A stretch of 63,768 bases of DNA, the filler included. It is 4 parts of 4 records of this genome, joined end to end, with 100 filler letters (N's around TTAATTAATTAA, not from the genome) between each part and the next. Parts side by side here need not be neighbours in the genome. Positions count along the whole stretch, not along the records: positions 1 to 29,509 come from SRR20825010_1300; 3 more parts are not named here. One strand, written 5' to 3'. Each line of letters starts with the position of its first letter. The stretch's first letter is position 1. The notes under the pieces are model-generated. The model was not told the DNA's origin. It did not search any database and saw nothing but the letters and a program-made list of their open reading frames with translations. Below, in pieces: positions 1 to 63,768 of the stretch. The translations under genes were made by a program, and so were the position numbers.

Positions 1-24
1 GCACCTCAAGAGGTGCTCCTACAG
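1..24 (-). repeat. REP-like palindrome (GTAG family) at left end of contig 1
   Basis: Reverse complement CTGTAGGAGCACCTCTTGAGGTGC matches 29481-29504 with one mismatch; GTAG tetranucleotide followed by a hairpin. Confidence 0.75.
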
Positions 25-28
25 GTGC

Positions 29-1288
29 TTATTGGTAGGTGGCGGAGTTCAAGGCCATTTCCTGTTTACGCTTTCTGCTCGCCACCCTCGCCTTGCGTTT
101 TTTCCACCAGATCACCAGGCCGGTGATGGAGAGCATGGCCACCGCAATCCCCATGATTGATACGATAATGCGTCCTGGCAGGCCGGCGATGCGGCCGGAG
201 TGCAGTGGAAATTGCAGCTGGTTGAACGCATCGGCGGCGGTGCCTTCCCAGGGGACTTCGTCACCGATCAGGTCTGCGGTCTTGCCATCGTAGTAAAGAC
301 TTTTCACTTTCATGCCGCCGCTGTCGTGGTCTTCACCCGGGTAGTAGAAACGTACGCCGAAGACGGCAAAGTTGTCGCTGTAGAAGGTATCGCCGATAGG
401 TTCTTCCCAGCCGCGGTTGTCCGCTTCGGTGCGGGCCTTTGCGAATAGCTCTGGCCAGCTTACCTGGGGTTCTACCGGGTCATGCAGGGCGGTGGGCGTG
501 CGCGTTTCAAACGGCCCGGGCGTGGTTTCGGACACCATGGACATGACCGGGTAGAAAATTTCCCGGTACAGGTTCAGGGAGAAGGAGGTAAAGGCCAGCA
601 TCAACAGCAGCCCGAATACCCACAGGCCCACGGCCCGGTGCAAATCGAAATTCAGTTTGTAGGCGCCTGCGCCCCGGCGAATCATCCAGGCGGGTTTCCA
701 GCGCTGCAGCCAGCCTTTGCCAGCGGGCTTTTGTACGCGGCGCTTGCGTGGCAGGGTCAGTGCCATGGCGATAAAGGTATCGAACAGCCAGACCATGGCG
801 GCGGCACCCATCAACCAGACGCCCCAGCGGTCGATGCCCTTCCATTCCGGTAGATGCAGGGTGAAGTGCAGTTTGTAGAGGAAGGACATCAGGTGTTCCG
901 GGTGCAGGGAGATTTTCCCCCACTCGCGCTTGCCGACAATCTCGCCGGTGACCGGGTCCACGAAGGCGTGATCGTAACCCAGTTCATAACGTTGCCCGGT
1001 CTCCGGGTTTTCCCGGGCATCCACCCAGATTTCTGCGTTATGGCCCGGCTCGGCTTCCAGGCCAAAGAAGCTGGCGCGCACCCTGGGGTCGGCGTCTTCC
1101 ACATGGCGGACCAGCTCCAGCATGGGAAGTGGTTCGCCCTGGCTCTGGCTTTTAAACAGGTGTGGGTTGAGCCATTCGTCCAGTTCGTGGTCCCAGGAAA
1201 TCAGTGCCCCGGTCAGGCCGGCAATAATCAGGAAGACGGCAATGAAAAGGCCGAACCAGCGATGAAGCAAAACCAGAAATGCGCGCAT
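29..1288 (-). CDS. PepSY-associated TM helix domain protein (iron-uptake-associated inner membrane protein)
   Basis: LHRWFGL N-terminus, LHFTL, DLHRAVG and FPLHSG His motifs, several TM segments; ATG at 1288. Confidence 0.9.
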   Translation of the reverse strand: MRAFLVLLHRWFGLFIAVFLIIAGLTGALISWDHELDEWLNPHLFKSQSQGEPLPMLELVRHVEDADPRVRASFFGLEAEPGHNAEIWVDARENPETGQRYELGYDHAFVDPVTGEIVGKREWGKISLHPEHLMSFLYKLHFTLHLPEWKGIDRWGVWLMGAAAMVWLFDTFIAMALTLPRKRRVQKPAGKGWLQRWKPAWMIRRGAGAYKLNFDLHRAVGLWVFGLLLMLAFTSFSLNLYREIFYPVMSMVSETTPGPFETRTPTALHDPVEPQVSWPELFAKARTEADNRGWEEPIGDTFYSDNFAVFGVRFYYPGEDHDSGGMKVKSLYYDGKTADLIGDEVPWEGTAADAFNQLQFPLHSGRIAGLPGRIIVSIMGIAVAMLSITGLVIWWKKRKARVASRKRKQEMALNSATYQ

Positions 1289-1334
1289 GGGGAATCCAAC
1301 CGGGGCTGACAATGCGGCGCAGCCTAGCACAAAG

Positions 1335-1353
1335 GGGAATCATTCTCATTACT
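1335..1353 (-). promoter_or_regulatory. Putative Fur box upstream of the PepSY-TM gene
   Basis: GGGAATCATTCTCATTACT, 12/19 match to GATAATGATAATCATTATC, about 47 nt before the start. Confidence 0.6.
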
Positions 1354-1365
1354 GAAGTGAGAGGA

Positions 1366-1968
1366 TCAGACGCTCGGTTGGCGAGATTTCCACACCGGAT
1401 AGGGAATGCCGGCCAGGCGATTGATCACGAAGGCCTGGCCGACCAGCAAGGCCACCGCACTGAGCAACACCGGCAGCTGCTGCAGTTCCGGCATCAGCCC
1501 CAGCGATACGATCAGCGCGGTGGCGCCAGCAGGCGGGTGGGCAACCCGGAACAGAATCATCAGTGCGCTGGTGAGCCCCAGCGACAGGCCGGCAGCGACT
1601 ACCCGCGACCATTCAACGCCGGAGATAAAGGCGGCCGGGGCATCGTGCAAGCCACATAACCACAGTGATACCCACCCACACAGGGCGCCAATCAGATGGC
1701 CGCTGAGTACATTGCGTGGGGAAGCCGCTTCCGCCAGGGGCAGGTGGAACAGCAGGAAGGCCGTCGCACCCAGTGAGGGGAAGATAAACGCCTGCTGGGT
1801 CACCAGCGCCACACTGGCAATCAGTGCAATGCTGAGGCCGCCGTTGACCAGATTGAACAGCGCCAGCACGACGCGGGGATTAAAACGCTCACTCATGGTT
1901 TCCAGATGCAGCTGCCGCAACAGGCCACCGACCAGTTGCTGGCGGAGCTGATCACTTTCCTTACTCAT
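1366..1968 (-). CDS. HPP family membrane protein (no CBS domains)
   Basis: FPSLGATAFL, SPRNVLSGH and HPPAGATAL motifs; ATG at 1968. Confidence 0.9.
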   Translation of the reverse strand: MSKESDQLRQQLVGGLLRQLHLETMSERFNPRVVLALFNLVNGGLSIALIASVALVTQQAFIFPSLGATAFLLFHLPLAEAASPRNVLSGHLIGALCGWVSLWLCGLHDAPAAFISGVEWSRVVAAGLSLGLTSALMILFRVAHPPAGATALIVSLGLMPELQQLPVLLSAVALLVGQAFVINRLAGIPYPVWKSRQPSV

Positions 1969-2155
1969 GGTGTGCACTAATCCGGGGCAGAAAAAGAGCG
2001 CGCATACTAAGGCCTTGCGGCCCTTTGGGCAATTATGGTGCGTTCTGCATTCTCTGCGGGGCTGAGGATGGTCGTCCTGCAGCCTGTGGCCGCTTTTTAA
2101 CAACGCGAGCCAGGCAAATCCGCTAGCATGAGCCAAGACAAAAAAGGAGATCGGT

Positions 2156-3922
2156 GTGGACGGATTTTTCTCGCAGGCGCTGGTGTTGCTGGGGGCGACA
2201 CTGGTGCTGTTGCCGTTGTTTCAGCGGTTGGGGCTGGGCAGCATCCTGGGCTACCTGGCAGCTGGTATCGCAGTAGGACCGCTGGGTTTTGGCCTGGTCA
2301 GTGGCGGTAATGATGTGCTGCACTTTGCCGAGTTAGGTGTGGTGCTGATGCTGTTTCTGGTGGGGCTGGAACTGGCCCCACAGCAGTTGTGGGCGCAGCG
2401 GCGTCGACTGGTGGGGCTGGGTGCCAGCCAGATGGTCTTCAGCGCGTTGTTGCTGGCAGGCGGATTTTGGCTGGTGGGCTTCAGCACCAACCAGAGCCTG
2501 GCCATCGGCGCGACGCTGGCGCTGTCGTCCACGGCGTTTGTGGTGCAGATGCTGGTGGAAAACAATCAGCTGGGTACCCCGCAGGGCCGTTCCGCGTTTT
2601 CCATTTTGTTGTTTCAGGATCTGGCGGTGATCCCCATCCTGCTGCTGTTGCCGGTGCTGGCCGGTGCCCAGGCCGGGGAGGATAGCCCGCAATTGCTGGC
2701 GGGCCTGGCGGCGCTGGTGGCCATGGTGTTGGCGGGCAAGTATGCGCTGAACCCCTGGTTGGGCTGGCTGGCCAAGCTGCGTAACCGGGAGTTGATGACC
2801 GCCAGTGCACTGATGCTGGTGCTGGGCTCTGCCGCGCTGATGGAGCACCTGGGGTTGTCCATGGGGCTGGGTGCATTTGTTGCGGGTGTGCTGCTGGCCA
2901 ACTCGCCCTACCGGGAACAATTGGAAACTGACATTCAGCCTTTCAAGGGCTTGCTGCTGGGGCTGTTCTTCCTGGCGATCGGTATGACCATGGACCTGCG
3001 TTTGCTGCTCGATCACCCGGGCAGCATCGCCCTCTTCCTGGCGATGCTGCTGGGCCTGAAGGCATTGGTGCTGATAGTGATCAGTCGCCTGCGTGGTGGC
3101 GAGTGGCGCAGTACCTTCATGTTCGGCATTTTGCTCAGCCAGGGGGGCGAGTTCGCCTTTGTGCTGCTGACCCAGGCGCAAACACTGAATCTGCTCGATA
3201 GTGCTATCGCCGGGCAGCTGAATCTGGTGGTGGCGCTGTCCATGGCCTGCACGCCGTTATTGCTGAAGCTGATGGCGTTGCTGTGGCCGAAAACGAGCAG
3301 CCAGACACAGCGCACGGATCTGGAAGAAGAAAGCATGCCTGATCACCATCCCCAGGTGGTCATTGCCGGGCTGGGTCGCTTCGGGCAGATCACCGCGCGA
3401 ATTCTGGTGGGCCGACAGATTCCCTTCACAGCCCTGGATTCCGACCCGGACGAAATTGATATGCTGCGGCGCTACGGCAACGAAGTGTATTTCGGCGATG
3501 TAACCCGGCTGGACCTGCTTTATAACGCCGGGCTGGAACATGCCAAGGTACTGGTGTTGGCGGTGGACGATGTGGACGCATCGTTGAAAACCGTGGAGCT
3601 GGTGCGCCACCATTTTCCGGCCATTACTATTGTTGCCCGCGCCCGAGACCGCTACCACGCCTATCAGCTGCATGCGCTGGGCGTGCATCAAGTGATCCGG
3701 GAAACCTTCGAGTCTGCCCTGCTCAGTGCGCGGCTGACACTGATGCAACTTGGCGTGCCCGAGTCCACCGCCATTGATCTGGTGCGCAGTTTCCGTGATC
3801 TGGATGATCGCCTGTTACAGGAGCAGATCGCCCATCGCAGTGACGTGGACATGCTGGTGGAAACCGATGCCAAAGGCCGCGCGGAGCTGCAGTCATTACT
3901 GTCGGAGGGCGATGCGTCGTAA
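2156..3922 (+). CDS. kefC: CPA2-family glutathione-regulated K+ efflux protein (KefB/KefC-like) with C-terminal KTN domain
   Basis: AELGVVLMLFLVGLEL, LSSTA, ILLFQD, ETDIQPFKGLLLGLFF, GLGRFGQ; KefB and KefC cannot be told apart by eye. Confidence 0.9.
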   Translation: MDGFFSQALVLLGATLVLLPLFQRLGLGSILGYLAAGIAVGPLGFGLVSGGNDVLHFAELGVVLMLFLVGLELAPQQLWAQRRRLVGLGASQMVFSALLLAGGFWLVGFSTNQSLAIGATLALSSTAFVVQMLVENNQLGTPQGRSAFSILLFQDLAVIPILLLLPVLAGAQAGEDSPQLLAGLAALVAMVLAGKYALNPWLGWLAKLRNRELMTASALMLVLGSAALMEHLGLSMGLGAFVAGVLLANSPYREQLETDIQPFKGLLLGLFFLAIGMTMDLRLLLDHPGSIALFLAMLLGLKALVLIVISRLRGGEWRSTFMFGILLSQGGEFAFVLLTQAQTLNLLDSAIAGQLNLVVALSMACTPLLLKLMALLWPKTSSQTQRTDLEEESMPDHHPQVVIAGLGRFGQITARILVGRQIPFTALDSDPDEIDMLRRYGNEVYFGDVTRLDLLYNAGLEHAKVLVLAVDDVDASLKTVELVRHHFPAITIVARARDRYHAYQLHALGVHQVIRETFESALLSARLTLMQLGVPESTAIDLVRSFRDLDDRLLQEQIAHRSDVDMLVETDAKGRAELQSLLSEGDAS

Positions 3923-3924
3923 CA

Positions 3925-3966
3925 ATCGATATCTCAGTATTGAGAATGGTTTGCATCTGCATTATC
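3925..3966 (+). promoter_or_regulatory. Putative Fur-binding region upstream of the TonB-dependent receptor
   Basis: AT-rich AGTATTGAGAATGGTTTGC (11/19 to Fur consensus) plus a CATTATC half site. Confidence 0.55.
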
Positions 3967-4064
3967 ATCCCGGCCTGAATTCCGGTTTGCCGCGCTGACG
4001 AAAGGGACGTTATTGGCGGTAAGGCTCAGGCCGGGGGATCGCAGAGACAACCACAGGCACTCCC

Positions 4065-6206
4065 ATGACCATACCCGCGCGTTTGCTGAGCCGTTCACTG
4101 ACGGCTACCTTATTGCTATTGCCGTTGACCACATTGGCGGCTGAAACCGAGACGGAAACCACCGGCAGTAACGTTCACGAAATTCCCGAAGTCAGCGTTA
4201 ACGCCGAGGGCAATCAGGGCACACTCGCCGACACCTCGGAGAGCTACGAACCGAAAACCCCGGTCAGCGCGCCCACAGGCCTGGCATTGACCCGTCGGGA
4301 AACGCCGCAGGCGGTGTCGGTGGTGACCCGGACGCTGATGGATGATTTCCAGATTGTGTCTGTCAGTGAAGCGCTGGCTGCCGCCCCGGGTGTTGTCGTG
4401 GACCAGGTCGAAACCGACCGGGTGTATTACAACGCCCGTGGGTTTGAAATCACCAACTACCAGTACGATGGTTTGGGCATGCCGTTGCCCTACGAAATCG
4501 TTAACGGTGATATGGACACCAGTCTGTTCGAGCGGGTAGAAATCGTGCGTGGTTCCAATGGCCTGATGACGGGGCTGGGCAACCCGTCCGCCACCGTTAA
4601 CTACGTGCGCAAACGCCCTACCCTGGATAACCACACCACGCTTTCAGCCTCTTATGGTTCCTGGGATAACCGCCGCATGGAAGTGGATACCTCCGGCAGC
4701 CTGACTGAAAACGGCCGGGTCCGTGGCCGTATGGTTGGCGCCTATCAGGATCGCAACTCTTACCTGGATCGTTACGAGAATGAACGCGGTGTGTTCTATG
4801 GTGTGGTGGAAGCGGACCTGACCGACTCAACCCTGTTCACACTGGGTTATAGCTACCAGAACAGCAACGCCGACAGCCCCATGTGGGGCTCGCTGCCGCT
4901 GTTCTATTCCGACGGCACCGCCACAGACTACGACGTGGAAACCAGTACCGCCGCCGACTGGGCCTACTGGGACAGCAACACTGAATCCGTGTTCGCCGAG
5001 CTGCAGCAGCGTTTCGATAACGGCTGGGAAGCGAAAGCGGTTTATACCTATCGCAAGATGGAAGGTGAATCCGAACTGTTCTACGTCTATGGCACGCCGA
5101 ACAGAGATGAAACCGGCCTGTTCGCCTACCCCAGTTACTACGAAGACAAAGTCAGCGAGCAGGTGTTTGACCTGTACGCCCGTGGCCCGTTTGAAGTTGG
5201 CGGCCGTGTTCACGAAATGGTAGTCGGGGCGAATTATGCCAAAGGCCGGATCGAAGAGACGTCCAATTATGGACGCGGTATTGGGACTCCGCTTACCCCT
5301 GACCAGGCGTTTGGCGGCAGTTACCCCAGGCCGCTTTTTGATGCCTCCACCAGCGGTAGCAAGTGGGACGACCGCTACCGCAGCGCCTACCTGGCTACCC
5401 GTCTGCGCCTGGCCGATCCGTTGACCCTGATTGGCGGCGCGCGCTATGTGGACGTGACCAGTGACGGTGAAGGCTACGGCGCCAGCAAGGATGCCAGCGC
5501 CAGCGAAACCGTACCCTACGTGGGCCTGATCTATGACCTGAACGATGTGCACTCCGTTTACGGCAGCTACACCAAAATCTTTAACCCGCAGACGGAAGAA
5601 GATATCACCGGCCAGCGGCTGGAGCCGGTCACCGGCGAAACCCAAGAGCTGGGTCTGAAATCCGAATGGCAGGATGGCCGAATTTATACCGCCTTGATTG
5701 CCTTCCGTACTGATCAGGAAAATCTGGCAGAAGCTGCTGGCATGATCGGCCCGGACACCTATTACGGTGGTGTGGACGTGGAAAGCTTTGGCTATGAAGG
5801 GGAAATCAGCGGTGAAATTTTGCCCGGCTGGCAAATGGCCGGTGGTTACACCTGGCTGGAAATTGAAGATGAAGACGGTGACGAAATTCGCACCTATACC
5901 CCGCGGGAAATCTTCCGTCTATCGACCACTTACCGGCCGGCAGCCATTCAGAAACTGAAAACCGGTGTGCAGGTTAGCTGGCAGGACAGCATCTATCGTG
6001 GCGGCACCGGTGGTATACCGAAAACCACCCAGGACAGTTACGCGCTGGTGAACCTGATGGCCAGTTACGACTGGACCAAACACCTGACCACCACACTGAA
6101 CGTGAACAATGTGACCAACGAAAAATACTACAACTCGCTATACGTTGGGCAGGCGTTCTACGGTGCGCCGCGTGGGGCCAATGTGCGGTTCGACTATACA
6201 TTTTGA
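4065..6206 (+). CDS. TonB-dependent siderophore receptor (FhuE/FpvA-like, no N-terminal signalling domain)
   Basis: Signal peptide, RETPQAVSVVT plug, ERVEIVRG, NVNNVTNEKYY, C-terminal aromatic DYTF. Confidence 0.93.
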   Translation: MTIPARLLSRSLTATLLLLPLTTLAAETETETTGSNVHEIPEVSVNAEGNQGTLADTSESYEPKTPVSAPTGLALTRRETPQAVSVVTRTLMDDFQIVSVSEALAAAPGVVVDQVETDRVYYNARGFEITNYQYDGLGMPLPYEIVNGDMDTSLFERVEIVRGSNGLMTGLGNPSATVNYVRKRPTLDNHTTLSASYGSWDNRRMEVDTSGSLTENGRVRGRMVGAYQDRNSYLDRYENERGVFYGVVEADLTDSTLFTLGYSYQNSNADSPMWGSLPLFYSDGTATDYDVETSTAADWAYWDSNTESVFAELQQRFDNGWEAKAVYTYRKMEGESELFYVYGTPNRDETGLFAYPSYYEDKVSEQVFDLYARGPFEVGGRVHEMVVGANYAKGRIEETSNYGRGIGTPLTPDQAFGGSYPRPLFDASTSGSKWDDRYRSAYLATRLRLADPLTLIGGARYVDVTSDGEGYGASKDASASETVPYVGLIYDLNDVHSVYGSYTKIFNPQTEEDITGQRLEPVTGETQELGLKSEWQDGRIYTALIAFRTDQENLAEAAGMIGPDTYYGGVDVESFGYEGEISGEILPGWQMAGGYTWLEIEDEDGDEIRTYTPREIFRLSTTYRPAAIQKLKTGVQVSWQDSIYRGGTGGIPKTTQDSYALVNLMASYDWTKHLTTTLNVNNVTNEKYYNSLYVGQAFYGAPRGANVRFDYTF

Positions 6207-6269
6207 GAACGCTCAGCGGGTGACGCTTACGGCTAACCCGCATTGAAGCAGTAAAAAGGTAATCGGTTT

Positions 6270-6312
6270 AACGCTGACGTCTGCACAAGCAAGGGCGTCG
6301 GCGTTTTTTTTA
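6270..6312 (+). terminator. Probable rho-independent terminator of the receptor gene
   Basis: AACGCTGACG...CGTCGGCGTT stem followed by a long T run. Confidence 0.6.
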
Positions 6313-6333
6313 TGAGGGTTTTAGAGAAACGTT

Positions 6334-6430
6334 TGCAGGTCGGCTTAGCCGCGAAGCGGCGTAACCCGACAGCCTGCTGCCGAGTTCATCGCCTAATGTC
6401 GGATTACGCCTGCGGCTAATCTGACCTACA
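6334..6430. repeat. Inverted pair of REP-like units (REPIN/BIME-like) between convergent genes
   Basis: TGCAGGTCGGCTTAGCCGCGAAGCGGCGTAACCCGACA (6334-6371) faces the reverse complement TGTAGGTCAGATTAGCCGCAGGCGTAATCCGACA (6397-6430). Confidence 0.8.
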
Positions 6431-6439
6431 GAGTGCGGC

Positions 6440-6859
6440 TTACAGCTTCAGCTTGTTTAGCCCGCGGTCGATGGCCTGGCCCAGGCCGGCTTTGATGATC
6501 GGGCCGATCAGTGGCAGCTTGCCTTCAAATTCGATGGTGTAGTCCAGCTGGCTGCCGCCATTGGCCGCTTCGGAAAAGCGCATGACGCCTTTGTGGTGTT
6601 TCAGCGGGCTGCCCTTGGTGATGGCGTATTCAATGCGTTCGTTGGGAATCACCTTGGTGACGGTTTCCTCGAACGGAGGTGCGATCAGGATCTGCATTTT
6701 CCGGGTGGAACCCACGCCGTTGGGGCTGTCCTGGCCATCCTTGATACGCTTGATTTTGGCTGGGGCAAAAATCAGTTCCAGGTTTTCGTGCACGCTGAGA
6801 AAATCGAACAGCTTGTCCACGGAGAACGGAAAGGTCTTGGAAATGCTGATGCGTTGCAT
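6440..6859 (-). CDS. SRPBCC (polyketide cyclase/START-like) family protein
   Basis: GVGSTR, EETVT, IEYAI and helix-grip pattern; about 139 aa. Confidence 0.85.
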   Translation of the reverse strand: MQRISISKTFPFSVDKLFDFLSVHENLELIFAPAKIKRIKDGQDSPNGVGSTRKMQILIAPPFEETVTKVIPNERIEYAITKGSPLKHHKGVMRFSEAANGGSQLDYTIEFEGKLPLIGPIIKAGLGQAIDRGLNKLKL

Positions 6860-7020
6860 GGCGGTTGCTCCCACTTCTGCCCGGCAGGCCGCCGGAAACG
6901 TTTCATACTACCAAACGTGATAGTAAACAGGTTGTTGATTCTGCCTGTTGGCTGTCTACCCGCAAGGTTAATTTGGGCCATAGCGCTGCCGATGGCAGCC
7001 GTGGTTGCCTGGGCGGGGTA

Positions 7021-8052
7021 TCAGAACCCTTCTGCCAGCCAGGTGGTGATCGTGGCGGCGCTGTCCTCGCGGCAGCCGCTGGCGTTCTGCCCGGCCCACA
7101 ATGGCGAACAGTCGCCACTGCCCTGTGCTTCTGCAGCGGCGCGCAATGGCCCGATGGCGTTACCTGCCAGCGGGAATGCCGGTGCCGCGTCCGGGAAGTA
7201 ATCCAGTTCCTGCATGAGCTGATTGACCATGCCCCGGGCCGGGCGACCGGAAAAGACCGTGGTCAACGCGGTGTGTTGGGCCTTGTCACTGTTCAGCCAC
7301 TGCCGGTGCAGGGGTTTGGTGGTTGCTTCCGGGCACAGCAGGTAGGCGGTGCCGATTTGTACTGCGGTTGCACCCAACGTCATGGCGGCTCGGACGCCAG
7401 CAGGGCTGGCAATGCCGCCGGCGGCAATCACTGGCAACGATACTGCGTCAACGATCTGTGGCAGTAAGCTGAAGGTGCCTTGCTGGCGGCTCAGGTCATC
7501 ACTGAGAAAATGGCCACGATGTCCGCCCGCTTCCAGGCCCTGGGCAATCACCGCATCGGCCCCCTGTGCTTCCAGCCAGAGAGCCTCTTCAACTGTGGTG
7601 GCGCTGGACAGCACTTTGGCGCCGGTGGCCTTGACCCGATCCAGCAAAGCGTCTTCCGGTAAACCGTAATGGAAGCTCACCACCGCGGGCTTGAACTGTG
7701 CCAGCATCGCCGCGCAATCGGCATCAAACGGCTTGCGCGACGGGCCTTTGGGAATGGCCGACGCATCGGCGCTGAACGCATCATAGTAAGGGCGCAGGGT
7801 TTCTACCCAGCGCTGTTCGCCTTCCGGGTTGGGTGCTGGGGACGTGTGGCAGAAAAAATTCACGTTGTAAGGTTGGCGGGTCGCTTGGCCAAGCTGGGCG
7901 AGTTGCTCTTCCAGTTGCCTGGCGTTGAGCATGCCTGCGGGCAATGAGCCCAGCCCGCCGGCTTCAGAAACGGCGGCCGCCAGGCGCCAGTCCTGCACGC
8001 CGGCCATGGGAGCCTGGATCAGAGGCAAGGCAGTCTTGAACAGCGGTCGCAT
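7021..8052 (-). CDS. Nitronate monooxygenase family FMN-dependent oxidoreductase
   Basis: LIQAPMAG, AQGLEAGGHRG, PVIAAGGI, VQIGTAYL, FSGRPARG, LWAGQ. Confidence 0.93.
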   Translation of the reverse strand: MRPLFKTALPLIQAPMAGVQDWRLAAAVSEAGGLGSLPAGMLNARQLEEQLAQLGQATRQPYNVNFFCHTSPAPNPEGEQRWVETLRPYYDAFSADASAIPKGPSRKPFDADCAAMLAQFKPAVVSFHYGLPEDALLDRVKATGAKVLSSATTVEEALWLEAQGADAVIAQGLEAGGHRGHFLSDDLSRQQGTFSLLPQIVDAVSLPVIAAGGIASPAGVRAAMTLGATAVQIGTAYLLCPEATTKPLHRQWLNSDKAQHTALTTVFSGRPARGMVNQLMQELDYFPDAAPAFPLAGNAIGPLRAAAEAQGSGDCSPLWAGQNASGCREDSAATITTWLAEGF

Positions 8053-8082
8053 AGGCGGTTCCTCGTCAGGCTGGAAAGAGCG

Positions 8083-8631
8083 TCAGCGGATCACGCGATC
8101 CAGGATGAATTCGGCCCGGATGTGGACCGGGGCTCGGGGCACTTCCATCAGCGTATAGCCAAAATGCCGATAGGCTGTTTGCATGATCTCGAAGGTGGCG
8201 ACGGCTTCAGCGAACGATTGTTTGCGTTCTTTGTCGTTGGTAAAGATAGCCTTCCAGGGAGGGAAGAGGAAGACGGGGTCATGGTAACGGTGCGCTTCGC
8301 AGGCGCTAACCAGTGAGGGGGGAACCGTCAGACCTTCAAGGCGCGAGTAACCATAGACATCGACCAGGCCCCGATCAAAAAAGACCGTACCCTCGTGGTC
8401 CGCAACGCGGGCAAGGTTGGCTTGCTCGGCAAACAGCATTCGGTCACGAAAGGCGGCTTTGTCCTGCCAGGGAACGGCCTTTCCGCCTTGCTCAACCTGG
8501 GATTGAATCACCTGACGGCCGACTTCTTGGCAACAGCGAAAACCAAGGTGGGCAATATGCTCGATAACCGCTGTCTTGCCGGCGCCGGGCCCACCGGTCA
8601 GCACGATGGGTGTTGTCATTTGTTTGCGCAT
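8083..8631 (-). CDS. Small P-loop ATPase (AAA_28/YhfC-like)
   Basis: VLTGGPGAGKT Walker A, FFDRGLVD, PPW..IF.ND.ERKQ; start may be 8619. Confidence 0.85.
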   Translation of the reverse strand: MRKQMTTPIVLTGGPGAGKTAVIEHIAHLGFRCCQEVGRQVIQSQVEQGGKAVPWQDKAAFRDRMLFAEQANLARVADHEGTVFFDRGLVDVYGYSRLEGLTVPPSLVSACEAHRYHDPVFLFPPWKAIFTNDKERKQSFAEAVATFEIMQTAYRHFGYTLMEVPRAPVHIRAEFILDRVIR

Positions 8632-8657
8632 GACTGTCGGGTTCGGGCCTGGAGGAA

Positions 8658-9071
8658 TTAGTTTCTTGTATCCACCTTGCTGATGGTGCCCTGGGCAACA
8701 GCGACGAGCCGTTCTTCGCCGTTATTCAGGGCGATCACTTCACACTGGCAAACCGCCTGTTTTTGGCCACTGGAAAGCACCGTGGCGCGGGCCGTTAGCC
8801 GCTCTCCCAGCGCCGGGCGCAAATAGTTGATCTTGTATTCGGAGGTGACCGAGTCCCCCAGTACCGAGCCGCCGGCATAGGTGAGTGCGTTGTCAGCGAG
8901 ATAGCTGACAACACCGCCGTGGACAAAGCCGTGTTGCTGTTTCAGTTCATCGCGCACGGCCAGTGTCAGCACGGCCTTGCCGGGTTCGAAGGCTTCGAGT
9001 TCGGTGCCCAGCAGCGCGCTGAATGGCTGGCTGGCAAGAACCTGTTTGCCGAATTGGAAAAGCTCACTCAT
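8658..9071 (-). CDS. PaaI family thioesterase
   Basis: QQHGFVHGG, ADNA, EYKINYLRPA hotdog-fold motifs; ATG at 9071. Confidence 0.92.
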   Translation of the reverse strand: MSELFQFGKQVLASQPFSALLGTELEAFEPGKAVLTLAVRDELKQQHGFVHGGVVSYLADNALTYAGGSVLGDSVTSEYKINYLRPALGERLTARATVLSSGQKQAVCQCEVIALNNGEERLVAVAQGTISKVDTRN

Positions 9072-9112
9072 GACAGGGTTCCGGTTTTCATCGGGCGAAT
9101 GAACGCTAGTGG

Positions 9113-10798
9113 TTAATCGGTGTGCGCTTGCGGCGAGCGCACTTCGGCACTGCCAATACCACGGGGGTCGCTGGCAGCGGTGACTTCGCCGCTTTTCTTG
9201 CCACTGCCCTTGCGCCATAAGATGGCCTGCATATTACCGTAGTTGCGGCCGGTGGAAACCACCTTGTGGCCCATCAGCATCAATTCCTTGGCGGCCTCGC
9301 TGCCGACGAATTCCGGCTCTGCCTGGACTTCGTCAGGCAGAAATTGATGGTGGAATCGCACACGGCTCACCCAGTCTTCCACCGGTTTATCGTTGGCGGC
9401 TTCAATGACGCCCAGCATCACCATGGAGATGATGCGGCTGCCGCCGGGGGTGCCGAGAATGGCCACCCGGTCGTCGAACTCCACGAAGGTGGGGGTCATG
9501 GAAGACAGCGGGCGCTTGCCGGGGGCGATGGCGTTGGCCTGGCTGCCGACCAGGCCGTAGGCATTGGGGCTGCCGGGTTTGGCGGAGAAATCGTCCATTT
9601 CGTTGTTGAGCAGCACTCCGGTGCCGGGGGCCACAAAGCCGCTACCGAACGGCAGGTTAATGCTCAGGGTGGCGGCGACCCGGTTGCCGTCTTTATCCAG
9701 TACCGAGAAATGGGTGGTGTGAAAGCCCTCTTCCACGCCGATGGGCTCGCCCAGGCTGCTGCTGGGGGTGGCCTTGTCCAGGGTGATGCTGCTGGCGCGC
9801 TGTTTGGCGTAGTCGGTACTCAACAGCTTATCCACAGGCATATCCACAAAATCCGGGTCACCCAGATAGCGGGCCCGGTCCTGGTAGGCGCGGCGCATGG
9901 CTTCGATGACCAGGTGCGGGGTCATGTCGCCGGTGTCACCGGCGTTGAACTGGCTGAGGATGTTCAGTGCTTCGCCCATGACGATGCCGCCGGAGGACGG
10001 CGGCGGTGCGGAGATGACTCGTCCTTCGCGGAACGGGCTGACGGTGGGCGTGCGTTCCACCACGGTGTAGTTAGCCAGATCGTCCAGCGTCCAGATGCCG
10101 CCGGCCTGCTGCACGCCGTCTACCAGCTGTTTGGCCACTTCGCCCTGATAGAACCCTGCGTTGCCCTGTTCAGCGATGGCGGTGAGTACCCGGGCCAGAT
10201 CCGGTTGCTGGATCAGGTGGTTATTGGGAGGCACCTTGCCGTTATGCAGGAAAATGGCGGCGGCTTCCGGGAAACGGTTGAGCACGTCTTCGCGGTAACC
10301 GGCGAGCTTGCGGTAATGCTCCTCTACGCGGAAGCCTTTCTCGGCCAGTGCAATGGCTGGGGCCAGGGTGGCAGTGAGGGGTAGTTTGCCGTAGTTGTCC
10401 GCAAGGTGGGCGAAGGCGGCGGCCTGGCCGGGAATGCCGGCGGCGCTGGGGCCGTTTACCGCCCAGTCGCGCATGACGTTGCCATCCTTGTCCTGGTACA
10501 TGGTGGCGGTGGCGGCGCCGGGAGCAGTTTCACGGGCGTCTACAAAGGTCTGCAGCCCGTCCTGTTCCCGGTGCAGCAGCCAGAAGCCGCCCCCGCCCAT
10601 ACCGGCAGAATAGGGTTCGACCACCGCCAGGGCCGCCGCCACGGCCACGGCCGCATCGAAGGCATTACCGCCCTGCTCGAGAATGTTGAGCCCGGCTTCC
10701 GTGGCCAGAGGATGGGCGCTGGCCACCGCGTTCTTGCCCGGCCCGGCCGCCTGGGCGGTGACGGTGATAAGCAGCAGTAACGGGATCAGGGTGCGCAT
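9113..10798 (-). CDS. ggt: Gamma-glutamyltransferase
   Basis: Signal peptide, GGNAFDAAVA, HTTHFSV autocleavage site, LNNEMDDF, RPLSSMTP, GTPGGS; ATG at 10798 with GGAGG RBS. Confidence 0.96.
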   Translation of the reverse strand: MRTLIPLLLLITVTAQAAGPGKNAVASAHPLATEAGLNILEQGGNAFDAAVAVAAALAVVEPYSAGMGGGGFWLLHREQDGLQTFVDARETAPGAATATMYQDKDGNVMRDWAVNGPSAAGIPGQAAAFAHLADNYGKLPLTATLAPAIALAEKGFRVEEHYRKLAGYREDVLNRFPEAAAIFLHNGKVPPNNHLIQQPDLARVLTAIAEQGNAGFYQGEVAKQLVDGVQQAGGIWTLDDLANYTVVERTPTVSPFREGRVISAPPPSSGGIVMGEALNILSQFNAGDTGDMTPHLVIEAMRRAYQDRARYLGDPDFVDMPVDKLLSTDYAKQRASSITLDKATPSSSLGEPIGVEEGFHTTHFSVLDKDGNRVAATLSINLPFGSGFVAPGTGVLLNNEMDDFSAKPGSPNAYGLVGSQANAIAPGKRPLSSMTPTFVEFDDRVAILGTPGGSRIISMVMLGVIEAANDKPVEDWVSRVRFHHQFLPDEVQAEPEFVGSEAAKELMLMGHKVVSTGRNYGNMQAILWRKGSGKKSGEVTAASDPRGIGSAEVRSPQAHTD

Positions 10799-10857
10799 CG
10801 GGTGTCCTCCTTGAGAACCGGTGGGTGTGGAGCGGTGTGCGGCGTTTTTGTATGGCT

Positions 10858-11012
10858 GAGTTGAAAGTGAGAAGTTGAAAGTTGAAACGCGGAGCAGACC
10901 CTTTTCTTCTGCCAGGTGGTGCCCGCGTTCATTGGTAATGGCGCGGGTACGGCGTCTCAAAACCAGATCACCCGGTCCGCGCTTTTGAACTTTAAACTTT
11001 CAACGTTGAACT
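10858..11012. repeat. Intergenic fold-back element with inverted heptamer arrays, copy A
   Basis: Four (A/G)AGTTGA-like units at left, TCAACTT-like units at right, CGCGGA/TCCGCG stem, central GCCCGCG..GGTAATGGCGCGGGTA hairpin shared with 20466-20622. Confidence 0.8.
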
Positions 11013-11013
11013 G

Positions 11014-11751
<738 letters not shown>

Positions 11752-11963
11752 TCATCGTTTGGCAATTGATTTTATATCTTCATCCTCTTTAATCGCCCGC
11801 TTGTCGCCATCCGTTTGCCGGTTGAAAAGCCTCAGGACTAATTTGGGACTCAAGTCACATAAAGTATTAACCGGGTGTAGCACCGGAAGCCGCCGGTCCC
11901 AGGGAAGATCTCCTTGTCTGGGATGTTCAGGGATAGATGCCGATTTCATGGATTGTGGAAACG

Positions 11964-12935
11964 ATGAGAAAGCAACGGCTGGGCTTTGTAGGATTGGGGG
12001 ATGACACGGCAAGCGCCTGCTTGTCCATGTTGAAGATCATGGATGGCCGGTCTGAAGTGGACTGGAGTCATAGTGATCCTGACAGCGCAGATGTGCTGAT
12101 GATTTCCTGCGATCAAACGGATGAAACGCAACGCTGGGAGCGCAGCGGCAAGCCGCGCATTGTCGTATACCACGGTAATCAGCAAAAACCGGCGTCGCCA
12201 TTTATTCTGCAGCACCCTTTTCGGGTCATGCAGTTGTTATCCGTGCTCGACGAAGTTGCGGGCACCTTGTCGTCTGGGGGAACGTCACTGTCCCATTCCC
12301 CTGCCCAAGTGGCTGCGCCCTCTACGTCTGTATCCAATAATGTCTCCCCTTTTTGGTTATCCCTGCATGAGGCGGTTAACGGAAACGTGACAGACCCGGC
12401 AGGACTGTTGGTGTCGTCATCGTCCCATGGCGTGCTGTACTTCAAGCCGGCGTCACAGCGTTTTTATGCAAGCAAGGCGCTGTTCCGCCAGTTGGCTGCA
12501 GGTTCCGTAGAGTTAGGCCCCCTGAAACCTACCGCAGAGGCTGTACCGGAAGAGACGGTGGCTTGCCCGCTGTTTTCATTGTGCTGGATGGTGTCACGTT
12601 ATGGCGCAACGCATCTGGCACCCTGGATGAATCCTGAAGGAGCCTTTCATCTTAAACGCTGGCCCAGTTTCGGCACCCTGGAAAAGAGCCGCACGCATTT
12701 GTCTCTGTGCGCCTTGATGACCAAGCGCCCCCTGACCCGCGAACAAATTCAGCAAGTGTCACACTGCAGCGAGGAAGAGCTGGATAGGTTCATCAATGCG
12801 TGTGAAATGAGTGACCTGATGGTGTTCGAGGAAGCCGTTCAGGTGCCGTTGCCGGAGGCCGCTGCCGAGGAAGGAAAAGGACGCTTTGGTGGTTTGATCA
12901 AAGGCTTGCGCAGTCGATTGGGGTTGAGTGCTTAG
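11964..12935 (+). CDS. Uncharacterised protein: degenerate receiver-like N-terminus, low-complexity linker, putative winged-helix C-terminal domain, terminal amphipathic helix
   Basis: First gene of a tight operon with the GTPase; ADVLMI..ILQHPFRVMQLLSVLDEV (REC-like), LKRWPSF...LDRFINAC, ends FGGLIKGLRSRLGL. Confidence 0.7.
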   Translation: MRKQRLGFVGLGDDTASACLSMLKIMDGRSEVDWSHSDPDSADVLMISCDQTDETQRWERSGKPRIVVYHGNQQKPASPFILQHPFRVMQLLSVLDEVAGTLSSGGTSLSHSPAQVAAPSTSVSNNVSPFWLSLHEAVNGNVTDPAGLLVSSSSHGVLYFKPASQRFYASKALFRQLAAGSVELGPLKPTAEAVPEETVACPLFSLCWMVSRYGATHLAPWMNPEGAFHLKRWPSFGTLEKSRTHLSLCALMTKRPLTREQIQQVSHCSEEELDRFINACEMSDLMVFEEAVQVPLPEAAAEEGKGRFGGLIKGLRSRLGLSA

Positions 12936-12937
12936 CA

Positions 12938-13489
12938 ATGACAAATGACGAATTCAAAATTCTTTTTACCGGTCCCATGGGGGCAGGGAAAACCACGGCA
13001 ATTACTGCATTAAGTGACCAGGAATGTGTGTCCACGGATGTGGTGAATACCGATATCGACCAGTGCGACAAGGAAATGACCACGGCAGCGCTGGATTATG
13101 GCTTCATTGATATTCCTGGCGGGGGGGGTGTGCGCCTTTATGGCACACCAGGGCAGGAGCGGTTTCGGTTTATGTGGCCGATCCTTGCCAATAATGCTGC
13201 TGGTGTGATCGTGCTGTTGAATGGTGAGCACCCGGATCTGGATAGTCACCTGTCAGTGTTCGTCGATGCATTCTGGGAGCAGGGTGCCATGCCAATGGTC
13301 ATTGGCGTAGGCCGGTTGGCCAGCGAGGATTTTGAAATTATCGAACGAATCACCGATACCTTGCTGGAACGTCATATTTCGCCGCCCATTTTTTCTGTGG
13401 ATGTCAGGGAAAAAGACGATGTTCTGTTACTGGTCGAAGCATTGCTTTGCCAGATTGAAGTTAACGAAATGGGAATGATGCAAGCATGA
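12938..13489 (+). CDS. MglA/CvnD-type small Ras-superfamily GTPase
   Basis: G1 GPMGAGKTT, G2 TTAALDYG, G3 LYGTPGQERF, G5-like VDVRE; G4 region reads IGVGRL. Confidence 0.88.
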   Translation: MTNDEFKILFTGPMGAGKTTAITALSDQECVSTDVVNTDIDQCDKEMTTAALDYGFIDIPGGGGVRLYGTPGQERFRFMWPILANNAAGVIVLLNGEHPDLDSHLSVFVDAFWEQGAMPMVIGVGRLASEDFEIIERITDTLLERHISPPIFSVDVREKDDVLLLVEALLCQIEVNEMGMMQA

Positions 13490-13890
13490 AAGTCGCCTCT
13501 CCGCTGGGAAAAACCGAAACGGCGGTTGCCCAGAAAGAACTGGAAAATTTTCAGGAAAATACCAAAGGGGTTACCTCGGCAGTACTGCTGAGTGCCGATG
13601 GGTTTGAAGTGGCCTCGTTACAGGTGAACAAGGATAGCGCAAGCCGGCTTGCAGCCATGGGCAGTTCGTTGGCGGCGATAAGTTCCGCCATTGCCAAGGA
13701 GGCGGGCATTTCCGAATGCAGCAGATTGATTGTTGAATCGGACGAAGGCGTTGTTGCGGTCATGAAGGTTCCGAATCTAAAGCCACCACTGGCACTTGCA
13801 GTGGTGGCGAACGATGCCTCTTTGTTGGGGCAGCTTCTCTGGGGGGCCAAGAACTGTTGTGCCTCTCTTGAGGAAAAACTAAAAAAGTAA
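13486..13890 (+). CDS. Roadblock/LC7 (MglB-like) domain protein
   Basis: GVTSAVLLSADGFEVAS, RLAAMGSSLAA, LIVESDEG, LGQLLW; ATGA overlap with the GTPase. Confidence 0.9.
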   Translation: MKVASPLGKTETAVAQKELENFQENTKGVTSAVLLSADGFEVASLQVNKDSASRLAAMGSSLAAISSAIAKEAGISECSRLIVESDEGVVAVMKVPNLKPPLALAVVANDASLLGQLLWGAKNCCASLEEKLKK

Positions 13891-13945
13891 ATTTTATAAC
13901 CCGATGAAAATATCGGGATAACATAAGTGTTGAAGGAGATTTACC

Positions 13946-14305
13946 ATGGCTAATGTCAAAGAAAGTATGGATGTACTGCTGCAGTCTGACGGTGCCATGT
14001 GTACCGCCATTGTTGATGCCAACAGTGGCATGGTGCTGGGTCAGGCCGGCAGCGGGCTGGACCTGGAGCTGGCAGCGGCGGGCAATACGGAAGTGGTCCG
14101 CGCCAAGTTGAAAACCATGAAGTCGCTGGGTCTCAATGACAAGATTGAAGACATCCTGATTACCCTCGGGACCCAGTATCATATTATTCGTCCGGTGGCT
14201 TCGAAAGAAGGCCTGTTTATCTATCTGGTGCTGGACAAAAGCAAATCGAATCTGGCCCTGGCTCGCCGTAACTGTCAGGAAGTGGAATCCACGCTGTCGC
14301 TGTAA
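13946..14305 (+). CDS. Second, divergent roadblock-fold protein
   Basis: AIVDANSGMVLG, DLELAAAGNTEVVRAK, IEDILITLGTQYHIIRP, NLALAR; GGAGA RBS. Confidence 0.85.
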   Translation: MANVKESMDVLLQSDGAMCTAIVDANSGMVLGQAGSGLDLELAAAGNTEVVRAKLKTMKSLGLNDKIEDILITLGTQYHIIRPVASKEGLFIYLVLDKSKSNLALARRNCQEVESTLSL

Positions 14306-14315
14306 TCTGCTTTCA

Positions 14316-14350
14316 CCCCGCCATGCCTTCTGGTTGGCGGGGCTTTTTCT
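14316..14350 (+). terminator. Rho-independent terminator closing the GTPase operon
   Basis: CCCCGCCA...TGGCGGGG then CTTTTTCT and a long pyrimidine tract. Confidence 0.75.
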
Positions 14351-14402
14351 CATTCCTCTTTTTCTTTTCCCCTTTCCGTTTTCTTTATTGCTTCCTGGGA
14401 AT

Positions 14403-15461
14403 TTACTGTGCCTCAGCGTGGGCCTGCTGCTGGTGGTATCGCCGGGTGCTCTTTTCTATCACCTCCTTTATGTTTGGGGCGGTGGCATGATGCTGCTGGA
14501 GAAAAGCTTCCGTAATGGCGGTATCAAAGCGTGTAGGTTGAATAAAGTGGAGTGCTTCCGGGTAAGTATTCATCAATGCTGCCAGGCCGGGCAGGCGTAA
14601 CAGTGCAGCCAGAACGGGAATGGGTATATAGCGACGCGGGGCATGTTTGTTCATGTGAGCGGCCGCTTGCGCGAGCATCGGTTGGAGATTCGGTGTCTGC
14701 CCATCCAGGGCCAGCAGTTTTTCCGGTACGGCCTCGGCGGTGGCGGCCAGGCGAATGATGTCTGCGAGGTGGTCCACGGCCACCAGAGGCAGCCAGTGTG
14801 CCGGCGTGCCGGGCACCAGCGCCAGGCGACCGCGAGCGAGATTGTCGAGCAGGCTGTATAGCGGTTGGCTGTTATCCAGCTCGCCGGTCTGGCTGTTGCC
14901 GGCCACGGTAGCGGGCTGGACTTCCACAAAATCGAGCGCGTGCTGTTTGGCGAAAGCCCGTGCCCGAAAGGCGGCTTCCAGTTTGCTGGCTTCATAACCG
15001 CCGGCCCGTCGGTAGACCTTCGGCCAGTCGGTGCCTAAGGGCTCGGCGGTATCAATGCCAAGCCGATTCAGGTGCGCCCGGTTTTCCAGCATGAAACCAC
15101 TGATAAACACCAAACGGCATTGATGTTGGCGGGCCAATTCTGCCACGGCCAGGCTGCCTGCGACATTGGTGTGGCGGGCGGTCCTGGTGTCCAGCCGCCA
15201 GGCGAAACGGGCGCCGAGATGAATGACGGCGTCGAGTTCGGGAAGGGGTGCGGTCAGGCCCAGATGAGGCTGATCCAGATCGCCGCTGACCGGCTGGAGC
15301 AAGTGGTCTTGCCCGCCAAGGGCGTCTACCTGTTGGCGGAGGGTATCCAGTTGAGCCTCTGGGCGCCGCAGCATGGTGACGACGGTGTGGTTCTGGCGGG
15401 TCAGGCTGGCGCAGACGTGGCGACCGATAAAACCGGTGGCCCCGGTGATAAAGAAGATCAT
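14403..15461 (-). CDS. Extended SDR / NAD-dependent epimerase-reductase
   Basis: ITGATGFIG Rossmann motif, NVAGS, YEASK catalytic YxxxK. Confidence 0.9.
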   Translation of the reverse strand: MIFFITGATGFIGRHVCASLTRQNHTVVTMLRRPEAQLDTLRQQVDALGGQDHLLQPVSGDLDQPHLGLTAPLPELDAVIHLGARFAWRLDTRTARHTNVAGSLAVAELARQHQCRLVFISGFMLENRAHLNRLGIDTAEPLGTDWPKVYRRAGGYEASKLEAAFRARAFAKQHALDFVEVQPATVAGNSQTGELDNSQPLYSLLDNLARGRLALVPGTPAHWLPLVAVDHLADIIRLAATAEAVPEKLLALDGQTPNLQPMLAQAAAHMNKHAPRRYIPIPVLAALLRLPGLAALMNTYPEALHFIQPTRFDTAITEAFLQQHHATAPNIKEVIEKSTRRYHQQQAHAEAQ

Positions 15462-15510
15462 GGTGATGTCCTTTTCCTGTTTTCACGGAGGTGCGGAGAA
15501 AGCTCACGAC

Positions 15511-15543
15511 TACGCTAAGGTGTAGAGTATGCTCTAAGGTCAA
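15511..15543 (-). promoter_or_regulatory. MerR-type promoter/operator of the SDR gene
   Basis: Minus strand TTGACC-N20-TAGCGT with the dyad TAGAG-cata-CTCTA inside the long spacer. Confidence 0.75.
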
Positions 15544-15564
15544 CAGGGAATAAGTGAGCTTCCT

Positions 15565-15948
15565 ATGCGCATTGCAGAGCTGGAGCAACGAACCGGTGTA
15601 AGCCGCCATACCTTGCGGTATTACGAAAAAGAGGGGTTGCTGCTGGAGGTCGGCAGGCGGGGTAATAACTACCGGGATTATTCGGAAAAAGCGGTGCAGC
15701 GGGTGGGCATGGTGCGCCAGCTCAAGGCGCTGGGGTTTTCGCTCAAGGAGATCCGCGAGGTGCTGGACGCCCTGCGCAGTGACAGCATCGATTGTGACCA
15801 GGGGGCGGCGTTGATGGCCGAGAAGAAAGCCGCGGTGGATCGCAAGATCACGGAGCTGAAGGCGGTCAGCCGGCTGTTGGGTGAGGAGCAAAAACGTTTG
15901 CTCGCCAGTGCTGAGGCGCAGCGGCGTAGCCAGTCTTGCGCAGGGTAA
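15565..15948 (+). CDS. MerR family transcriptional regulator
   Basis: MRIAELEQRTGVSRHTLRYYEKEGLL, NNYRDY, LGFSLKEI. Confidence 0.95.
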   Translation: MRIAELEQRTGVSRHTLRYYEKEGLLLEVGRRGNNYRDYSEKAVQRVGMVRQLKALGFSLKEIREVLDALRSDSIDCDQGAALMAEKKAAVDRKITELKAVSRLLGEEQKRLLASAEAQRRSQSCAG

Positions 15949-16114
15949 ACGCAATTTCCAGAAAGATTTACCTTTTGCCTGCTGGCGGCACTTTTCGTCA
16001 ATTCTGGTGGTTTTGGTTAGCGCCCTGGTCGGACAAGTGTCGATTTTTACTGGCGTGCGGAAGGCGCGGTCATTAGCGTGATTTTCCTCTTATTCGTTAC
16101 CTGCAGGAAAGCCC

Positions 16115-16702
16115 ATGAGTCGCGCAACGCAAGCTAATCCCTCTGTTCAGGCTGTGCCGGGCCTGTCGTTTACGGCAGCAAAGGCACAGGGACAAGTGAC
16201 CCGGGATGAGGCGCTGGCCATTTTTGATGCGCTGGAGCCGGTGGCCCCGGATTTCATGATCGGTGCCTGGAAAGGCGAAGGGTTTGAAACCGGCCACCCG
16301 CTGGACGGGGTGCTGGAGCGTTGCCATTGGCACGGCAAGCGTTTCGAGAGCGAAGAGCATGTGCACCCGCTGGTGTTCCGCAAGGTATCTGGCAAGCTCA
16401 CCTCGGTGAAGCCGCTACTGGCCATGCCCGGGCTGGGGTTGCTGGATCAGATGCCGTTCCTGAATTCGGCGTTTGTGGGCAAGGTGTTTCAGTGGGTGTT
16501 GCCGTTGCTATCCGGGCGTAAATCGGCGGCGCGACTGCGCACCACCACCTACCGGGGGGTAGCCACGGCGACCATGATGTATGACAACCTGCCGATCAAC
16601 GATGTGTTCCGCAAGGTGGATGACAATACCGTACTCGGCATCATGGACCTGAAAGGCATGCAGCAGCCGTTCTTCTTTGTACTGCGTCGCGACGGAAGCT
16701 GA
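16115..16702 (+). CDS. GXWXG / DUF4334 domain protein
   Basis: GAWKG, TGHPLDG, WHGKRF, MMYDNLPINDVFRKVD. Confidence 0.9.
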   Translation: MSRATQANPSVQAVPGLSFTAAKAQGQVTRDEALAIFDALEPVAPDFMIGAWKGEGFETGHPLDGVLERCHWHGKRFESEEHVHPLVFRKVSGKLTSVKPLLAMPGLGLLDQMPFLNSAFVGKVFQWVLPLLSGRKSAARLRTTTYRGVATATMMYDNLPINDVFRKVDDNTVLGIMDLKGMQQPFFFVLRRDGS

Positions 16703-16797
16703 GCTCTGCGGTGCCGGGTTCCGCCTTGCAGCCGCTATTTCAAAATGCGCACAAATTTGCTTTAGTGAAGGTTCGCTTCAATGACAAGGAGGTTGTC

Positions 16798-17175
16798 ATG
16801 CGAACGTGGGTGATTGTGCTACTGCTGATATCGCCGCTGGTATCCGCGGAGTCGGTGGGACGCCTTGAAGGCCAGAGTGACGACGGTCAGGCGTTTCGTC
16901 TTGGTATGGAAAGCATCGGTGTTGTCCGGTTGCCTCAAGTGGCGGATAGCGGCTTCGAATCAATACACCGGTTCACGGATGAGCCTTGTGTCTTCATGAA
17001 GGGCGATACCATGATGCTGGTGTGTTCCGGGTCGCCCGGCAGTGGCCTGAGTGGTTCACTGTATCAGCAGGTGGGTGAGCCGGAAAAGATAACCCGAGTG
17101 GTGACGATGGAATGTGTGCGTGGCTGTTCCGACAGTGTGCCGGCAGTGATGCAATACATTCCCGTCCAGTGTTGA
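16798..17175 (+). CDS. Hypothetical secreted protein with several Cys
   Basis: AGGAGG RBS, signal peptide MRTWVIVLLLISPLVSA, C-terminal CVRGC. Confidence 0.7.
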   Translation: MRTWVIVLLLISPLVSAESVGRLEGQSDDGQAFRLGMESIGVVRLPQVADSGFESIHRFTDEPCVFMKGDTMMLVCSGSPGSGLSGSLYQQVGEPEKITRVVTMECVRGCSDSVPAVMQYIPVQC

Positions 17176-17231
17176 TTGCCAGAGCTCACGGCGGCTGAGC
17201 GTTTGCGCCAGCCCGGTGTGTTCAGGGCCGT

Positions 17232-18095
17232 TCAGTAACCACTGTCCTCTGCGTCGCCGCTGAGGCGTTCGCGCCGTTCTTGTTCTTCCTCAAACGCGGC
17301 TTTAATTTCTGCCAGCACATCATCCACATCGGCAATGTGCTCGTCGTCGTCCACGTGGCCGCTGAGTTCGGTATCTGGTGTCAGCTCCCCGCTTTCATAC
17401 AAGGCCCAGATTTCCTGGCCGTAGCGGCTGCCGCGCAGTGACGGTGCGTACTGGCCGTAGTAGCGGGTCATGTTGTCCACGTCGCGATACAGCATGGCTT
17501 CGGCGTTGTTGTTGGCGGCGGCATCCACGGCCTGGGGCAGATCGATGATCACCGGGCCGTAGTCGTCTACTAGCACATTGAATTCCGACAGATCGCCGTG
17601 AACCACGCCGGCGCAGAGCATGCGAACCACGTACTGCATCATCAGGGCGTGGTCTTCTTCGGCTTGCTCGGCGGACATGACCACCTCGCTTAGCCGGGGA
17701 GCCACATCGCCTTCGTCGTCGGTGACCAGTTCCATCAACAGCACGCCTTCGAGCATGTCGTAGGGCTTGGGCACGCGCACCCCGGCGCTGGCAAGCAGGC
17801 GCAGGGCATCCACTTCGGCGCTCTGCCAGATTTGCTCCTGCTGTTCGCGGCCAAATTTGGAACCCTTTTCCATGGCCCGGCTGCGGCGGCTGTTACGCAC
17901 CTTGCGCCCTTCCCGATACTGGGCAGCTTTCTTGAAGTTGCGCTTGGCGGCTTCCTTGTAGACTTTCGCGCAGCGGATCTCCTGGCCACAGCGGACCACG
18001 AAGATATCGGCTTCCTTGCCACTCATCAGACGGCTGATGACCTCATCGACGAGACCGTCATCGACCAGGGGCTGTAAACGTTGCGGGGTTTTCAT
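17232..18095 (-). CDS. RIO1-like protein kinase (PA4780 family)
   Basis: LMSGKEA, CAKVYK, HGDLSEFNVL, IIDLPQAV. Confidence 0.93.
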   Translation of the reverse strand: MKTPQRLQPLVDDGLVDEVISRLMSGKEADIFVVRCGQEIRCAKVYKEAAKRNFKKAAQYREGRKVRNSRRSRAMEKGSKFGREQQEQIWQSAEVDALRLLASAGVRVPKPYDMLEGVLLMELVTDDEGDVAPRLSEVVMSAEQAEEDHALMMQYVVRMLCAGVVHGDLSEFNVLVDDYGPVIIDLPQAVDAAANNNAEAMLYRDVDNMTRYYGQYAPSLRGSRYGQEIWALYESGELTPDTELSGHVDDDEHIADVDDVLAEIKAAFEEEQERRERLSGDAEDSGY

Positions 18096-18242
18096 GCCGC
18101 ACTTATACCTTATTTGGCGCACGGCTTCGCCTGCTTCCTGCGGTTTTCGGCGAGGATGGGCAGAGAAAGTCGGGTGTGACGGTAAGGGGGATGATGAAAA
18201 GCCCTGCTGCGCGAAGGTGGCGCAGCAGGGAGTCAGGGGGGC

Positions 18243-19853
18243 TCAGGCTTTCAGTTTGTCGGCCAGAGCCGAGGCATTGCGTGCACTGAGCCCGTAGATG
18301 GACAACTGCGGGTTGGCCCCGATGCTGGTGGGGAACACGGAGCCATCGATGACGTAGAGGCCGTTCAGGTGTTTGTAGCTACCGTCGCTGTTGACGGTAC
18401 AGCGGCTCTCATCGGCGCCCATGGTCAGGCCGCCCATGACGTGGGCGCTGCCCAAGCCGGTGATGACCGGGGCATAGTCCAGCTGTGCAACACCGTCGCG
18501 GGCCGCCTTCCAGCTTTTGTAGTAGCCGGCATCAGCGTGGCTGGGGCGAACCTCTTTGGCGCCGGCGGCGAACTGCATTTCCAGCATGGTCAGGTGGGCC
18601 CGTTTGGTGCCATCCAGCAGGTACTCGTTAACCGGGTAATCCAGCAGTGGTTCGCCGTTGTCGCGCAATTCCACGGTGCCGCCCTGGTTATCATCGTGGA
18701 AGCCGTCGCGGATCATGGCGATGGACGCGGCCAGGTTGGGCAGGCGTTCGATTTCATCCCGGGCCCGTTCGCCGAACCCACCCATCAAGGCGCCAGACAA
18801 GCCAGGGTGCATGGGCATCATTTCCATCTTGTAGCCCGCGGGGCCATCGACGCCGTGCTTGAAGGTGAATTCATCGGAATACACGGACTGCGGCGCGCCG
18901 TAGTACGGGGCGATTTCCTTGTCGTAGATACCGAAGGCAAAGCTGGTGGGGTGCAGGAAGGTGCGTTTGCCGACCAGGCCGTTGGGGTCGGGTGCCTCAG
19001 AGCGCATTAGCAAGGCGGGGCTCTGGATGCCGCCGCCCGCTGCGATCACGGTTTTCGCTTTCAGGGTTACGGTGGCGCCGGTGGGGACCTTGTTGTCATT
19101 CAGCGGGCGCACCCGCACGCCGGTGACGCTATCGCCTTCGATGATCAGGGTGTCGGCCTGGGCGCTGTGGATCAACGTTGAACCATGATCCAGGGCGCCG
19201 GGAATGGTGGTGACCAGCATGGATTGTTTGGCGTTGGTGGGGCAGCCCATGCCGCAATAGCCAATGTTCCAGCAGCCGCTCACGTTGCGGGGAATCAGGG
19301 CGGAGTGCCAGCCCTTGTTGTCGCAGCCGCGTTTCATTACATCGTTGTTGGCGTTGGGGGGCATGGCCCACTTTTCTACCTTGAGGCGGGTTTCCATCTG
19401 TTGGAACCAGGGGTCCATTTGCGCCCGACTAAGCCCCTGCACGCCGAATTCATCGTGCCAGTATTGCAGGGTTTCGTGGGGCGTGCGGAAGCAACTGGTC
19501 CAGTTGACCACAGTGGTGCCGCCCACGGTGCGACCTTGCAGCACGGTCATGCCGGCGTCCTTGGTCGCACGCAGGGCGCCTTCCTGGTACAGGTCGCGGT
19601 AGGCGGCGCCTTCATCCAGTTTGAAATCGTCGGAGCTTTTCAGCTTGCCGGCTTCCACCAGGATAACCTTGAGGCCACGCTGGCTGAGGATTTCCGCACT
19701 GACACCGCCGCCGGCGCCGGTGCCAACGATGATCACATCGGCTTCCAGGGTACGGTTGTCGGTGATGGTGCGGCCGTCGAGCACGTCCCAGCCGTTGGCC
19801 GGGTCTTTCCACGGATCTTTCACATTGATGGTGAGGGTGGTCAAATCCTGCAT
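18243..19853 (-). CDS. laoA: GMC family oxidoreductase, long-chain alcohol dehydrogenase LaoA-like
   Basis: GTGAGGG FAD motif, GGTTVVNW, C-x3-GYC-x2-GCP, SAHVMGG, FPTSIGANPQ; gene order matches Pseudomonas laoABCR. Confidence 0.88.
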   Translation of the reverse strand: MQDLTTLTINVKDPWKDPANGWDVLDGRTITDNRTLEADVIIVGTGAGGGVSAEILSQRGLKVILVEAGKLKSSDDFKLDEGAAYRDLYQEGALRATKDAGMTVLQGRTVGGTTVVNWTSCFRTPHETLQYWHDEFGVQGLSRAQMDPWFQQMETRLKVEKWAMPPNANNDVMKRGCDNKGWHSALIPRNVSGCWNIGYCGMGCPTNAKQSMLVTTIPGALDHGSTLIHSAQADTLIIEGDSVTGVRVRPLNDNKVPTGATVTLKAKTVIAAGGGIQSPALLMRSEAPDPNGLVGKRTFLHPTSFAFGIYDKEIAPYYGAPQSVYSDEFTFKHGVDGPAGYKMEMMPMHPGLSGALMGGFGERARDEIERLPNLAASIAMIRDGFHDDNQGGTVELRDNGEPLLDYPVNEYLLDGTKRAHLTMLEMQFAAGAKEVRPSHADAGYYKSWKAARDGVAQLDYAPVITGLGSAHVMGGLTMGADESRCTVNSDGSYKHLNGLYVIDGSVFPTSIGANPQLSIYGLSARNASALADKLKA

Positions 19854-19912
19854 GGCGTTATCCTTTTTCTTGGGCTAGCAGTACACGCGATAAAGGCCGC
19901 AAGCGGCGCGTG

Positions 19913-20446
19913 TCAGGCAACGATCTTTTGGGGCGGGCCGGGATAGCCGGTAGTACGGGCGCCGGTGGGTTTGACATACCAGGCCATATAAATCGGTTGG
20001 GTCAGGCCCTTGAAGGCCATGCGGGACAGGCTCCGTTCGCTGGCAGACCAGTTCGCCAGGGTTTGCTGGAGCTCGTCGTCGCTCTGGTCGGCAAAGCTGG
20101 CCCAGCTGCCGGTGATATACCAGCGGGCGGCGCCCAGTTGCATCAAATCCAGTACCTGAAACAGCGCACCCCGAGTGCCGGGCATGCCGCCGTCGAGCAG
20201 GTCGTCGAAGGCTTTCATGCCGTCTTCGGCAGTGGCGCCCGCATCGCTGAGGGCAGAGCCGAGCACGGCGCCCACCAGCGGGGTCAGCAGGTCCACGTCT
20301 TGCTGTCGGAAGTGTTTATAGCCGGTTGCCGGGCCGTCATTGCTGGAGCAACCGGTGAGCAGGGCCAACCCGGAACCGGTGGCCAGTACTGCACTGCCGG
20401 CGGCGCTCAGCTTGAGAAAGCCGCGGCGATTGATTCCCTGATCCAT
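19913..20446 (-). CDS. laoB: Twin-arginine signal protein, LaoB-like partner of the GMC enzyme
   Basis: INRRGFLK Tat motif, LTGC lipobox-like, C-terminal GYPGPP. Confidence 0.8.
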   Translation of the reverse strand: MDQGINRRGFLKLSAAGSAVLATGSGLALLTGCSSNDGPATGYKHFRQQDVDLLTPLVGAVLGSALSDAGATAEDGMKAFDDLLDGGMPGTRGALFQVLDLMQLGAARWYITGSWASFADQSDDELQQTLANWSASERSLSRMAFKGLTQPIYMAWYVKPTGARTTGYPGPPQKIVA

Positions 20447-20465
20447 AGCGCACTCTTCTTGTTTT

Positions 20466-20622
20466 GAGTTGAAAGGAGCAAGTTAAAAGTTGAAAAGCGC
20501 GGGTCAGGCGATTGAACGTCGTAATGCCAGGCCCGCGATTAACGGTAATGGCGCGGGTATGGCCGTTCAGGAATCCTCGCCTTTTCCCGCGCTTTTTAAC
20601 TTCACACTTTGAGCTTGGAGCT
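20466..20622. repeat. Intergenic fold-back element with inverted heptamer arrays, copy B
   Basis: GAGTTGA AAGGAGC AAGTTAA AAGTTGA, AAAGCGCGGG/CCCGCGCTTT stem, central GCCCGCG..GGTAATGGCGCGGGTA, TTAACTT CACACTT TGAGCTT. Confidence 0.8.
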
Positions 20623-20624
20623 AA

Positions 20625-22067
20625 TTATTTCAGCAGGTACTTGTAGATGAACTTGTGCATGCCGCGCCCATAGGGAGGCAGGATGTGTTTGGTGGCGTTC
20701 ATCTTGCCCTTCTTGTAGATGCCTTTGGCCTGGGAGAAGGTCTGGAAGCCTTCCGGGCCGTGGTAGGCGCCCATGCCGGAGGGGCCGATGCCGCCGAAGG
20801 GAATGTCGTCCACGCCCACATGGGAAATGGTGTCGTTCAGGCACACGCCACCGGAGTGGGTGTTCTTGAGCACGTGGCTGCAGTTGTCCTGGTTCCAGTC
20901 AAAGTAATACAGCGCCAGCGGACGGGGCCGGTCGTTCACGTATTCGATGGCGTCATCCAGGTTTTTGTAGGGCACCACAATCATCAGCGGGCCGAAGATT
21001 TCGTCCTGTGCGATACGCATATCGTCGGTGACATTGAGCACCATGGTGTGCGGGATCTTCTGGCTGCCGGTGAAGTCTTCATTGGCCGGGTTGATCTCGA
21101 TGACCGTGGCACCTTTCTCGCGGGCTTCCTGAACGTAGCCGGTGAGGCGGGTGTGCTGGCGCTCGTTGACGATGGCAGTGAAGTCCGGGTTGTTGAGCAT
21201 GGTCGGGTAGGATTGGGTGACCTGCGCCTTCCAGGCTTCAATGAACTCGTCCACGCGGTTTTCCGGGCAGAGGATGTAGTCCGGTGCCACACAGGTTTGG
21301 CCGGAGTTCAGGCACTTGCCGAAAGCGATGCGCTCGGCTGCGTCCTTCATGGGGAAGTCCTGGCCGATGATGCAGGGGCTCTTGCCGCCCAGCTCCAGGG
21401 TCACTGGCGTCAGGTTGGCGGAGGCCGCGCGCATGATGTGCTTGCCCACGGTGGTGGAGCCGGTGAACAGCAGGTGGTCGAAGGGCAGCTCGGAGAAAGC
21501 CTGGGCCACATCCACTTCACCATTGACCACGGCCACCTGCTCCTGCGGGAAGGTATCGGCGATCAGCTTTTCCAGCAGGGCGCCGGTGCGCGGGGTGGCT
21601 TCACTCATTTTGATCATCACCCGGTTGCCGGCGGCGAGAGCGGTAATCAGGGGCACCACGGCCAGCTGTACCGGGTAGTTCCACGGCACGATAATGCCCA
21701 CCACGCCCAGCGGCTGGTATTCCACCCAGGTCTTGCCCGGCCAGTTCATGGCGCTGACGTGGCGCTTGGACGGCTTCATCCATTTACGCAGTTTCTTGGT
21801 GGTGTACTTCAGCCCTTCCAGAGTAATCATGATTTCCGCGAGTTTGGTTTCGTCGGCGGAACGGGTGGTGAAGTCGTTGTTCAGGGCCTCGGTCCAGGCG
21901 TCCATATGATCGAGCAACAACGGTTTGATTCGGCTGATCAGCTCAATACGCTGTTCGGCGCTGGGGTAAGGGTGTTGGCGGTATGCCGCTTTCTGAGCAG
22001 CGAAGATGCTCTGCATGCGAGCGATGTCTGGGTTGTTGCTGTGCAGATCTTTTACTTCGGCGACCAT
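20625..22067 (-). CDS. laoC: Coniferyl-aldehyde-dehydrogenase-like ALDH (LaoC/CalB-like)
   Basis: PWNYP, FTGST, LELGGKSP, GQTCVAPDY, EIFGP, PFGGIGPSG. Confidence 0.92.
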   Translation of the reverse strand: MVAEVKDLHSNNPDIARMQSIFAAQKAAYRQHPYPSAEQRIELISRIKPLLLDHMDAWTEALNNDFTTRSADETKLAEIMITLEGLKYTTKKLRKWMKPSKRHVSAMNWPGKTWVEYQPLGVVGIIVPWNYPVQLAVVPLITALAAGNRVMIKMSEATPRTGALLEKLIADTFPQEQVAVVNGEVDVAQAFSELPFDHLLFTGSTTVGKHIMRAASANLTPVTLELGGKSPCIIGQDFPMKDAAERIAFGKCLNSGQTCVAPDYILCPENRVDEFIEAWKAQVTQSYPTMLNNPDFTAIVNERQHTRLTGYVQEAREKGATVIEINPANEDFTGSQKIPHTMVLNVTDDMRIAQDEIFGPLMIVVPYKNLDDAIEYVNDRPRPLALYYFDWNQDNCSHVLKNTHSGGVCLNDTISHVGVDDIPFGGIGPSGMGAYHGPEGFQTFSQAKGIYKKGKMNATKHILPPYGRGMHKFIYKYLLK

Positions 22068-22136
22068 GGTCCTCGCCTCCCGAGTTTAATAGTTAGGTAT
22101 GATGGAGTGGTTAAAAATTCATCTTGAGTCTGATTT

Positions 22137-22154
22137 TTAGAGTAATTACTCTAA
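22137..22154. promoter_or_regulatory. Perfect 18-bp palindrome, likely operator of the TetR regulator
   Basis: TTAGAGTAATTACTCTAA between the divergent ALDH and TetR genes, next to TTGACT on the minus strand. Confidence 0.75.
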
Positions 22155-22195
22155 GAGTCAACATCGTGTATCAGAAAGACCACATTTGGCCCCTT

Positions 22196-22894
22196 ATGAC
22201 TAGTACCAAAGCGCGCATTCTGGAAACCAGCCTTGCCCTCTTCAATCGGCAGGGAGAGCGTAATGTGACCACCAATCACATTGCTGATGCCTTGGGGATC
22301 AGCCCGGGTAATCTGTATTACCACTTCCGCAACAAGGGCACGATTGTGGCCGCGCTGTTCGACCGCTATCAGCTCCAGCTTCTGGCTCTGCTGGAAGCGC
22401 CACAGGGGCCGTTAAGCTGGCAAGTGAAGGTGCATTACTTCGAGGGGTTGCTGGCGTCCATGTGGCAGTACCGGTTTTTCCACCGGGATCTGTCTCACTT
22501 TCTGCACACGGATCCGGCACTGGCGGCCCGTTATCAGCAGTTTGTGGAAACGGTGCTGGTGCGCGGGACGGTGATTTACGAGGAGTTGCGTAGCAGCGGG
22601 ATTCTGGCGCTGGACGATGAGCAGCTGCAGGGGCTGATGGTCAACACCTGGGTGATGATGTCGTCGTGGGCGGCCCTGATACATGGCCTGCGCCCGGATG
22701 CGGCGGCAGATGAAGGCCTGGATGAGCGCCTGATGCGCCATGGCGTCTATCAGATCATCTGCCTGGAGGAGCCATTCCTGAAAGGGGAGGCCCGGGAGCA
22801 TCTGACGGAAATGAAGGCGCGCTACCGGGCGGCGGACAACACCAGCGAATTGTTGCTGGGCCATTCTCTTGGCCTGTCACCGACCGGCAGCTGA
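22196..22894 (+). CDS. laoR: TetR/AcrR regulator, LaoR-like
   Basis: RILETSLALFN, TTNHIADALGISPGNLYYHF; divergent from the ALDH. Confidence 0.9.
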   Translation: MTSTKARILETSLALFNRQGERNVTTNHIADALGISPGNLYYHFRNKGTIVAALFDRYQLQLLALLEAPQGPLSWQVKVHYFEGLLASMWQYRFFHRDLSHFLHTDPALAARYQQFVETVLVRGTVIYEELRSSGILALDDEQLQGLMVNTWVMMSSWAALIHGLRPDAAADEGLDERLMRHGVYQIICLEEPFLKGEAREHLTEMKARYRAADNTSELLLGHSLGLSPTGS

Positions 22895-22912
22895 GCCCGC
22901 TGGTTGCCCGTG

Positions 22913-23899
22913 CTAGCGAAACCCGAACCCCTGCACAAACGCCAGTAGCCGCTGTTCCAGCCAGTAGCGCTGGCTCTTGTCTCCTACAAAACCCACGTGG
23001 CCACCGTAATCACTGACTTCCAGCGTGACGGCCGGCCCCAGTTCTTCCTGGCGCGGCAGGGTTGCTGGTGTCATGAAAGGATCGTCGCGGTTCTGCAACA
23101 TCAGGGTCGGGGTGCGAATCTGTAGCAACTTGGGGCCGGCGGAACATTGCGCGTAGTAGTGGTAGGCGCTGCGGAAACCGTACAGCGGCGCGATGATCTG
23201 GTCATCGTAGCGCCAGAATGAACGGATGCCGTTCATGTTCAGGCGGTGCAGCCGTTTGGCCTCCGGTGGGTTGACCTTGTCCAGGTGGGTTTTCTGCACA
23301 GCGAAATTGCCCAGCAGGTTTTTCAGCAGGTGCTGGCGGTACAGTTTCGACAGCCCCTGATCCAGCCGGTTGGCACAGATATCCAGCCGCAAAGGGGAGC
23401 AGACTGTGGCCACAGCACTCAGGTCGCCGTTGTCCCGGTGAGCCAGCCAGTTCAGCAGGCGGCTACCACCGAGGGAAACGCCAATGGCGATACGATGGCC
23501 GGTGGGGTTTTCATGGAACACATGTTTGATCACCGCATCCACATCGTCCACTTCCCCGGCGTGGTAGCACAGGGCGGTGTCGTTGGGTTTTTTGGCGCCG
23601 CGACTGTTGATCGCTACGGAACGAATGCCCGCCTCGGCCAGCACCTTCTGCATGCCGCGCATGTAATGGGAATCGCTGCAGCCGGACAGCCCATGCAGTA
23701 ACAGCACGGTGAGTTGCCCCGGGCGACTTTCCGGCCCGGCCCAGTCCAGCAGCAAATAGTCACCGTCTTTCAGGTTCAGCCGCTCGCTGCGCCGTTCTAC
23801 CTCGGGCAAGCTGCGGCCCATGGGCCCCCACAGGGTTTGCAGGTGCGGGTTGCGTAACCATAGTGGCGGTCGAAATGCCGACCGTACGATCTCGCCCAT
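22913..23899 (-). CDS. YheT-like alpha/beta hydrolase
   Basis: NPHLQT, LLHGLSG, GVSLGG nucleophile elbow, DDPFM, GGHVGF; ATG at 23899. Confidence 0.92.
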   Translation of the reverse strand: MGEIVRSAFRPPLWLRNPHLQTLWGPMGRSLPEVERRSERLNLKDGDYLLLDWAGPESRPGQLTVLLLHGLSGCSDSHYMRGMQKVLAEAGIRSVAINSRGAKKPNDTALCYHAGEVDDVDAVIKHVFHENPTGHRIAIGVSLGGSRLLNWLAHRDNGDLSAVATVCSPLRLDICANRLDQGLSKLYRQHLLKNLLGNFAVQKTHLDKVNPPEAKRLHRLNMNGIRSFWRYDDQIIAPLYGFRSAYHYYAQCSAGPKLLQIRTPTLMLQNRDDPFMTPATLPRQEELGPAVTLEVSDYGGHVGFVGDKSQRYWLEQRLLAFVQGFGFR

Positions 23900-24004
23900 A
23901 GGCAGGGTCTCATCCAGCGGGAAGGAAAAATCACGCCTGACGCGTGGCGCACGTATGGTAGCCTTTTGTTTTTCTCGCTGGCAGCTATTCATGACGGAGA
24001 TTCC

Positions 24005-24727
24005 ATGCCACGCCGTTTTTTTGATGATCAGGATTTCCTCTCCGGGCAAGCTGTAGAGCTGGGTGCCAGTGCCAGCCACCATATTGGCAAGGTGTTGCGC
24101 ATGGCGGTGGGCGATGAGTTGGTGGTGTTCAACGGTCGTGGCGGTGAATGGTTGGCGAGTATCTCTGCCATCAGCAAGAAAGCCGTCACCATCGAACCGC
24201 AGGCGTTCACTGATGAAGACCGCGCTGCCCCGCTGGCGGTAACCGTGGCGCTGCCGATGATCAAGGGCGAGCGTATGGATTATGCGATCCAGAAAGCCAC
24301 CGAGCTGGGTGCCGGTGAGTTGGTGATTCTGGATACCGAACGCTGCGAAGTGCGCCTCAAAGGTGAGCGCCAGGACAAGAAACTGGCCCATTGGCAGCAG
24401 GTGGCGATCAGTGCGTGTGAGCAGTGCGGGATGAACCGGGTGCCTGCCGTGCGTGGCGTGTTGAGTCTGCGTGACTGGCTGGCGTCGGACCTTCCCGCCC
24501 TGAAGTTGATTGCCCACCCGGGTGAAAAGCCCTTCTCTCCGGCTGCCTTGCAGACGCAATCCGAACTGGCATTGCTGACGGGTCCGGAAGGCGGGTTTTC
24601 CGATGACGAGTTGCAGCGCGCGGCAGATGCCGGCTTTACCCCTTTCGCCCTGGGCAACCGGGTGTTGCGGGCGGAAACCGCGCCGGTGGCGCTACTGGCG
24701 GCGCTGTGGGCGTGGCATGGCCACTAG
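24005..24727 (+). CDS. rsmE: 16S rRNA m3U1498 methyltransferase
   Basis: HIGKVLR, QKATELG, ACEQCG, GPEGGFS, LGNRVLRAETA. Confidence 0.96.
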   Translation: MPRRFFDDQDFLSGQAVELGASASHHIGKVLRMAVGDELVVFNGRGGEWLASISAISKKAVTIEPQAFTDEDRAAPLAVTVALPMIKGERMDYAIQKATELGAGELVILDTERCEVRLKGERQDKKLAHWQQVAISACEQCGMNRVPAVRGVLSLRDWLASDLPALKLIAHPGEKPFSPAALQTQSELALLTGPEGGFSDDELQRAADAGFTPFALGNRVLRAETAPVALLAALWAWHGH

Positions 24728-25112
24728 GGCGAAGGGGCGCAGACGCCCACGCCGTGGTAACTCCGGCAGAACATCGGGTCTCGCCGCGCCGCTGCTCGGC
24801 ATTGCCGTGTTTGCATTGGTGCTGGGTTTCTATGCCCGCCATGACCGCCTGTTGCCTTGGTTGGCCGGTGCATATGTGGTGCTTGCGGTGTTCACGCTGG
24901 GTTTGTATGCGTGGGACAAACGCGCGGCCATGCAGGCCCGGTCACGGATTCCGGAACAAACCCTGCACCTGCTGGCGCTGTCGGGCGGCTGGCCGGGAGC
25001 GATGTTGGCCCGTCCCCTGTTTCGTCACAAGACCCGCAAGCAACCCTTCACGGGCATATTCTGGTGCACGGTGCTGCTGAATCTGGCAATGGTGGCGGCG
25101 TTGCTGTGGTAG
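24717..25112 (+). CDS. DUF1294 family membrane protein
   Basis: YAWDKRAA, RIPEQTLHLLALSGGWPGA, FRHKTRK. Confidence 0.88.
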   Translation: MATRAKGRRRPRRGNSGRTSGLAAPLLGIAVFALVLGFYARHDRLLPWLAGAYVVLAVFTLGLYAWDKRAAMQARSRIPEQTLHLLALSGGWPGAMLARPLFRHKTRKQPFTGIFWCTVLLNLAMVAALLW

Positions 25113-25152
25113 TGACGGGCCCGCACAGACAATCACGAAAAGGGAGAACGCA

Positions 25153-25578
25153 ATGCTGTTAACCAGCCCGATCATTACGCCGGTGGTGGTCCTGGTGGCC
25201 TGGTCCATGGTCATGTGGCTATGGATGTACATCACTCGCTTGCCGGCCATGAAAGCGGCCAATATGCAGCCGGATCCGCAGGCACCCCGCGGTGAGCAGA
25301 TGAGTACCCTGCCTGCCCGCGTGCGCTGGAAAGCGGACAACTACAATCACCTGATGGAGCAGCCCACGGCGTTTTATGCGGTTGCGCTGTCGCTGGCACT
25401 GCTGGGCCAGGGAGACGGTATCAATCTGGCGTTGGCGTGGGCCTACGTGGGTATCCGGGTTGTGCATTCCTTGTTGCAGGCGTTGATCAACAAAATAGAA
25501 CTTCGCTTTGTATTGTTCTCCCTGTCGTCGCTGGCCCTGGTAGGCCTCGCTGCGAACGCCTTATGGGCGGTGCTTTGA
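25153..25578 (+). CDS. MAPEG family protein
   Basis: ADNYNHLMEQP, AWAYVGIRVVHS. Confidence 0.9.
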   Translation: MLLTSPIITPVVVLVAWSMVMWLWMYITRLPAMKAANMQPDPQAPRGEQMSTLPARVRWKADNYNHLMEQPTAFYAVALSLALLGQGDGINLALAWAYVGIRVVHSLLQALINKIELRFVLFSLSSLALVGLAANALWAVL

Positions 25579-26429
25579 TTTCGGCGCAGCGCACCCTGGC
25601 GTTAACCGCTCTGGCCATGGTGGCCTTTGCGGCCAATTCGGTGCTGTGCCGTCTTGCCTTGCGCGAAGGTGCGATAGATGCCGCCAGCTTTACGGCGGTG
25701 CGGCTGGTGTCCGGCGCAGTGGCACTGGGATTGATCCTGTTGCTGCGCGATCGCAGTGTGAAAGCCATGGCTACGCAGGGCAATCAGGGGTCGGCGTTGG
25801 CGTTGTTTGTCTACGCTGCCGGGTTCTCGCTGGCCTACGTTGAGCTTGCCACGGGTACCGGCGCCTTGCTGCTGTTTGGCGCAGTGCAGGCCACCATGAT
25901 TGGTATCGGTTTGTATCGTGGCGAGCGGTTGGAGCCGCTGCAGTGGTTGGGGCTGACGTTGGCGTTGACGGGTCTGGTCGCGCTGATGTTGCCGGGGGCC
26001 ACGGCACCGCCGCTGGCCGCCGCCGCCTTGATGTTGGTGGCGGGGGCTGCCTGGGGGGTGTATTCCCTGCGCGGCAAGGGCGCGGCTGATGCCACGGCGG
26101 TAACGGCCGGAAATTTCTTGCGGGCGTTGATCTGGCTACTGCCACTGGGGCTATTTGCGTGGCCGGCACAATGGCCCCAAGGGAGCGGGCTGGTTTATGC
26201 GGTATTGTCCGGTGCTCTGGCGTCGGGCGCCGGTTATGCCATCTGGTACCTGGCGCTGCGCGGGCTGGCCAGTTCCACGGCGGCCACGGTGCAGTTGAGT
26301 GTGCCGGTGCTGGCGGCCCTGGCCGGGGTAGTATGGCTGGACGAGGACTTCACCCTGCGTTTGCTTCTGGCATCGGCGGCGATTCTGGGCGGCATTGCGT
26401 TAGTGATTCGGCGCGGCGTGTCCCGCTGA
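25575..26429 (+). CDS. DMT/EamA family transporter
   Basis: AFAANSVLCRLAL, TGALLLFGAVQ, ATVQLSVPV; TTG start overlapping the MAPEG stop (alternative ATG 25563). Confidence 0.88.
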   Translation: MISAQRTLALTALAMVAFAANSVLCRLALREGAIDAASFTAVRLVSGAVALGLILLLRDRSVKAMATQGNQGSALALFVYAAGFSLAYVELATGTGALLLFGAVQATMIGIGLYRGERLEPLQWLGLTLALTGLVALMLPGATAPPLAAAALMLVAGAAWGVYSLRGKGAADATAVTAGNFLRALIWLLPLGLFAWPAQWPQGSGLVYAVLSGALASGAGYAIWYLALRGLASSTAATVQLSVPVLAALAGVVWLDEDFTLRLLLASAAILGGIALVIRRGVSR

Positions 26430-26451
26430 GCGGCATGGTCGAGAGGGATTG

Positions 26452-26787
26452 ATGGCATTCGATGGTGAGCTGGCCCAGCGCGTACGGGAACAATGGCTGC
26501 AGGTGGCCGGCACGTTGCCAGATGAGAAACGCATGTTCGGCGGCTTGTGCTTCATGCTCGCCGGAAACATGTGTTGCGGTATTCTTGGCGAGCGGTTGTT
26601 GGCCCGGGTTGGGCCTCAGGCCTATGGTGCTTTGTTGATGGAGCCGGGGGCCAGCGAAATGGATTTCACCGGTCGGCCCATGAAGGGCATGATCATGGTG
26701 GATGATGCCGTGCTGTCGGACGATGAGGTGCTGCAACGCTGGCTTTGCGCGTGCTTTGAATTCGTGCGTCTTCTTCCCGCCAAATAG
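26452..26787 (+). CDS. TfoX N-terminal domain protein
   Basis: EKRMFGGLCFM, MDFTGRPMKG. Confidence 0.88.
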   Translation: MAFDGELAQRVREQWLQVAGTLPDEKRMFGGLCFMLAGNMCCGILGERLLARVGPQAYGALLMEPGASEMDFTGRPMKGMIMVDDAVLSDDEVLQRWLCACFEFVRLLPAK

Positions 26788-26802
26788 TGGACAGGTACCG
26801 TC

Positions 26803-27378
26803 ATGCTGCAAATCGGAATTGTAATCTACGATGAGGCCGAGGTGCTGGACTTTGCTGGTCCCTATGAGGTGTTTGCCACCGCAGCCCGGTTGTGTGACGC
26901 CCGGCCCTGGCGTGTATCGTTAATCAGCGAAAAAACGCCGGTGATGGCTCGGGGTGGTTTCCCTGTGCAAAGTCACTTCACCCTGCAGGACCACCCGTCC
27001 CTGGATGTACTGCTGGTCAGCGGTGGGGTACATAGCGAAGCCATGAACAGTGCTGCCCTGCTCGGCGCTATTCGTCGGGCGGGGGAACAGGCTCGCTGGG
27101 TGACGTCGGTCTGTACGGGCGCATTTCTGCTGGCCAAAGCCGGGCTGCTGACCGATGAAAAAGTGACAACCCATTGGGAAGATATTGCTGAACTGCGCGC
27201 GTGTTTTCCTGATTTGGACGTTCAGAGCGAAGTGCGCTGGGTTGAAGATGGCAACCGACTAACTTCCGCTGGTATTTCTGCGGGTATCGATATGAGCCTG
27301 CATCTGGTGGAAAGACTGCATGGCCGGGAATTGGCGGACAAGACGGCCCGGCAGATGGATTATGCCTGGCAGCGGTGA
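26803..27378 (+). CDS. DJ-1/PfpI family protein
   Basis: LDFAGPYEVF, SVCTGA, TTHW, TSAGISAGIDM. Confidence 0.92.
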   Translation: MLQIGIVIYDEAEVLDFAGPYEVFATAARLCDARPWRVSLISEKTPVMARGGFPVQSHFTLQDHPSLDVLLVSGGVHSEAMNSAALLGAIRRAGEQARWVTSVCTGAFLLAKAGLLTDEKVTTHWEDIAELRACFPDLDVQSEVRWVEDGNRLTSAGISAGIDMSLHLVERLHGRELADKTARQMDYAWQR

Positions 27379-27407
27379 TGCGTTGGCTCGCAAATCCATC
27401 GGGTGAC

Positions 27408-28067
27408 TTAACGATATCGCCGGCTGTACGCCCAATACACACCCGCCAGGGAGACGGCCAGGGTGGCCGGGGCCAACAAGGCGGTAAAATGGAGCAACCT
27501 GAATAACCAGGTGCCAATCACTCCCCCACAGATGAAACCGCCAATCAGCAATACGAACAACAGCAGTCGGCGGCTATTGAGGGGGATGCCACGCAGGCGG
27601 TTGCCGAGCATGATACCCAGATCCGTAAAAATCCCGGACAGGTGGGTGGTGCGGATGATGGAGCCACTGTAGGTGGTCACCATGGCGTTCTGCAGGCCGC
27701 AGGCCATGGAGGCCAGATAGATGCCGAGATCACTGCCCTGTTGCAGAGACAGCATGGCCATAACCAGCAAAGCCGCTTCGATCAGCAATGAGAAACCGTA
27801 ATGGCGGCCCAGTTTCAGGGCAGTGCTGGTGATGAGTATGCCGCTAAGGGCGGCACCGGCGAGAAAGCTCAGCAGGGTGAGCAGCAGGTGCAGGGCCACT
27901 GACAGATCAACATCCGCCAATGCCAGGCCTAGTAGCGAGGAGGTGCCTGTAAGGTGTGATACTGATTGATGGCTGAATCCCAGCAGGCCCACCGCATTGA
28001 CGCTGCCGGCGAGAAAGGCCAGCAGAAAAGCTCCGACTTCCACCCAGGGTGGTAAACGAGTCAGCAA
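27408..28067 (-). CDS. YoaK/DUF1275 family membrane protein
   Basis: AGSVNAVG, SHLTG, CGLQNA, RTTHLSG. Confidence 0.9.
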   Translation of the reverse strand: MLTRLPPWVEVGAFLLAFLAGSVNAVGLLGFSHQSVSHLTGTSSLLGLALADVDLSVALHLLLTLLSFLAGAALSGILITSTALKLGRHYGFSLLIEAALLVMAMLSLQQGSDLGIYLASMACGLQNAMVTTYSGSIIRTTHLSGIFTDLGIMLGNRLRGIPLNSRRLLLFVLLIGGFICGGVIGTWLFRLLHFTALLAPATLAVSLAGVYWAYSRRYR

Positions 28068-28262
28068 GGCATCACCCCGTCTGGCCGATTATCAAAAACG
28101 GCAGTGTAGCACGGCCGGCTGGCACCAGGGCCAGAGGCTTGTGTGGCAAGAAGGTCTTGGCTCCTCGCCCACATTTTGTTTCCTGATCGCGGGATAAAAA
28201 GACACAGAGACCCTTGCCGACGTTGCTACCTTACAGTTCGATTATCAGCGTCAGGGATCAAT

Positions 28263-28727
28263 TCACTTTTTCTTGTTTTTCTTTTTTCCTTTTTTTCCTG
28301 ATTCTTTCTTGTTTTTTTTATCTGACTTTTTATTTTTCTTCTTGGACTTTTTATCGCCCTTTTCTGACTTGGGTTTGACTGGCTTCAGTGCCTTGCCTTT
28401 ATTGCTACTCTTTTTGTTTTTGGATTTCTTGGTGTCTTTGGCCGGTTTGCCGGCGCCGTCTTTGGCGGAGGTAACAGTTTTGGCAGCAGGTTTGCTCGCC
28501 GATGGTGTGGCTGGATTGAACAGGTCAAGAGCAACGGCGTGGAAGCGGCGGAGGCAGTAGCGCACCTGGCCAATAGACAAGCCGGATTCATCGGCGGCCT
28601 GTTGCTGGGTGCTGCCCATGTCCAAGGCCAGCAAGGCTTTGGCACGGGGGCCGTTGGGGGCAGGCTGATTGCTTTGGGTTTGGCAGATCTTGCGTTGTTG
28701 CGCGGTCAGTAAGGAAGTGGTGGCCAC
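28263..28727 (-). CDS. Hypothetical protein: N-terminal HTH plus Lys-rich low-complexity tail
   Basis: GTG at 28727 after GAGGGG RBS; RAKALLALDMGSTQQQAADESGLSIGQVRYCLRRF HTH-like; tail KKSKKKNKKSDKKNKK. Confidence 0.7.
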   Translation of the reverse strand: MATTSLLTAQQRKICQTQSNQPAPNGPRAKALLALDMGSTQQQAADESGLSIGQVRYCLRRFHAVALDLFNPATPSASKPAAKTVTSAKDGAGKPAKDTKKSKNKKSSNKGKALKPVKPKSEKGDKKSKKKNKKSDKKNKKESGKKGKKKNKKK

Positions 28728-28843
28728 GGATTGTCCCCTCGGTGAGATTTGCGAGTAAAGCCAAAACCCCACCTTAGGGGCAAGCGCGGTGCGAGGCAAA
28801 AAAACTTTTTTGCTGTAAAAAAAGTGAAATGTTATTGCCTGGA

Positions 28844-29383
28844 TTACGCCTGCTTTTCCATCATGTCGGCTTGCAGAATTTCGATCCAGTAACCATCCGG
28901 GTCCTTGATAAAGGCGAGGCCTTTCATCTTTCCGTCATCAGGACGTTTGATGAAGTCCACGCCGAGTTTTTCGAAGCGCTCCGCCGCTGCGTAAACGTCG
29001 GGAACGGTAATGCCGATATGACCAAAGCCCTGGGGCTCGGCATTGCCATCGTGGTAGGAAAAGTCTGCGTCATCTTCAGTGCCCCAGTTGTGGGTCAGCT
29101 CAAGCATGGCTTCGCGGCCAAAGGTGTAAGTCAGCCGCTTGGCGGCATTTGCAGGCACATCGCCGGCGTCTTCTTCACTCAGGTAGCCAAGGAAGTAGAG
29201 ACTGAATTGCATCTCCGGAAAGTCCAGCTTGCGAACCAACCGCATGCCGAGCACGCGAGTGTAAAAGTCCAGGCTGGATTTTGGGTCTTTGATGCGTAGC
29301 ATGGTCTGGTTGAACAGGTATTCGTGGGTAACTTCATCGGGGTGTTCGAACAGGCCTTCGGCTTTTTCAAAGTGGCGAGACAT
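28844..29383 (-). CDS. gloA: Lactoylglutathione lyase, long (Zn-activated class) form
   Basis: [35 protein letters not shown]; 179 aa with internal insertion. Confidence 0.93.
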
Positions 29384-29480
29384 GGGGGCTCCTAATCAGT
29401 GTGGCACAGGGATTTAAAGAATGTCGGGATGGTAGGGAGGGAATGCAAGCCTTGACGGAAAGAAGATATCTACAAAGGCG

Positions 29481-29509
29481 CTGTAGGAGCACCGCTTGAG
29501 GTGCGAACC
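29481..29509 (+). repeat. REP-like palindrome at right end of contig 1
   Basis: CTGTAGGAGCACCGCTTGAGGTGCGAACC, inverted copy of 1-24. Confidence 0.75.
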
Positions 29510-29609
29510 NNNNNNNNNNNNNNNNNNNNNNNNNNNNNNNNNNNNNNNNNNNNTTAATTAATTAANNNNNNNNNNNNNNNNNNNNNNNNNNNNNNNNNNN
29601 NNNNNNNNN
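29510..29609. other. Artificial contig spacer
   Basis: N-run, TTAATTAATTAA (stops in six frames), N-run; 100 nt. Confidence 0.99.
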
Positions 29610-30704
29610 GGCGTGCCGATTGCCATGTGGGCGGATCGTTCTAATCGCCGCAACATCATCGCGCTGGCCGTCACGCTGTTTTCGGGCATGACCTTTGTCT
29701 GTGCCTTTGTCACCAGCTTTGCGCAACTGGCGCTGGCCCGCATCGGCGTCGGCGTGGGTGAGGCAGGCTCTGGCCCGCCTTCACATTCAATGATTGCCGA
29801 CATGTATCCGCCGGAAAAGCGGGCGGCCGCCATGGGCGTTTACTCGCTCGGCATTAATATCGGTATTCTTGTCGGTTTTCTGGTCGGTGGCTGGGTCAGT
29901 CAATGGTATGGCTGGCGGGTGGCCTTTATGCTGGTCGGTGTGCCGGGACTGGTTATCGCCCTCCTTGTGCGTTTCACGCTCAAGGAACCTTCGAGGGGGC
30001 ATTCCGATGGCATAGTCGGACAGAGCGCGTTGCCAGCACCTTCGGTAGGTCAAGTCTTCAAGCTCCTCTGGTCTCAGAAGTCATTTCGTCACCTCTCCTT
30101 TGCGGCAGCACTTGCGGCTATGGGTGGCTATGCGGGCGTCAACTGGCTACCCGCTTTTCTTCATCGTTCTTATGAAATGAAGGGCGGCGAGATCGGCACT
30201 TGGCTTGCTCTCATCATCGGCTTTGCCGGTGGCGCGGGCACCTACCTCACGGGATGGCTTGCTGATCACTTCGGCAAGCGTGATGTGCGTTGGAACCTTT
30301 GGGTTGTTGCGATCATTGCAGCGCTTTGCTTTCCCTTCTCTGTCGCGATGTACACATCTTACGAGAAATATACGACGCTGATGTTGTTCATCTTCCCGGC
30401 TTTTGCGGGCGCAGCTTACATCGCACCAGCTCTTGCCATGACACAGTCACTGGTGACCTTGCGTATGCGCGCGCAGGCATCAGCCATTCTACTGCTCATC
30501 CTCAACCTCATCGGCATGGGCATGGGGCCGCAACTCGCAGGCATTTTGTCAGACGTCTATAATCCGGCCTATGGCGAGGAATCCCTGCGCTATGCATTGC
30601 TGACCATTGCCGTGGTCTGGCTCTGGGCAGCTGTACATTTTTTTCTTGCGGCCCGAACCCTCAAGGAAGATATCGCAAGAGCGCGAGCTTTCGGAACGGT
30701 CTGA
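29610..30704 (+). CDS. MFS transporter, spinster-like (5' truncated by contig edge)
   Basis: WADRSNRR motif A, RIGVGVGEAG, IADMYPPEKRA, multiple TM helices. Confidence 0.9.
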   Translation, partial: GVPIAMWADRSNRRNIIALAVTLFSGMTFVCAFVTSFAQLALARIGVGVGEAGSGPPSHSMIADMYPPEKRAAAMGVYSLGINIGILVGFLVGGWVSQWYGWRVAFMLVGVPGLVIALLVRFTLKEPSRGHSDGIVGQSALPAPSVGQVFKLLWSQKSFRHLSFAAALAAMGGYAGVNWLPAFLHRSYEMKGGEIGTWLALIIGFAGGAGTYLTGWLADHFGKRDVRWNLWVVAIIAALCFPFSVAMYTSYEKYTTLMLFIFPAFAGAAYIAPALAMTQSLVTLRMRAQASAILLLILNLIGMGMGPQLAGILSDVYNPAYGEESLRYALLTIAVVWLWAAVHFFLAARTLKEDIARARAFGTV

Positions 30705-30741
30705 AGCCGAGAATTCCGGAACCAGATATATCATCTTCGAC

Positions 30742-30771
30742 AAAGGGGAGAGCTTCGGCTCTCCCCTTTTT
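30742..30771 (+). terminator. Rho-independent terminator
   Basis: AAAGGGGAGAGC-TTCG-GCTCTCCCCTTTTT. Confidence 0.9.
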
Positions 30772-30875
30772 GTTGGAAATCGCCCTGTGTCATCTTGGCC
30801 ACGGGTTAAAAAATTTACGAAGCTTACTGAAGATCTAGGACCGACAATCCGCAGACTTCTGGAGCTGCGTGAACG

Positions 30876-30893
30876 ATGTCATATGACAGACAT
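30876..30893 (+). promoter_or_regulatory. Putative Pho box upstream of pstS
   Basis: ATGTCAT-ATGA-CAGACAT resembles CTGTCAT-N4-CTGTCAT. Confidence 0.6.
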
Positions 30894-30992
30894 AAATCCG
30901 TTGCATGTTCTTCACCGGGTGAAATTAGGAGTCGCACCGGGGCGGGAAACCGCCGTGGTCCTGCCTTTCTCAATCAAAAGGTCTTAACTCCT

Positions 30993-31958
30993 ATGAAGCC
31001 CATCGGAATTCTTCTGGGTGCGCTTGCGGTGAGCCTCACAGCCACCAGCGCGTTCGCCATCGACATTGATAGCCGCTACCAGCCGTATCAGCAGACCTCT
31101 GGTGTCTCCGGAAGCCTGAAGTCCATCGGTTCGGACACTCTGAACAATCTTATGACGCTGTGGTCGGAAGGCTTCCGCGCCAAATACCCGACAGTCAAAA
31201 TCGAAGTAGAAGGCAAAGGTTCTTCCACAGCCCCGCCTGCACTCATTGCAGGTACTTCGCAGCTCGGCCCGATGTCGCGTGAAATGAAGTCCGCCGAAAT
31301 CGACAGCTTCGAGCAGAAGTTCGGCTACAAGCCCACTCAGGTTCGTGTTGCGGTGGACGCTCTCGCCGTCTTCATTCACAAGGACAACCCGCTCACCTGC
31401 CTGACGCTCTCGCAGATCGACGGTATGTTTTCCAAGGGCCGTCTCTCCGGTTCGCCTGCCATCACCACATGGGGCCAGCTTGGTCTCAAGGGGGAATGGG
31501 CCGACAAGCCGATCTCGCTCTTTGGTCGTAATTCCGCTTCCGGTACCTATGGTTACTTCAAGGAAGTCACCATGCTGAATGGCGACTATAGCGACAGCGT
31601 CAAGGAACAGCCCGGTTCGTCCGCCGTTGTTCAGGGCGTTGCTTCCGACAAATATGCCATCGGTTACTCGGGCATCGGTTATCGTACAGCCGACGTCAAG
31701 GCCGTGGACATTGCCGATCGCAATGGCCAGTGCCAGGCTGCCAATCAGCAGAACGCCTATACAGGCGCCTATTCGATTGCCCGTTTCCTCTACATCTATG
31801 TGAACAAGAACCCGTCCGAAGCTCTCAGCCCGCTGCTGGGTGAGTTCTTCAGCTTTGTTCTGTCTAAGGATGGTCAGCAGGACACAGCAAAAGATGGCTA
31901 CTTCCCCATGCCTTATGTCTATGCCGATCAGGAACGCTCCAAGCTCGGCCTGAAATAA
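30993..31958 (+). CDS. pstS: Phosphate ABC transporter substrate-binding protein
   Basis: Signal peptide, GSDTL, GSSTAPPAL, GRNSASGTY, YSGIGY, ARFLYIY. Confidence 0.95.
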   Translation: MKPIGILLGALAVSLTATSAFAIDIDSRYQPYQQTSGVSGSLKSIGSDTLNNLMTLWSEGFRAKYPTVKIEVEGKGSSTAPPALIAGTSQLGPMSREMKSAEIDSFEQKFGYKPTQVRVAVDALAVFIHKDNPLTCLTLSQIDGMFSKGRLSGSPAITTWGQLGLKGEWADKPISLFGRNSASGTYGYFKEVTMLNGDYSDSVKEQPGSSAVVQGVASDKYAIGYSGIGYRTADVKAVDIADRNGQCQAANQQNAYTGAYSIARFLYIYVNKNPSEALSPLLGEFFSFVLSKDGQQDTAKDGYFPMPYVYADQERSKLGLK

Positions 31959-31966
31959 CGATTGTT

Positions 31967-31999
31967 AGCCGGCGGGGCCAGTCCCCGCCGGTTTTCTTT
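31967..31999 (+). terminator. Stem-loop after pstS (terminator or mRNA stabiliser)
   Basis: AGCCGGCGGGG-CCAGT-CCCCGCCGGTT then TTCTTT. Confidence 0.7.
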
Positions 32000-32069
32000 A
32001 TCTGACAGCTTGCGCCGCCCTGTGGCGCATTCTGTTTGCCCCTTGCCCCGATTTCAGTATGTGACGCCG

Positions 32070-34715
32070 ATGACCGACATAACTGCCCAGCCCGCTCCGG
32101 ATGCCAAGGGCCCGCGCCCGTCAGTGGTCTATAAGCGATCAAAGAATACGAAATCCTCGGTCATATGGGCCGATCGTCTCGCGGGGCGCGTCATCACGGT
32201 TGGCGGCCTGTTCGTCATCCTGACGGTCTTTGCCATCATGATGTTTCTCATTGCCGTGACCATGCCGCTATTCGGCTCCGGCACGGCCAGTGAACCCCGC
32301 CTCTACTCGCTGTCCCTTTCCGATGGGCCAGTCATTTCCACCTCAATTGATGAATACGCGACGCTTGGGCTGGAGTTGACCCGTTCCGGCCACCTCACAA
32401 CATTCCATGCACCCAGCGGAGAACACATCGGCAGCGCATCGTTTGATTTCGGTGGCGAAACACCCTCAGCCTTTGCGCGCACATTGCAGGGCGAAGATCT
32501 TGCCTTCGGATTTACGGATGGAACGGTGCGTCTCGGGGCGCTGGCCATCAAGAGCCGAATTGTGCCGCCTTCTGCCTTGCCTTCCATGCTCACCACATTG
32601 CCGGGCGGCGACCGCACTGATGGCGCAGCCATTTATTTTGGTGTTGCGGGCGACCAGACTCGTAAGTCCGAACCTGAGCTTTCGTTGGAGGAGCCGGTGC
32701 AGGTTGCGCCAGTGGGAACACCCATTCGTTTTCTGGACTACCGGGTCGGTGGCACGGCCGAGCGACCCACGCGCATTTTCGTGTCGGTCGATGCGCTCGG
32801 CACCGCGCGGATGAGCGCGGCCTATAGCCAGTTCAATATGATGACAGGCGAAGTCAGCACCTCCATCGTCAATACCGAAGTGCCCACGGGTCTCGATGCA
32901 TCGGGCATCGCCTCCGTATTGCTCAATACAACCGGCGACCGTTTGCTTGTTCTGACAAACGATGGCCTGCTCCATCGCTATGACACACGTGATCCTGCAA
33001 AGGCGCGGCAAGTCGAGACGCGTCGTGTTCTGCCCGCCGGTGTGACACCCACAGCAGTGACTTATCTAAACGGCGAGAATTCACTCATCGTTGCAGGTTC
33101 AGATGCGTCTCTGGTTATCTGGAGCCAGATCGATCGCCGGACAGACATTACACCGCCGGATTCCGGGGATGGCAATGTCCTGACCCTTATCCATGATTTT
33201 GGACGTCAGCCCGCACCGCTCACTCATTTTGGCGTTAGCCAACGCACGCGCCTCTTTGTCGGGGCGGATTCAACAGGTGAAGTCGCGCTTTATCACGCGA
33301 CGACTGAACGCCGTGTCCTCACTTTTCCCGGTGGAGACAAAGCCCCGCTTTCCGCGCTTATCCTTGCCCCGCGTGACGACAATGTACTGGCAATAGACGA
33401 AAAGGGTGGCGTGCGCCTCTGGGCTTTCAATGTGCCTCATCCGGAAACGACCTTCACATCGCTTTTTGGTAAGGTCTGGTACGAAGGCTATCCAGAACCC
33501 GGTTACACATGGCAATCCACATCGGGCACCGACAGCGCCGAACCCAAACTGTCTCTGGTGCCGCTTATTTTCGGCACGATTAAAGGCGCCATTTATTCGC
33601 TTCTCTTCGCAGTACCCATCGCACTTTTAGCGGCCATCTATACAGCCGAATTCATGCACCACCGTGTGCGTGCCGTAGTTAAACCTCTGATGGAACTCAT
33701 GGCCTCGCTGCCCTCGGTTGTCATCGGCTTTGTTGTCGCCCTGGTTCTCTCACCCATCGTCGAAAACTGGATCGCTGCCATTGTTATTGCCTTCGGCGTG
33801 GTCCCGATTACGCTGATCGGACTGGCCTTTGTCTGGCAACTCCTGCCACAACCTCTTGCGCTGCGTCTCGACGGCTTGCCAAAACTTGCCGCCTTCTTTC
33901 TTGGTATGATTTTCGCGGTTTGGCTGGCTATGCGCGCCGGTCCCTTGCTTGAACGGGGGTTTTTCGGTGGCGACTTCAAGGCCTGGACGTCAGGGCAGGG
34001 GTCTGCCGCACCGTTTATCTTCCTGCTCATTTTGCCAGTCACATTCCTAGCGACCTTCGGCATTGGTGGCCGCATTCTGGGACAGTCTTGGCGCGAGCGT
34101 TTGCGCGGCAAGCCCTATCACATTGCCGGCGCGCTGGAGCTTGGCCGTTGGCTTATGTTCACCCTGATCTCGCTCGTGCTTGCAGCAATTCTCGCCTCGC
34201 TCCTCGGTGCGGGCGGTTTTGATGCACGTGGCGGACTGGTCGATACCTATATCCAGCGCAATACGCTGATTGCCTCATTCGGCATGGCCTTTGCGGTGAT
34301 CCCCATCATCTATTCCATTGCCGAGGATGCGCTGGGCGCGGTGCCCGAACATTTGCGCTCCGCTTCGCTTGGCTGCGGGGCGACCCGCTGGCAGACCGCC
34401 GCCTGGGTCATTTTGCCCACCGCCGGATCGGGTATTTTTTCTGCCATTATGATCGGACTTGGCCGTGCGGTTGGTGAAACCATGATCGTGGTCATGGCGA
34501 CAGGCAATACGCCTATTCTCGATTGGTCACTTTTCAACGGCCTGCGTGCGCTTTCGGCCAATATCAACGTCGAACTCCCCGAAGCCGTGAAAGACTCGAG
34601 CCTCTATCGCACACTCTTCCTCTGCGGTTTGGTGCTCTTTGTCATGACCTTCGTGCTCAACACATTGGCTGAATTGGTGCGCCAGCGCTTCCGCAAAAGG
34701 GCGGCGCAACTGTGA
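32070..34715 (+). CDS. pstC: Long-form phosphate ABC permease PstC with large periplasmic (WD40/propeller-like) domain
   Basis: KVWYEGY, LVPLIFGTIKG, KPLMELMASLPSVV, AEDAL, GRAVGETMIV; position in pstSCAB. Confidence 0.9.
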   Translation: MTDITAQPAPDAKGPRPSVVYKRSKNTKSSVIWADRLAGRVITVGGLFVILTVFAIMMFLIAVTMPLFGSGTASEPRLYSLSLSDGPVISTSIDEYATLGLELTRSGHLTTFHAPSGEHIGSASFDFGGETPSAFARTLQGEDLAFGFTDGTVRLGALAIKSRIVPPSALPSMLTTLPGGDRTDGAAIYFGVAGDQTRKSEPELSLEEPVQVAPVGTPIRFLDYRVGGTAERPTRIFVSVDALGTARMSAAYSQFNMMTGEVSTSIVNTEVPTGLDASGIASVLLNTTGDRLLVLTNDGLLHRYDTRDPAKARQVETRRVLPAGVTPTAVTYLNGENSLIVAGSDASLVIWSQIDRRTDITPPDSGDGNVLTLIHDFGRQPAPLTHFGVSQRTRLFVGADSTGEVALYHATTERRVLTFPGGDKAPLSALILAPRDDNVLAIDEKGGVRLWAFNVPHPETTFTSLFGKVWYEGYPEPGYTWQSTSGTDSAEPKLSLVPLIFGTIKGAIYSLLFAVPIALLAAIYTAEFMHHRVRAVVKPLMELMASLPSVVIGFVVALVLSPIVENWIAAIVIAFGVVPITLIGLAFVWQLLPQPLALRLDGLPKLAAFFLGMIFAVWLAMRAGPLLERGFFGGDFKAWTSGQGSAAPFIFLLILPVTFLATFGIGGRILGQSWRERLRGKPYHIAGALELGRWLMFTLISLVLAAILASLLGAGGFDARGGLVDTYIQRNTLIASFGMAFAVIPIIYSIAEDALGAVPEHLRSASLGCGATRWQTAAWVILPTAGSGIFSAIMIGLGRAVGETMIVVMATGNTPILDWSLFNGLRALSANINVELPEAVKDSSLYRTLFLCGLVLFVMTFVLNTLAELVRQRFRKRAAQL

Positions 34716-36517
34716 AATCACAAATATCCGAATCCGAAAATACAGCAGCCGGAACAGACATGGTCGATATTGCAGGTACGAGTGACGGGATGCTAGTGCC
34801 CGAAAACAAGGCAAAGGCACCGGCCTCCCGATTTGTCTTTACGCGCCGCAAAGGCAGCGACTTAACCGCTCGCGGTGAGCCCATGGTCTGGGCCATGGGC
34901 GGATCGCTGGCGCTGGGCCTTTTGATGATTACAGGTTTTCTCGCCCTGATCTTCTGGAACGGCTTCACAGCCTTTTGGCCCAAACCTCTAGAAATTGTGA
35001 CCATGAGTTCCGGTCGGACCATTGCGGGCGAGCCGTTGCGCACTGAGGCCTATCGCCCCACAGCGCAAGCATTGTCTGCTCTGCCTGATGCAGAGCGTAA
35101 TGCAATCATTGCCGGTGCTGGTTTTGCTGATCGCACACTCTATCGTGTGGGCAATTACGACTTCTACAATAACGACTTTGTATGGGTCCCCGATTTCGAA
35201 GTTGTCACGCGCAGTCGTCCGGACGATCTGGTGCTGGTCGAACGTCAGGAATGGGGCGTCTTTATCGGGCGTATTCTTGCTCTCGATCTGGCAGGCAAGC
35301 GCATCGATAATCCCGATGAAGCAACATTGGATACCGAGCATAATCGTGCCCGTGCCTTACGGCAGGACCGCATGGCGATTGAGCGTGGTGGTATCGGTGA
35401 GATCAATGACGAGATGAATGACCTCCGTCTGTCCGTCCGCCGCGCCGAAATCAAATACGGCACCGGATCGAAGCAGATGCAGGAGGCCGCCGAACATGCG
35501 AAGGAAGAAACCGCGCAACTGACAACGATTTTTACAAGACTTTCAGATGATGTTCTGGCGATCCGTTCAAGAGATGAGGCGCTCAAAGCCGAAGTCGCCG
35601 ATATCAATGGAACGATCCGCGTTTTCCCGCTCTCCGATTTTGTTCGCTACTATCAGGCGAACAGTCTTGGAGTGATGCAGAAAATCAGTATCTATCTCGC
35701 GCGCTGGTGGGAGTTCCTGTCCGATGAACCCCGCGAAGCCAATACCGAGGGTGGTGTCTGGCCTGCTATTTTCGGTACTTTGGTCATGACCATTGTCATG
35801 AGCCTGATGGTTGCGCCCTTCGGTGTCATGGCAGCGCTCTATTTGCGCGAATATGCAAAACAGGGCCGCATGGTCGCATTGGTGCGTATTTGCGTGAACA
35901 ACCTCGCTGGCGTGCCTTCTATCGTCTATGGCGTTTTCGGCCTGGGTTTCTTTGCCTATGTGCTCGGCGGTTCCATTGATCAGCTTTTCTATCCCGAGCG
36001 CCTGCCTGCTCCCACATTCGGCACGGGCGGTCTTCTCTGGGCCTCTCTCACTTTGGCGTTGCTCACAGTACCCGTCGTGATTGTCGCCACAGAAGAATCT
36101 CTGGCCGCCGTGCCGCGCTCCATGCGTGAGGGTTCGCTGGCTTGCGGCGCGTCGAAATGGCAGACCATTAAATGGATTGTTCTGCCGCGCGCTATGCCGG
36201 GCATCATGACAGGTCTCATCCTTGCCATGGCCCGAGGCGCAGGCGAAGTTGCGCCATTAATGATCGTCGGCGTCGTCAAACTTGCGCCCGAGCTTCCGGT
36301 TGATGCGGTGTTTCCCTTTGTGCATCTGGAACGCTCCTTCATGCATTTGGGGTTCCACATCTATGACGTCGGCTTCCAGTCGCGCAATTCAGAGGCAGGC
36401 CGCGCCATGGTCTTTGTCACTGCATTGGTGCTGATTGTCCTCGTACTGGTTCTCAATGCTGTTTCCATCAATGTCCGCAATCGGCTGAAGCGTCGCTTCG
36501 CCGGCGACAAGTTCTGA
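34712..36517 (+). CDS. pstA: Long-form phosphate ABC permease PstA with coiled-coil periplasmic domain
   Basis: PREANTEGGVWPAIFGT, NLAGVPSIVYG, ARGAGEVAPL, HLGFHIYD. Confidence 0.93.
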   Translation: MKSQISESENTAAGTDMVDIAGTSDGMLVPENKAKAPASRFVFTRRKGSDLTARGEPMVWAMGGSLALGLLMITGFLALIFWNGFTAFWPKPLEIVTMSSGRTIAGEPLRTEAYRPTAQALSALPDAERNAIIAGAGFADRTLYRVGNYDFYNNDFVWVPDFEVVTRSRPDDLVLVERQEWGVFIGRILALDLAGKRIDNPDEATLDTEHNRARALRQDRMAIERGGIGEINDEMNDLRLSVRRAEIKYGTGSKQMQEAAEHAKEETAQLTTIFTRLSDDVLAIRSRDEALKAEVADINGTIRVFPLSDFVRYYQANSLGVMQKISIYLARWWEFLSDEPREANTEGGVWPAIFGTLVMTIVMSLMVAPFGVMAALYLREYAKQGRMVALVRICVNNLAGVPSIVYGVFGLGFFAYVLGGSIDQLFYPERLPAPTFGTGGLLWASLTLALLTVPVVIVATEESLAAVPRSMREGSLACGASKWQTIKWIVLPRAMPGIMTGLILAMARGAGEVAPLMIVGVVKLAPELPVDAVFPFVHLERSFMHLGFHIYDVGFQSRNSEAGRAMVFVTALVLIVLVLVLNAVSINVRNRLKRRFAGDKF

Positions 36518-36553
36518 CATCAGCTTTCTGGTTTGCTTTAAAGGATTATTCGC

Positions 36554-37405
36554 ATGGCCACCGCAACGGCAGCACGCAAAGACGAGATGCACCCCTCTGC
36601 CGCACAGGATCACTATGATCCGACCGTCTATCATCCGGTGACAAGCCCCACCGGCGTCGAGATCTCCATCCGGAATTTCAAACTCTGGTATGGCGCGTCG
36701 CAGGCATTGCACGGCATTGATATGGAAATCCAGAAGGGCATGGTGACATCGCTCATCGGTCCCTCGGGCTGCGGCAAATCCACTTTGCTTCGCTCCCTCA
36801 ATCGCATGAATGACCTGATTGATAATCTGCGCGTCTCAGGCGAGGTCCATTTGTCCGGCGAACCTATCTTTGGCCCGCAGGTTGATGTCATCGCGCTCAG
36901 AAAACGCATGGGCATGGTGTTCCAGAAGCCAAACCCCTTTCCAATGACCATTGCCGAAAATGTTACATATCCGTTGAAGGTCGATGGCGTGACCAACAAG
37001 AAGTTGCTTGCCGAGGCGTGTGAAAGCGCGCTCAAGGGCGCCGCTCTCTGGGAGGAGGTCAAGGATCGTCTTAATGACAGTGCACTGGGCCTGTCAGGTG
37101 GCCAGCAGCAGCGCTTGTGCATTGCCCGCGCCATTGCCGGCAATCCCGAAGTGCTTCTCATGGACGAACCTTGCTCTGCGCTGGACCCCATTGCCACTAT
37201 GCGTATCGAGCAGCTCATTGAAGAGCTGAAAGCCAGCTACACGATCGTCATCGTGACGCATAACATGCAGCAGGCCGCACGCGTCTCTGACAATACCGCG
37301 TTCATGTATCTTGGCCGCCTCATTGAGTACGGCGAGACGAAAAATGTCTTCACCAATCCGTCTTCCACCCGCACCGAAGAATATGTCACAGGCCGCTTTG
37401 GCTGA
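36554..37405 (+). CDS. pstB: Phosphate ABC transporter ATP-binding protein
   Basis: [42 protein letters not shown]. Confidence 0.97.
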
Positions 37406-37478
37406 TTGACCGGTTTCCAACGGTGTGCGTGTCACGAAAACCTTGGAGGATCGTCCACCCCGTTCCTCGCAACTCAAT

Positions 37479-37505
37479 GCCCCGCCCCACTCGGCGGGGC
37501 TTTTT
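37479..37505 (+). terminator. Terminator after pstB
   Basis: GCCCCGCC-CCACTC-GGCGGGGC then TTTTT. Confidence 0.8.
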
Positions 37506-37562
37506 CTATCTTACTTTATAGGCATTGGTGGCTGGGCATTTTCACTTGGCAGTAGCACAAAC

Positions 37563-37592
37563 AAAAACCCCCGCCGGTTTCCCGACGGGGGC
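37563..37592 (-). terminator. Terminator of the porin gene
   Basis: Minus strand CCCCGTCGG..CCGGCGGGG followed by GTTTTT. Confidence 0.65.
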
Positions 37593-37622
37593 CTTCGCCT
37601 GATAGGTCTTGCGAGGAACTGA

Positions 37623-39044
37623 TCAGAATGCGAACTGGATGCGAGCAGCCAGCGCGTTGTAATCGACGTTCTGCACAGTGGCAGCACCGGCTGTGGCGCG
37701 ACGCTTCACGCTCACGTCCTGATATTCGAACATCGTGCGGACGTTCTTAATCGGGTACCAGTTGACGCCCAGTGTCAGGATGTCCTGCTCGCCACCGGCG
37801 ATACCACCGGCGCCAGCAGCCAGAGTGTCGTTGTAGTTCAGGTCGGTCGAGCTGTAACGCGCGGCCAGTTCCCATGCGCCCATGCCACCGGCACCGACCA
37901 TGCTTTTAGGCGAAACGCCCTTATAGGCGGCGCTGGACATGGAGTACTTGTAGGGCTCGCCTGTGACCACCCAAGAAGCCTGCAGATACCAGGAGTTGAA
38001 ATCCGGGTCAGGCAGGTTGCCTGTGCGGGCAATGTCATAGACGTAGTATTCGCCCTGGACCTTGAAGGGACCGTAGTTCATGGCAAGTTCCGGACCGAAG
38101 ACATAGGCGCTGTCAGCGGCAATGGCACCTGTGTCGATCAGGCGGTCGGCGTCAACGCGTAGTTCGGGACGGTCACGGAAACGAACCGAGCCGTTCGGAT
38201 CCATTGCATATGTGCCCGAAGCACCGAGGTGGATGTTCATGTCGGAGTTGGGAGCAATGCGATAAGCAACGCGACCGACAACGTTGGAGCCTTCGTTCGA
38301 TGTGTTGACCGAACCGACCGAGTTCATCGTGTAGAACAGCGAAGCGTAGAAGTTGTCGGTGTTGCCGACGGCACCGAAGGACATGCGGCCGTCGCCAGCG
38401 CCAAGCGATGTGGCAAGGTTGGCAGCGGACGAACGTTCCATGAATGTGATGTCGTTGGAAGAAGTCGAGTCGTCCAGCGTCATGAATGTCTGGATCGCAC
38501 CACCCATGATGGAGATGCCGTCAAAGCCGTTATACGAAAGATAAAGGTCTTTGATCTCGCCAGCTTTTTCGGTGCCGCTATCGCCCCACTGGTAGTTCAT
38601 CTTGTAACCCCAGTCGCGCATGAAGGTACCTTCGATACCCAGTTCTGCGCGGCGGAAGTTGGCGCCCGAGTTCATGCCGGGAGTGGCCATGCCGGGAAGT
38701 GCGGCCAGAGCGGTCTGGTCGGACGAGCCGATGTCATAGGACGCGATGTCCATATGGGCGCGACCACGGATCGACATTGTGAAGAGGCCATCGCCTGTGC
38801 GGAATGTGGGCTTGCCATCTTTGAAGTCGATCTGGACGGCGTCCTGCTTTTCGCGGATCGACTTGATGTCGTTGCCCGACTGGATCTGCAGGTCGTTAAG
38901 GCGCTGCGTCAGAGCCTCCATCTGGGCCTTCAGAGCATCGATTTCGCCCTGGCTGGCTGCGGCTGAACCGGCGAAGGCCGGACCGGCCAGTATGGCTGCT
39001 GCACCAAGAGCGGTGCCGGCAAGCAGAATATTTCTCAACGTCAT
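37623..39044 (-). CDS. OprO/OprP family phosphate-selective porin
   Basis: Signal peptide, coiled-coil N-terminus, FRRAELGIEG, TFMERS, RFRDRPE, WELAARYS, TLGVNWY, C-terminal QFAF. Confidence 0.92.
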   Translation of the reverse strand: MTLRNILLAGTALGAAAILAGPAFAGSAAASQGEIDALKAQMEALTQRLNDLQIQSGNDIKSIREKQDAVQIDFKDGKPTFRTGDGLFTMSIRGRAHMDIASYDIGSSDQTALAALPGMATPGMNSGANFRRAELGIEGTFMRDWGYKMNYQWGDSGTEKAGEIKDLYLSYNGFDGISIMGGAIQTFMTLDDSTSSNDITFMERSSAANLATSLGAGDGRMSFGAVGNTDNFYASLFYTMNSVGSVNTSNEGSNVVGRVAYRIAPNSDMNIHLGASGTYAMDPNGSVRFRDRPELRVDADRLIDTGAIAADSAYVFGPELAMNYGPFKVQGEYYVYDIARTGNLPDPDFNSWYLQASWVVTGEPYKYSMSSAAYKGVSPKSMVGAGGMGAWELAARYSSTDLNYNDTLAAGAGGIAGGEQDILTLGVNWYPIKNVRTMFEYQDVSVKRRATAGAATVQNVDYNALAARIQFAF

Positions 39045-39136
39045 GCGACGTCTCCATCTTTGTCTGTTGTTCCTGTGCAGGATTGCGAGCCGCGAGCCGT
39101 ACCCACGAGCGCCCCCTGGGGAGCGGAGTAACAGAG

Positions 39137-39180
39137 CAAAATGACGGTTCGACTGAAGTTTGATGACAGTGAGATGACGT
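39137..39180 (-). promoter_or_regulatory. Tandem Pho boxes upstream of the porin
   Basis: Minus strand 11-bp units ACGTCATctca CTGTCATcaaa CTTCAGTcgaa CCGTCATtttg. Confidence 0.75.
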
Positions 39181-39524
39181 CACTCTGATGTGGCCAAATT
39201 GCACCGCTTTGCATCCGAGCGGGCGTTGCAGGCCGGGCATTTCGGCTTTTTGCAATGCAGCATAAAAGCAAGCGTTTTGCTGGCCTTGCCGCAGAAATCT
39301 GCCGGATTCTTCGAGTCGACAGTCATCGATTTACCGCGCTAAATAATTGCGCGGATGCATAGTAAAGAGACGCTTTACGGCGGTCTAAATTTACATATAA
39401 AATTTATTCGATATATAAAACACGAGGGAAGAGGTCGGCTGCTGCTGATGTAGTGTCTGGCGCTGATCGCCAAAAGGGCGGAGCGCAGGTCAATAGACCG
39501 CGCGAATGAAACGGGGAGGACTTA

Positions 39525-41210
39525 ATGACGGACAGGACCGGAACACAAAAATTGCCGGCGCGTCGTAACGCGCGTGTCGGTGCATACGGTGTGTCTGCAC
39601 TTGCAGCTACTTTGGCTCTTGGCATTGGTGCAATCGCACCGGCAAATGCAGCGGAATGGAATTTCGGCGAGGCGACACTTAATGTCACCTCCACGGCTTC
39701 GGTGGGTCTGGGCATGCGCACCAGCAATCCCGATGGCGATTTGATCTCGGTACTCAACGGTGGACGCGACACGACAGTCGCCGCTGAAAATTTCGATGAC
39801 GGTAACCTCAATTTCCGTCGTGGCGATTTGTTCACGGCGTCCCTGCGCATGGTTCATCAGGCAGACCTTCGCTGGAATAATTTGGGCGCCTTTGTCAGCG
39901 TTGGCTATTTTTATGACGCCATCAACAATGATGCCGACAGCACACGCCGCACAGACCTGTCCTCGTCCACCCGCAGCCTCGCGGGACGCGGTCTTGATCT
40001 CTATGACGCCTATGTCTATGGCGATTTCGAGGTCGGCAACATGCCGCTCAACATGCGTCTGGGTAACCAGGTCATTAACTGGGGTGAATCGCTTTTCCGC
40101 GCCGGTGGCATCTCCCAGACAAATGCTGTGGATGTCAGCAAGCTTGTGACACCGGGTACCAATATCCGTGAAGGTTATCTGCCTTCGCCGATGATTTATG
40201 CCAATATCGGCATCCTGCCCAGCCTCAGCCTTGAGGCCTATTACCAGTTCAAATGGCGTCAGAGCGAGCTCGTACCTGTCGGCACCTTCTTCTCTAGCGA
40301 AGATCTGGTAGGCGATGGTGCGCAAGGTATGTTCTTTGCGGGGGATCCGGGCGGTGTCGGCGCTGCTGCTTTTGCAGCAGGCATTCCGCGGCTGCCAAGT
40401 GATGAGCCGCGTGATAGCGGTCAGTATGGTGTTGGCGCGCATTATTATGCCGACAGCATCGCTACTGAATTCAGCGCCTATTATCTGCGCTACCATTCCA
40501 AGACACCCTATGTGTCGGGCGCCGCAAATTGGTTCTTTGTGGCGTTTCCCACGGGTTACTATTCCTACTTCCCTGAGGACATTGACCTTTATGGCACCAG
40601 TGTCAGCTTCCCGCTCGGCCCTGTCGCCATCGGTGCGGAAGCTGTCTATCAGCCTGACTATCCTGTTATGCTCGCCGATGCCGTCACCGCAGCAATTGTG
40701 CAATCGACAATCACATCCTCAGCCTCGCGCGTGAACGGTGTGACATATGCAGATCGCATGAACTTCATCGCCAATGCTGCCGTTACTGTCGGACCCAGCA
40801 TGGCCTATTTCGGTCAAGTGCCCGGCTGGATTGGTGCGGACTCGATCGATATCATCGCCGAAACGGGCCTCGTCTCCTTTAAGGGGGATAAGCCTGCAGG
40901 CGTGACAGGCGACATGTCTGCCTGGGGTTTCACCACTTCGCTCAGCGCGACCTACACCAATGTGCTGCTCTCCGGCCTTACGGTCACTCCCAGTCTGTCT
41001 TTCTCTGACAATGTGAACGGCGTCGCCATCGATCGTGGCAGTGCCGGTACGCCGGTCGAAGGCAAGCGTTCGCTGACACTGGGCGTCTCGACCAATTACC
41101 AGAGCGCCCTCACAACCTCGCTTAGCTACACAAACAGCATGGGCGGCGGATTGATCACGCGAGACAGCGATCGTGACTACGTCACGCTCTCAGCTTCTTA
41201 CTCATTCTAA
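39525..41210 (+). CDS. DUF1302 family outer membrane protein
   Basis: Signal peptide, DDGNLNF, RLGNQVINWGES, LEAYYQF, C-terminal DRDYVTLSASYSF. Confidence 0.92.
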   Translation: MTDRTGTQKLPARRNARVGAYGVSALAATLALGIGAIAPANAAEWNFGEATLNVTSTASVGLGMRTSNPDGDLISVLNGGRDTTVAAENFDDGNLNFRRGDLFTASLRMVHQADLRWNNLGAFVSVGYFYDAINNDADSTRRTDLSSSTRSLAGRGLDLYDAYVYGDFEVGNMPLNMRLGNQVINWGESLFRAGGISQTNAVDVSKLVTPGTNIREGYLPSPMIYANIGILPSLSLEAYYQFKWRQSELVPVGTFFSSEDLVGDGAQGMFFAGDPGGVGAAAFAAGIPRLPSDEPRDSGQYGVGAHYYADSIATEFSAYYLRYHSKTPYVSGAANWFFVAFPTGYYSYFPEDIDLYGTSVSFPLGPVAIGAEAVYQPDYPVMLADAVTAAIVQSTITSSASRVNGVTYADRMNFIANAAVTVGPSMAYFGQVPGWIGADSIDIIAETGLVSFKGDKPAGVTGDMSAWGFTTSLSATYTNVLLSGLTVTPSLSFSDNVNGVAIDRGSAGTPVEGKRSLTLGVSTNYQSALTTSLSYTNSMGGGLITRDSDRDYVTLSASYSF

Positions 41211-41299
41211 TCATGTGAGCCAATCACACTGGCAAAACAAAAGTGGCATGTCGCGTCCCAGAGAGGACGCGACAAAGTCCACGGACCGGGAGGGGTCTC

Positions 41300-42652
41300 A
41301 TGTATAAAATCGAAAATCTGAAAGGCCGCAGGACGGCGTTAACGACAATGGCACTTACACTGTCTGTGCTGTTCGGTGGTCAGGCTGGAGCGGGCGAATT
41401 GCCTGCTAATCTCACACCAGTCGGTGCCGAGCGCGCTGGCAATGCGGCAGGTACCATCCCCGCATGGAGCGGTGGCGATATGGAGGTGCCCGCTGGCTGG
41501 AAAACGGGCGATCCCCGTAAGGGCAAATATGATGGCGAAGCCAAGCTCTTCTCCATCAATGCTTCGAATGTCGATCAGTATGCGGCCAATTTGACCGAAG
41601 GTCAGATTGCGATGATCAAGACTTATGACGGCTACCGGATGGACGTCTATCCCAGTCATCGTAGCTGTGGCTATCCCCAGTCAGTTTATGACCGCACGAA
41701 AGCAAATATTGACGAAGCCAAACTTGGTGCTGATGGCGGCATTCTTGCCGGCCATGGCGGCTTCCTATTTCCCATGCCTAAAAACGGTCTTGAAGCGCTG
41801 GCCAATCACCGTACGGCCTATCACGGTCAGGCCATGTACAAGATGGCTAACATGGCTGTTGTCCAATCCAACGGAAATTTTGTTCTCAATACCGGCGAGA
41901 TCTACAGCTATTCGTCTTTCTTCAATGCGAATGCCAGTGCCACAAACGACCCATATAAGAGCAAGTTCATCTATCGCCAGAAAGAACCCGTGGCTTCGAT
42001 CGGTGGCATGATCATGACATTGGAGCCCTATAACGGCGCCAATGAATCCTGGGTCTATATTCCGGGCCTTCGCCGAGTCAAAAAAGCGCCAACCGCGACC
42101 TATGACAACCCGGTGGCCGGACAGGACGGTCTGCGTACATTCGACCAGACCTATATGTATAACGGTCTGCCGGACCGTTATGACTGGACGTTGAAGGGCA
42201 AGAAGGAAATCTACGTTCCTTACAATTCCGAGAAAATGCGCGGCGCCGGTGTCACGGTTTCCGATATTGTCGGACCGAAATATTCCAACCGTGATCTGGC
42301 CCGCTATGAGTTGCATCGCGTCTGGGTGGTCGAAGGCATCGCCAAGCCTGAATATCGTGCCACGTTCAGCCGCCGCGTATTCTATATCGACGAAGACCAG
42401 TGGACGATCCTTCAGGCTGACCTCTATGACAGCAAGGGTGCCCTGTGGCGTACGCAAGAAAACCACACCTTCATGGCACCTGAAGTTCCCGCCTGCGTGT
42501 CTGCCGGTGACTTCTATTACGATCTCAACGCCGGACGCTATGTGGCCGACGAGATCGTCGTGGGCAGCGGCACGGTTGATTACGCTGCCACCAATATCGT
42601 CGATGAAGATCTCTTTTCACCCAACGGTATGCGCCGTATCGGTCGTCGCTAA
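41300..42652 (+). CDS. DUF1329 family periplasmic protein
   Basis: LTPVGAERAGN..GTIPAW, WVYIPGLRRV, RYELHRVWVVE, FYIDED. Confidence 0.92.
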   Translation: MYKIENLKGRRTALTTMALTLSVLFGGQAGAGELPANLTPVGAERAGNAAGTIPAWSGGDMEVPAGWKTGDPRKGKYDGEAKLFSINASNVDQYAANLTEGQIAMIKTYDGYRMDVYPSHRSCGYPQSVYDRTKANIDEAKLGADGGILAGHGGFLFPMPKNGLEALANHRTAYHGQAMYKMANMAVVQSNGNFVLNTGEIYSYSSFFNANASATNDPYKSKFIYRQKEPVASIGGMIMTLEPYNGANESWVYIPGLRRVKKAPTATYDNPVAGQDGLRTFDQTYMYNGLPDRYDWTLKGKKEIYVPYNSEKMRGAGVTVSDIVGPKYSNRDLARYELHRVWVVEGIAKPEYRATFSRRVFYIDEDQWTILQADLYDSKGALWRTQENHTFMAPEVPACVSAGDFYYDLNAGRYVADEIVVGSGTVDYAATNIVDEDLFSPNGMRRIGRR

Positions 42653-42677
42653 CCTTCTCTTACTCTCGGGTGTCTCT

Positions 42678-42712
42678 TGGGCCGCAGCGTAACCACGCTG
42701 CGGCCCATTTTT
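42678..42712 (+). terminator. Terminator after the DUF1329 gene
   Basis: TGGGCCGCAGCG..CGCTGCGGCCCA then TTTTT. Confidence 0.85.
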
Positions 42713-42980
42713 ATTAAGGCCATTTCCACAAGCCACAGCATTACCAAGTCCGCCGTGCGTAGATGGCATTGCATGCCAAATTTTAGGAGAAATGGTGCAC
42801 CAGCGAGGGCGAGGATGCGCACTGGCGACTTTCAGTCGCGGTGAAATGAATTTATAGGAACATTTATTGCCAGAAGCACCAAAGAAAGGTTTCGCCATAA
42901 TTCAATAGCCCGATAGGATTGTTCGAATACAGGCCTTGCTAAGGCGAAGGTTGGCGCACAAAGTCCGCTATGGAGCACTA

Positions 42981-44000
42981 ATGGTCGAAAAAGTTTGGGG
43001 CGTCCATATGGGTGCCATTGTCGGCACAGATCCCGTCGACGCTTCGTATGTTGGTATTGGTTGGGCTGACCTTGGAGATCTTTCAAAGATTCCTGCGGAC
43101 CGAGAATCTTTCAAGGAGGCAGTCGCGACAGAATATGTTGACGCCAAGCCTAGAAGCATTCCAGTTCAGGCGGGCGTCCTCTTTCGTTTCGTGCACGAGA
43201 TGAAAAAAGGGGACATCGTCATCTACCCTTCTAAAGTCGATAGAATCGTCAACATCGGTAGAGTAAGCGGGCCCTATCAGCATGCTCCCGAAACCTGCGC
43301 AACATATCCGAACATACGTCCTATCTCATGGCTAAAGCATTTGCCGCGTGAAGAATTTTCGCAAGCGGCGCTCCATGAAATCGGATCGTTTATCACGCTA
43401 TTTTCAGTTCGAAATTATGCCGATGAATTTTTGGCTGCCCTTGACGATAGGCCGCTCCAGGAGACCGAAGAGCAGGTTGAAGGGCGCCAGGATGATGAAA
43501 CCATCACCAAAGTCATTTCTGCTCAAGCCGAAGAAACAACCCATGATTTCGTTATCCGGCAATTGAAGTCTTGCATCGACCCCTACCAATTTGAGTCATT
43601 TGTCGCACACCTTCTTGAGTGCATGGGATATCACGCGCGAGTCACAACAAAATCTGGGGACGGAGGTGTCGATATTATAGCGCATAGAGACCAACTCGGA
43701 TTTGAACCGCCGATTATCAAGGTTCAATGCAAGCAGGTCACCTCTCCCATTGGTCGCCCCGAAGTAACGCAACTGCTCGGCAATGTTGAACAGAGCGAAC
43801 ACGGTTTGTTCGTTACACTCGGAACCTATACACGGGATGCGAAGGAGTATGATCGATCAAAGCCAAACTTGAGGCTAATTGATGGTGAGCAACTGGTCGA
43901 TTTAATATTTGAAAATTACACTAAGTTCGACCCTCGTTATCAGGCAATGCTTCCTCTGAAACGGATATACGTTCCCTCTTTGAGAATGATGGATTTGTAG
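42981..44000 (+). CDS. mrr: Mrr-family (COG4127-like) restriction endonuclease
   Basis: FESFVAHLL..MGY, GDGGVDIIA, IKVQCK catalytic D..QxK, RLIDGEQL; N-terminal IGW..GD..MKKGDIV domain. Confidence 0.88.
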   Translation: MVEKVWGVHMGAIVGTDPVDASYVGIGWADLGDLSKIPADRESFKEAVATEYVDAKPRSIPVQAGVLFRFVHEMKKGDIVIYPSKVDRIVNIGRVSGPYQHAPETCATYPNIRPISWLKHLPREEFSQAALHEIGSFITLFSVRNYADEFLAALDDRPLQETEEQVEGRQDDETITKVISAQAEETTHDFVIRQLKSCIDPYQFESFVAHLLECMGYHARVTTKSGDGGVDIIAHRDQLGFEPPIIKVQCKQVTSPIGRPEVTQLLGNVEQSEHGLFVTLGTYTRDAKEYDRSKPNLRLIDGEQLVDLIFENYTKFDPRYQAMLPLKRIYVPSLRMMDL

Positions 44001-44101
44001 TGCGATTTCTTTGTCGGAGCTAGCATTTCATCGTGAATTTTTGGGTGTTGACCGATCAGGATATCTGACGCGAGACCGGAACCGGCAGAGGAACAAATAT
44101 T

Positions 44102-44700
44102 ATGGCGCTAGAATCTCTACCTGAGTGGAGCAGAATGGCTCTCCAAGGGATCACTTTTTGGGTTGGACATAGAAGATGCCTATATAGCCACTACCCTTTA
44201 GGAGAATCAGCCTTTGTTGCAGAACTATGCAATTTGATTTTCGCGCATTTGCCTAAAAATAAAATTTTGAAGTGCGAAGTAATGTACCGAGATCTGGTAG
44301 GCACAAATGAACTCCCTACGATATTCGGGAGGCGCGCTAGAGCTGACATCGTGGTCTTTGACAAACCAACAAAGGAGGAAAAGGCTAGAGGAGAAGATCC
44401 TGTCCCAAGCTTTATTATAGAGGTAAAGAGGGGGGCGGCTCCAAAAAAGGAAATTGATTCTGATTTGGAACGACTAGCCGCGATCGCCAAGCTAATGCCG
44501 AACTGCAGAACAATGCTTTTTCTTGTTTGTGAAGCGGAGCGTCCTAAGCGATTTGTTAGCTCTGAAGGCACGAGCATACTTGGACCCAAACAAATAGCTA
44601 AAGATTCTGGAAGTTATCGTGTGCGCAGAACCTTCAAGGCTGCACATGCTTACAAGAACAAAGAAACGGCACAGTATGCTTCATTGATAGAAGTATACCC
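44102..44700 (+). CDS. Hypothetical protein, putative PD-(D/E)xK nuclease (3' end at contig edge)
   Basis: E-helix (GESAFVAEL), CEVMY, RADIVVF, FIIEVKR, SDLERL; lower GC. Confidence 0.6.
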
Positions 44701-44800
44701 NNNNNNNNNNNNNNNNNNNNNNNNNNNNNNNNNNNNNNNNNNNNTTAATTAATTAANNNNNNNNNNNNNNNNNNNNNNNNNNNNNNNNNNNNNNNNNNNN
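44701..44800. other. Artificial contig spacer
   Basis: N-run, TTAATTAATTAA, N-run. Confidence 0.99.
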
Positions 44801-45717
44801 CCGACCGCATGCTGGACATGGGCTTTATCCACGACATCCGCAAGATCCTCTCGAAACTGCCGCCCAAGCGGCAGAACCTGATGTTCTCTGCGACCTTTTC
44901 GCCGGAAATTCGTGCACTGGCCAAGGGGCTGGTCAACGACCCCGTGGAAGTGGATATCAGCCCGCGCAACACCACCACCGAACTGGTCACCCAGTGGATC
45001 GCACCGGTGGACAAGAAGCGCAAACCCGCCCTGCTGACCCACCTGATTCAGGAACACAGCTGGTTCCAAGTACTGGTATTCAGCCGCACCAAACACGGCG
45101 CCAACAAACTGGCCAAACAACTGGAGGCCAGCGGCATTGAAGCCGCCGCCATCCACGGCAACAAAAGCCAGAATGCACGCACCCGCGCCCTGGCCGATTT
45201 CAAGAGCGGCAAGGTCCGCGCCCTGGTGGCCACCGACATCGCCGCCCGCGGTCTGGATATCGAGCAGCTGCCCCAAGTCGTGAATGTGGACCTGCCCAAC
45301 GTACCCGAGGATTACGTGCACCGTATCGGCCGCACCGGCCGGGCCGGCGCCACCGGGCAGGCCATTTCCCTGGTCAGTGCCGACGAATTCCAGCAGCTCA
45401 AGGACATTGAGCGACTGACCCAGCAACAGCTGGAGCGCAAAATCGTGGCCGGTTTCGAGCCCGGTGAACCCCTTCCCGCCGCGCGCGCACCCTTGCCTCC
45501 CAAGAGCAAACGTCCCAAGAAGCCGAAACCCGCTTCCGCAGGCAGAAACCGGAACGGGCAATCTTCCGGTAGCGGCCAGCGCGCCCAGCAGGGCAGCAAG
45601 GGCAACCCGAACGGTAATGGGGGTAATAGTGGCAATGGCGCAAAACCTGCCGGGAACGGGCAGCGTCGTCGCCGGCCGCAACGCAACAGCCGTCAGGCGA
45701 ATGGCAATAAAGCCTGA
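44801..45717 (+). CDS. rhlE: DEAD-box RNA helicase RhlE-like (5' truncated)
   Basis: [38 protein letters not shown], basic disordered tail. Confidence 0.93.
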
Positions 45718-45742
45718 CTCTGAAAACAGCACCCGCACGCAT

Positions 45743-45776
45743 AAAAAAACGGGGCCAACTGGCCCCGTTTTTTTTA
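45743..45776. terminator. Bidirectional terminator
   Basis: AAAAAAACGGGGCCA-AC-TGGCCCCGTTTTTTTT between convergent genes. Confidence 0.9.
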
Positions 45777-45791
45777 TGCTGACGCCAACCC

Positions 45792-46466
45792 TTAACGCTG
45801 GCGTAGCAACCCCTGGTAGTGGGCCATATAACCTTGCAGCTCGGCGTCACTCAGGTCTTTCAGCACCTTGTTGTTCACCGCATGTACCGCTTTGCGGCTG
45901 CCATCCACCCCCACATTCAGGGCCTTCTGGGTCACAAAACCTACCTTCACTTCCTTGGTGTTGGCGACAAAGACTTCATCGATAATCTTGTCTGCCACAT
46001 CGCCCATGGCGCGGGTGACCAGTGCCACATCCTCGGTGCCTTTGCCGGCCGCACACAGCTCGGTGGCCTTGCGGAAGGTCTCGGCAAAGCCGTCATCCAC
46101 CGGGAATGAAATATGGGCCTGGTTGCCGTTGTCGTCACCCGCCTGCCAGTACATGGCTTTCACGTTCGCCAATACCGGTGCAAATTCCTTGCTGGTGATT
46201 TTCTTGAAGATCTGACGAGTCAGCATGCTGGACGCTTTACCCGCCGTAGAAACGGCAAAATCGATGACTTTTTTCTGGCCACCGGACAGCTCGGTCATGT
46301 TGGCCGGTTCCACCAGGAACAGGCTGAGAACACGGTCGGTCAGATGATCCGCCATCTGGATAAACTTCTCCGCGCTGTCCTTACGGTCGTTTTCAACAGC
46401 GTGGATGAAATCTTCCGTGCTGTTCACCAGCGCCGGGTTTGCGGGAATCGCCACCACATTTTGCAT
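45792..46466 (-). CDS. Hypothetical helical protein with internal tandem duplication
   Basis: AGGA RBS, host-like codon usage, two similar halves of about 105 aa. Confidence 0.75.
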   Translation of the reverse strand: MQNVVAIPANPALVNSTEDFIHAVENDRKDSAEKFIQMADHLTDRVLSLFLVEPANMTELSGGQKKVIDFAVSTAGKASSMLTRQIFKKITSKEFAPVLANVKAMYWQAGDDNGNQAHISFPVDDGFAETFRKATELCAAGKGTEDVALVTRAMGDVADKIIDEVFVANTKEVKVGFVTQKALNVGVDGSRKAVHAVNNKVLKDLSDAELQGYMAHYQGLLRQR

Positions 46467-46594
46467 TGTTATGTCCTTGCCTGTTCTGTGTGCCCAGGCC
46501 GCCCATCAGGCAGCCGATCAAGCTGGCCATAATAACGGGGCGATGGGCACAGGGGAAACGCCGATCAGGCCGGAATAACAAAGCTGATACGTCT

Positions 46595-47128
46595 TCAGGG
46601 CGAACTCGCACTTTGTGTAACCGTGCCGGTTTGCGACGGATGACGGATATCCACCTGCGGTGTAGTCAGCATGGTGCCATTCATGGCGCAATCCGGCCCC
46701 AGATTAACCTGCTCGAAACTGGCTGACGCGTCGGCATTACGCCATACCAATGACACCGGGCCCGGGCCGCAAACACCCCCAAGCACAGGCACCCGGACTT
46801 TTACCTGCATGTCATGCACAGTGAGCTTGCGAGGGCTATCCACCTGCCCTTGCCAGGGCAAGCCCAGCGCCTTGATGCTTTTACACAAGGGATTCAGCCC
46901 ACCGAAGGTCACAGCGGTAACCCGGAGCGCACCGTCACCGCCCACGCGGCCATCGAAGGTGGTATTACAGGACACGGGTATCCGACCTTTTTTCATGGCT
47001 AATTCACCGCTGGCGGAGAAGGGGCCAGCGGGTGTCACAGCCACGTCGGCATAAGCGGTGAAGGAAAGCGACAACAACACGATGGGCAAGAGCGCCGTGC
47101 TCCTGCGGGCAATGATAGTCCTTATCAT
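46595..47128 (-). CDS. PraA/PraB-like protein activator of alkane oxidation (secreted)
   Basis: Signal peptide, TPAGPFSASG, four spaced Cys, NPLC..LGLPW, CGP motif. Confidence 0.7.
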   Translation of the reverse strand: MIRTIIARRSTALLPIVLLSLSFTAYADVAVTPAGPFSASGELAMKKGRIPVSCNTTFDGRVGGDGALRVTAVTFGGLNPLCKSIKALGLPWQGQVDSPRKLTVHDMQVKVRVPVLGGVCGPGPVSLVWRNADASASFEQVNLGPDCAMNGTMLTTPQVDIRHPSQTGTVTQSASSP

Positions 47129-47285
47129 TGTTATTATTCCTGTTTCTGTTCTTATTTTGTCTGGTGTTTTTTTGATTATCTCCCCACACCCATACTGTCA
47201 CGCCAATTCAACGGCTGCCAACCACAGCACGGCGGATCTTCGCCGCGCTGCTACCGTTTATCGCTCTGCGGAAAATGAATAACAT

Positions 47286-48191
47286 TCACAGCAATTGGTA
47301 ACTGATACTGCCCAGTACCACCAAAACCACTGCCCACTTGGCGGTTACGTAGAACGGCTTGTTCTTCTTCTTCACCGATTTCAGGAAGCCTTTGTAGGCA
47401 ATCACGCCCTTGCCCAGCTTGTTACCAATACCGGTGTGGCTGCTGTCCACGTTGTCGATCATGAACAGGCGATTGAAAAACCAGCCGAAGAACCAGTAAC
47501 CCTTTTGCACCCATTTGCTCTTCAAGGGACGATCCACGTCGGTCATCAGGATGATGCGGGGGGTGTCTGTGCGATTCCACGCAGAATGAATATAGGTTTC
47601 ATCGAAGATAATGCTGTCGCCATCACGCCAGATGTAATCCTCTTCGTTTACCGTCAGCCCGCAGTTTTCATCATTGGGGGTGCTCAGCCCGATGGAGTAG
47701 CGCAGGGTGTAGGCAAACGGATCGTGGTGACGATTCAGCTTCTTGCCCGGCATCAATACCGCGAACAGGGCGATATTCAGGGTGGGAATCTGCTCCAGCA
47801 ACGCCATGGTTTTCGGCGCCAGGTCGTAGGCCGAGGGCAGCTTGTTGTCGTACACTTTCAGATAAAAACTGGTCCAGCGATTATCCTTGTAAAAGCTGCT
47901 GGCCGGCAGATCTTCTTTCGCGGTAATCAGGCCACCGTGGTACAACGCCACCGCTTCATCGCGAATGGTTTCCCAGTTGTCTTCGATCAACTGTAATTCC
48001 GGCAGATGCGACAAGCTCAGGCGCGGCGTGGTGGGCACCTTGGAGAGCAGATAGGCCGGAATATTGAACGGCACCATAAAGGTGGAAAAGTCCGACAGCT
48101 GGCGCTTCAGGCCAAACGGTTCCCGGTTACGCATCCGAATAAAAATAATGCAGCCCGCATAAATCAGCAGACAGGCCAGAATCACGGTCAT
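47286..48191 (-). CDS. lpxO: Asp/Asn beta-hydroxylase family protein (LpxO-like)
   Basis: N- and C-terminal TM helices, NWETIRDEA, WTSFYLK, HHDPF, FDETYIH. Confidence 0.85.
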   Translation of the reverse strand: MTVILACLLIYAGCIIFIRMRNREPFGLKRQLSDFSTFMVPFNIPAYLLSKVPTTPRLSLSHLPELQLIEDNWETIRDEAVALYHGGLITAKEDLPASSFYKDNRWTSFYLKVYDNKLPSAYDLAPKTMALLEQIPTLNIALFAVLMPGKKLNRHHDPFAYTLRYSIGLSTPNDENCGLTVNEEDYIWRDGDSIIFDETYIHSAWNRTDTPRIILMTDVDRPLKSKWVQKGYWFFGWFFNRLFMIDNVDSSHTGIGNKLGKGVIAYKGFLKSVKKKNKPFYVTAKWAVVLVVLGSISYQLL

Positions 48192-48450
48192 CTGTTTTCC
48201 TTTGGTTCATTGAGTCCAGGTTCGAGGCAAGCCGCGCTGCCCGAAAAATCGACGGACGGGATTTTAAAGCAAATCCCCCCGTAAAACCGGGATAATACCT
48301 GCCAATTGCCGCCATTGCTCTGCCTGACAGGCCCGTCGGTCTGTTCTCTCCGACCCAGCCAGGGCCGCCATCATTGGCCGACATCACGGTTAGCGGTACA
48401 TTCTAGCCTTGCCTTTGCACAACAGCCGCCACCTTTGAGGAATCCAGCCT

Positions 48451-50157
48451 GTGACGCACCGAATTCTGCCCCTGATCGCCTGCCTGCTGCTCTTGGCACA
48501 GTGGAGCCACGCCGACGATAGCTCGCTGACCATCAAGGATGTCATCGATACGGGAGAAAAGGCCGAGGCGGTGATTGCTGACTCCCTGCAAGATGACAGC
48601 ATTCGACCCGGCGATACCCCCCTATCGACTATGCTGGCCATCATGAACGCAGCCCAGGACGGAAACTGGGACGCCGCCGGGGCTTACCTGGACATGCGTT
48701 ACCTGCCCGCAGACATGGCCGGCAGTGATGCCGCCACCTTAATGGAGCAGCTGAATATTGTCTGGGGCCAGCAGCGGATCCTGGACCTGACCCGGTTGTC
48801 TACCCGCCCGGAGGGGCACCGGGATGACGGCCTGCCCAGCTACCGGGACAAGATCGCCACCCTGACCCTGCCGGACGACACCCTGACCCTCTATCTGCAA
48901 CGGGTACCCGGCGATGACGAGCGTCGTATCTGGAAAATCTCCAACGCCACAGTGCAGCAGATCCCCCACCTCTGGGAGCTGTTCGGTTACAACCCGACCA
49001 TCACCCGCCTGGCGGATTATCTGCCGGATTTCACGATCCTCTATATGCAGAACTGGCAGGTGGCCGGGCTGGTACTGATCATCATCGGCGCCTGGCTGGC
49101 CTCTTCCCTGCTGCGCCGGCTGACACTGCGCCTGCTGGAGTACTCCGATCGTTACCGCGATACCCTGCACCAGTTCTTCTCCATGCCGTTTCGCTGGTAC
49201 CTGTTCTTCAAGCTGATGCAGCTGGGCGTGGCCGAGCTGGGCCTGTCCATCCGCGCCCAGGTGTACCTGAACCAGTCCGCCCTGGGCTATCTGGCCACCC
49301 TGTTCCTGGCGCTGGGCTTTATCGAACTGCTTTCTGCCCTGTTCCTTAGCAGTGCCCAGAACCAGAAGTACTGGTCCGGCATCATTCGCCCGGTTCGTAC
49401 CATCCTCAAAATGATCGCCGCTGTGGTGATCTTTCTGCTGTGGCTCAGCGACTCCGGCTACGACATCACCACGGTACTGGCCGGGCTGGGCATTGGCTCC
49501 ATCGCCGTGGCCCTGGCCGCACAGAAGACCCTGGAAAACGTGATTGGCGCCTTCACCCTGTACATTGCCAAACCCGTTCAACCCGGCGACTTCTGCCGGG
49601 TTGGCACCACCGCCGGCGTCATCGAGGAAATCGGCCTGCGCTCTACCCGCATTCGCCAGACGGACCGCACCGTGGTGTACGTTCCCAACGCGGTACTCGC
49701 CAGTGCCAGCATCGAAAACATCAGCGAGTCCGATTTCCGTCGCTACCACCGCGACCTGCATATTCGCCTGGGCGCCAGCACCGACCAGCTACGCCAATTA
49801 CTGGTCGACCTGCGGCGCTTGATTTACAGCCACCCAAGGCTCACCGAACGTGCAGCCCGGGTACGCTTCGAGGAAATCCTGCGGGACGGCTACCGCATCT
49901 CGCTGAACTGTTATGTGGACAGCAGCGCCTACAGCGAATTCCTGGCCGTGGCTGAAGATCTGAACCTGCGCATCCTGCAAATCCTGGAGGATAACGGCGT
50001 CCACCTGGCGGTACCGGTTCAGCAATGGGTCAACAACACCGAAAGCAGCACAGCCACGGTGCAACGCAACCAGGATGACGCTCTGCCCTTCCCGGACTTC
50101 AGCGACGACGACAAGGCCGCCATGAAAGGCAGCCTGGACTATCCGTACAAGGGTTAA
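48451..50157 (+). CDS. MscS family mechanosensitive channel with periplasmic N-terminal domain
   Basis: LAGLGIGSIAVALAAQKTLEN, GDFC, IEEIGLRSTRIR, VPN. Confidence 0.93.
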   Translation: MTHRILPLIACLLLLAQWSHADDSSLTIKDVIDTGEKAEAVIADSLQDDSIRPGDTPLSTMLAIMNAAQDGNWDAAGAYLDMRYLPADMAGSDAATLMEQLNIVWGQQRILDLTRLSTRPEGHRDDGLPSYRDKIATLTLPDDTLTLYLQRVPGDDERRIWKISNATVQQIPHLWELFGYNPTITRLADYLPDFTILYMQNWQVAGLVLIIIGAWLASSLLRRLTLRLLEYSDRYRDTLHQFFSMPFRWYLFFKLMQLGVAELGLSIRAQVYLNQSALGYLATLFLALGFIELLSALFLSSAQNQKYWSGIIRPVRTILKMIAAVVIFLLWLSDSGYDITTVLAGLGIGSIAVALAAQKTLENVIGAFTLYIAKPVQPGDFCRVGTTAGVIEEIGLRSTRIRQTDRTVVYVPNAVLASASIENISESDFRRYHRDLHIRLGASTDQLRQLLVDLRRLIYSHPRLTERAARVRFEEILRDGYRISLNCYVDSSAYSEFLAVAEDLNLRILQILEDNGVHLAVPVQQWVNNTESSTATVQRNQDDALPFPDFSDDDKAAMKGSLDYPYKG

Positions 50158-50262
50158 GTCAAAATGTATATACATTGACTATCTAAAAGATAGCCTATAG
50201 CCTCATTGAAAGTCGAGCGTGAACCGGCGACGATGCGGCGTGATTTTTCATGGTGATGACCA

Positions 50263-50436
50263 ATGGCAAAAAGCAAAGCCAAAAAGAAAAACAGCCAGCT
50301 TATCGTCCGAATCAACGACGAAGAGCGTGTGCGCTTTATCGAGCTCTGTGAGGAACTCGATACCAGCGCAGCAAGGGAAGTGCGCCGGTTTATTCGCGAC
50401 TTTATCAAGAATCAGGAAGCGCCTTCCGGCGACTGA
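50263..50436 (+). CDS. 57-aa ribbon-helix-helix-like protein (missed by ORF track)
   Basis: Hand translation MAKSKAKKKNSQLIVRINDEERVRFIELCEELDTSAAREVRRFIRDFIKNQEAPSGD; beta-helix-helix pattern. Confidence 0.7.
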   Translation: MAKSKAKKKNSQLIVRINDEERVRFIELCEELDTSAAREVRRFIRDFIKNQEAPSGD

Positions 50437-50482
50437 CTGAAACCGATAAAACCTGTATTCGATATAAACGACGGAGCACACC

Positions 50483-50590
50483 ATGTCTCAGAAGAAAAAA
50501 CTGAAAAAAGCCATCAAGAACAGTAAAGCCAAGATCAGCAAACAAGAAAATGTTGTGAAGAAACTGAAGAAAAAGCTCAAGAAGCTTTAA
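50483..50590 (+). CDS. 35-aa lysine-rich peptide (missed by ORF track)
   Basis: GGAG RBS; MSQKKKLKKAIKNSKAKISKQENVVKKLKKKLKKL; followed by a hairpin. Confidence 0.6.
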   Translation: MSQKKKLKKAIKNSKAKISKQENVVKKLKKKLKKL

Positions 50591-50597
50591 TCTTCCA

Positions 50598-50630
50598 TTG
50601 AAGGGGCCGGCATCGCCGGCCTCCTTCAAC
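50598..50630 (+). terminator. Hairpin after the small-ORF pair
   Basis: TTGAAGGGGCCGGC-ATC-GCCGGCCTCCTTCAA; U-tract weak. Confidence 0.55.
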
Positions 50631-50788
50631 CACTTTCAACCTTCCTCAACGTTCTCACGCCCCCTCTCACCCCATTGCATATCCCCAACGCCCCCAGCCG
50701 CGCCGCGTACTGATTCATTTTCAATCATCAACATCCCGCCAATGGCAGTGTTAACATCAAGCTTCACGGGTTAGGGGGATGTTCGGGA

Positions 50789-52081
50789 ATGAAGCAACGG
50801 CTCGCTTTGCTATTCAGTCTTTTCGCTTTCACTGCCGCATGCAGTTTTCAACCCGGCATCGTCGATGACAACGCTCTGCGCGAAGGCGCCACGCAACACG
50901 TGGAACAAGCGCTGACCGTACGCGCCAGCGTCATCAGTGACAGCGATGCCCACGACATCTTTGGCGTGGCCCTGGGCATACACGGCATTCAGGCCGTCTG
51001 GCTGGAGGTGGACAACAACACCGGCACGCCACTGTATTACCTCCCTGTCACCACCGACCAACAATATTTTTCGCCACTGGAAGTGGCCTGGAAAGTGAAG
51101 GGAAAGTTCGGCAAGGAAGATGAAAAAGCCGTGGACCGCATGTTCGTTTCCCGTGCCATGCCCATCAACCTGCCAACCGGTAAGCGCACCAGCGGCTTTG
51201 TATTCACCAATCGCGATCTTGGCGTCAAGGTGGTCAATGTGGACCTGCTGGGAGGCGGAAAAAGCTGGCAATCGTCATTCATCATCGACGTGCCGGGCAT
51301 CAAACTGGATGTGGAAAAAGTCGACCTCACCATCCTGTATAACGAACAGGACCACCAACACGTGGATCGCGATGGCCTGCGCGCCTGGCTAGCAGAGCAG
51401 CCCTGCTGCACCCACAACGACGACAGCAGTGCCAGTGGCGACCCGATCAATTTCGTCCTGGTCGGCGACAGCCAGTTGCTGCTCAGTGCCATGGTGCAAC
51501 GCGGCTGGGACCTGACCGAGCGCATCCATGGTGGCTCGATCTGGAAAACCACCAAATCCTTCCTGATGGGTTCCAGCTACCGTTACTCACCGGTGAGCTC
51601 CCTTTATGCGCTGGATCGCCCCCAGGATATGGCGTTGCAAAAAGCCCGTGGCAATATTCACCAGCGCAATCACCTGCGCCTCTGGCGGGCGCCACTACTA
51701 TGCGACGGCGAACCGGTCTGGCTGGGACAGATCAGTCGGGATATCGGTGTACGCTTTACCTTCAAGTCGCCCACCTTGACCACCCACAAAATCGACCCGG
51801 ATGTGGATGAGGCCCGGGACTATCTGCTCCAGGACATGATTTTTTCACAACGGCTGGCCGAGTTCGGGTATGTGCGTGCCATGGAAGCCAAACACATCGA
51901 CAGCCCCGGCCATAACCTCACCGGCGATCCCTTTATTACCGATGGCCTGCGGCTGGTGATGTTCTTCCATAGCCCCATGACGCCCATGCATGAAGTGAAA
52001 AATCTCCACTGGGAACAGCCGGACCGGAACCGTCGCCTCTGGATAGAAAGCGATTCGGCCCCGGCGATGCCACCACCGTAA
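50789..52081 (+). CDS. LssY C-terminal domain lipoprotein
   Basis: FTAAC lipobox, GDPINFVLVG, SPVSSLY, RNHLRLW, THKIDPDVDEARD. Confidence 0.85.
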   Translation: MKQRLALLFSLFAFTAACSFQPGIVDDNALREGATQHVEQALTVRASVISDSDAHDIFGVALGIHGIQAVWLEVDNNTGTPLYYLPVTTDQQYFSPLEVAWKVKGKFGKEDEKAVDRMFVSRAMPINLPTGKRTSGFVFTNRDLGVKVVNVDLLGGGKSWQSSFIIDVPGIKLDVEKVDLTILYNEQDHQHVDRDGLRAWLAEQPCCTHNDDSSASGDPINFVLVGDSQLLLSAMVQRGWDLTERIHGGSIWKTTKSFLMGSSYRYSPVSSLYALDRPQDMALQKARGNIHQRNHLRLWRAPLLCDGEPVWLGQISRDIGVRFTFKSPTLTTHKIDPDVDEARDYLLQDMIFSQRLAEFGYVRAMEAKHIDSPGHNLTGDPFITDGLRLVMFFHSPMTPMHEVKNLHWEQPDRNRRLWIESDSAPAMPPP

Positions 52082-52171
52082 TTTTTGCTTTCTTTACAGA
52101 TTGCCACTTGAGCCCTTCAAAACAGCCCCTAGGCTTTGTGGATAATACTTACTCACCGATTGGAGCCAATC

Positions 52172-52501
52172 ATGTTCATTCGATTTCTGACCGTGCTTGC
52201 CACCGCGTCCTTGGTCGCCTGCGTGACCGCCGCCTCCCCGATCCGGGTTGCCGACGGGAACCAGAATGAAGGCACCGTGACTCTGGCCACCGACTATAAC
52301 CTGATGCAGAACCCACAGATGGACTGGCAACAAGGCCTGCAAAAAGCCAGCGCGCAATGTCAGGGCTGGGGATACAGCGGCGCGATTCCCAACGGCAAAC
52401 CCAGCCAGAGCTGCAGCAATGAAACCCAGGACGGTGACTGTATCGGCTGGACGGTGAACGCGACTTTTCAATGCACCGGGCAACAGGCTCCCCAGCAGTA
52501 A
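52172..52501 (+). CDS. YecR-like lipoprotein
   Basis: LVAC lipobox, GTVTL, C..WGYSGA, terminal FQC. Confidence 0.8.
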   Translation: MFIRFLTVLATASLVACVTAASPIRVADGNQNEGTVTLATDYNLMQNPQMDWQQGLQKASAQCQGWGYSGAIPNGKPSQSCSNETQDGDCIGWTVNATFQCTGQQAPQQ

Positions 52502-52538
52502 CGTCCGCCGGCAAACCGTTATTTCAGCAACCCGCGAT

Positions 52539-52577
52539 AAAACAAAAAAAGCCTCTTAAAAGAGGCTTTTTTGTTTT
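52539..52577. terminator. Bidirectional terminator
   Basis: AAAACAAAAAAAGCCTCT..AGAGGCTTTTTTGTTTT. Confidence 0.9.
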
Positions 52578-52619
52578 CTTTCTGATGCTGCTGAGCGAAC
52601 GTGCTCAGGCCAGATCTGA

Positions 52620-53825
52620 TTACTTGTCGGCGTCCAGCGCCTGGTAGTAATCCATCAGGATCTGCGCCACTTCAGGACGAGAGAATTCCGGCGGCGGGGC
52701 AATCCCCTGGCCCAGCATCTCACGGACCTTGGTCCCTGACAGCAGAACAAAGTCGTCCTTGGTGTGATCCGGCACATCACGCATCATCACCACGCGATCG
52801 AGCTTCTTGGAGTAGGCTGTATGGTCGGCTTCGAAGATCTTGATCTCCAGGGCGCCTGCCGGCACTTTTTCCTGGAAGATGGTCTGTGCGTCGAAAGCAC
52901 CGTAATAATCACCCACACCAGCGTGGTCACGGCCCACGATCAAGTGGCTGCAACCACAGTTCTGACGGAACACCGCGTGCAGCACCGCTTCACGGGGGCC
53001 TGCATACAGCATGTCAAAACCGTACCCGGTGATCATCACGCTATTGGGCGGGAAATACACTTCGACCATCTTGCGAATAGAGGCATCACGTACTTCGGCC
53101 GGAATATCACCGGCTTTCAGCTTGCCCAGCAACATGTGGATCAGGATGCCATCGGCGTTCAGCGCTTCCTGGGCCATGCGACACAATTCTTCGTGGGCAC
53201 GGTGCATCGGGTTACGGGTCTGGAAAGCAACCACATTACTCCAGCCACGCTCAACAAACTCATTGCGGATGGAAACGGCGGTGCGGAAGGTGTCGGGGAA
53301 ATCGTCAGCAAAATAGGAGTAGCTCAACACCTGGATGTCGCCGGAAACGATAAAGTTGCCCGCCGCCAGGAAGTTCGCCACGCCCGGGTGCTGCTTGTCG
53401 TTGGTGGCGAAGACCTGCTCGGCCACCGCTTCCAGTTCCGCGTCAGAGGCTTCTTCGATAGCCGCCACGTCCATCACCGCAATCACCGGCTGACCTTCCA
53501 CATTGGGGTCACGCAGGGCAATGCGCTTGGCACCTTCAATCGCGCTGATATCTTTCAGCATATTGACGATCGGTACCGGCCAGAACAGGCCATTGGCCGT
53601 GGTCAGGCTCTCGGCCACTGACAGCATATCTGCCTTGTTCATGTAACCGGAAAGCGGGGTGAAATAACCGGCGCCCATCATCACCGCATTGGCAGCAGCC
53701 GCGGAACTGATCACCACCGACGGCAGAGACTCCGCTTCCTTCTGCAAAGCAACGCGAGCGGCTTCATCAGCCACGTACAGGGGGTTCAATGCGTCCGCAC
53801 CATGCGGCTTGACCAAGGCGACCAT
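52620..53825 (-). CDS. sat: Sulfate adenylyltransferase (Sat type)
   Basis: AFQTRNPMHRAHE, MLYAGPREA, IVGRDHAGVG, LSGTKVR, PPEFSRPEV. Confidence 0.96.
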   Translation of the reverse strand: MVALVKPHGADALNPLYVADEAARVALQKEAESLPSVVISSAAAANAVMMGAGYFTPLSGYMNKADMLSVAESLTTANGLFWPVPIVNMLKDISAIEGAKRIALRDPNVEGQPVIAVMDVAAIEEASDAELEAVAEQVFATNDKQHPGVANFLAAGNFIVSGDIQVLSYSYFADDFPDTFRTAVSIRNEFVERGWSNVVAFQTRNPMHRAHEELCRMAQEALNADGILIHMLLGKLKAGDIPAEVRDASIRKMVEVYFPPNSVMITGYGFDMLYAGPREAVLHAVFRQNCGCSHLIVGRDHAGVGDYYGAFDAQTIFQEKVPAGALEIKIFEADHTAYSKKLDRVVMMRDVPDHTKDDFVLLSGTKVREMLGQGIAPPPEFSRPEVAQILMDYYQALDADK

Positions 53826-54031
53826 CTATTCACTCCTAATGATTAATCAACGGGGTATCCATATCGCGGCGCAGTATAACAAAGGATTGGCACCAGGTCG
53901 GCCCGGCAATAAGTAATAAGGAAAACACAAACAAGAATAAGACAGGCAGCGGCAACCGCCGCCCAATCAGACCGCCAGGGGGAACTCGCCCCCTGACGCC
54001 CCACCCGAGCTGCAACAGGTTGCGAGCCGGA

Positions 54032-55090
54032 TTATACGATTGGCGGCTCCCCCGACAGGGTTGGCCCTTCTTCGATATCGTGGGTGAACTCTTCCAGCGA
54101 CTGCGCCACTTCCCCCACCTCCTCGAAACGGGCGATGTGGTAGAGGGCTTCGCCTTCGTTAACCAACGGCAGATTGTTGCGGCCCACCAGAATGCCGGCG
54201 GCAGGGGCGTGGATATTGATGTCATCGCCGCCAAAGGGGCTGGAGATACGGCCGATCAGATCCCCTTTCTTGATCCAGGCACCCAGGGCCACCAGGGACA
54301 GGAAGACGCCGTCGCGTTCGGCTCGGACCCAGCTGGAGGAGCGGGCGATATAGGGCTCAGCGGGTGCCTTGGTGCGGCGGGAACCCGTCATACCCAGATG
54401 ATGCATCACGTTGAGCACGCCTTTGACGCCAGCACGAATGCAGGACTCGTCAAAACGCAGCGCTTCGCCTGCTTCGTAGGTAATGACCGGAATGCCCTGG
54501 GCTTCGGCCACTTCACGCAGCGTGCCCTCGCCCAGTACCGAGTTGATCACCACCGGCACGCCAAAGGCGTTGGCCATGGCGCTGGTGTCGTCGTTGGACA
54601 GGTTGGCTCGAATCTGCGGCAGATTATCACGGTGAATGGCGCCGGTGTGCAGGTCCACCGCGTGGGTGGCACGGTCCAGCACCTGGGTCTTGAACTGCCA
54701 TGCCATGCGCGCGCCCAGGCTGCCGGTTTCCGAGCCCGGGAAGCAGCGGTTCAGATCCCGGCGGTCCGGCAGGTAGCGCGATTTATGGATAAAGCCGAAC
54801 ACATTCACCACCGGCACCGCCAACAGGGTGCCGCTAAGGTTTTTCAAGGCGGAATGGCGTAGCAGGCGACGGATAATCTCAACGCCATTCAGCTCATCGC
54901 CATGGATAGCCGCGCTGACCATGAACACCGGCCCGGGCTTGCGGCCGTGGATCACATGAATAGGCACATTCAGCGGGGTCTGGGTATAAAGCTGAGCCAG
55001 CGGCAGCTCCACTTTTGTGCGGGAACCGGGCTGGACGGTAATGCCATCAATTTCAAAAGGAGCGTTTTTCGGTTCTTTTGGATTTTTCAT
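54032..55090 (-). CDS. Succinylglutamate desuccinylase/aspartoacylase family protein
   Basis: IHGDELNG, DLNRCFPG, DLHTG, YEAGE; ATG at 55090. Confidence 0.92.
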   Translation of the reverse strand: MKNPKEPKNAPFEIDGITVQPGSRTKVELPLAQLYTQTPLNVPIHVIHGRKPGPVFMVSAAIHGDELNGVEIIRRLLRHSALKNLSGTLLAVPVVNVFGFIHKSRYLPDRRDLNRCFPGSETGSLGARMAWQFKTQVLDRATHAVDLHTGAIHRDNLPQIRANLSNDDTSAMANAFGVPVVINSVLGEGTLREVAEAQGIPVITYEAGEALRFDESCIRAGVKGVLNVMHHLGMTGSRRTKAPAEPYIARSSSWVRAERDGVFLSLVALGAWIKKGDLIGRISSPFGGDDINIHAPAAGILVGRNNLPLVNEGEALYHIARFEEVGEVAQSLEEFTHDIEEGPTLSGEPPIV

Positions 55091-55126
55091 TCTTTTCTGA
55101 CCACGTTGCCGACAGCCTTCCCGGTC

Positions 55127-55193
55127 ACGAGTGCCGAGCACAGAAAACCATGATTTTGTTCGGCTTTCGCAACTCGAAACTCGTCACTCGCTT
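55127..55193. repeat. Inverted heptamer arrays (CGAG/CTCG type) around a weak stem
   Basis: ACGAGTG CCGAGCA CAGAAAA ... TTCGCAA CTCGAAA CTCGTCA CTCGCTT. Confidence 0.55.
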
Positions 55194-55199
55194 CAGGCT

Positions 55200-55221
55200 G
55201 TTCGCACCTTTTGAGGTGCTC
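55200..55221. repeat. Degenerate copy of the contig-1 terminal REP
   Basis: GTTCGCACCTTTTGAGGTGCTC versus GTTCGCACCTCAAG(A/C)GGTGCTC. Confidence 0.5.
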
Positions 55222-55236
55222 TTGGAATAAACAGCC

Positions 55237-56145
55237 TTATCCCTTGGAACCTTTGGTTTGTGTCCGGTAGGGACGGGCATCCTTTTCGATGAACTTGATG
55301 ATCATGCCAGCCACATCCTTGTTGGTGGCCATCTCAATCCCTTCCAGGCCAGGAGAGGAATTCACTTCCATCACCACCGGACCATGGTGTGAACGCAGGA
55401 TATCCACACCCGCCACATTCAACCCCATGATACGGGCAGCTCGCACAGCGGTGGCGCGTTCTTCCGGGGTAATGCGGATCAGGCTGGCACTGCCGCCCCG
55501 GTGCAGGTTGGAGCGGAACTCGCCCGGCGCGGCCTGGCGCTTCATGGCAGCAATAACCTTGCCGCCCACCACAAAACAACGGATATCCGCACCGCCGGCT
55601 TCCTTGATGTATTCCTGCACCATTACCGACACGTTCAGGCCCATAAAGGCTTCGATTACCGACTCCGCAGCCTTGCGGGTTTCCGCCAGCACCACGCCGA
55701 TGCCCTGGGTGCCTTCCAGCATCTTGATCACCAGCGGCGCACCGCGAACCATGTTGATCAGGTCAGGAATGTCATCCGGCGAGTGGGCAAAACCGGTGAT
55801 GGGCAACCCAACGCCTTTGCGCGAGAGCAGCTGCAGTGAACGCAACTTGTCCCGGGAGCGAGAGATAGCTACCGATTCATTGATCGGAAAAACGCCCATC
55901 ATTTCGAATTGACGCACTACCGCCGTACCGTACTGGGTAATCGAGGCACCAATACGGGGAATCACCGCATCAAAACCTTCCAGCACTTCACCCTTGTAGT
56001 GAATCTCCGGCTTGTGAGCCACCATGCTCATGTAACAGCGCAGGGTGTCGATCACATGCATTTCATGGCCCGCCGCTTCGCCGGCTTCGACCATGCGTCG
56101 CGTGGAGTACAGGCGCTTGTTTCGGGAAAGAATCGCAATTTTCAT
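55237..56145 (-). CDS. rimK: Ribosomal protein S6--L-glutamate ligase
   Basis: [51 protein letters not shown]. Confidence 0.97.
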
Positions 56146-56600
56146 GGTTGCTCTTTTGTGCCGCCAAGGAGGAATGACGCTGTCGGGTCCACGGTAATCA
56201 GGTCCATGGCGGTTCGCCCCAGCAGCATGCGGAATTTCATGTTCTCACGGTCCGTGAGAGTAATCTCAATGGGCCAGTGACGCCCGCCCAACACAATCTC
56301 GGTGCGAATTACCGGACGCTCTTCCTTGTGCCCACCGGAGTCGGTGACCACACGGCGATCCAACACCGGGGCTTCGCATTCACGGACAGTATCCTGATCC
56401 TGGATCGGGTGAATGCAAAAACGCACCCACTCGGCGCCATCGCGCTCAAACGTTTTCACCTGATAGGCGTGCAACGCGGACGTGCGGGCACCGGTATCCA
56501 CCTTCATTTTGATGGCCTCGATACCCAGTTCAGGCAACGTCGCCCATTCCCGCCAGCCAACGGTGACCTTGTTTGTCACTTGCGACTCCTTTATTGCCAT
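56142..56600 (-). CDS. rimB: RimB-like retropepsin-fold ('ATP-dependent Zn protease') protein
   Basis: [26 protein letters not shown]; overlaps the rimK start and gloA stop. Confidence 0.88.
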
Positions 56601-56983
56601 CAATCGCGTCCCAGCAATTCGATTTTATAGCCGTCCGGATCCTGCGCGAATGCCAGCACTGTGGTGCCGTGCTTCATGGGGCCCGGCTCGCGGGTGATAC
56701 GCCCGCCTCTTTCCCGAATACGCTCACAAGCAGCGTACACGTCGTCCACGGCCAGAGCCACATGGCCATAGCCGTCGCCCAGATCATAGGATGACTGGTC
56801 CCAGTTACAGGTCAACTCCAGCACCGCGCCTTCCGATTCCGGCTGGTAGCCCACAAAAACATTGGTAAAGCGACCTTCCGGGTAGTCCTTGCGGCGCAAT
56901 TCGGTCATCCCCAGCACCTGGGTATAGAAAGCAACTGACGCCTCAAGATCGCCCACACGCAGCATGGTATGCAGGATTCGCAT
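56600..56983 (-). CDS. gloA: Lactoylglutathione lyase, short (Ni/Co class) form
   Basis: [44 protein letters not shown]. Confidence 0.95.
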
Positions 56984-57150
56984 GGTTGGAAAAACTCCTG
57001 ACAACAGGGAAATACACAGGTGCCGCAAGCGCCTGCCGTGTCAGGGCGAAGTGTGGTGCGAGAAGGGTCGATTGACAATGAAAAAGTCGGCTTTGAGCAG
57101 GAAAACGCTGTAAAACATTGAGGCTGACCTGGGTAACCGGCACCTTGAGC

Positions 57151-57243
57151 ATGAGAAGGCGAGAGGCGAGGTACGAGTCGCGAAAACCTGAAATTTCACG
57201 CTTTCAGGTTTTGCCGTTCGAGACTCGCTGCTCGCAACGCACG
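57151..57243. repeat. Hairpin flanked by inverted heptamer arrays (likely also terminates the upstream lipoprotein gene)
   Basis: GCGAGAG GCGAGGT ACGAGTC GCGAAAACCTGAAA...TTTCAGGTTTTG..TTCGAGA CTCGCTG CTCGCAA. Confidence 0.65.
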
Positions 57244-57260
57244 ATTGCGGTTATCGCGAC

Positions 57261-58676
57261 TCAGGGCAGGAACAGAGACCCCTGATCCTCTACCCAGGCT
57301 TCCGGCACACTGCCTTCACGGATACGCTGCGGGTGGTCGCCCACATCCACCCGCGCCACTTCCTTGCCACTGGCATAGTTAAAGACGGACATCTGGTCGG
57401 TGCCGCTCCAGGACACATAACAGTGGTTACCGTCCTTGCTGGTGGTCACCCAATACGGTTTTTCGCCAATGCCGGTTTTCAATTCGTAGGAGAAATCGTC
57501 ACGGTTCACCAGCGCCACATAGTCACTCATGGTACCGGCCACACAGAAGGTACTGTCGTCTGCACTCAGGGCGATACCGTGGTGGGCGGAATCGTTCACA
57601 TAGGTTTCCCGGGTCACCAGTGGACCGGTCAGGTCCGGCAACTCGGCCAGACGCAGCACTTTCTGCTCTTCCATGTCGTACTCGATAAAGCCGTGCAGAA
57701 AAGACAGCTGGAAGTAGAAATAACGCTCATCTGCCGTGTGGGCCATGGGCCGCACCGCGGTGCTCAGGTTGCCATAACCGGCAGCCTCCAGATCCGCTTC
57801 CAGATCCAGCGTTTTGAGAATCTCCAGACTGTCGGCATCCACCACCTGAAACACCCGCTCGCCCTTGGTCGCGTCCAACAGGTTCTTGCCCAATAGAGCG
57901 TCGGTGACGCCGCCGAGCAGTTCGCTGTCCAGCGGGGTGTACACGGTACCGATACTGGCGTGATAAATGCGCTTGCCGTCCTCGGAATAAATATTTTCGT
58001 GGGGCGAGTCACCGGACGGGAACTTGCCCTGCTCTTCACCGGTTTCCACATCGAGAATATGGACCACATTGCCGGTGGAAGCTGACACGGCCACCTGGGT
58101 GCCATCCGGAGACAATGCCATGTGATCGGAGCGGTAGCCGTCCACCTCAAAACGCCAGACCACGTTACCGGTGGCAATATCAATGGCGGCCACATCCGCA
58201 TAGCTGGGCCGGGAGACGATCAGCAGGCGGCCGTCATTGGAGCTGTACATATCATCCACGTACTGGTGATGACCTTCGCCAATCAACACGCGGATGCCCT
58301 GGAAAAACACCAGATCCACGGGGTTCATGGCAATCGCCCGCTCCCGCTCGGCCTGGTCCGGTATGCCATTGATGCGCCCCAGCCGCGTGTAGGTATTGGC
58401 GTCGATCACATCGACCATGCCTTCCCAGTTATTGCCCACGAAAATCACCTTGCGCGGGCCATCAGGTTCGGCAGCCGGGTTATCAGGGGATGCGTCCGCC
58501 GGCGCTTCCGGCTCCGCCACCTCCCGCTCTGCTTCCTGCGCCGGGCTATTGGCGGCGGGCGCATCACTACTGCCTCCCCCACCACACCCTGACACCAGCA
58601 AGGCGGCACTCAAGGCGATAGCACCCAAAGCACGGGGAAAGAACGGGATCTCGAAAACCGGTTGGCGCAGCAGCAT
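57261..58676 (-). CDS. YncE/YVTN-type beta-propeller lipoprotein
   Basis: LVSGC lipobox, acidic Pro/Ala linker, FVGNNWEG.VDVID, LSPDG, VGDHPQR blade repeats. Confidence 0.85.
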   Translation of the reverse strand: MLLRQPVFEIPFFPRALGAIALSAALLVSGCGGGGSSDAPAANSPAQEAEREVAEPEAPADASPDNPAAEPDGPRKVIFVGNNWEGMVDVIDANTYTRLGRINGIPDQAERERAIAMNPVDLVFFQGIRVLIGEGHHQYVDDMYSSNDGRLLIVSRPSYADVAAIDIATGNVVWRFEVDGYRSDHMALSPDGTQVAVSASTGNVVHILDVETGEEQGKFPSGDSPHENIYSEDGKRIYHASIGTVYTPLDSELLGGVTDALLGKNLLDATKGERVFQVVDADSLEILKTLDLEADLEAAGYGNLSTAVRPMAHTADERYFYFQLSFLHGFIEYDMEEQKVLRLAELPDLTGPLVTRETYVNDSAHHGIALSADDSTFCVAGTMSDYVALVNRDDFSYELKTGIGEKPYWVTTSKDGNHCYVSWSGTDQMSVFNYASGKEVARVDVGDHPQRIREGSVPEAWVEDQGSLFLP

Positions 58677-58789
58677 GGCGATTCCTCAATAAGCCTGTTG
58701 TTGTGTATATAGAGCTGTCGATATATCGCTGCCCACAGACTAATTGAGACTGACGTACAACCTAAATGCACTTTCCTTGTCGTTATGTA

Positions 58790-58892
58790 ACGTATTACGC
58801 CGGATGCCTAACGCCTGACACAAAAAAACCGCCGCGAGCTCGTGGCTCGCGACGGTTTTCGTGTTGCGTGCGGCGTGAAGCGTGCGGCGTCG
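58790..58892. repeat. argG terminator hairpin flanked by inverted heptamer arrays
   Basis: ACGTATT ACGCCGG ATGCCTA ACGCCTG ACAC-AAAAAAACCG CCGCGAGC..GCTCGCG ACGGTTTT..GCGTGCG GCGTGAA GCGTGCG GCGT. Confidence 0.65.
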
Positions 58893-58894
58893 CT

Positions 58895-59756
<862 letters not shown>

Positions 59757-59856
59757 NNNNNNNNNNNNNNNNNNNNNNNNNNNNNNNNNNNNNNNNNNNN
59801 TTAATTAATTAANNNNNNNNNNNNNNNNNNNNNNNNNNNNNNNNNNNNNNNNNNNN
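59757..59856. other. Artificial contig spacer
   Basis: N-run, TTAATTAATTAA, N-run. Confidence 0.99.
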
Positions 59857-60321
59857 GTATACATATGTGAGTCAATCTGGGTCTGCCAATAGATGATGCT
59901 AACAGATTCTAGCTGGCCGGGTCCAGATATACCAGTCACTAATTCTTAAGCTTGAGCCGCAAATATCAGGACTTTTTCCGCTTAGGATGGATCTGATATG
60001 ATTTTATTAATGGTGAATGAGGATTCGTTTGTTTAGATGTCAGCTTGCTGAAGCGGGTCAGCTGACTTTTCAACCCGGATTGATACTGTGATTCCCAGAC
60101 AGATTTCAGCTTTATTTGCATCGATTGTCTCTCATCAAGCTTACAAACTGTATTTGAACTGGCTGACGGCTGTGATCTGTTTACTGGTTCGTTTTCCTGA
60201 GAGTGCTGCGTTATAATGATGGTATACGTATTCCGGTTATCATCTGAAGTTCGGATCACAACATATATTGAAACCAGTTCTGGTAAAATGTCTGTTTAAT
60301 TGAGAGGTAAATTAGTAGCCT

Positions 60322-60618
60322 ATGCCTACTTATGTTTATGAAGTAGTTCTCCCGGATGGTACAGCAGGAGAACGGTTTGAAGTGATACAGCGAATGAGTG
60401 ATCCATTTTTGACGACTCATCCGGAGACAGGTGAACCAGTCCGCAAAGTGATCACGGCTGCATTTTTTTCAGGTAAGTGGTCGGACGCTCAAGCGAAACA
60501 GACAATCAATGATGACAAACGTCTGGGCGAACTCGGGTTTACCAAATATGTGAAATCATCCAAAGGCACTTATGAAAAAAGAGCCGGCGATGGCCCGGAC
60601 CTCATTTCAGCAGATTGA
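60322..60618 (+). CDS. FmdB-family zinc-ribbon-like protein lacking cysteines
   Basis: MPTYVYE..FEVIQRMSD..LTTHPETG..VRKVI pattern; no Cys; GAGG upstream. Confidence 0.75.
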   Translation: MPTYVYEVVLPDGTAGERFEVIQRMSDPFLTTHPETGEPVRKVITAAFFSGKWSDAQAKQTINDDKRLGELGFTKYVKSSKGTYEKRAGDGPDLISAD

Positions 60619-60703
60619 CCCTCGGTGGAAATGAGATCCTGAATGCTTGACAATGATATCGAGCTTGCAGAGAGATTCAGTGGTTGAAGAGGAAAAGGTT
60701 GTC

Positions 60704-61513
60704 ATGAAATCAAAAAATCAGAATTTGGTTCTTGGGTTATTTTTAATAGCCGGAATTATTTTGCGACTCAACGGAGAGACTCTATCTGCAGCATCTGTTG
60801 AGAAGTCTGAGTATTCCAATACTCAATGTGAGGGAACTTATCCCCATCATCTACAGGGGCTCTGTGTTGATGGACAGGGAAATATTTTCTGGAGCTTCAC
60901 AACCGAACTGGTGAAAACCAACTCTTCTGGAAAAGTCCTGGTCAAGATTCCCGTGGGAAATCACCATGGAGATCTGTGTTACCATGCAGGAAAAGTTTTC
61001 GTTGCGGTGAATTTCGGCGAGTTCAATAATCCCGCAGGAAAAGCAGATTCCTGGGTTTATGTCTATGATGCGGAAAAGCTGTTATTGATTGCCAAACATC
61101 AGACTCCCGAAGTTACTTTTGGAGCAGGAGGAATTGCCTGTCATGCCGACCGGTTTCTCGTAGTGGGAGGCTTACCCAAAGGCGTCAACGAAAATTATCT
61201 CTATGAGTATGATTCCAGCTTTAAATTCCTCAAGAAGCATATCTTGAAAAGTGGATATACGTTGATGGGGATCCAGACGGCGTGCTTTGCCGATGACCAG
61301 TGGTGGTTTGGTTGCTACGGTTCCCAACTGCTCAAGGCTGATGCAAATTTCAAGTTTTCAGCAAAATATGACCTGGACTGTGCTCTTGGAATCGATCAAG
61401 TCACTGACAAGCTGCTGTTGGTCGGTCGCAATACTAAGAATGGTAAACAGTACACGGGTGAGGCACTCCTGGCAGTTCCTGATGCTGACAAAGGTTTCGT
61501 GATCCGTAAATAA
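60704..61513 (+). CDS. Hypothetical secreted protein, probable beta-propeller
   Basis: Signal peptide, YPHHLQG, HHGDL, GAGGIA, GIQTA short beta-rich repeats. Confidence 0.7.
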   Translation: MKSKNQNLVLGLFLIAGIILRLNGETLSAASVEKSEYSNTQCEGTYPHHLQGLCVDGQGNIFWSFTTELVKTNSSGKVLVKIPVGNHHGDLCYHAGKVFVAVNFGEFNNPAGKADSWVYVYDAEKLLLIAKHQTPEVTFGAGGIACHADRFLVVGGLPKGVNENYLYEYDSSFKFLKKHILKSGYTLMGIQTACFADDQWWFGCYGSQLLKADANFKFSAKYDLDCALGIDQVTDKLLLVGRNTKNGKQYTGEALLAVPDADKGFVIRK

Positions 61514-61557
61514 CCGGGTGTAACTGAAACTCAAAAGTAAAGTAGCGATCATGGAAA

Positions 61558-63036
61558 CTATCGATTACCACCACCTCCCTGGAGGTTTGAGGCTGCCAGT
61601 CCAAACAGGGCACCCTCAAGCAGATGTTTCTCAATGAATGCACCGATGGCCTCTGATTTAGTGTATTGCAGGATGACGTAGTCGCCGGGCTGAATTAAAA
61701 CCCGCTGACTGGGAGTCCTCACTGCTTCATAGAGATCCACTTTGATCGGCAGCTGCGTTCCATTAGGCAGTTGTCTCAGGATGATGGCGTTACTCGCACT
61801 GATGGTGACATCCTGGTTTAAGGCAGATGGGCCTCCGGCAGACTTGTTGTTTCCGCCGTTTCGCGATGCCTGAGCAATCGAAATTGCTCCCAGAATGTCC
61901 AGATCATAATCACGGGGTAAAGTGTATTGCCCACCACCCAGTAAGCCGCCTGTATAAAATATTTCCGTATCTCGTGATTCGATAAAGACCACGTCGCCGT
62001 CATGTAGAATTATTTCATCACGCGTAAGATGTACCTGTTCTCCGGGACTCAGACGAATGGGAATTTTAATGATTCCCGAGCGTTGCATGGTGGAGTCGTT
62101 GATGATGGTCGGTGCCATGAAGTCGCTCGAATTAAAACTCCCGTCACTGGAATAGAGAGGCTGACCGACTTCAAATTCCGGGTCTGCGGGAGTTGGCGAA
62201 TAGTGCGGAATCGGAGTGTAGGAATCGGAGACCTGCTGAATCTTCTGTACTGAATCAGAGTTGTCTGATGTATGAGTGCCAGTCTGGATGGGTTGTGGGC
62301 ACAGGGGCTGATTCATCCCATGCGCCCCCCCTCGGATGATATAAATGGAGTTTTCTGCGTCCAGCCCGGGCAGACCTCCAGTTTCCGCGAGCGCATGCAG
62401 TACGTCATTATTATAAGCAGGGAGATTGATGACCCGCCCAGTGCCTCGTTTCGATCTTCCTACGTTCAGATTACCAATGGTGGTACCTACGTTATCGTTT
62501 GAGTTTTCCTGGCGGATGACAAGTACTCGATAAGATCGAGGTTTTTGCAGGCTGATCAGGATACGATCGCGGCCTTCCCGCAGAATACTTTTTTCAGTGG
62601 TGTATTTGCGGCGAATGGTTTCTTCCAGTTGTGTCAGCGTCAACCCTCGAGCAGAGATGGTTCCGATGAGTGGTAGAGAAATCGTACCATCTTCACGAAT
62701 CGGAATCGGATAGCCGAGTGAGGGGGCAACCTCTTGTGTCTGTGGAAAGTGGACGGGAGGTGCATCTTTAACCTGTCCCAGGACACCCTCAATATAGACA
62801 CCCAGGACGTCGCCTGAATCTAACAGATAATGTTTGGGGGCAGGCTGACGCAGTAGAGACAGATCGATGGTTTCCTTTCCCGACCGAATTTCCCCTTTAT
62901 ACTCTGTAGGCAGATATTGAGCGGGGACTCCTTTCAGAGGATGAATCGCAGCGCAACCATTGAACAGCACGGACAACCAGAGAACACAGCAGATGTGCCA
63001 CTTGTATGCAGATATTAGTTTCCGATACTTTTGCAT
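61558..63036 (-). CDS. Wza-like polysaccharide export family lipoprotein (planctomycete type)
   Basis: FNGC lipobox, YLLDSGDVLGVYIEG, IREDGTISLPLIG, ALAETGGLPG, IQPGD; start uncertain (up to 63156). Confidence 0.85.
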   Translation of the reverse strand: MQKYRKLISAYKWHICCVLWLSVLFNGCAAIHPLKGVPAQYLPTEYKGEIRSGKETIDLSLLRQPAPKHYLLDSGDVLGVYIEGVLGQVKDAPPVHFPQTQEVAPSLGYPIPIREDGTISLPLIGTISARGLTLTQLEETIRRKYTTEKSILREGRDRILISLQKPRSYRVLVIRQENSNDNVGTTIGNLNVGRSKRGTGRVINLPAYNNDVLHALAETGGLPGLDAENSIYIIRGGAHGMNQPLCPQPIQTGTHTSDNSDSVQKIQQVSDSYTPIPHYSPTPADPEFEVGQPLYSSDGSFNSSDFMAPTIINDSTMQRSGIIKIPIRLSPGEQVHLTRDEIILHDGDVVFIESRDTEIFYTGGLLGGGQYTLPRDYDLDILGAISIAQASRNGGNNKSAGGPSALNQDVTISASNAIILRQLPNGTQLPIKVDLYEAVRTPSQRVLIQPGDYVILQYTKSEAIGAFIEKHLLEGALFGLAASNLQGGGGNR

Positions 63037-63152
63037 TCTGATCGAACCTTTAAACTCGACGATTGCGTGTTTAATTTCTAACGACATCCTGTCGGTCATT
63101 TCCCTACTCTGATTCCTGTGGAACAAGTTTTGTTTTTCTGAAAAATCATGTC

Positions 63153-63768
63153 TCACCGTCTGTCTCGATAGTTGGGCAGTTTGTCAGCGGTAGAAAAACG
63201 CTGCAGGTTCGAGTAATGGATTTGTTCTATCTGACGCATATCGCGAACCCCTGCCGATGCTGGTGCATCAGGCAATGGCGTATAAGGATATGACTGTAAT
63301 GTATAAGGGCTCGGAGGTGGATCATCATTGATGTATGGTGGTATTACAGGCTGCAGGGGAGCAGTAGTTTCCGGTCGCACTGTCGGCGTCTCAATCACAG
63401 CAGGAGGCTTGGGAGCTGTGACAGGAGGTTGTTTGCGTATTTCTGGTTGAGGAAGCACTGGTTTGGCGGGTGTAGAATATCCTTGCGGAGCCGGAGGTGG
63501 CGGCAAGGGGAGATGGTGCTGCGGAAGAGTCTGTTGTTGTCCGGGTTGGCTTACAGACGGCTGCGGTAATTTGAATTCCTGAGGCTCCGGGCGAGGGGGA
63601 GGATTAATGATGGAAGCCGGGGGAGCCGTCTGTGGTTGTGAATGAACTTCTGGCAGCGGTTCAGAAGGATAGACAGTACCAGAGTCTGTGTATTCCGCTA
63701 CAGGCTGGTTCCAGTCGTTTAGAGAATAAGGAGTCGCGATATTGTCATAATCATACCGTCCCCCAGAA
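63153..63768 (-). CDS. Proline-rich low-complexity protein, C-terminal part (5' truncated by window edge)
   Basis: The frame is open from the window end to the stop at 63153 by hand translation; Pro/Gln-rich. Confidence 0.7.
   Translation of the reverse strand, partial: SGGRYDYDNIATPYSLNDWNQPVAEYTDSGTVYPSEPLPEVHSQPQTAPPASIINPPPRPEPQEFKLPQPSVSQPGQQQTLPQHHLPLPPPPAPQGYSTPAKPVLPQPEIRKQPPVTAPKPPAVIETPTVRPETTAPLQPVIPPYINDDPPPSPYTLQSYPYTPLPDAPASAGVRDMRQIEQIHYSNLQRFSTADKLPNYRDRR

Follow-up and report, generated by a model that had tools for sequence, protein, structure and literature searches.

Which kind of system is encoded by a compact cassette of four genes (g1 to g4) that brings together a multidomain protein, a small GTPase and two roadblock proteins, and how might the nucleotide state of its GTPase be controlled? 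To our knowledge, Ras-like switches of bacteria have hardly been studied except in Myxococcus and in the conservons of actinobacteria. The cassette lies in a window of 63.8 kb (63,768 nucleotides, the whole stretch of DNA that was analysed) and probably derives from an Alcanivorax genome, to judge from the names on the closest sequence homologues of g1 and g4. It is a Group 3-type MglA system, never worked out biochemically; because the arrangement was catalogued in 2014, it is not a new kind of system. New beyond that catalogue are the conservation of g4, the docking model of g1 on the GTPase, and the profile link of g1 to the PATAN-wHTH and DUF742 proteins.

Organization of the Cassette and its Surroundings

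11507-11963, no strand: intergenic region between the divergent coaD and g1; 457 nt, GC 0.51, presumably carrying the promoter(s)
11964-12935, plus strand: g1; 323 aa, equivalent of the 'DUF' protein in Group 3 MglA systems
12938-13489, plus strand: g2; 183 aa, small GTPase of the MglA family, Group 3 type
13486-13890, plus strand: g3; 134 aa, roadblock/LC7 protein (MglB/CvnB-like), presumed GAP subunit
13946-14305, plus strand: g4; 119 aa, protein with a roadblock fold, cryptic and highly conserved
14316-14349, plus strand: intrinsic-terminator-like hairpin with T-run, from RNA fold and sequence

The four genes are co-oriented and tightly packed, as the original prediction had stated, with a 2-nt gap between g1 and g2 (TAG-CA-ATG), an ATGA overlap between g2 and g3, and a 55-nt gap between g3 and g4 that holds a GAAGGAGA ribosome-binding site ahead of g4, all read directly from the sequence. 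A longer reading frame for g1 opens at 11937, yet its homologues start at the methionine at 11964. The terminator claimed for the cassette was found again as a hairpin spanning 14316-14342 (-21.3 kcal/mol) with CTTTTTC after it, which serves in this function; the terminator scanner did not pick up this hairpin. Of the 450-nt leader that had been proposed, the intergenic region of 457 nt stands, shared with coaD, while the label 'leader' found no support within this region from either a sigma-70 scan (0 sites versus 2.3 expected) or Rfam (no match above chance).

The lower GC content holds against the immediate neighbours (0.529 versus 0.58-0.64; GC3 0.54-0.64 versus 0.69-0.79), but the dip is modest and not extreme, because 13.8% of 615 same-size segments of the whole stretch are equally low or lower. 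Together with variable flanks and a patchy taxonomy, as seen in a Pseudomonas GTPase that branches among those of Comamonadaceae in the GTPase tree, this dip might be read as the trace of a horizontally acquired anti-phage defence or other mobile accessory module. Such an origin appears highly improbable: none of the four proteins matched a PADLOC family at E<=0.01, the GC value is no outlier, and many named Alcanivorax species carry g1 homologues, at 39-97% identity, in keeping with a long presence in this genus.

The genes next to the cassette encode GGT, a CoaD-like cytidylyltransferase, an NAD-dependent reductase and MerR; a kinase or membrane sensor is absent from this neighbourhood, as had been noted at the outset, and so is a histidine-kinase-like CvnA. 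The cellular output is not encoded beside the cassette.

The Group 3 MglA Family

The 'Group 3 MglA system', with the order DUF>MglA>MglB(>MglB), was described for beta- and gamma-Proteobacteria by Wuichet and Sogaard-Andersen (2014, Genome Biol Evol, PMC4316618), whose supplement file 3 gives this order for all but a few of its 44 Group 3 rows. For the first gene these authors predicted an N-terminus resembling a receiver, then a variable linker and, at the C-terminus, a winged helix, and loci are known in Neisseria, Stenotrophomonas, Acinetobacter and Xanthomonas. Both the gene order in the window and the anatomy of g1 correspond to this neighbourhood and to this DUF protein.

Similar operons in other proteobacteria had been suspected, and they do exist. 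A g1-family reading frame adjoins the GTPase gene on the same strand in 42 of 80 fetched, GTPase-anchored loci, in 41 of them directly upstream. The conservation of the four-gene order, for which a neighbourhood survey had been proposed, is partial: the order g1-g2-g3-g4 recurs in 10 fetched loci and is permuted in one, while g4 was not found by tblastn or HMM in 4 of 16 window-like loci (L002, L003, L021 and L033). Furthermore, fused forms occur, with the g1 region N-terminal to the GTPase domain in 8 of 27 long proteins (at least 240 aa, taken from 150 GTPase relatives); a 444-aa Xanthomonas entry in Table S2 of PMC4316618 is likewise counted as a fused form. The original prediction allowed that the cassette might map to an already characterised system; it is catalogued as Group 3, but not characterised. 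It had also known of no functional study of the arrangement. A partial one exists, namely work on mglB alleles and Tn-seq in Snodgrassella (PMC11112851), the only partial functional work on a Group 3 system found in the literature.

The GTPase

The g2 product is a small GTPase of the GTPGQ type. It matches ATP_bind_1 in Pfam (1.2e-6), as well as Roc and MMR_HSR1, and has 1478 cluster representatives as relatives at E<=1e-3. Its P-loop GPMGAGKT (residues 12-19) fits GxxxxGK[ST]; the G3 motif is GTPGQ (residues 69-73), with G69, P71, G72 and Q73 invariant among 30 sequences. T48-T49 is invariant in alignment A2, placing a threonine where Group 1 has its intrinsic arginine finger, and G5 reads D155-V-R157, with D155 conserved to at least 90% and R157 invariant (30 aligned sequences). 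NKxD was found in the G4 region of none of these 30 sequences. According to PMC4316618, MglA Groups 2-5 have GTPGQ in place of DxxGQ in G3 and a threonine, rather than an arginine finger, by the G2 threonine, and Group 3 has a G4 without the lysine of [NT]KxD and a G5 of the D-A-R type; the motifs of g2 agree with both descriptions. The designation 'MglA-type' is hence apt for the family, but the GTPGQ type is the one shared with CvnD, not the TVPGQ/arginine-finger type of Myxococcus.

In a quick tree, which included no sequence labelled Group 3 by the authors of PMC4316618, all 43 g1-coupled GTPases, among them that of the window, lie together on the same side of one branch (SH-aLRT 100). The window GTPase groups with g1-coupled GTPases of Neisseria, Snodgrassella and Stenotrophomonas, its own branch being long (1.38).

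Two Roadblock Proteins

Both g3 and g4 share the roadblock fold with the GTPase regulators MglB and CvnB, so that the earlier statement of two dissimilar roadblocks proved correct; the assignment of g4 is drawn from its predicted structure alone, those of g3 and of the GTPase from Pfam. For g3, Robl_LC7 is matched at 1.1e-10, Rv3364c is hit in the PDB at 2.2e-5, and the family profile finds an Asgard roadblock (8.6e-32), CvnB5 (1.9e-21) and MglB (5.5e-5). Asp38-Gly39, invariant in 26 sequences, corresponds to the conserved Asp-Gly pair that faces the GTPase in MglBs coupled to Groups 2-5.

For g4, the roadblock family PF03259 is matched neither by the protein itself nor by any of 23 relatives, and a profile search of the PDB returned only 7yh1_D (E 0.48). 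The AF2 model (pLDDT 91.5; order a-b-b-a-b-b-b-a, that of the MglB/LAMTOR2 fold), in turn, finds MglB of M. xanthus as its top Foldseek match (6izw_C; E 9.3e-7, TM 0.82, rmsd 1.7 Å) among 121 matches at E<=1e-3, and g4 aligns with the g3 family in hhalign (72.7%, E 3.2e-5). Taken by itself, g4 departs from the Asp-Gly rule, because S27-G28 stands at the turn where coupled MglBs have Asp-Gly. With 57-74% identity across 9 beta/gamma-proteobacterial loci, compared with 39-49% for the GTPase, g4 is the slowest-evolving part of the cassette, and its family comprises 7935 sequence clusters at E<=1e-3.

Domain Architecture of g1

The first gene has 57 homologues at E<=1e-3, the named ones mostly from Alcanivorax plus one from Dokdonella, and no Pfam or NCBIfam family match. 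Its AF2 model (mean pLDDT 82.5) is composed of the following parts:

11964-12275, plus strand: residues 1-104, receiver-like (pseudo-receiver) domain, from Foldseek
12276-12347, plus strand: residues 105-128, low-complexity linker, pLDDT <50 at 106-124
12348-12653, plus strand: residues 129-230, alpha/beta middle domain, from the AF2 helix/strand order
12654-12833, plus strand: residues 231-290, L-x-R-W-P motif and predicted winged helix (three helices and a strand)
12882-12932, plus strand: residues 307-323, basic C-terminal helix, net charge +4

A first gene with pseudo-receiver and wHTH domains had been proposed, and the model bears this out. Among the PDB matches listed by Foldseek for the N-terminus, almost all are response-regulator receivers (best E 3e-3; TM normalised by target 0.5-0.6). 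The fold is receiver-like, but the Asp at the end of beta3 and the Lys at beta5 that mark a receiver are replaced by Ser48 and His84, respectively. The phospho-acceptor Asp occurs in 0 of 26 Alcanivorax-clade rows and in 16 of 26 other loci, the beta5 Lys in 0 of 26 and 15 of 26. The linker differs in length across the family. The middle domain, for which no family match was obtained, is modelled with a pLDDT of mostly 86-96 (65-81 in the first and tenth 10-residue blocks). In the following segment P234 is invariant and W233 and L230 are at least 90% conserved (52 family sequences). The winged helix is predicted from the secondary structure of the model and from weak to moderate Pfam matches in some family members (MarR_2/HTH_24, in 2 of 52; MarR_2 best, 1.2e-7). 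The tail is basic and amphipathic, with a net positive charge, in 42 of 43 family members and strongly conserved, L315, R316 and L319 being invariant in alignment A1.

A Modelled Contact Between g1 and the GTPase

Modelling of the pair from single sequences (ESMFold2) suggests that the winged helix and the C-terminal helix of g1 are placed on the alpha5/beta2-beta3 pocket of the GTPase. The ipSAE, which is the model's own confidence, reached 0.82, 0.82 and 0.83 against 0.01 for the best of 3 controls, a score that may partly echo solved MglA-MglB structures with a helix in that pocket. In calibration, 51 of 78 solved complexes attained the ipSAE mark, as did 2 of 108 mismatched pairs; among neighbouring gene pairs picked blindly, 7 of 44 passed as well. 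The runs share at least 91% of contacts, with a partner pLDDT of at least 77. In the model, residues 231-255 and 296-321 of g1 face residues 57-65, 148-153 and 163-181 of the GTPase, residues 199-205 of the middle domain also lie within the interface, and the basic helix (305-321) packs on alpha5 with low expected error. The charges are complementary (+4 on the helix, -5 on alpha5); an acidic alpha5 is, however, not specific to g1 coupling (37 of 43 GTPases with g1, 26 of 38 without). In Myxococcus, alpha5, beta2 and the beta2-beta3 loop likewise make up the pocket of the MglB Ct-helix (PMC6785124).

This placement bears on two other readings of g1. The basic, amphipathic tail, which we take to resemble membrane-targeting helices of the MinD/FtsA type, could insert into the inner membrane and make g1 a tethered scaffold that recruits the GTPase and the roadblocks. 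We judge this decidedly unlikely, since in the model the same helix packs on alpha5, and an equivalent helix ends DUF742 and PATAN-wHTH proteins as well. The claim of a membrane-tethered g1 finds no support in the model, where the helix is not free for the membrane; membrane and GTPase-docking roles of this helix could, however, alternate.

Alternatively, g1 may be a transcription factor under GTPase control, its wHTH binding DNA and the GTPase cycle switching a regulon, as was put forward in PMC4316618 because of the winged helix. The modelled winged-helix fold and the MarR_2/HTH_24 matches speak for this reading. Yet the presumed recognition helix (helix 3) carries a net charge of -4 and the whole RWP-wHTH segment one of -2, wHTH helix 1 is buried in the modelled interface, and conserved neighbouring target genes were absent from 12 window-like loci. 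Furthermore, the homologous DUF742 wHTH protein acts, in the one case tested, on a GTPase and not on DNA. Taken together, DNA binding seems rather unlikely. If the docking holds true, a predicted DNA-binding domain would have to be reinterpreted as GTPase-binding.

A Possibly Shared wHTH and Terminal-Helix Module

Profile comparison supports the docking of g1 on its GTPase from another side. In hhalign, the g1 family (43 sequences) aligns with PATAN-wHTH proteins (22 sequences) at 84.6% and E 6.9e-6 over 96 columns that span the RWP motif, the wHTH and the C-terminal helix, and PATAN-wHTH aligns with DUF742 at 91.1% and E 1.1e-6. The direct comparison of g1 with DUF742 is weak (18%, E 1.3e-3), both comparisons made with the narrow alignment A1 are insignificant (E 0.065 and 0.092), and the g1 N-terminus bears no similarity to PATAN (E 0.43). 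None of the 52 g1-family members matches DUF4388 in Pfam, and neither g1 nor its family members match Pfam DUF742. Where g1 is missing (38 loci), the position immediately upstream of the GTPase is taken by DUF4388/PATAN in 24 loci and by DUF742 in 3. The DUF742 protein MfpC binds MfpB and speeds exchange, with MfpD acting as GAP (PMC11343762). A role in exchange control is proposed for g1 because its module is profile-similar to the C-terminus of PATAN-wHTH proteins, and thereby to DUF742, represented by MfpC as an experimentally shown exchange factor. Exchange-factor roles assigned by such reasoning have proved wrong on an earlier occasion: according to a recent report (PMC13408092), RomRX is not a GEF.

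Along these lines, we propose a Group 3 switch, with about even confidence, in which a g3-g4 heterodimer would act as GAP, occupying the switch face of the GTPase in place of an asymmetric MglB dimer. In this scheme g3 retains the Asp-Gly pair, and g4, without it, may bear a second, strongly constrained interface. On the side opposite g3/g4, g1 would dock by its L-x-R-W-P motif, first wHTH helix and basic C-terminal helix, packed on acidic alpha5 and the beta2-beta3 hairpin, i.e. in the pocket used by the Myxococcus MglB C-terminal helix to promote nucleotide exchange. There g1 would most likely control exchange or hold the GTPase in one state, and the pseudo-receiver, not phosphorylatable in the window's clade, and the middle domain would receive input or bind a target. 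If g1 docks on this allosteric pocket as modelled, a testable account of how these switches are loaded would be at hand.

A wider proposal, advanced tentatively and with clearly less confidence, is that one core is common to Group 2, Group 3 and the PATAN-linked group, made up of GTPase, roadblock GAP and a wHTH-plus-helix module that clamps alpha5/beta2-beta3 and controls exchange. The module would be DUF742 alone in conservons, PATAN-fused in Chloroflexota and Cyanobacteriota, and (pseudo-)receiver-fused in Proteobacteria; the wHTH would hence bind the GTPase, and the near-invariant g4 would be the output adaptor to a conserved cellular machine.

Leads to the Cellular Output

Flanking genes differ in all 12 window-like loci scanned, so nothing there points to an output. 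In L002 the cassette is followed by a T2SSF/PilC-like gene, and in L035 a fimbrial gene is found close to it; elsewhere the flanking genes belong to unrelated metabolism or transport. Surface behaviour, i.e. type IV pili, adhesion and colonisation, is the sole lead. In Snodgrassella, which carries a Group 3 locus, a G78R mutation in an orphan mglB changed soft-agar colony edges and gave a colonisation advantage, and the Tn-seq data, when read anew, showed a benefit in the gut for each of the three mglB genes (PMC11112851). The cassette might thus be a regulator of polarity or type IV pili like MglA-MglB of Myxococcus, which concerns output and is compatible with the switch proposed above. We consider such a role unlikely: the Snodgrassella mutation affects an orphan gene and its link to motility is the authors' own inference, the two loci with pilus-related neighbours are 2 of 12, the GTPase departs from the TVPGQ/arginine-finger mechanism of Group 1, and HMMs detected no orphan roadblock, pilus gene or second GTPase in the 63.8-kb window. 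A non-pathogenic oil degrader that grows easily would be a convenient host in which to look for the output.

Comparison with Known Systems

The closest relatives are the Group 3 MglA systems, as described in PMC4316618, which the cassette resembles in the order DUF>MglA>MglB>MglB, the GTPGQ G3, the missing NKxD, the D-x-R G5, the anatomy of the DUF protein and the beta/gamma-proteobacterial host range. The supplementary file searched holds no Alcanivorax entry, and the window's branch is listed with one MglB (Variovorax, Stenotrophomonas and Acinetobacter rows). To this one-MglB branch the window adds a second, Pfam-negative roadblock, the best-conserved gene of the set, which has probably been overlooked in 'one-MglB' systems. 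The receiver-like domain of the window's clade, unlike that of many other members, lacks Asp and Lys.

The PATAN (DUF4388)-wHTH proteins of Chloroflexota, Cyanobacteriota, Actinomycetota and Deinococcota are, like g1, encoded directly before a GTPase and are similar at profile level in the C-terminal wHTH and terminal helix, whereas the N-terminal domain of g1 is not detectably related to theirs and has no DUF4388. Conservons (CvnA-D; the mycobacterial Mfp operon) share the GTPGQ GTPase, the roadblock (g3 matches CvnB5 and Rv3364c) and a wHTH-plus-helix protein whose gene immediately precedes that of the GTPase. In contrast, the cassette has no histidine-kinase-like CvnA and two roadblocks instead of one, the GTPases fall into separate clades of the quick tree, and g1, three times longer than DUF742 and not a member of that Pfam family, adds the pseudo-receiver and the middle domain.

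MglA-MglB of Myxococcus and Thermus (Group 1) likewise pairs a small GTPase with a roadblock-fold regulator, on whose structure from the MglA-MglB complex (6izw_C) the g4 model superposes, and a helix in the alpha5/beta2-beta3 pocket is known there. The differences lie in TVPGQ and an intrinsic arginine finger (as given for Group 1 in PMC4316618) versus GTPGQ and Thr-Thr in the cassette, and in the pocket helix itself, which is acidic and belongs to MglB in Group 1, while in the cassette, as modelled, it is basic and provided by g1, the roadblocks having no such extension.

Locus architecture and base composition

The cassette comprises four co-oriented genes, g1 to g4, and closes with a terminator-like hairpin:

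11964-12935 (+), g1, open reading frame of the 323-residue "DUF" protein
12938-13489 (+), g2, open reading frame of the 183-residue GTPase
13486-13890 (+), g3, open reading frame of the 134-residue roadblock protein
13946-14305 (+), g4, open reading frame of the putative second roadblock protein (119 residues)
14316-14349, terminator-like hairpin of 27 nt (RNA fold, -21.3 kcal/mol), then CTTTTTC, at the cassette end

The tight packing and the terminator of the original prediction are both borne out by these features: g1 and g2 are separated by 2 nt (TAG-CA-ATG), g2 and g3 overlap in ATGA, and g4 is preceded by a spacer of 55 nt that includes a strong ribosome-binding site. The hairpin at the cassette end was not reported by the terminator scanner. 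A longer frame of g1 opens at 11937; among homologues below 90% identity, all but one start at the Met at 11964 or are shorter. The 457-nt intergenic region upstream of g1 is common to the divergent CoaD-like gene; since a scan of this region for sigma-70-like promoters found none (2.3 expected), and an Rfam search returned no family above chance, its description as a "leader" is a guess.

The upstream neighbours of the cassette are a gamma-glutamyltranspeptidase gene (9113-10960, minus strand) and the CoaD-like cytidylyltransferase gene (11014-11694, minus strand), whose open reading frames as listed overrun the likely true starts (coaD: about 11505). On the 3' side follows a convergent NAD-dependent reductase gene (14403-15461, minus strand) with matches to NAD_binding_4 ("male sterility", fatty-acyl reductase-like; 1.3e-26) and Epimerase, and beyond it a MerR-family regulator (15565-15948); neither showed a link to the cassette. 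The GC content of the cassette (0.529, where the whole window has 0.567 and the adjoining genes have 0.58-0.64) and its GC3 (0.54-0.64 against 0.69-0.79) are indeed lower than those of the flanks, as had been claimed, but the dip, while real, is modest, with 13.8% of 615 same-size windows as low or lower.

Assignment to the Group 3 MglA systems

Bacterial MglA homologues were divided into five groups by Wuichet and Sogaard-Andersen (Genome Biol Evol 2014, PMC4316618). According to the sections of that paper considered here, Groups 2-5 have GTPGQ in common and carry threonine where the arginine finger would be, Groups 2 and 3 have no standard NKxD and read D-A-R at G5, and Group 3 is nearly limited to beta- and gamma-Proteobacteria. 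In Phyre2 models made there, the unknown protein of Group 3 begins with a receiver-like part, continues through a variable linker and ends in a winged helix, and Table S2 contains 44 Group 3 rows with the order DUF>MglA>MglB>(MglB>). The Pfam matches of the GTPase g2 are ATP_bind_1 (1.2e-6), Roc and MMR_HSR1; at E<=1e-3 the protein has 1478 relatives among 50%-identity representatives. In an alignment of g2 with 29 of these, the P-loop reads GPMGAGKT, Thr48-Thr49 and G-x-P-G-Q (GTPGQ in the window) are invariant, D155-x-R157 is conserved, and NKxD was not found. The cassette is thus a Group 3 MglA system, an arrangement catalogued in 2014, and the original prediction, largely right about the anatomy, was wrong about its novelty.

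A genome census anchored on the GTPase agrees with this assignment. It covered 185,579 species genomes, and among the best 80 of 575 confirmed stretches a g1-family open reading frame lies on the GTPase strand in 42, directly upstream in 41, so that the suspected similar operons of other proteobacteria do exist. In a quick tree, in which the window branch is long, a branch with SH-aLRT 100 separates all 43 g1-coupled GTPases, that of the window included, from the GTPases linked to PATAN or DUF742 proteins. The best 80 stretches include no Alcanivorax locus, and no Alcanivorax row was seen in supplementary file 3 of PMC4316618, as far as that file was covered. The cassette is a new member, probably from Alcanivorax, of the catalogued system.

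Several census loci depart from this layout. In L029, L037, L039 and L041 a protein of 465-520 residues is encoded between the GTPase and two roadblock genes, combining an ABC-type ATPase domain and a dual-specificity protein phosphatase domain in one chain (Pfam ABC_tran plus Tc-R-P/PTP-SAK/DSPc in L037:6576-7973 and L039:6539-7948); it may be an enzyme serving that subtype on the output or the input side. Among the loci inspected from Neisseria, Snodgrassella, Methylococcaceae and Thiotrichaceae, a protein of 211-220 residues is encoded right after the GTPase (L012:6533-7174, L011:6535-7173, and equivalents in L007, L014, L017, L020, L023, L027 and L036); by eye its C-terminal half resembles a roadblock, preceded by a conserved N-terminal extension of ~90 residues, and the L012 and L011 proteins have no Pfam match. 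Three loci without g1 encode a hemerythrin (Prosthecobacter) or a protoglobin (two cyanobacteria) upstream of the GTPase (L042:4813-5448, L049:2733-3320, L050:4473-5027), immediately so in L042 and L049, a tentative pointer to the sensing of gas or redox state as input in sister systems.

The two roadblock proteins

The prediction of two dissimilar roadblock proteins holds, for g3 by Pfam (roadblock, 1.1e-10) and for g4 by its model fold. The g3 family profile retrieves from the PDB an Asgard roadblock (8.6e-32), Streptomyces CvnB5 (1.9e-21), Rv3364c (1.2e-19) and Myxococcus MglB (5.5e-5), and Asp38-Gly39 is invariant in its alignment. For g4, Pfam and NCBIfam searches gave no family, a PDB sequence search gave chance-level matches only, and the profile found nothing in the PDB beyond 7yh1_D (E 0.48), so that the structural route was needed. 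The AF2 model (pLDDT 91.5) has the order alpha-beta-beta-alpha-beta-beta-beta-alpha and 121 PDB structure matches at E<=1e-3, and superimposes best on M. xanthus MglB from the MglA complex (6izw_C; E 9.3e-7, TM 0.82, rmsd 1.7 A). The profile-profile comparison of g4 with the g3 family, borderline at 72.7% and E 3.2e-5, points the same way, and in the ESM Atlas the nearest Pfam-bearing cluster is Robl_LC7 (0.89), a lead only. By profile match, model fold and superposition, g4 is assigned as a second roadblock; it carries Ser-Gly where coupled MglBs have Asp-Gly.

The g4 protein is also unusually conserved. Between the window and nine beta/gamma-proteobacterial loci of the same gene order its identity is 57-74%, against 39-49% for the GTPase, 26-36% for g3 and 22-38% for g1; L013 and L070 carry divergent versions (25-27% identical), and in four of 16 window-like loci (L002, L003, L021 and L033) g4 was not found. 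At E<=1e-3 the family comprises 7935 clusters; of the 120 members among the matches listed, 114 have exactly 119 residues. Table S2 of PMC4316618, as far as consulted, gives a single MglB for the Variovorax, Stenotrophomonas and Acinetobacter systems; since loci fetched here from these genera do carry g4, such genes were probably overlooked in the "one-MglB" systems of 2014, with the proviso that the strains differ. This cryptic, conserved roadblock is a modest, testable addition of the present analysis.

In Stenotrophomonas locus L033 the cassette is flanked on one side by monomeric isocitrate dehydrogenase and on the other by the AceK kinase/phosphatase; in L034, from the same genus, AceK is again downstream and the upstream open reading frame has no Pfam match. 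The L034 g4 sits inside a 400-nt gap before aceK; a gap of similar size in L033 holds no detectable g4. In L009 (Acinetobacter sp.) the four genes are rearranged yet still together, running GTPase, roadblock, g1, g4.

Domain anatomy of g1 and an apparently shared docking module

Searches of g1 against Pfam and NCBIfam gave no family, and a PDB sequence search gave chance-level matches only. Its AF2 model (mean pLDDT 82.5) and Foldseek delineate the following parts:

residues 1-104, receiver-like domain (Foldseek matches nearly all to receivers of response regulators; best E 3e-3, probability 1.0)
residues 106-124, disordered linker
residues 129-230, well-modelled alpha/beta domain
L-x-R-W-P, conserved motif between the middle domain and the winged helix
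residues 243-289, three helices and a strand, winged-helix-like
residues 307-318, terminal helix

The Foldseek search, made with full-length g1, gave no match assigning the middle domain. The receiver-like domain has Ser48 at the phospho-acceptor site and His84 at the beta5 lysine site, in keeping with the predicted pseudo-receiver. Since Asp and Lys occupy these sites in 0 of 26 and 0 of 26 members of the Alcanivorax/Dokdonella clade, against 16 of 26 and 15 of 26 g1-family proteins from other loci, the term is right for this clade, not necessarily for the whole family.

Directly before the GTPase in the 38 loci without g1 (among the best 80) stand DUF4388/PATAN proteins in 24 and DUF742 proteins in three, and at least some of the PATAN proteins also bear a wHTH. 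In hhalign the g1 family matches 22 PATAN-wHTH proteins (84.6%, E 6.9e-6) across the RWP motif, winged helix and terminal helix, a signal obtained only with the broader alignment of 43 sequences, as the narrow alignment A1 gave insignificant values (PATAN-wHTH E 0.065, DUF742 E 0.092). PATAN-wHTH proteins match DUF742 over the same parts (91.1%, E 1.1e-6), the direct match of g1 to DUF742 is weak (18%, E 1.3e-3), and the N-terminal domains of g1 and PATAN are unrelated (E 0.43). A docking module thus seems common to the three kinds of protein. In the conservon work reported in PMC11343762, as far as consulted, the DUF742 protein MfpC binds the GTPase MfpB and speeds exchange, with the roadblock MfpD as its GAP. 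No paper treating both DUF742 and DUF4388 turned up in a literature search that most subscription journals lay outside.

Modelled contact of g1 with the GTPase

ESMFold2, run without custom alignments, gave ipSAE values of 0.82, 0.82 and 0.83 for the g1-GTPase complex against 0.01 for the best of three controls. In the calibration, 51 of 78 solved complexes scored that high, as did 2 of 108 mismatched pairs. At least 91% of contacts recur between runs, with partner pLDDT of at least 77; the model supports binding, short of showing it. On the g1 side the interface involves residues 199-205, residues 231-255, which span the RWP motif and helix 1 of the winged helix, and residues 296-321 of the terminal helix; on the GTPase side it involves residues 57-65 (beta2-beta3 hairpin), 148-153 and 163-181 (alpha5). 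In this model g1 would grip the GTPase at its back. Coupling is also supported by natural fusions, some of which could be gene-calling artefacts: among 150 GTPase relatives, 27 are long, and in eight of these a g1 region precedes the GTPase domain, at full length in one, P0090 (511 aa). The modelled docking is again a modest, testable addition.

The g1 terminal helix has a charge of +4 and alpha5 of the GTPase -5, and the tail is positive in 42 of 43 g1-family members. As a discriminating test this complementarity failed, alpha5 being acidic in most relatives with or without g1 (37 of 43 and 26 of 38, respectively).

The 2014 paper (PMC4316618, in the part considered) raised the idea that the unknown Group 3 protein is a transcription factor. 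With a net charge of -4 on its third helix, the winged helix of g1 is a poor candidate for DNA binding, and a transcriptional role keeps a low probability.

Possible mechanism, output and comparison with known systems

Most likely, the GTPase would cycle between nucleotide states, with g1 clamping the distal pocket and setting exchange or state, while its pseudo-receiver and middle domain would stay free for input or target. The g3-g4 pair would act as GAP on the switch face, judging from the family and from the MglA-MglB complex, described as 1:2 and asymmetric in the consulted part of PMC4316618.

The surroundings of the cassette offer no conserved partner, the flanks differing in 12 of 12 window-like loci examined, and PADLOC gave no match. 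A kinase/regulator pair lies beside g1 in one of the 12 window-like loci with scanned flanks, namely the Polaromonas locus L004 (L004:1971-4867), with a CHASE3-PAS histidine kinase and a LuxR-type response regulator directly upstream on the same strand.

The view that no functional study existed needs amending, as a literature search, with most subscription journals outside its reach, found one paper on Group 3, on Snodgrassella (PMC11112851). This bacterium carries a Group 3 locus. In the portion of the paper considered, a G78R allele of its orphan third mglB spread in a bee host that was not its native one and altered soft-agar colony edges, and Tn-seq data re-read by the authors indicated that all three mglB genes are beneficial to colonisation. 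No orphan roadblock was detected within the 63.8-kb window. Surface behaviour, from Snodgrassella, is the sole lead on output.

RomRX was recently reported as an effector, not a GEF (PMC13408092, as far as consulted), and caution is therefore due in naming g1 a GEF before assay. In Myxococcus, according to the part of PMC6785124 considered, the C-terminal helix of MglB itself sits in the alpha5/beta2/beta2-beta3-loop pocket and promotes nucleotide exchange. The roadblocks of the window, in contrast, are without a C-terminal helix extension, and the helix would be supplied by g1, with the charge reversed.
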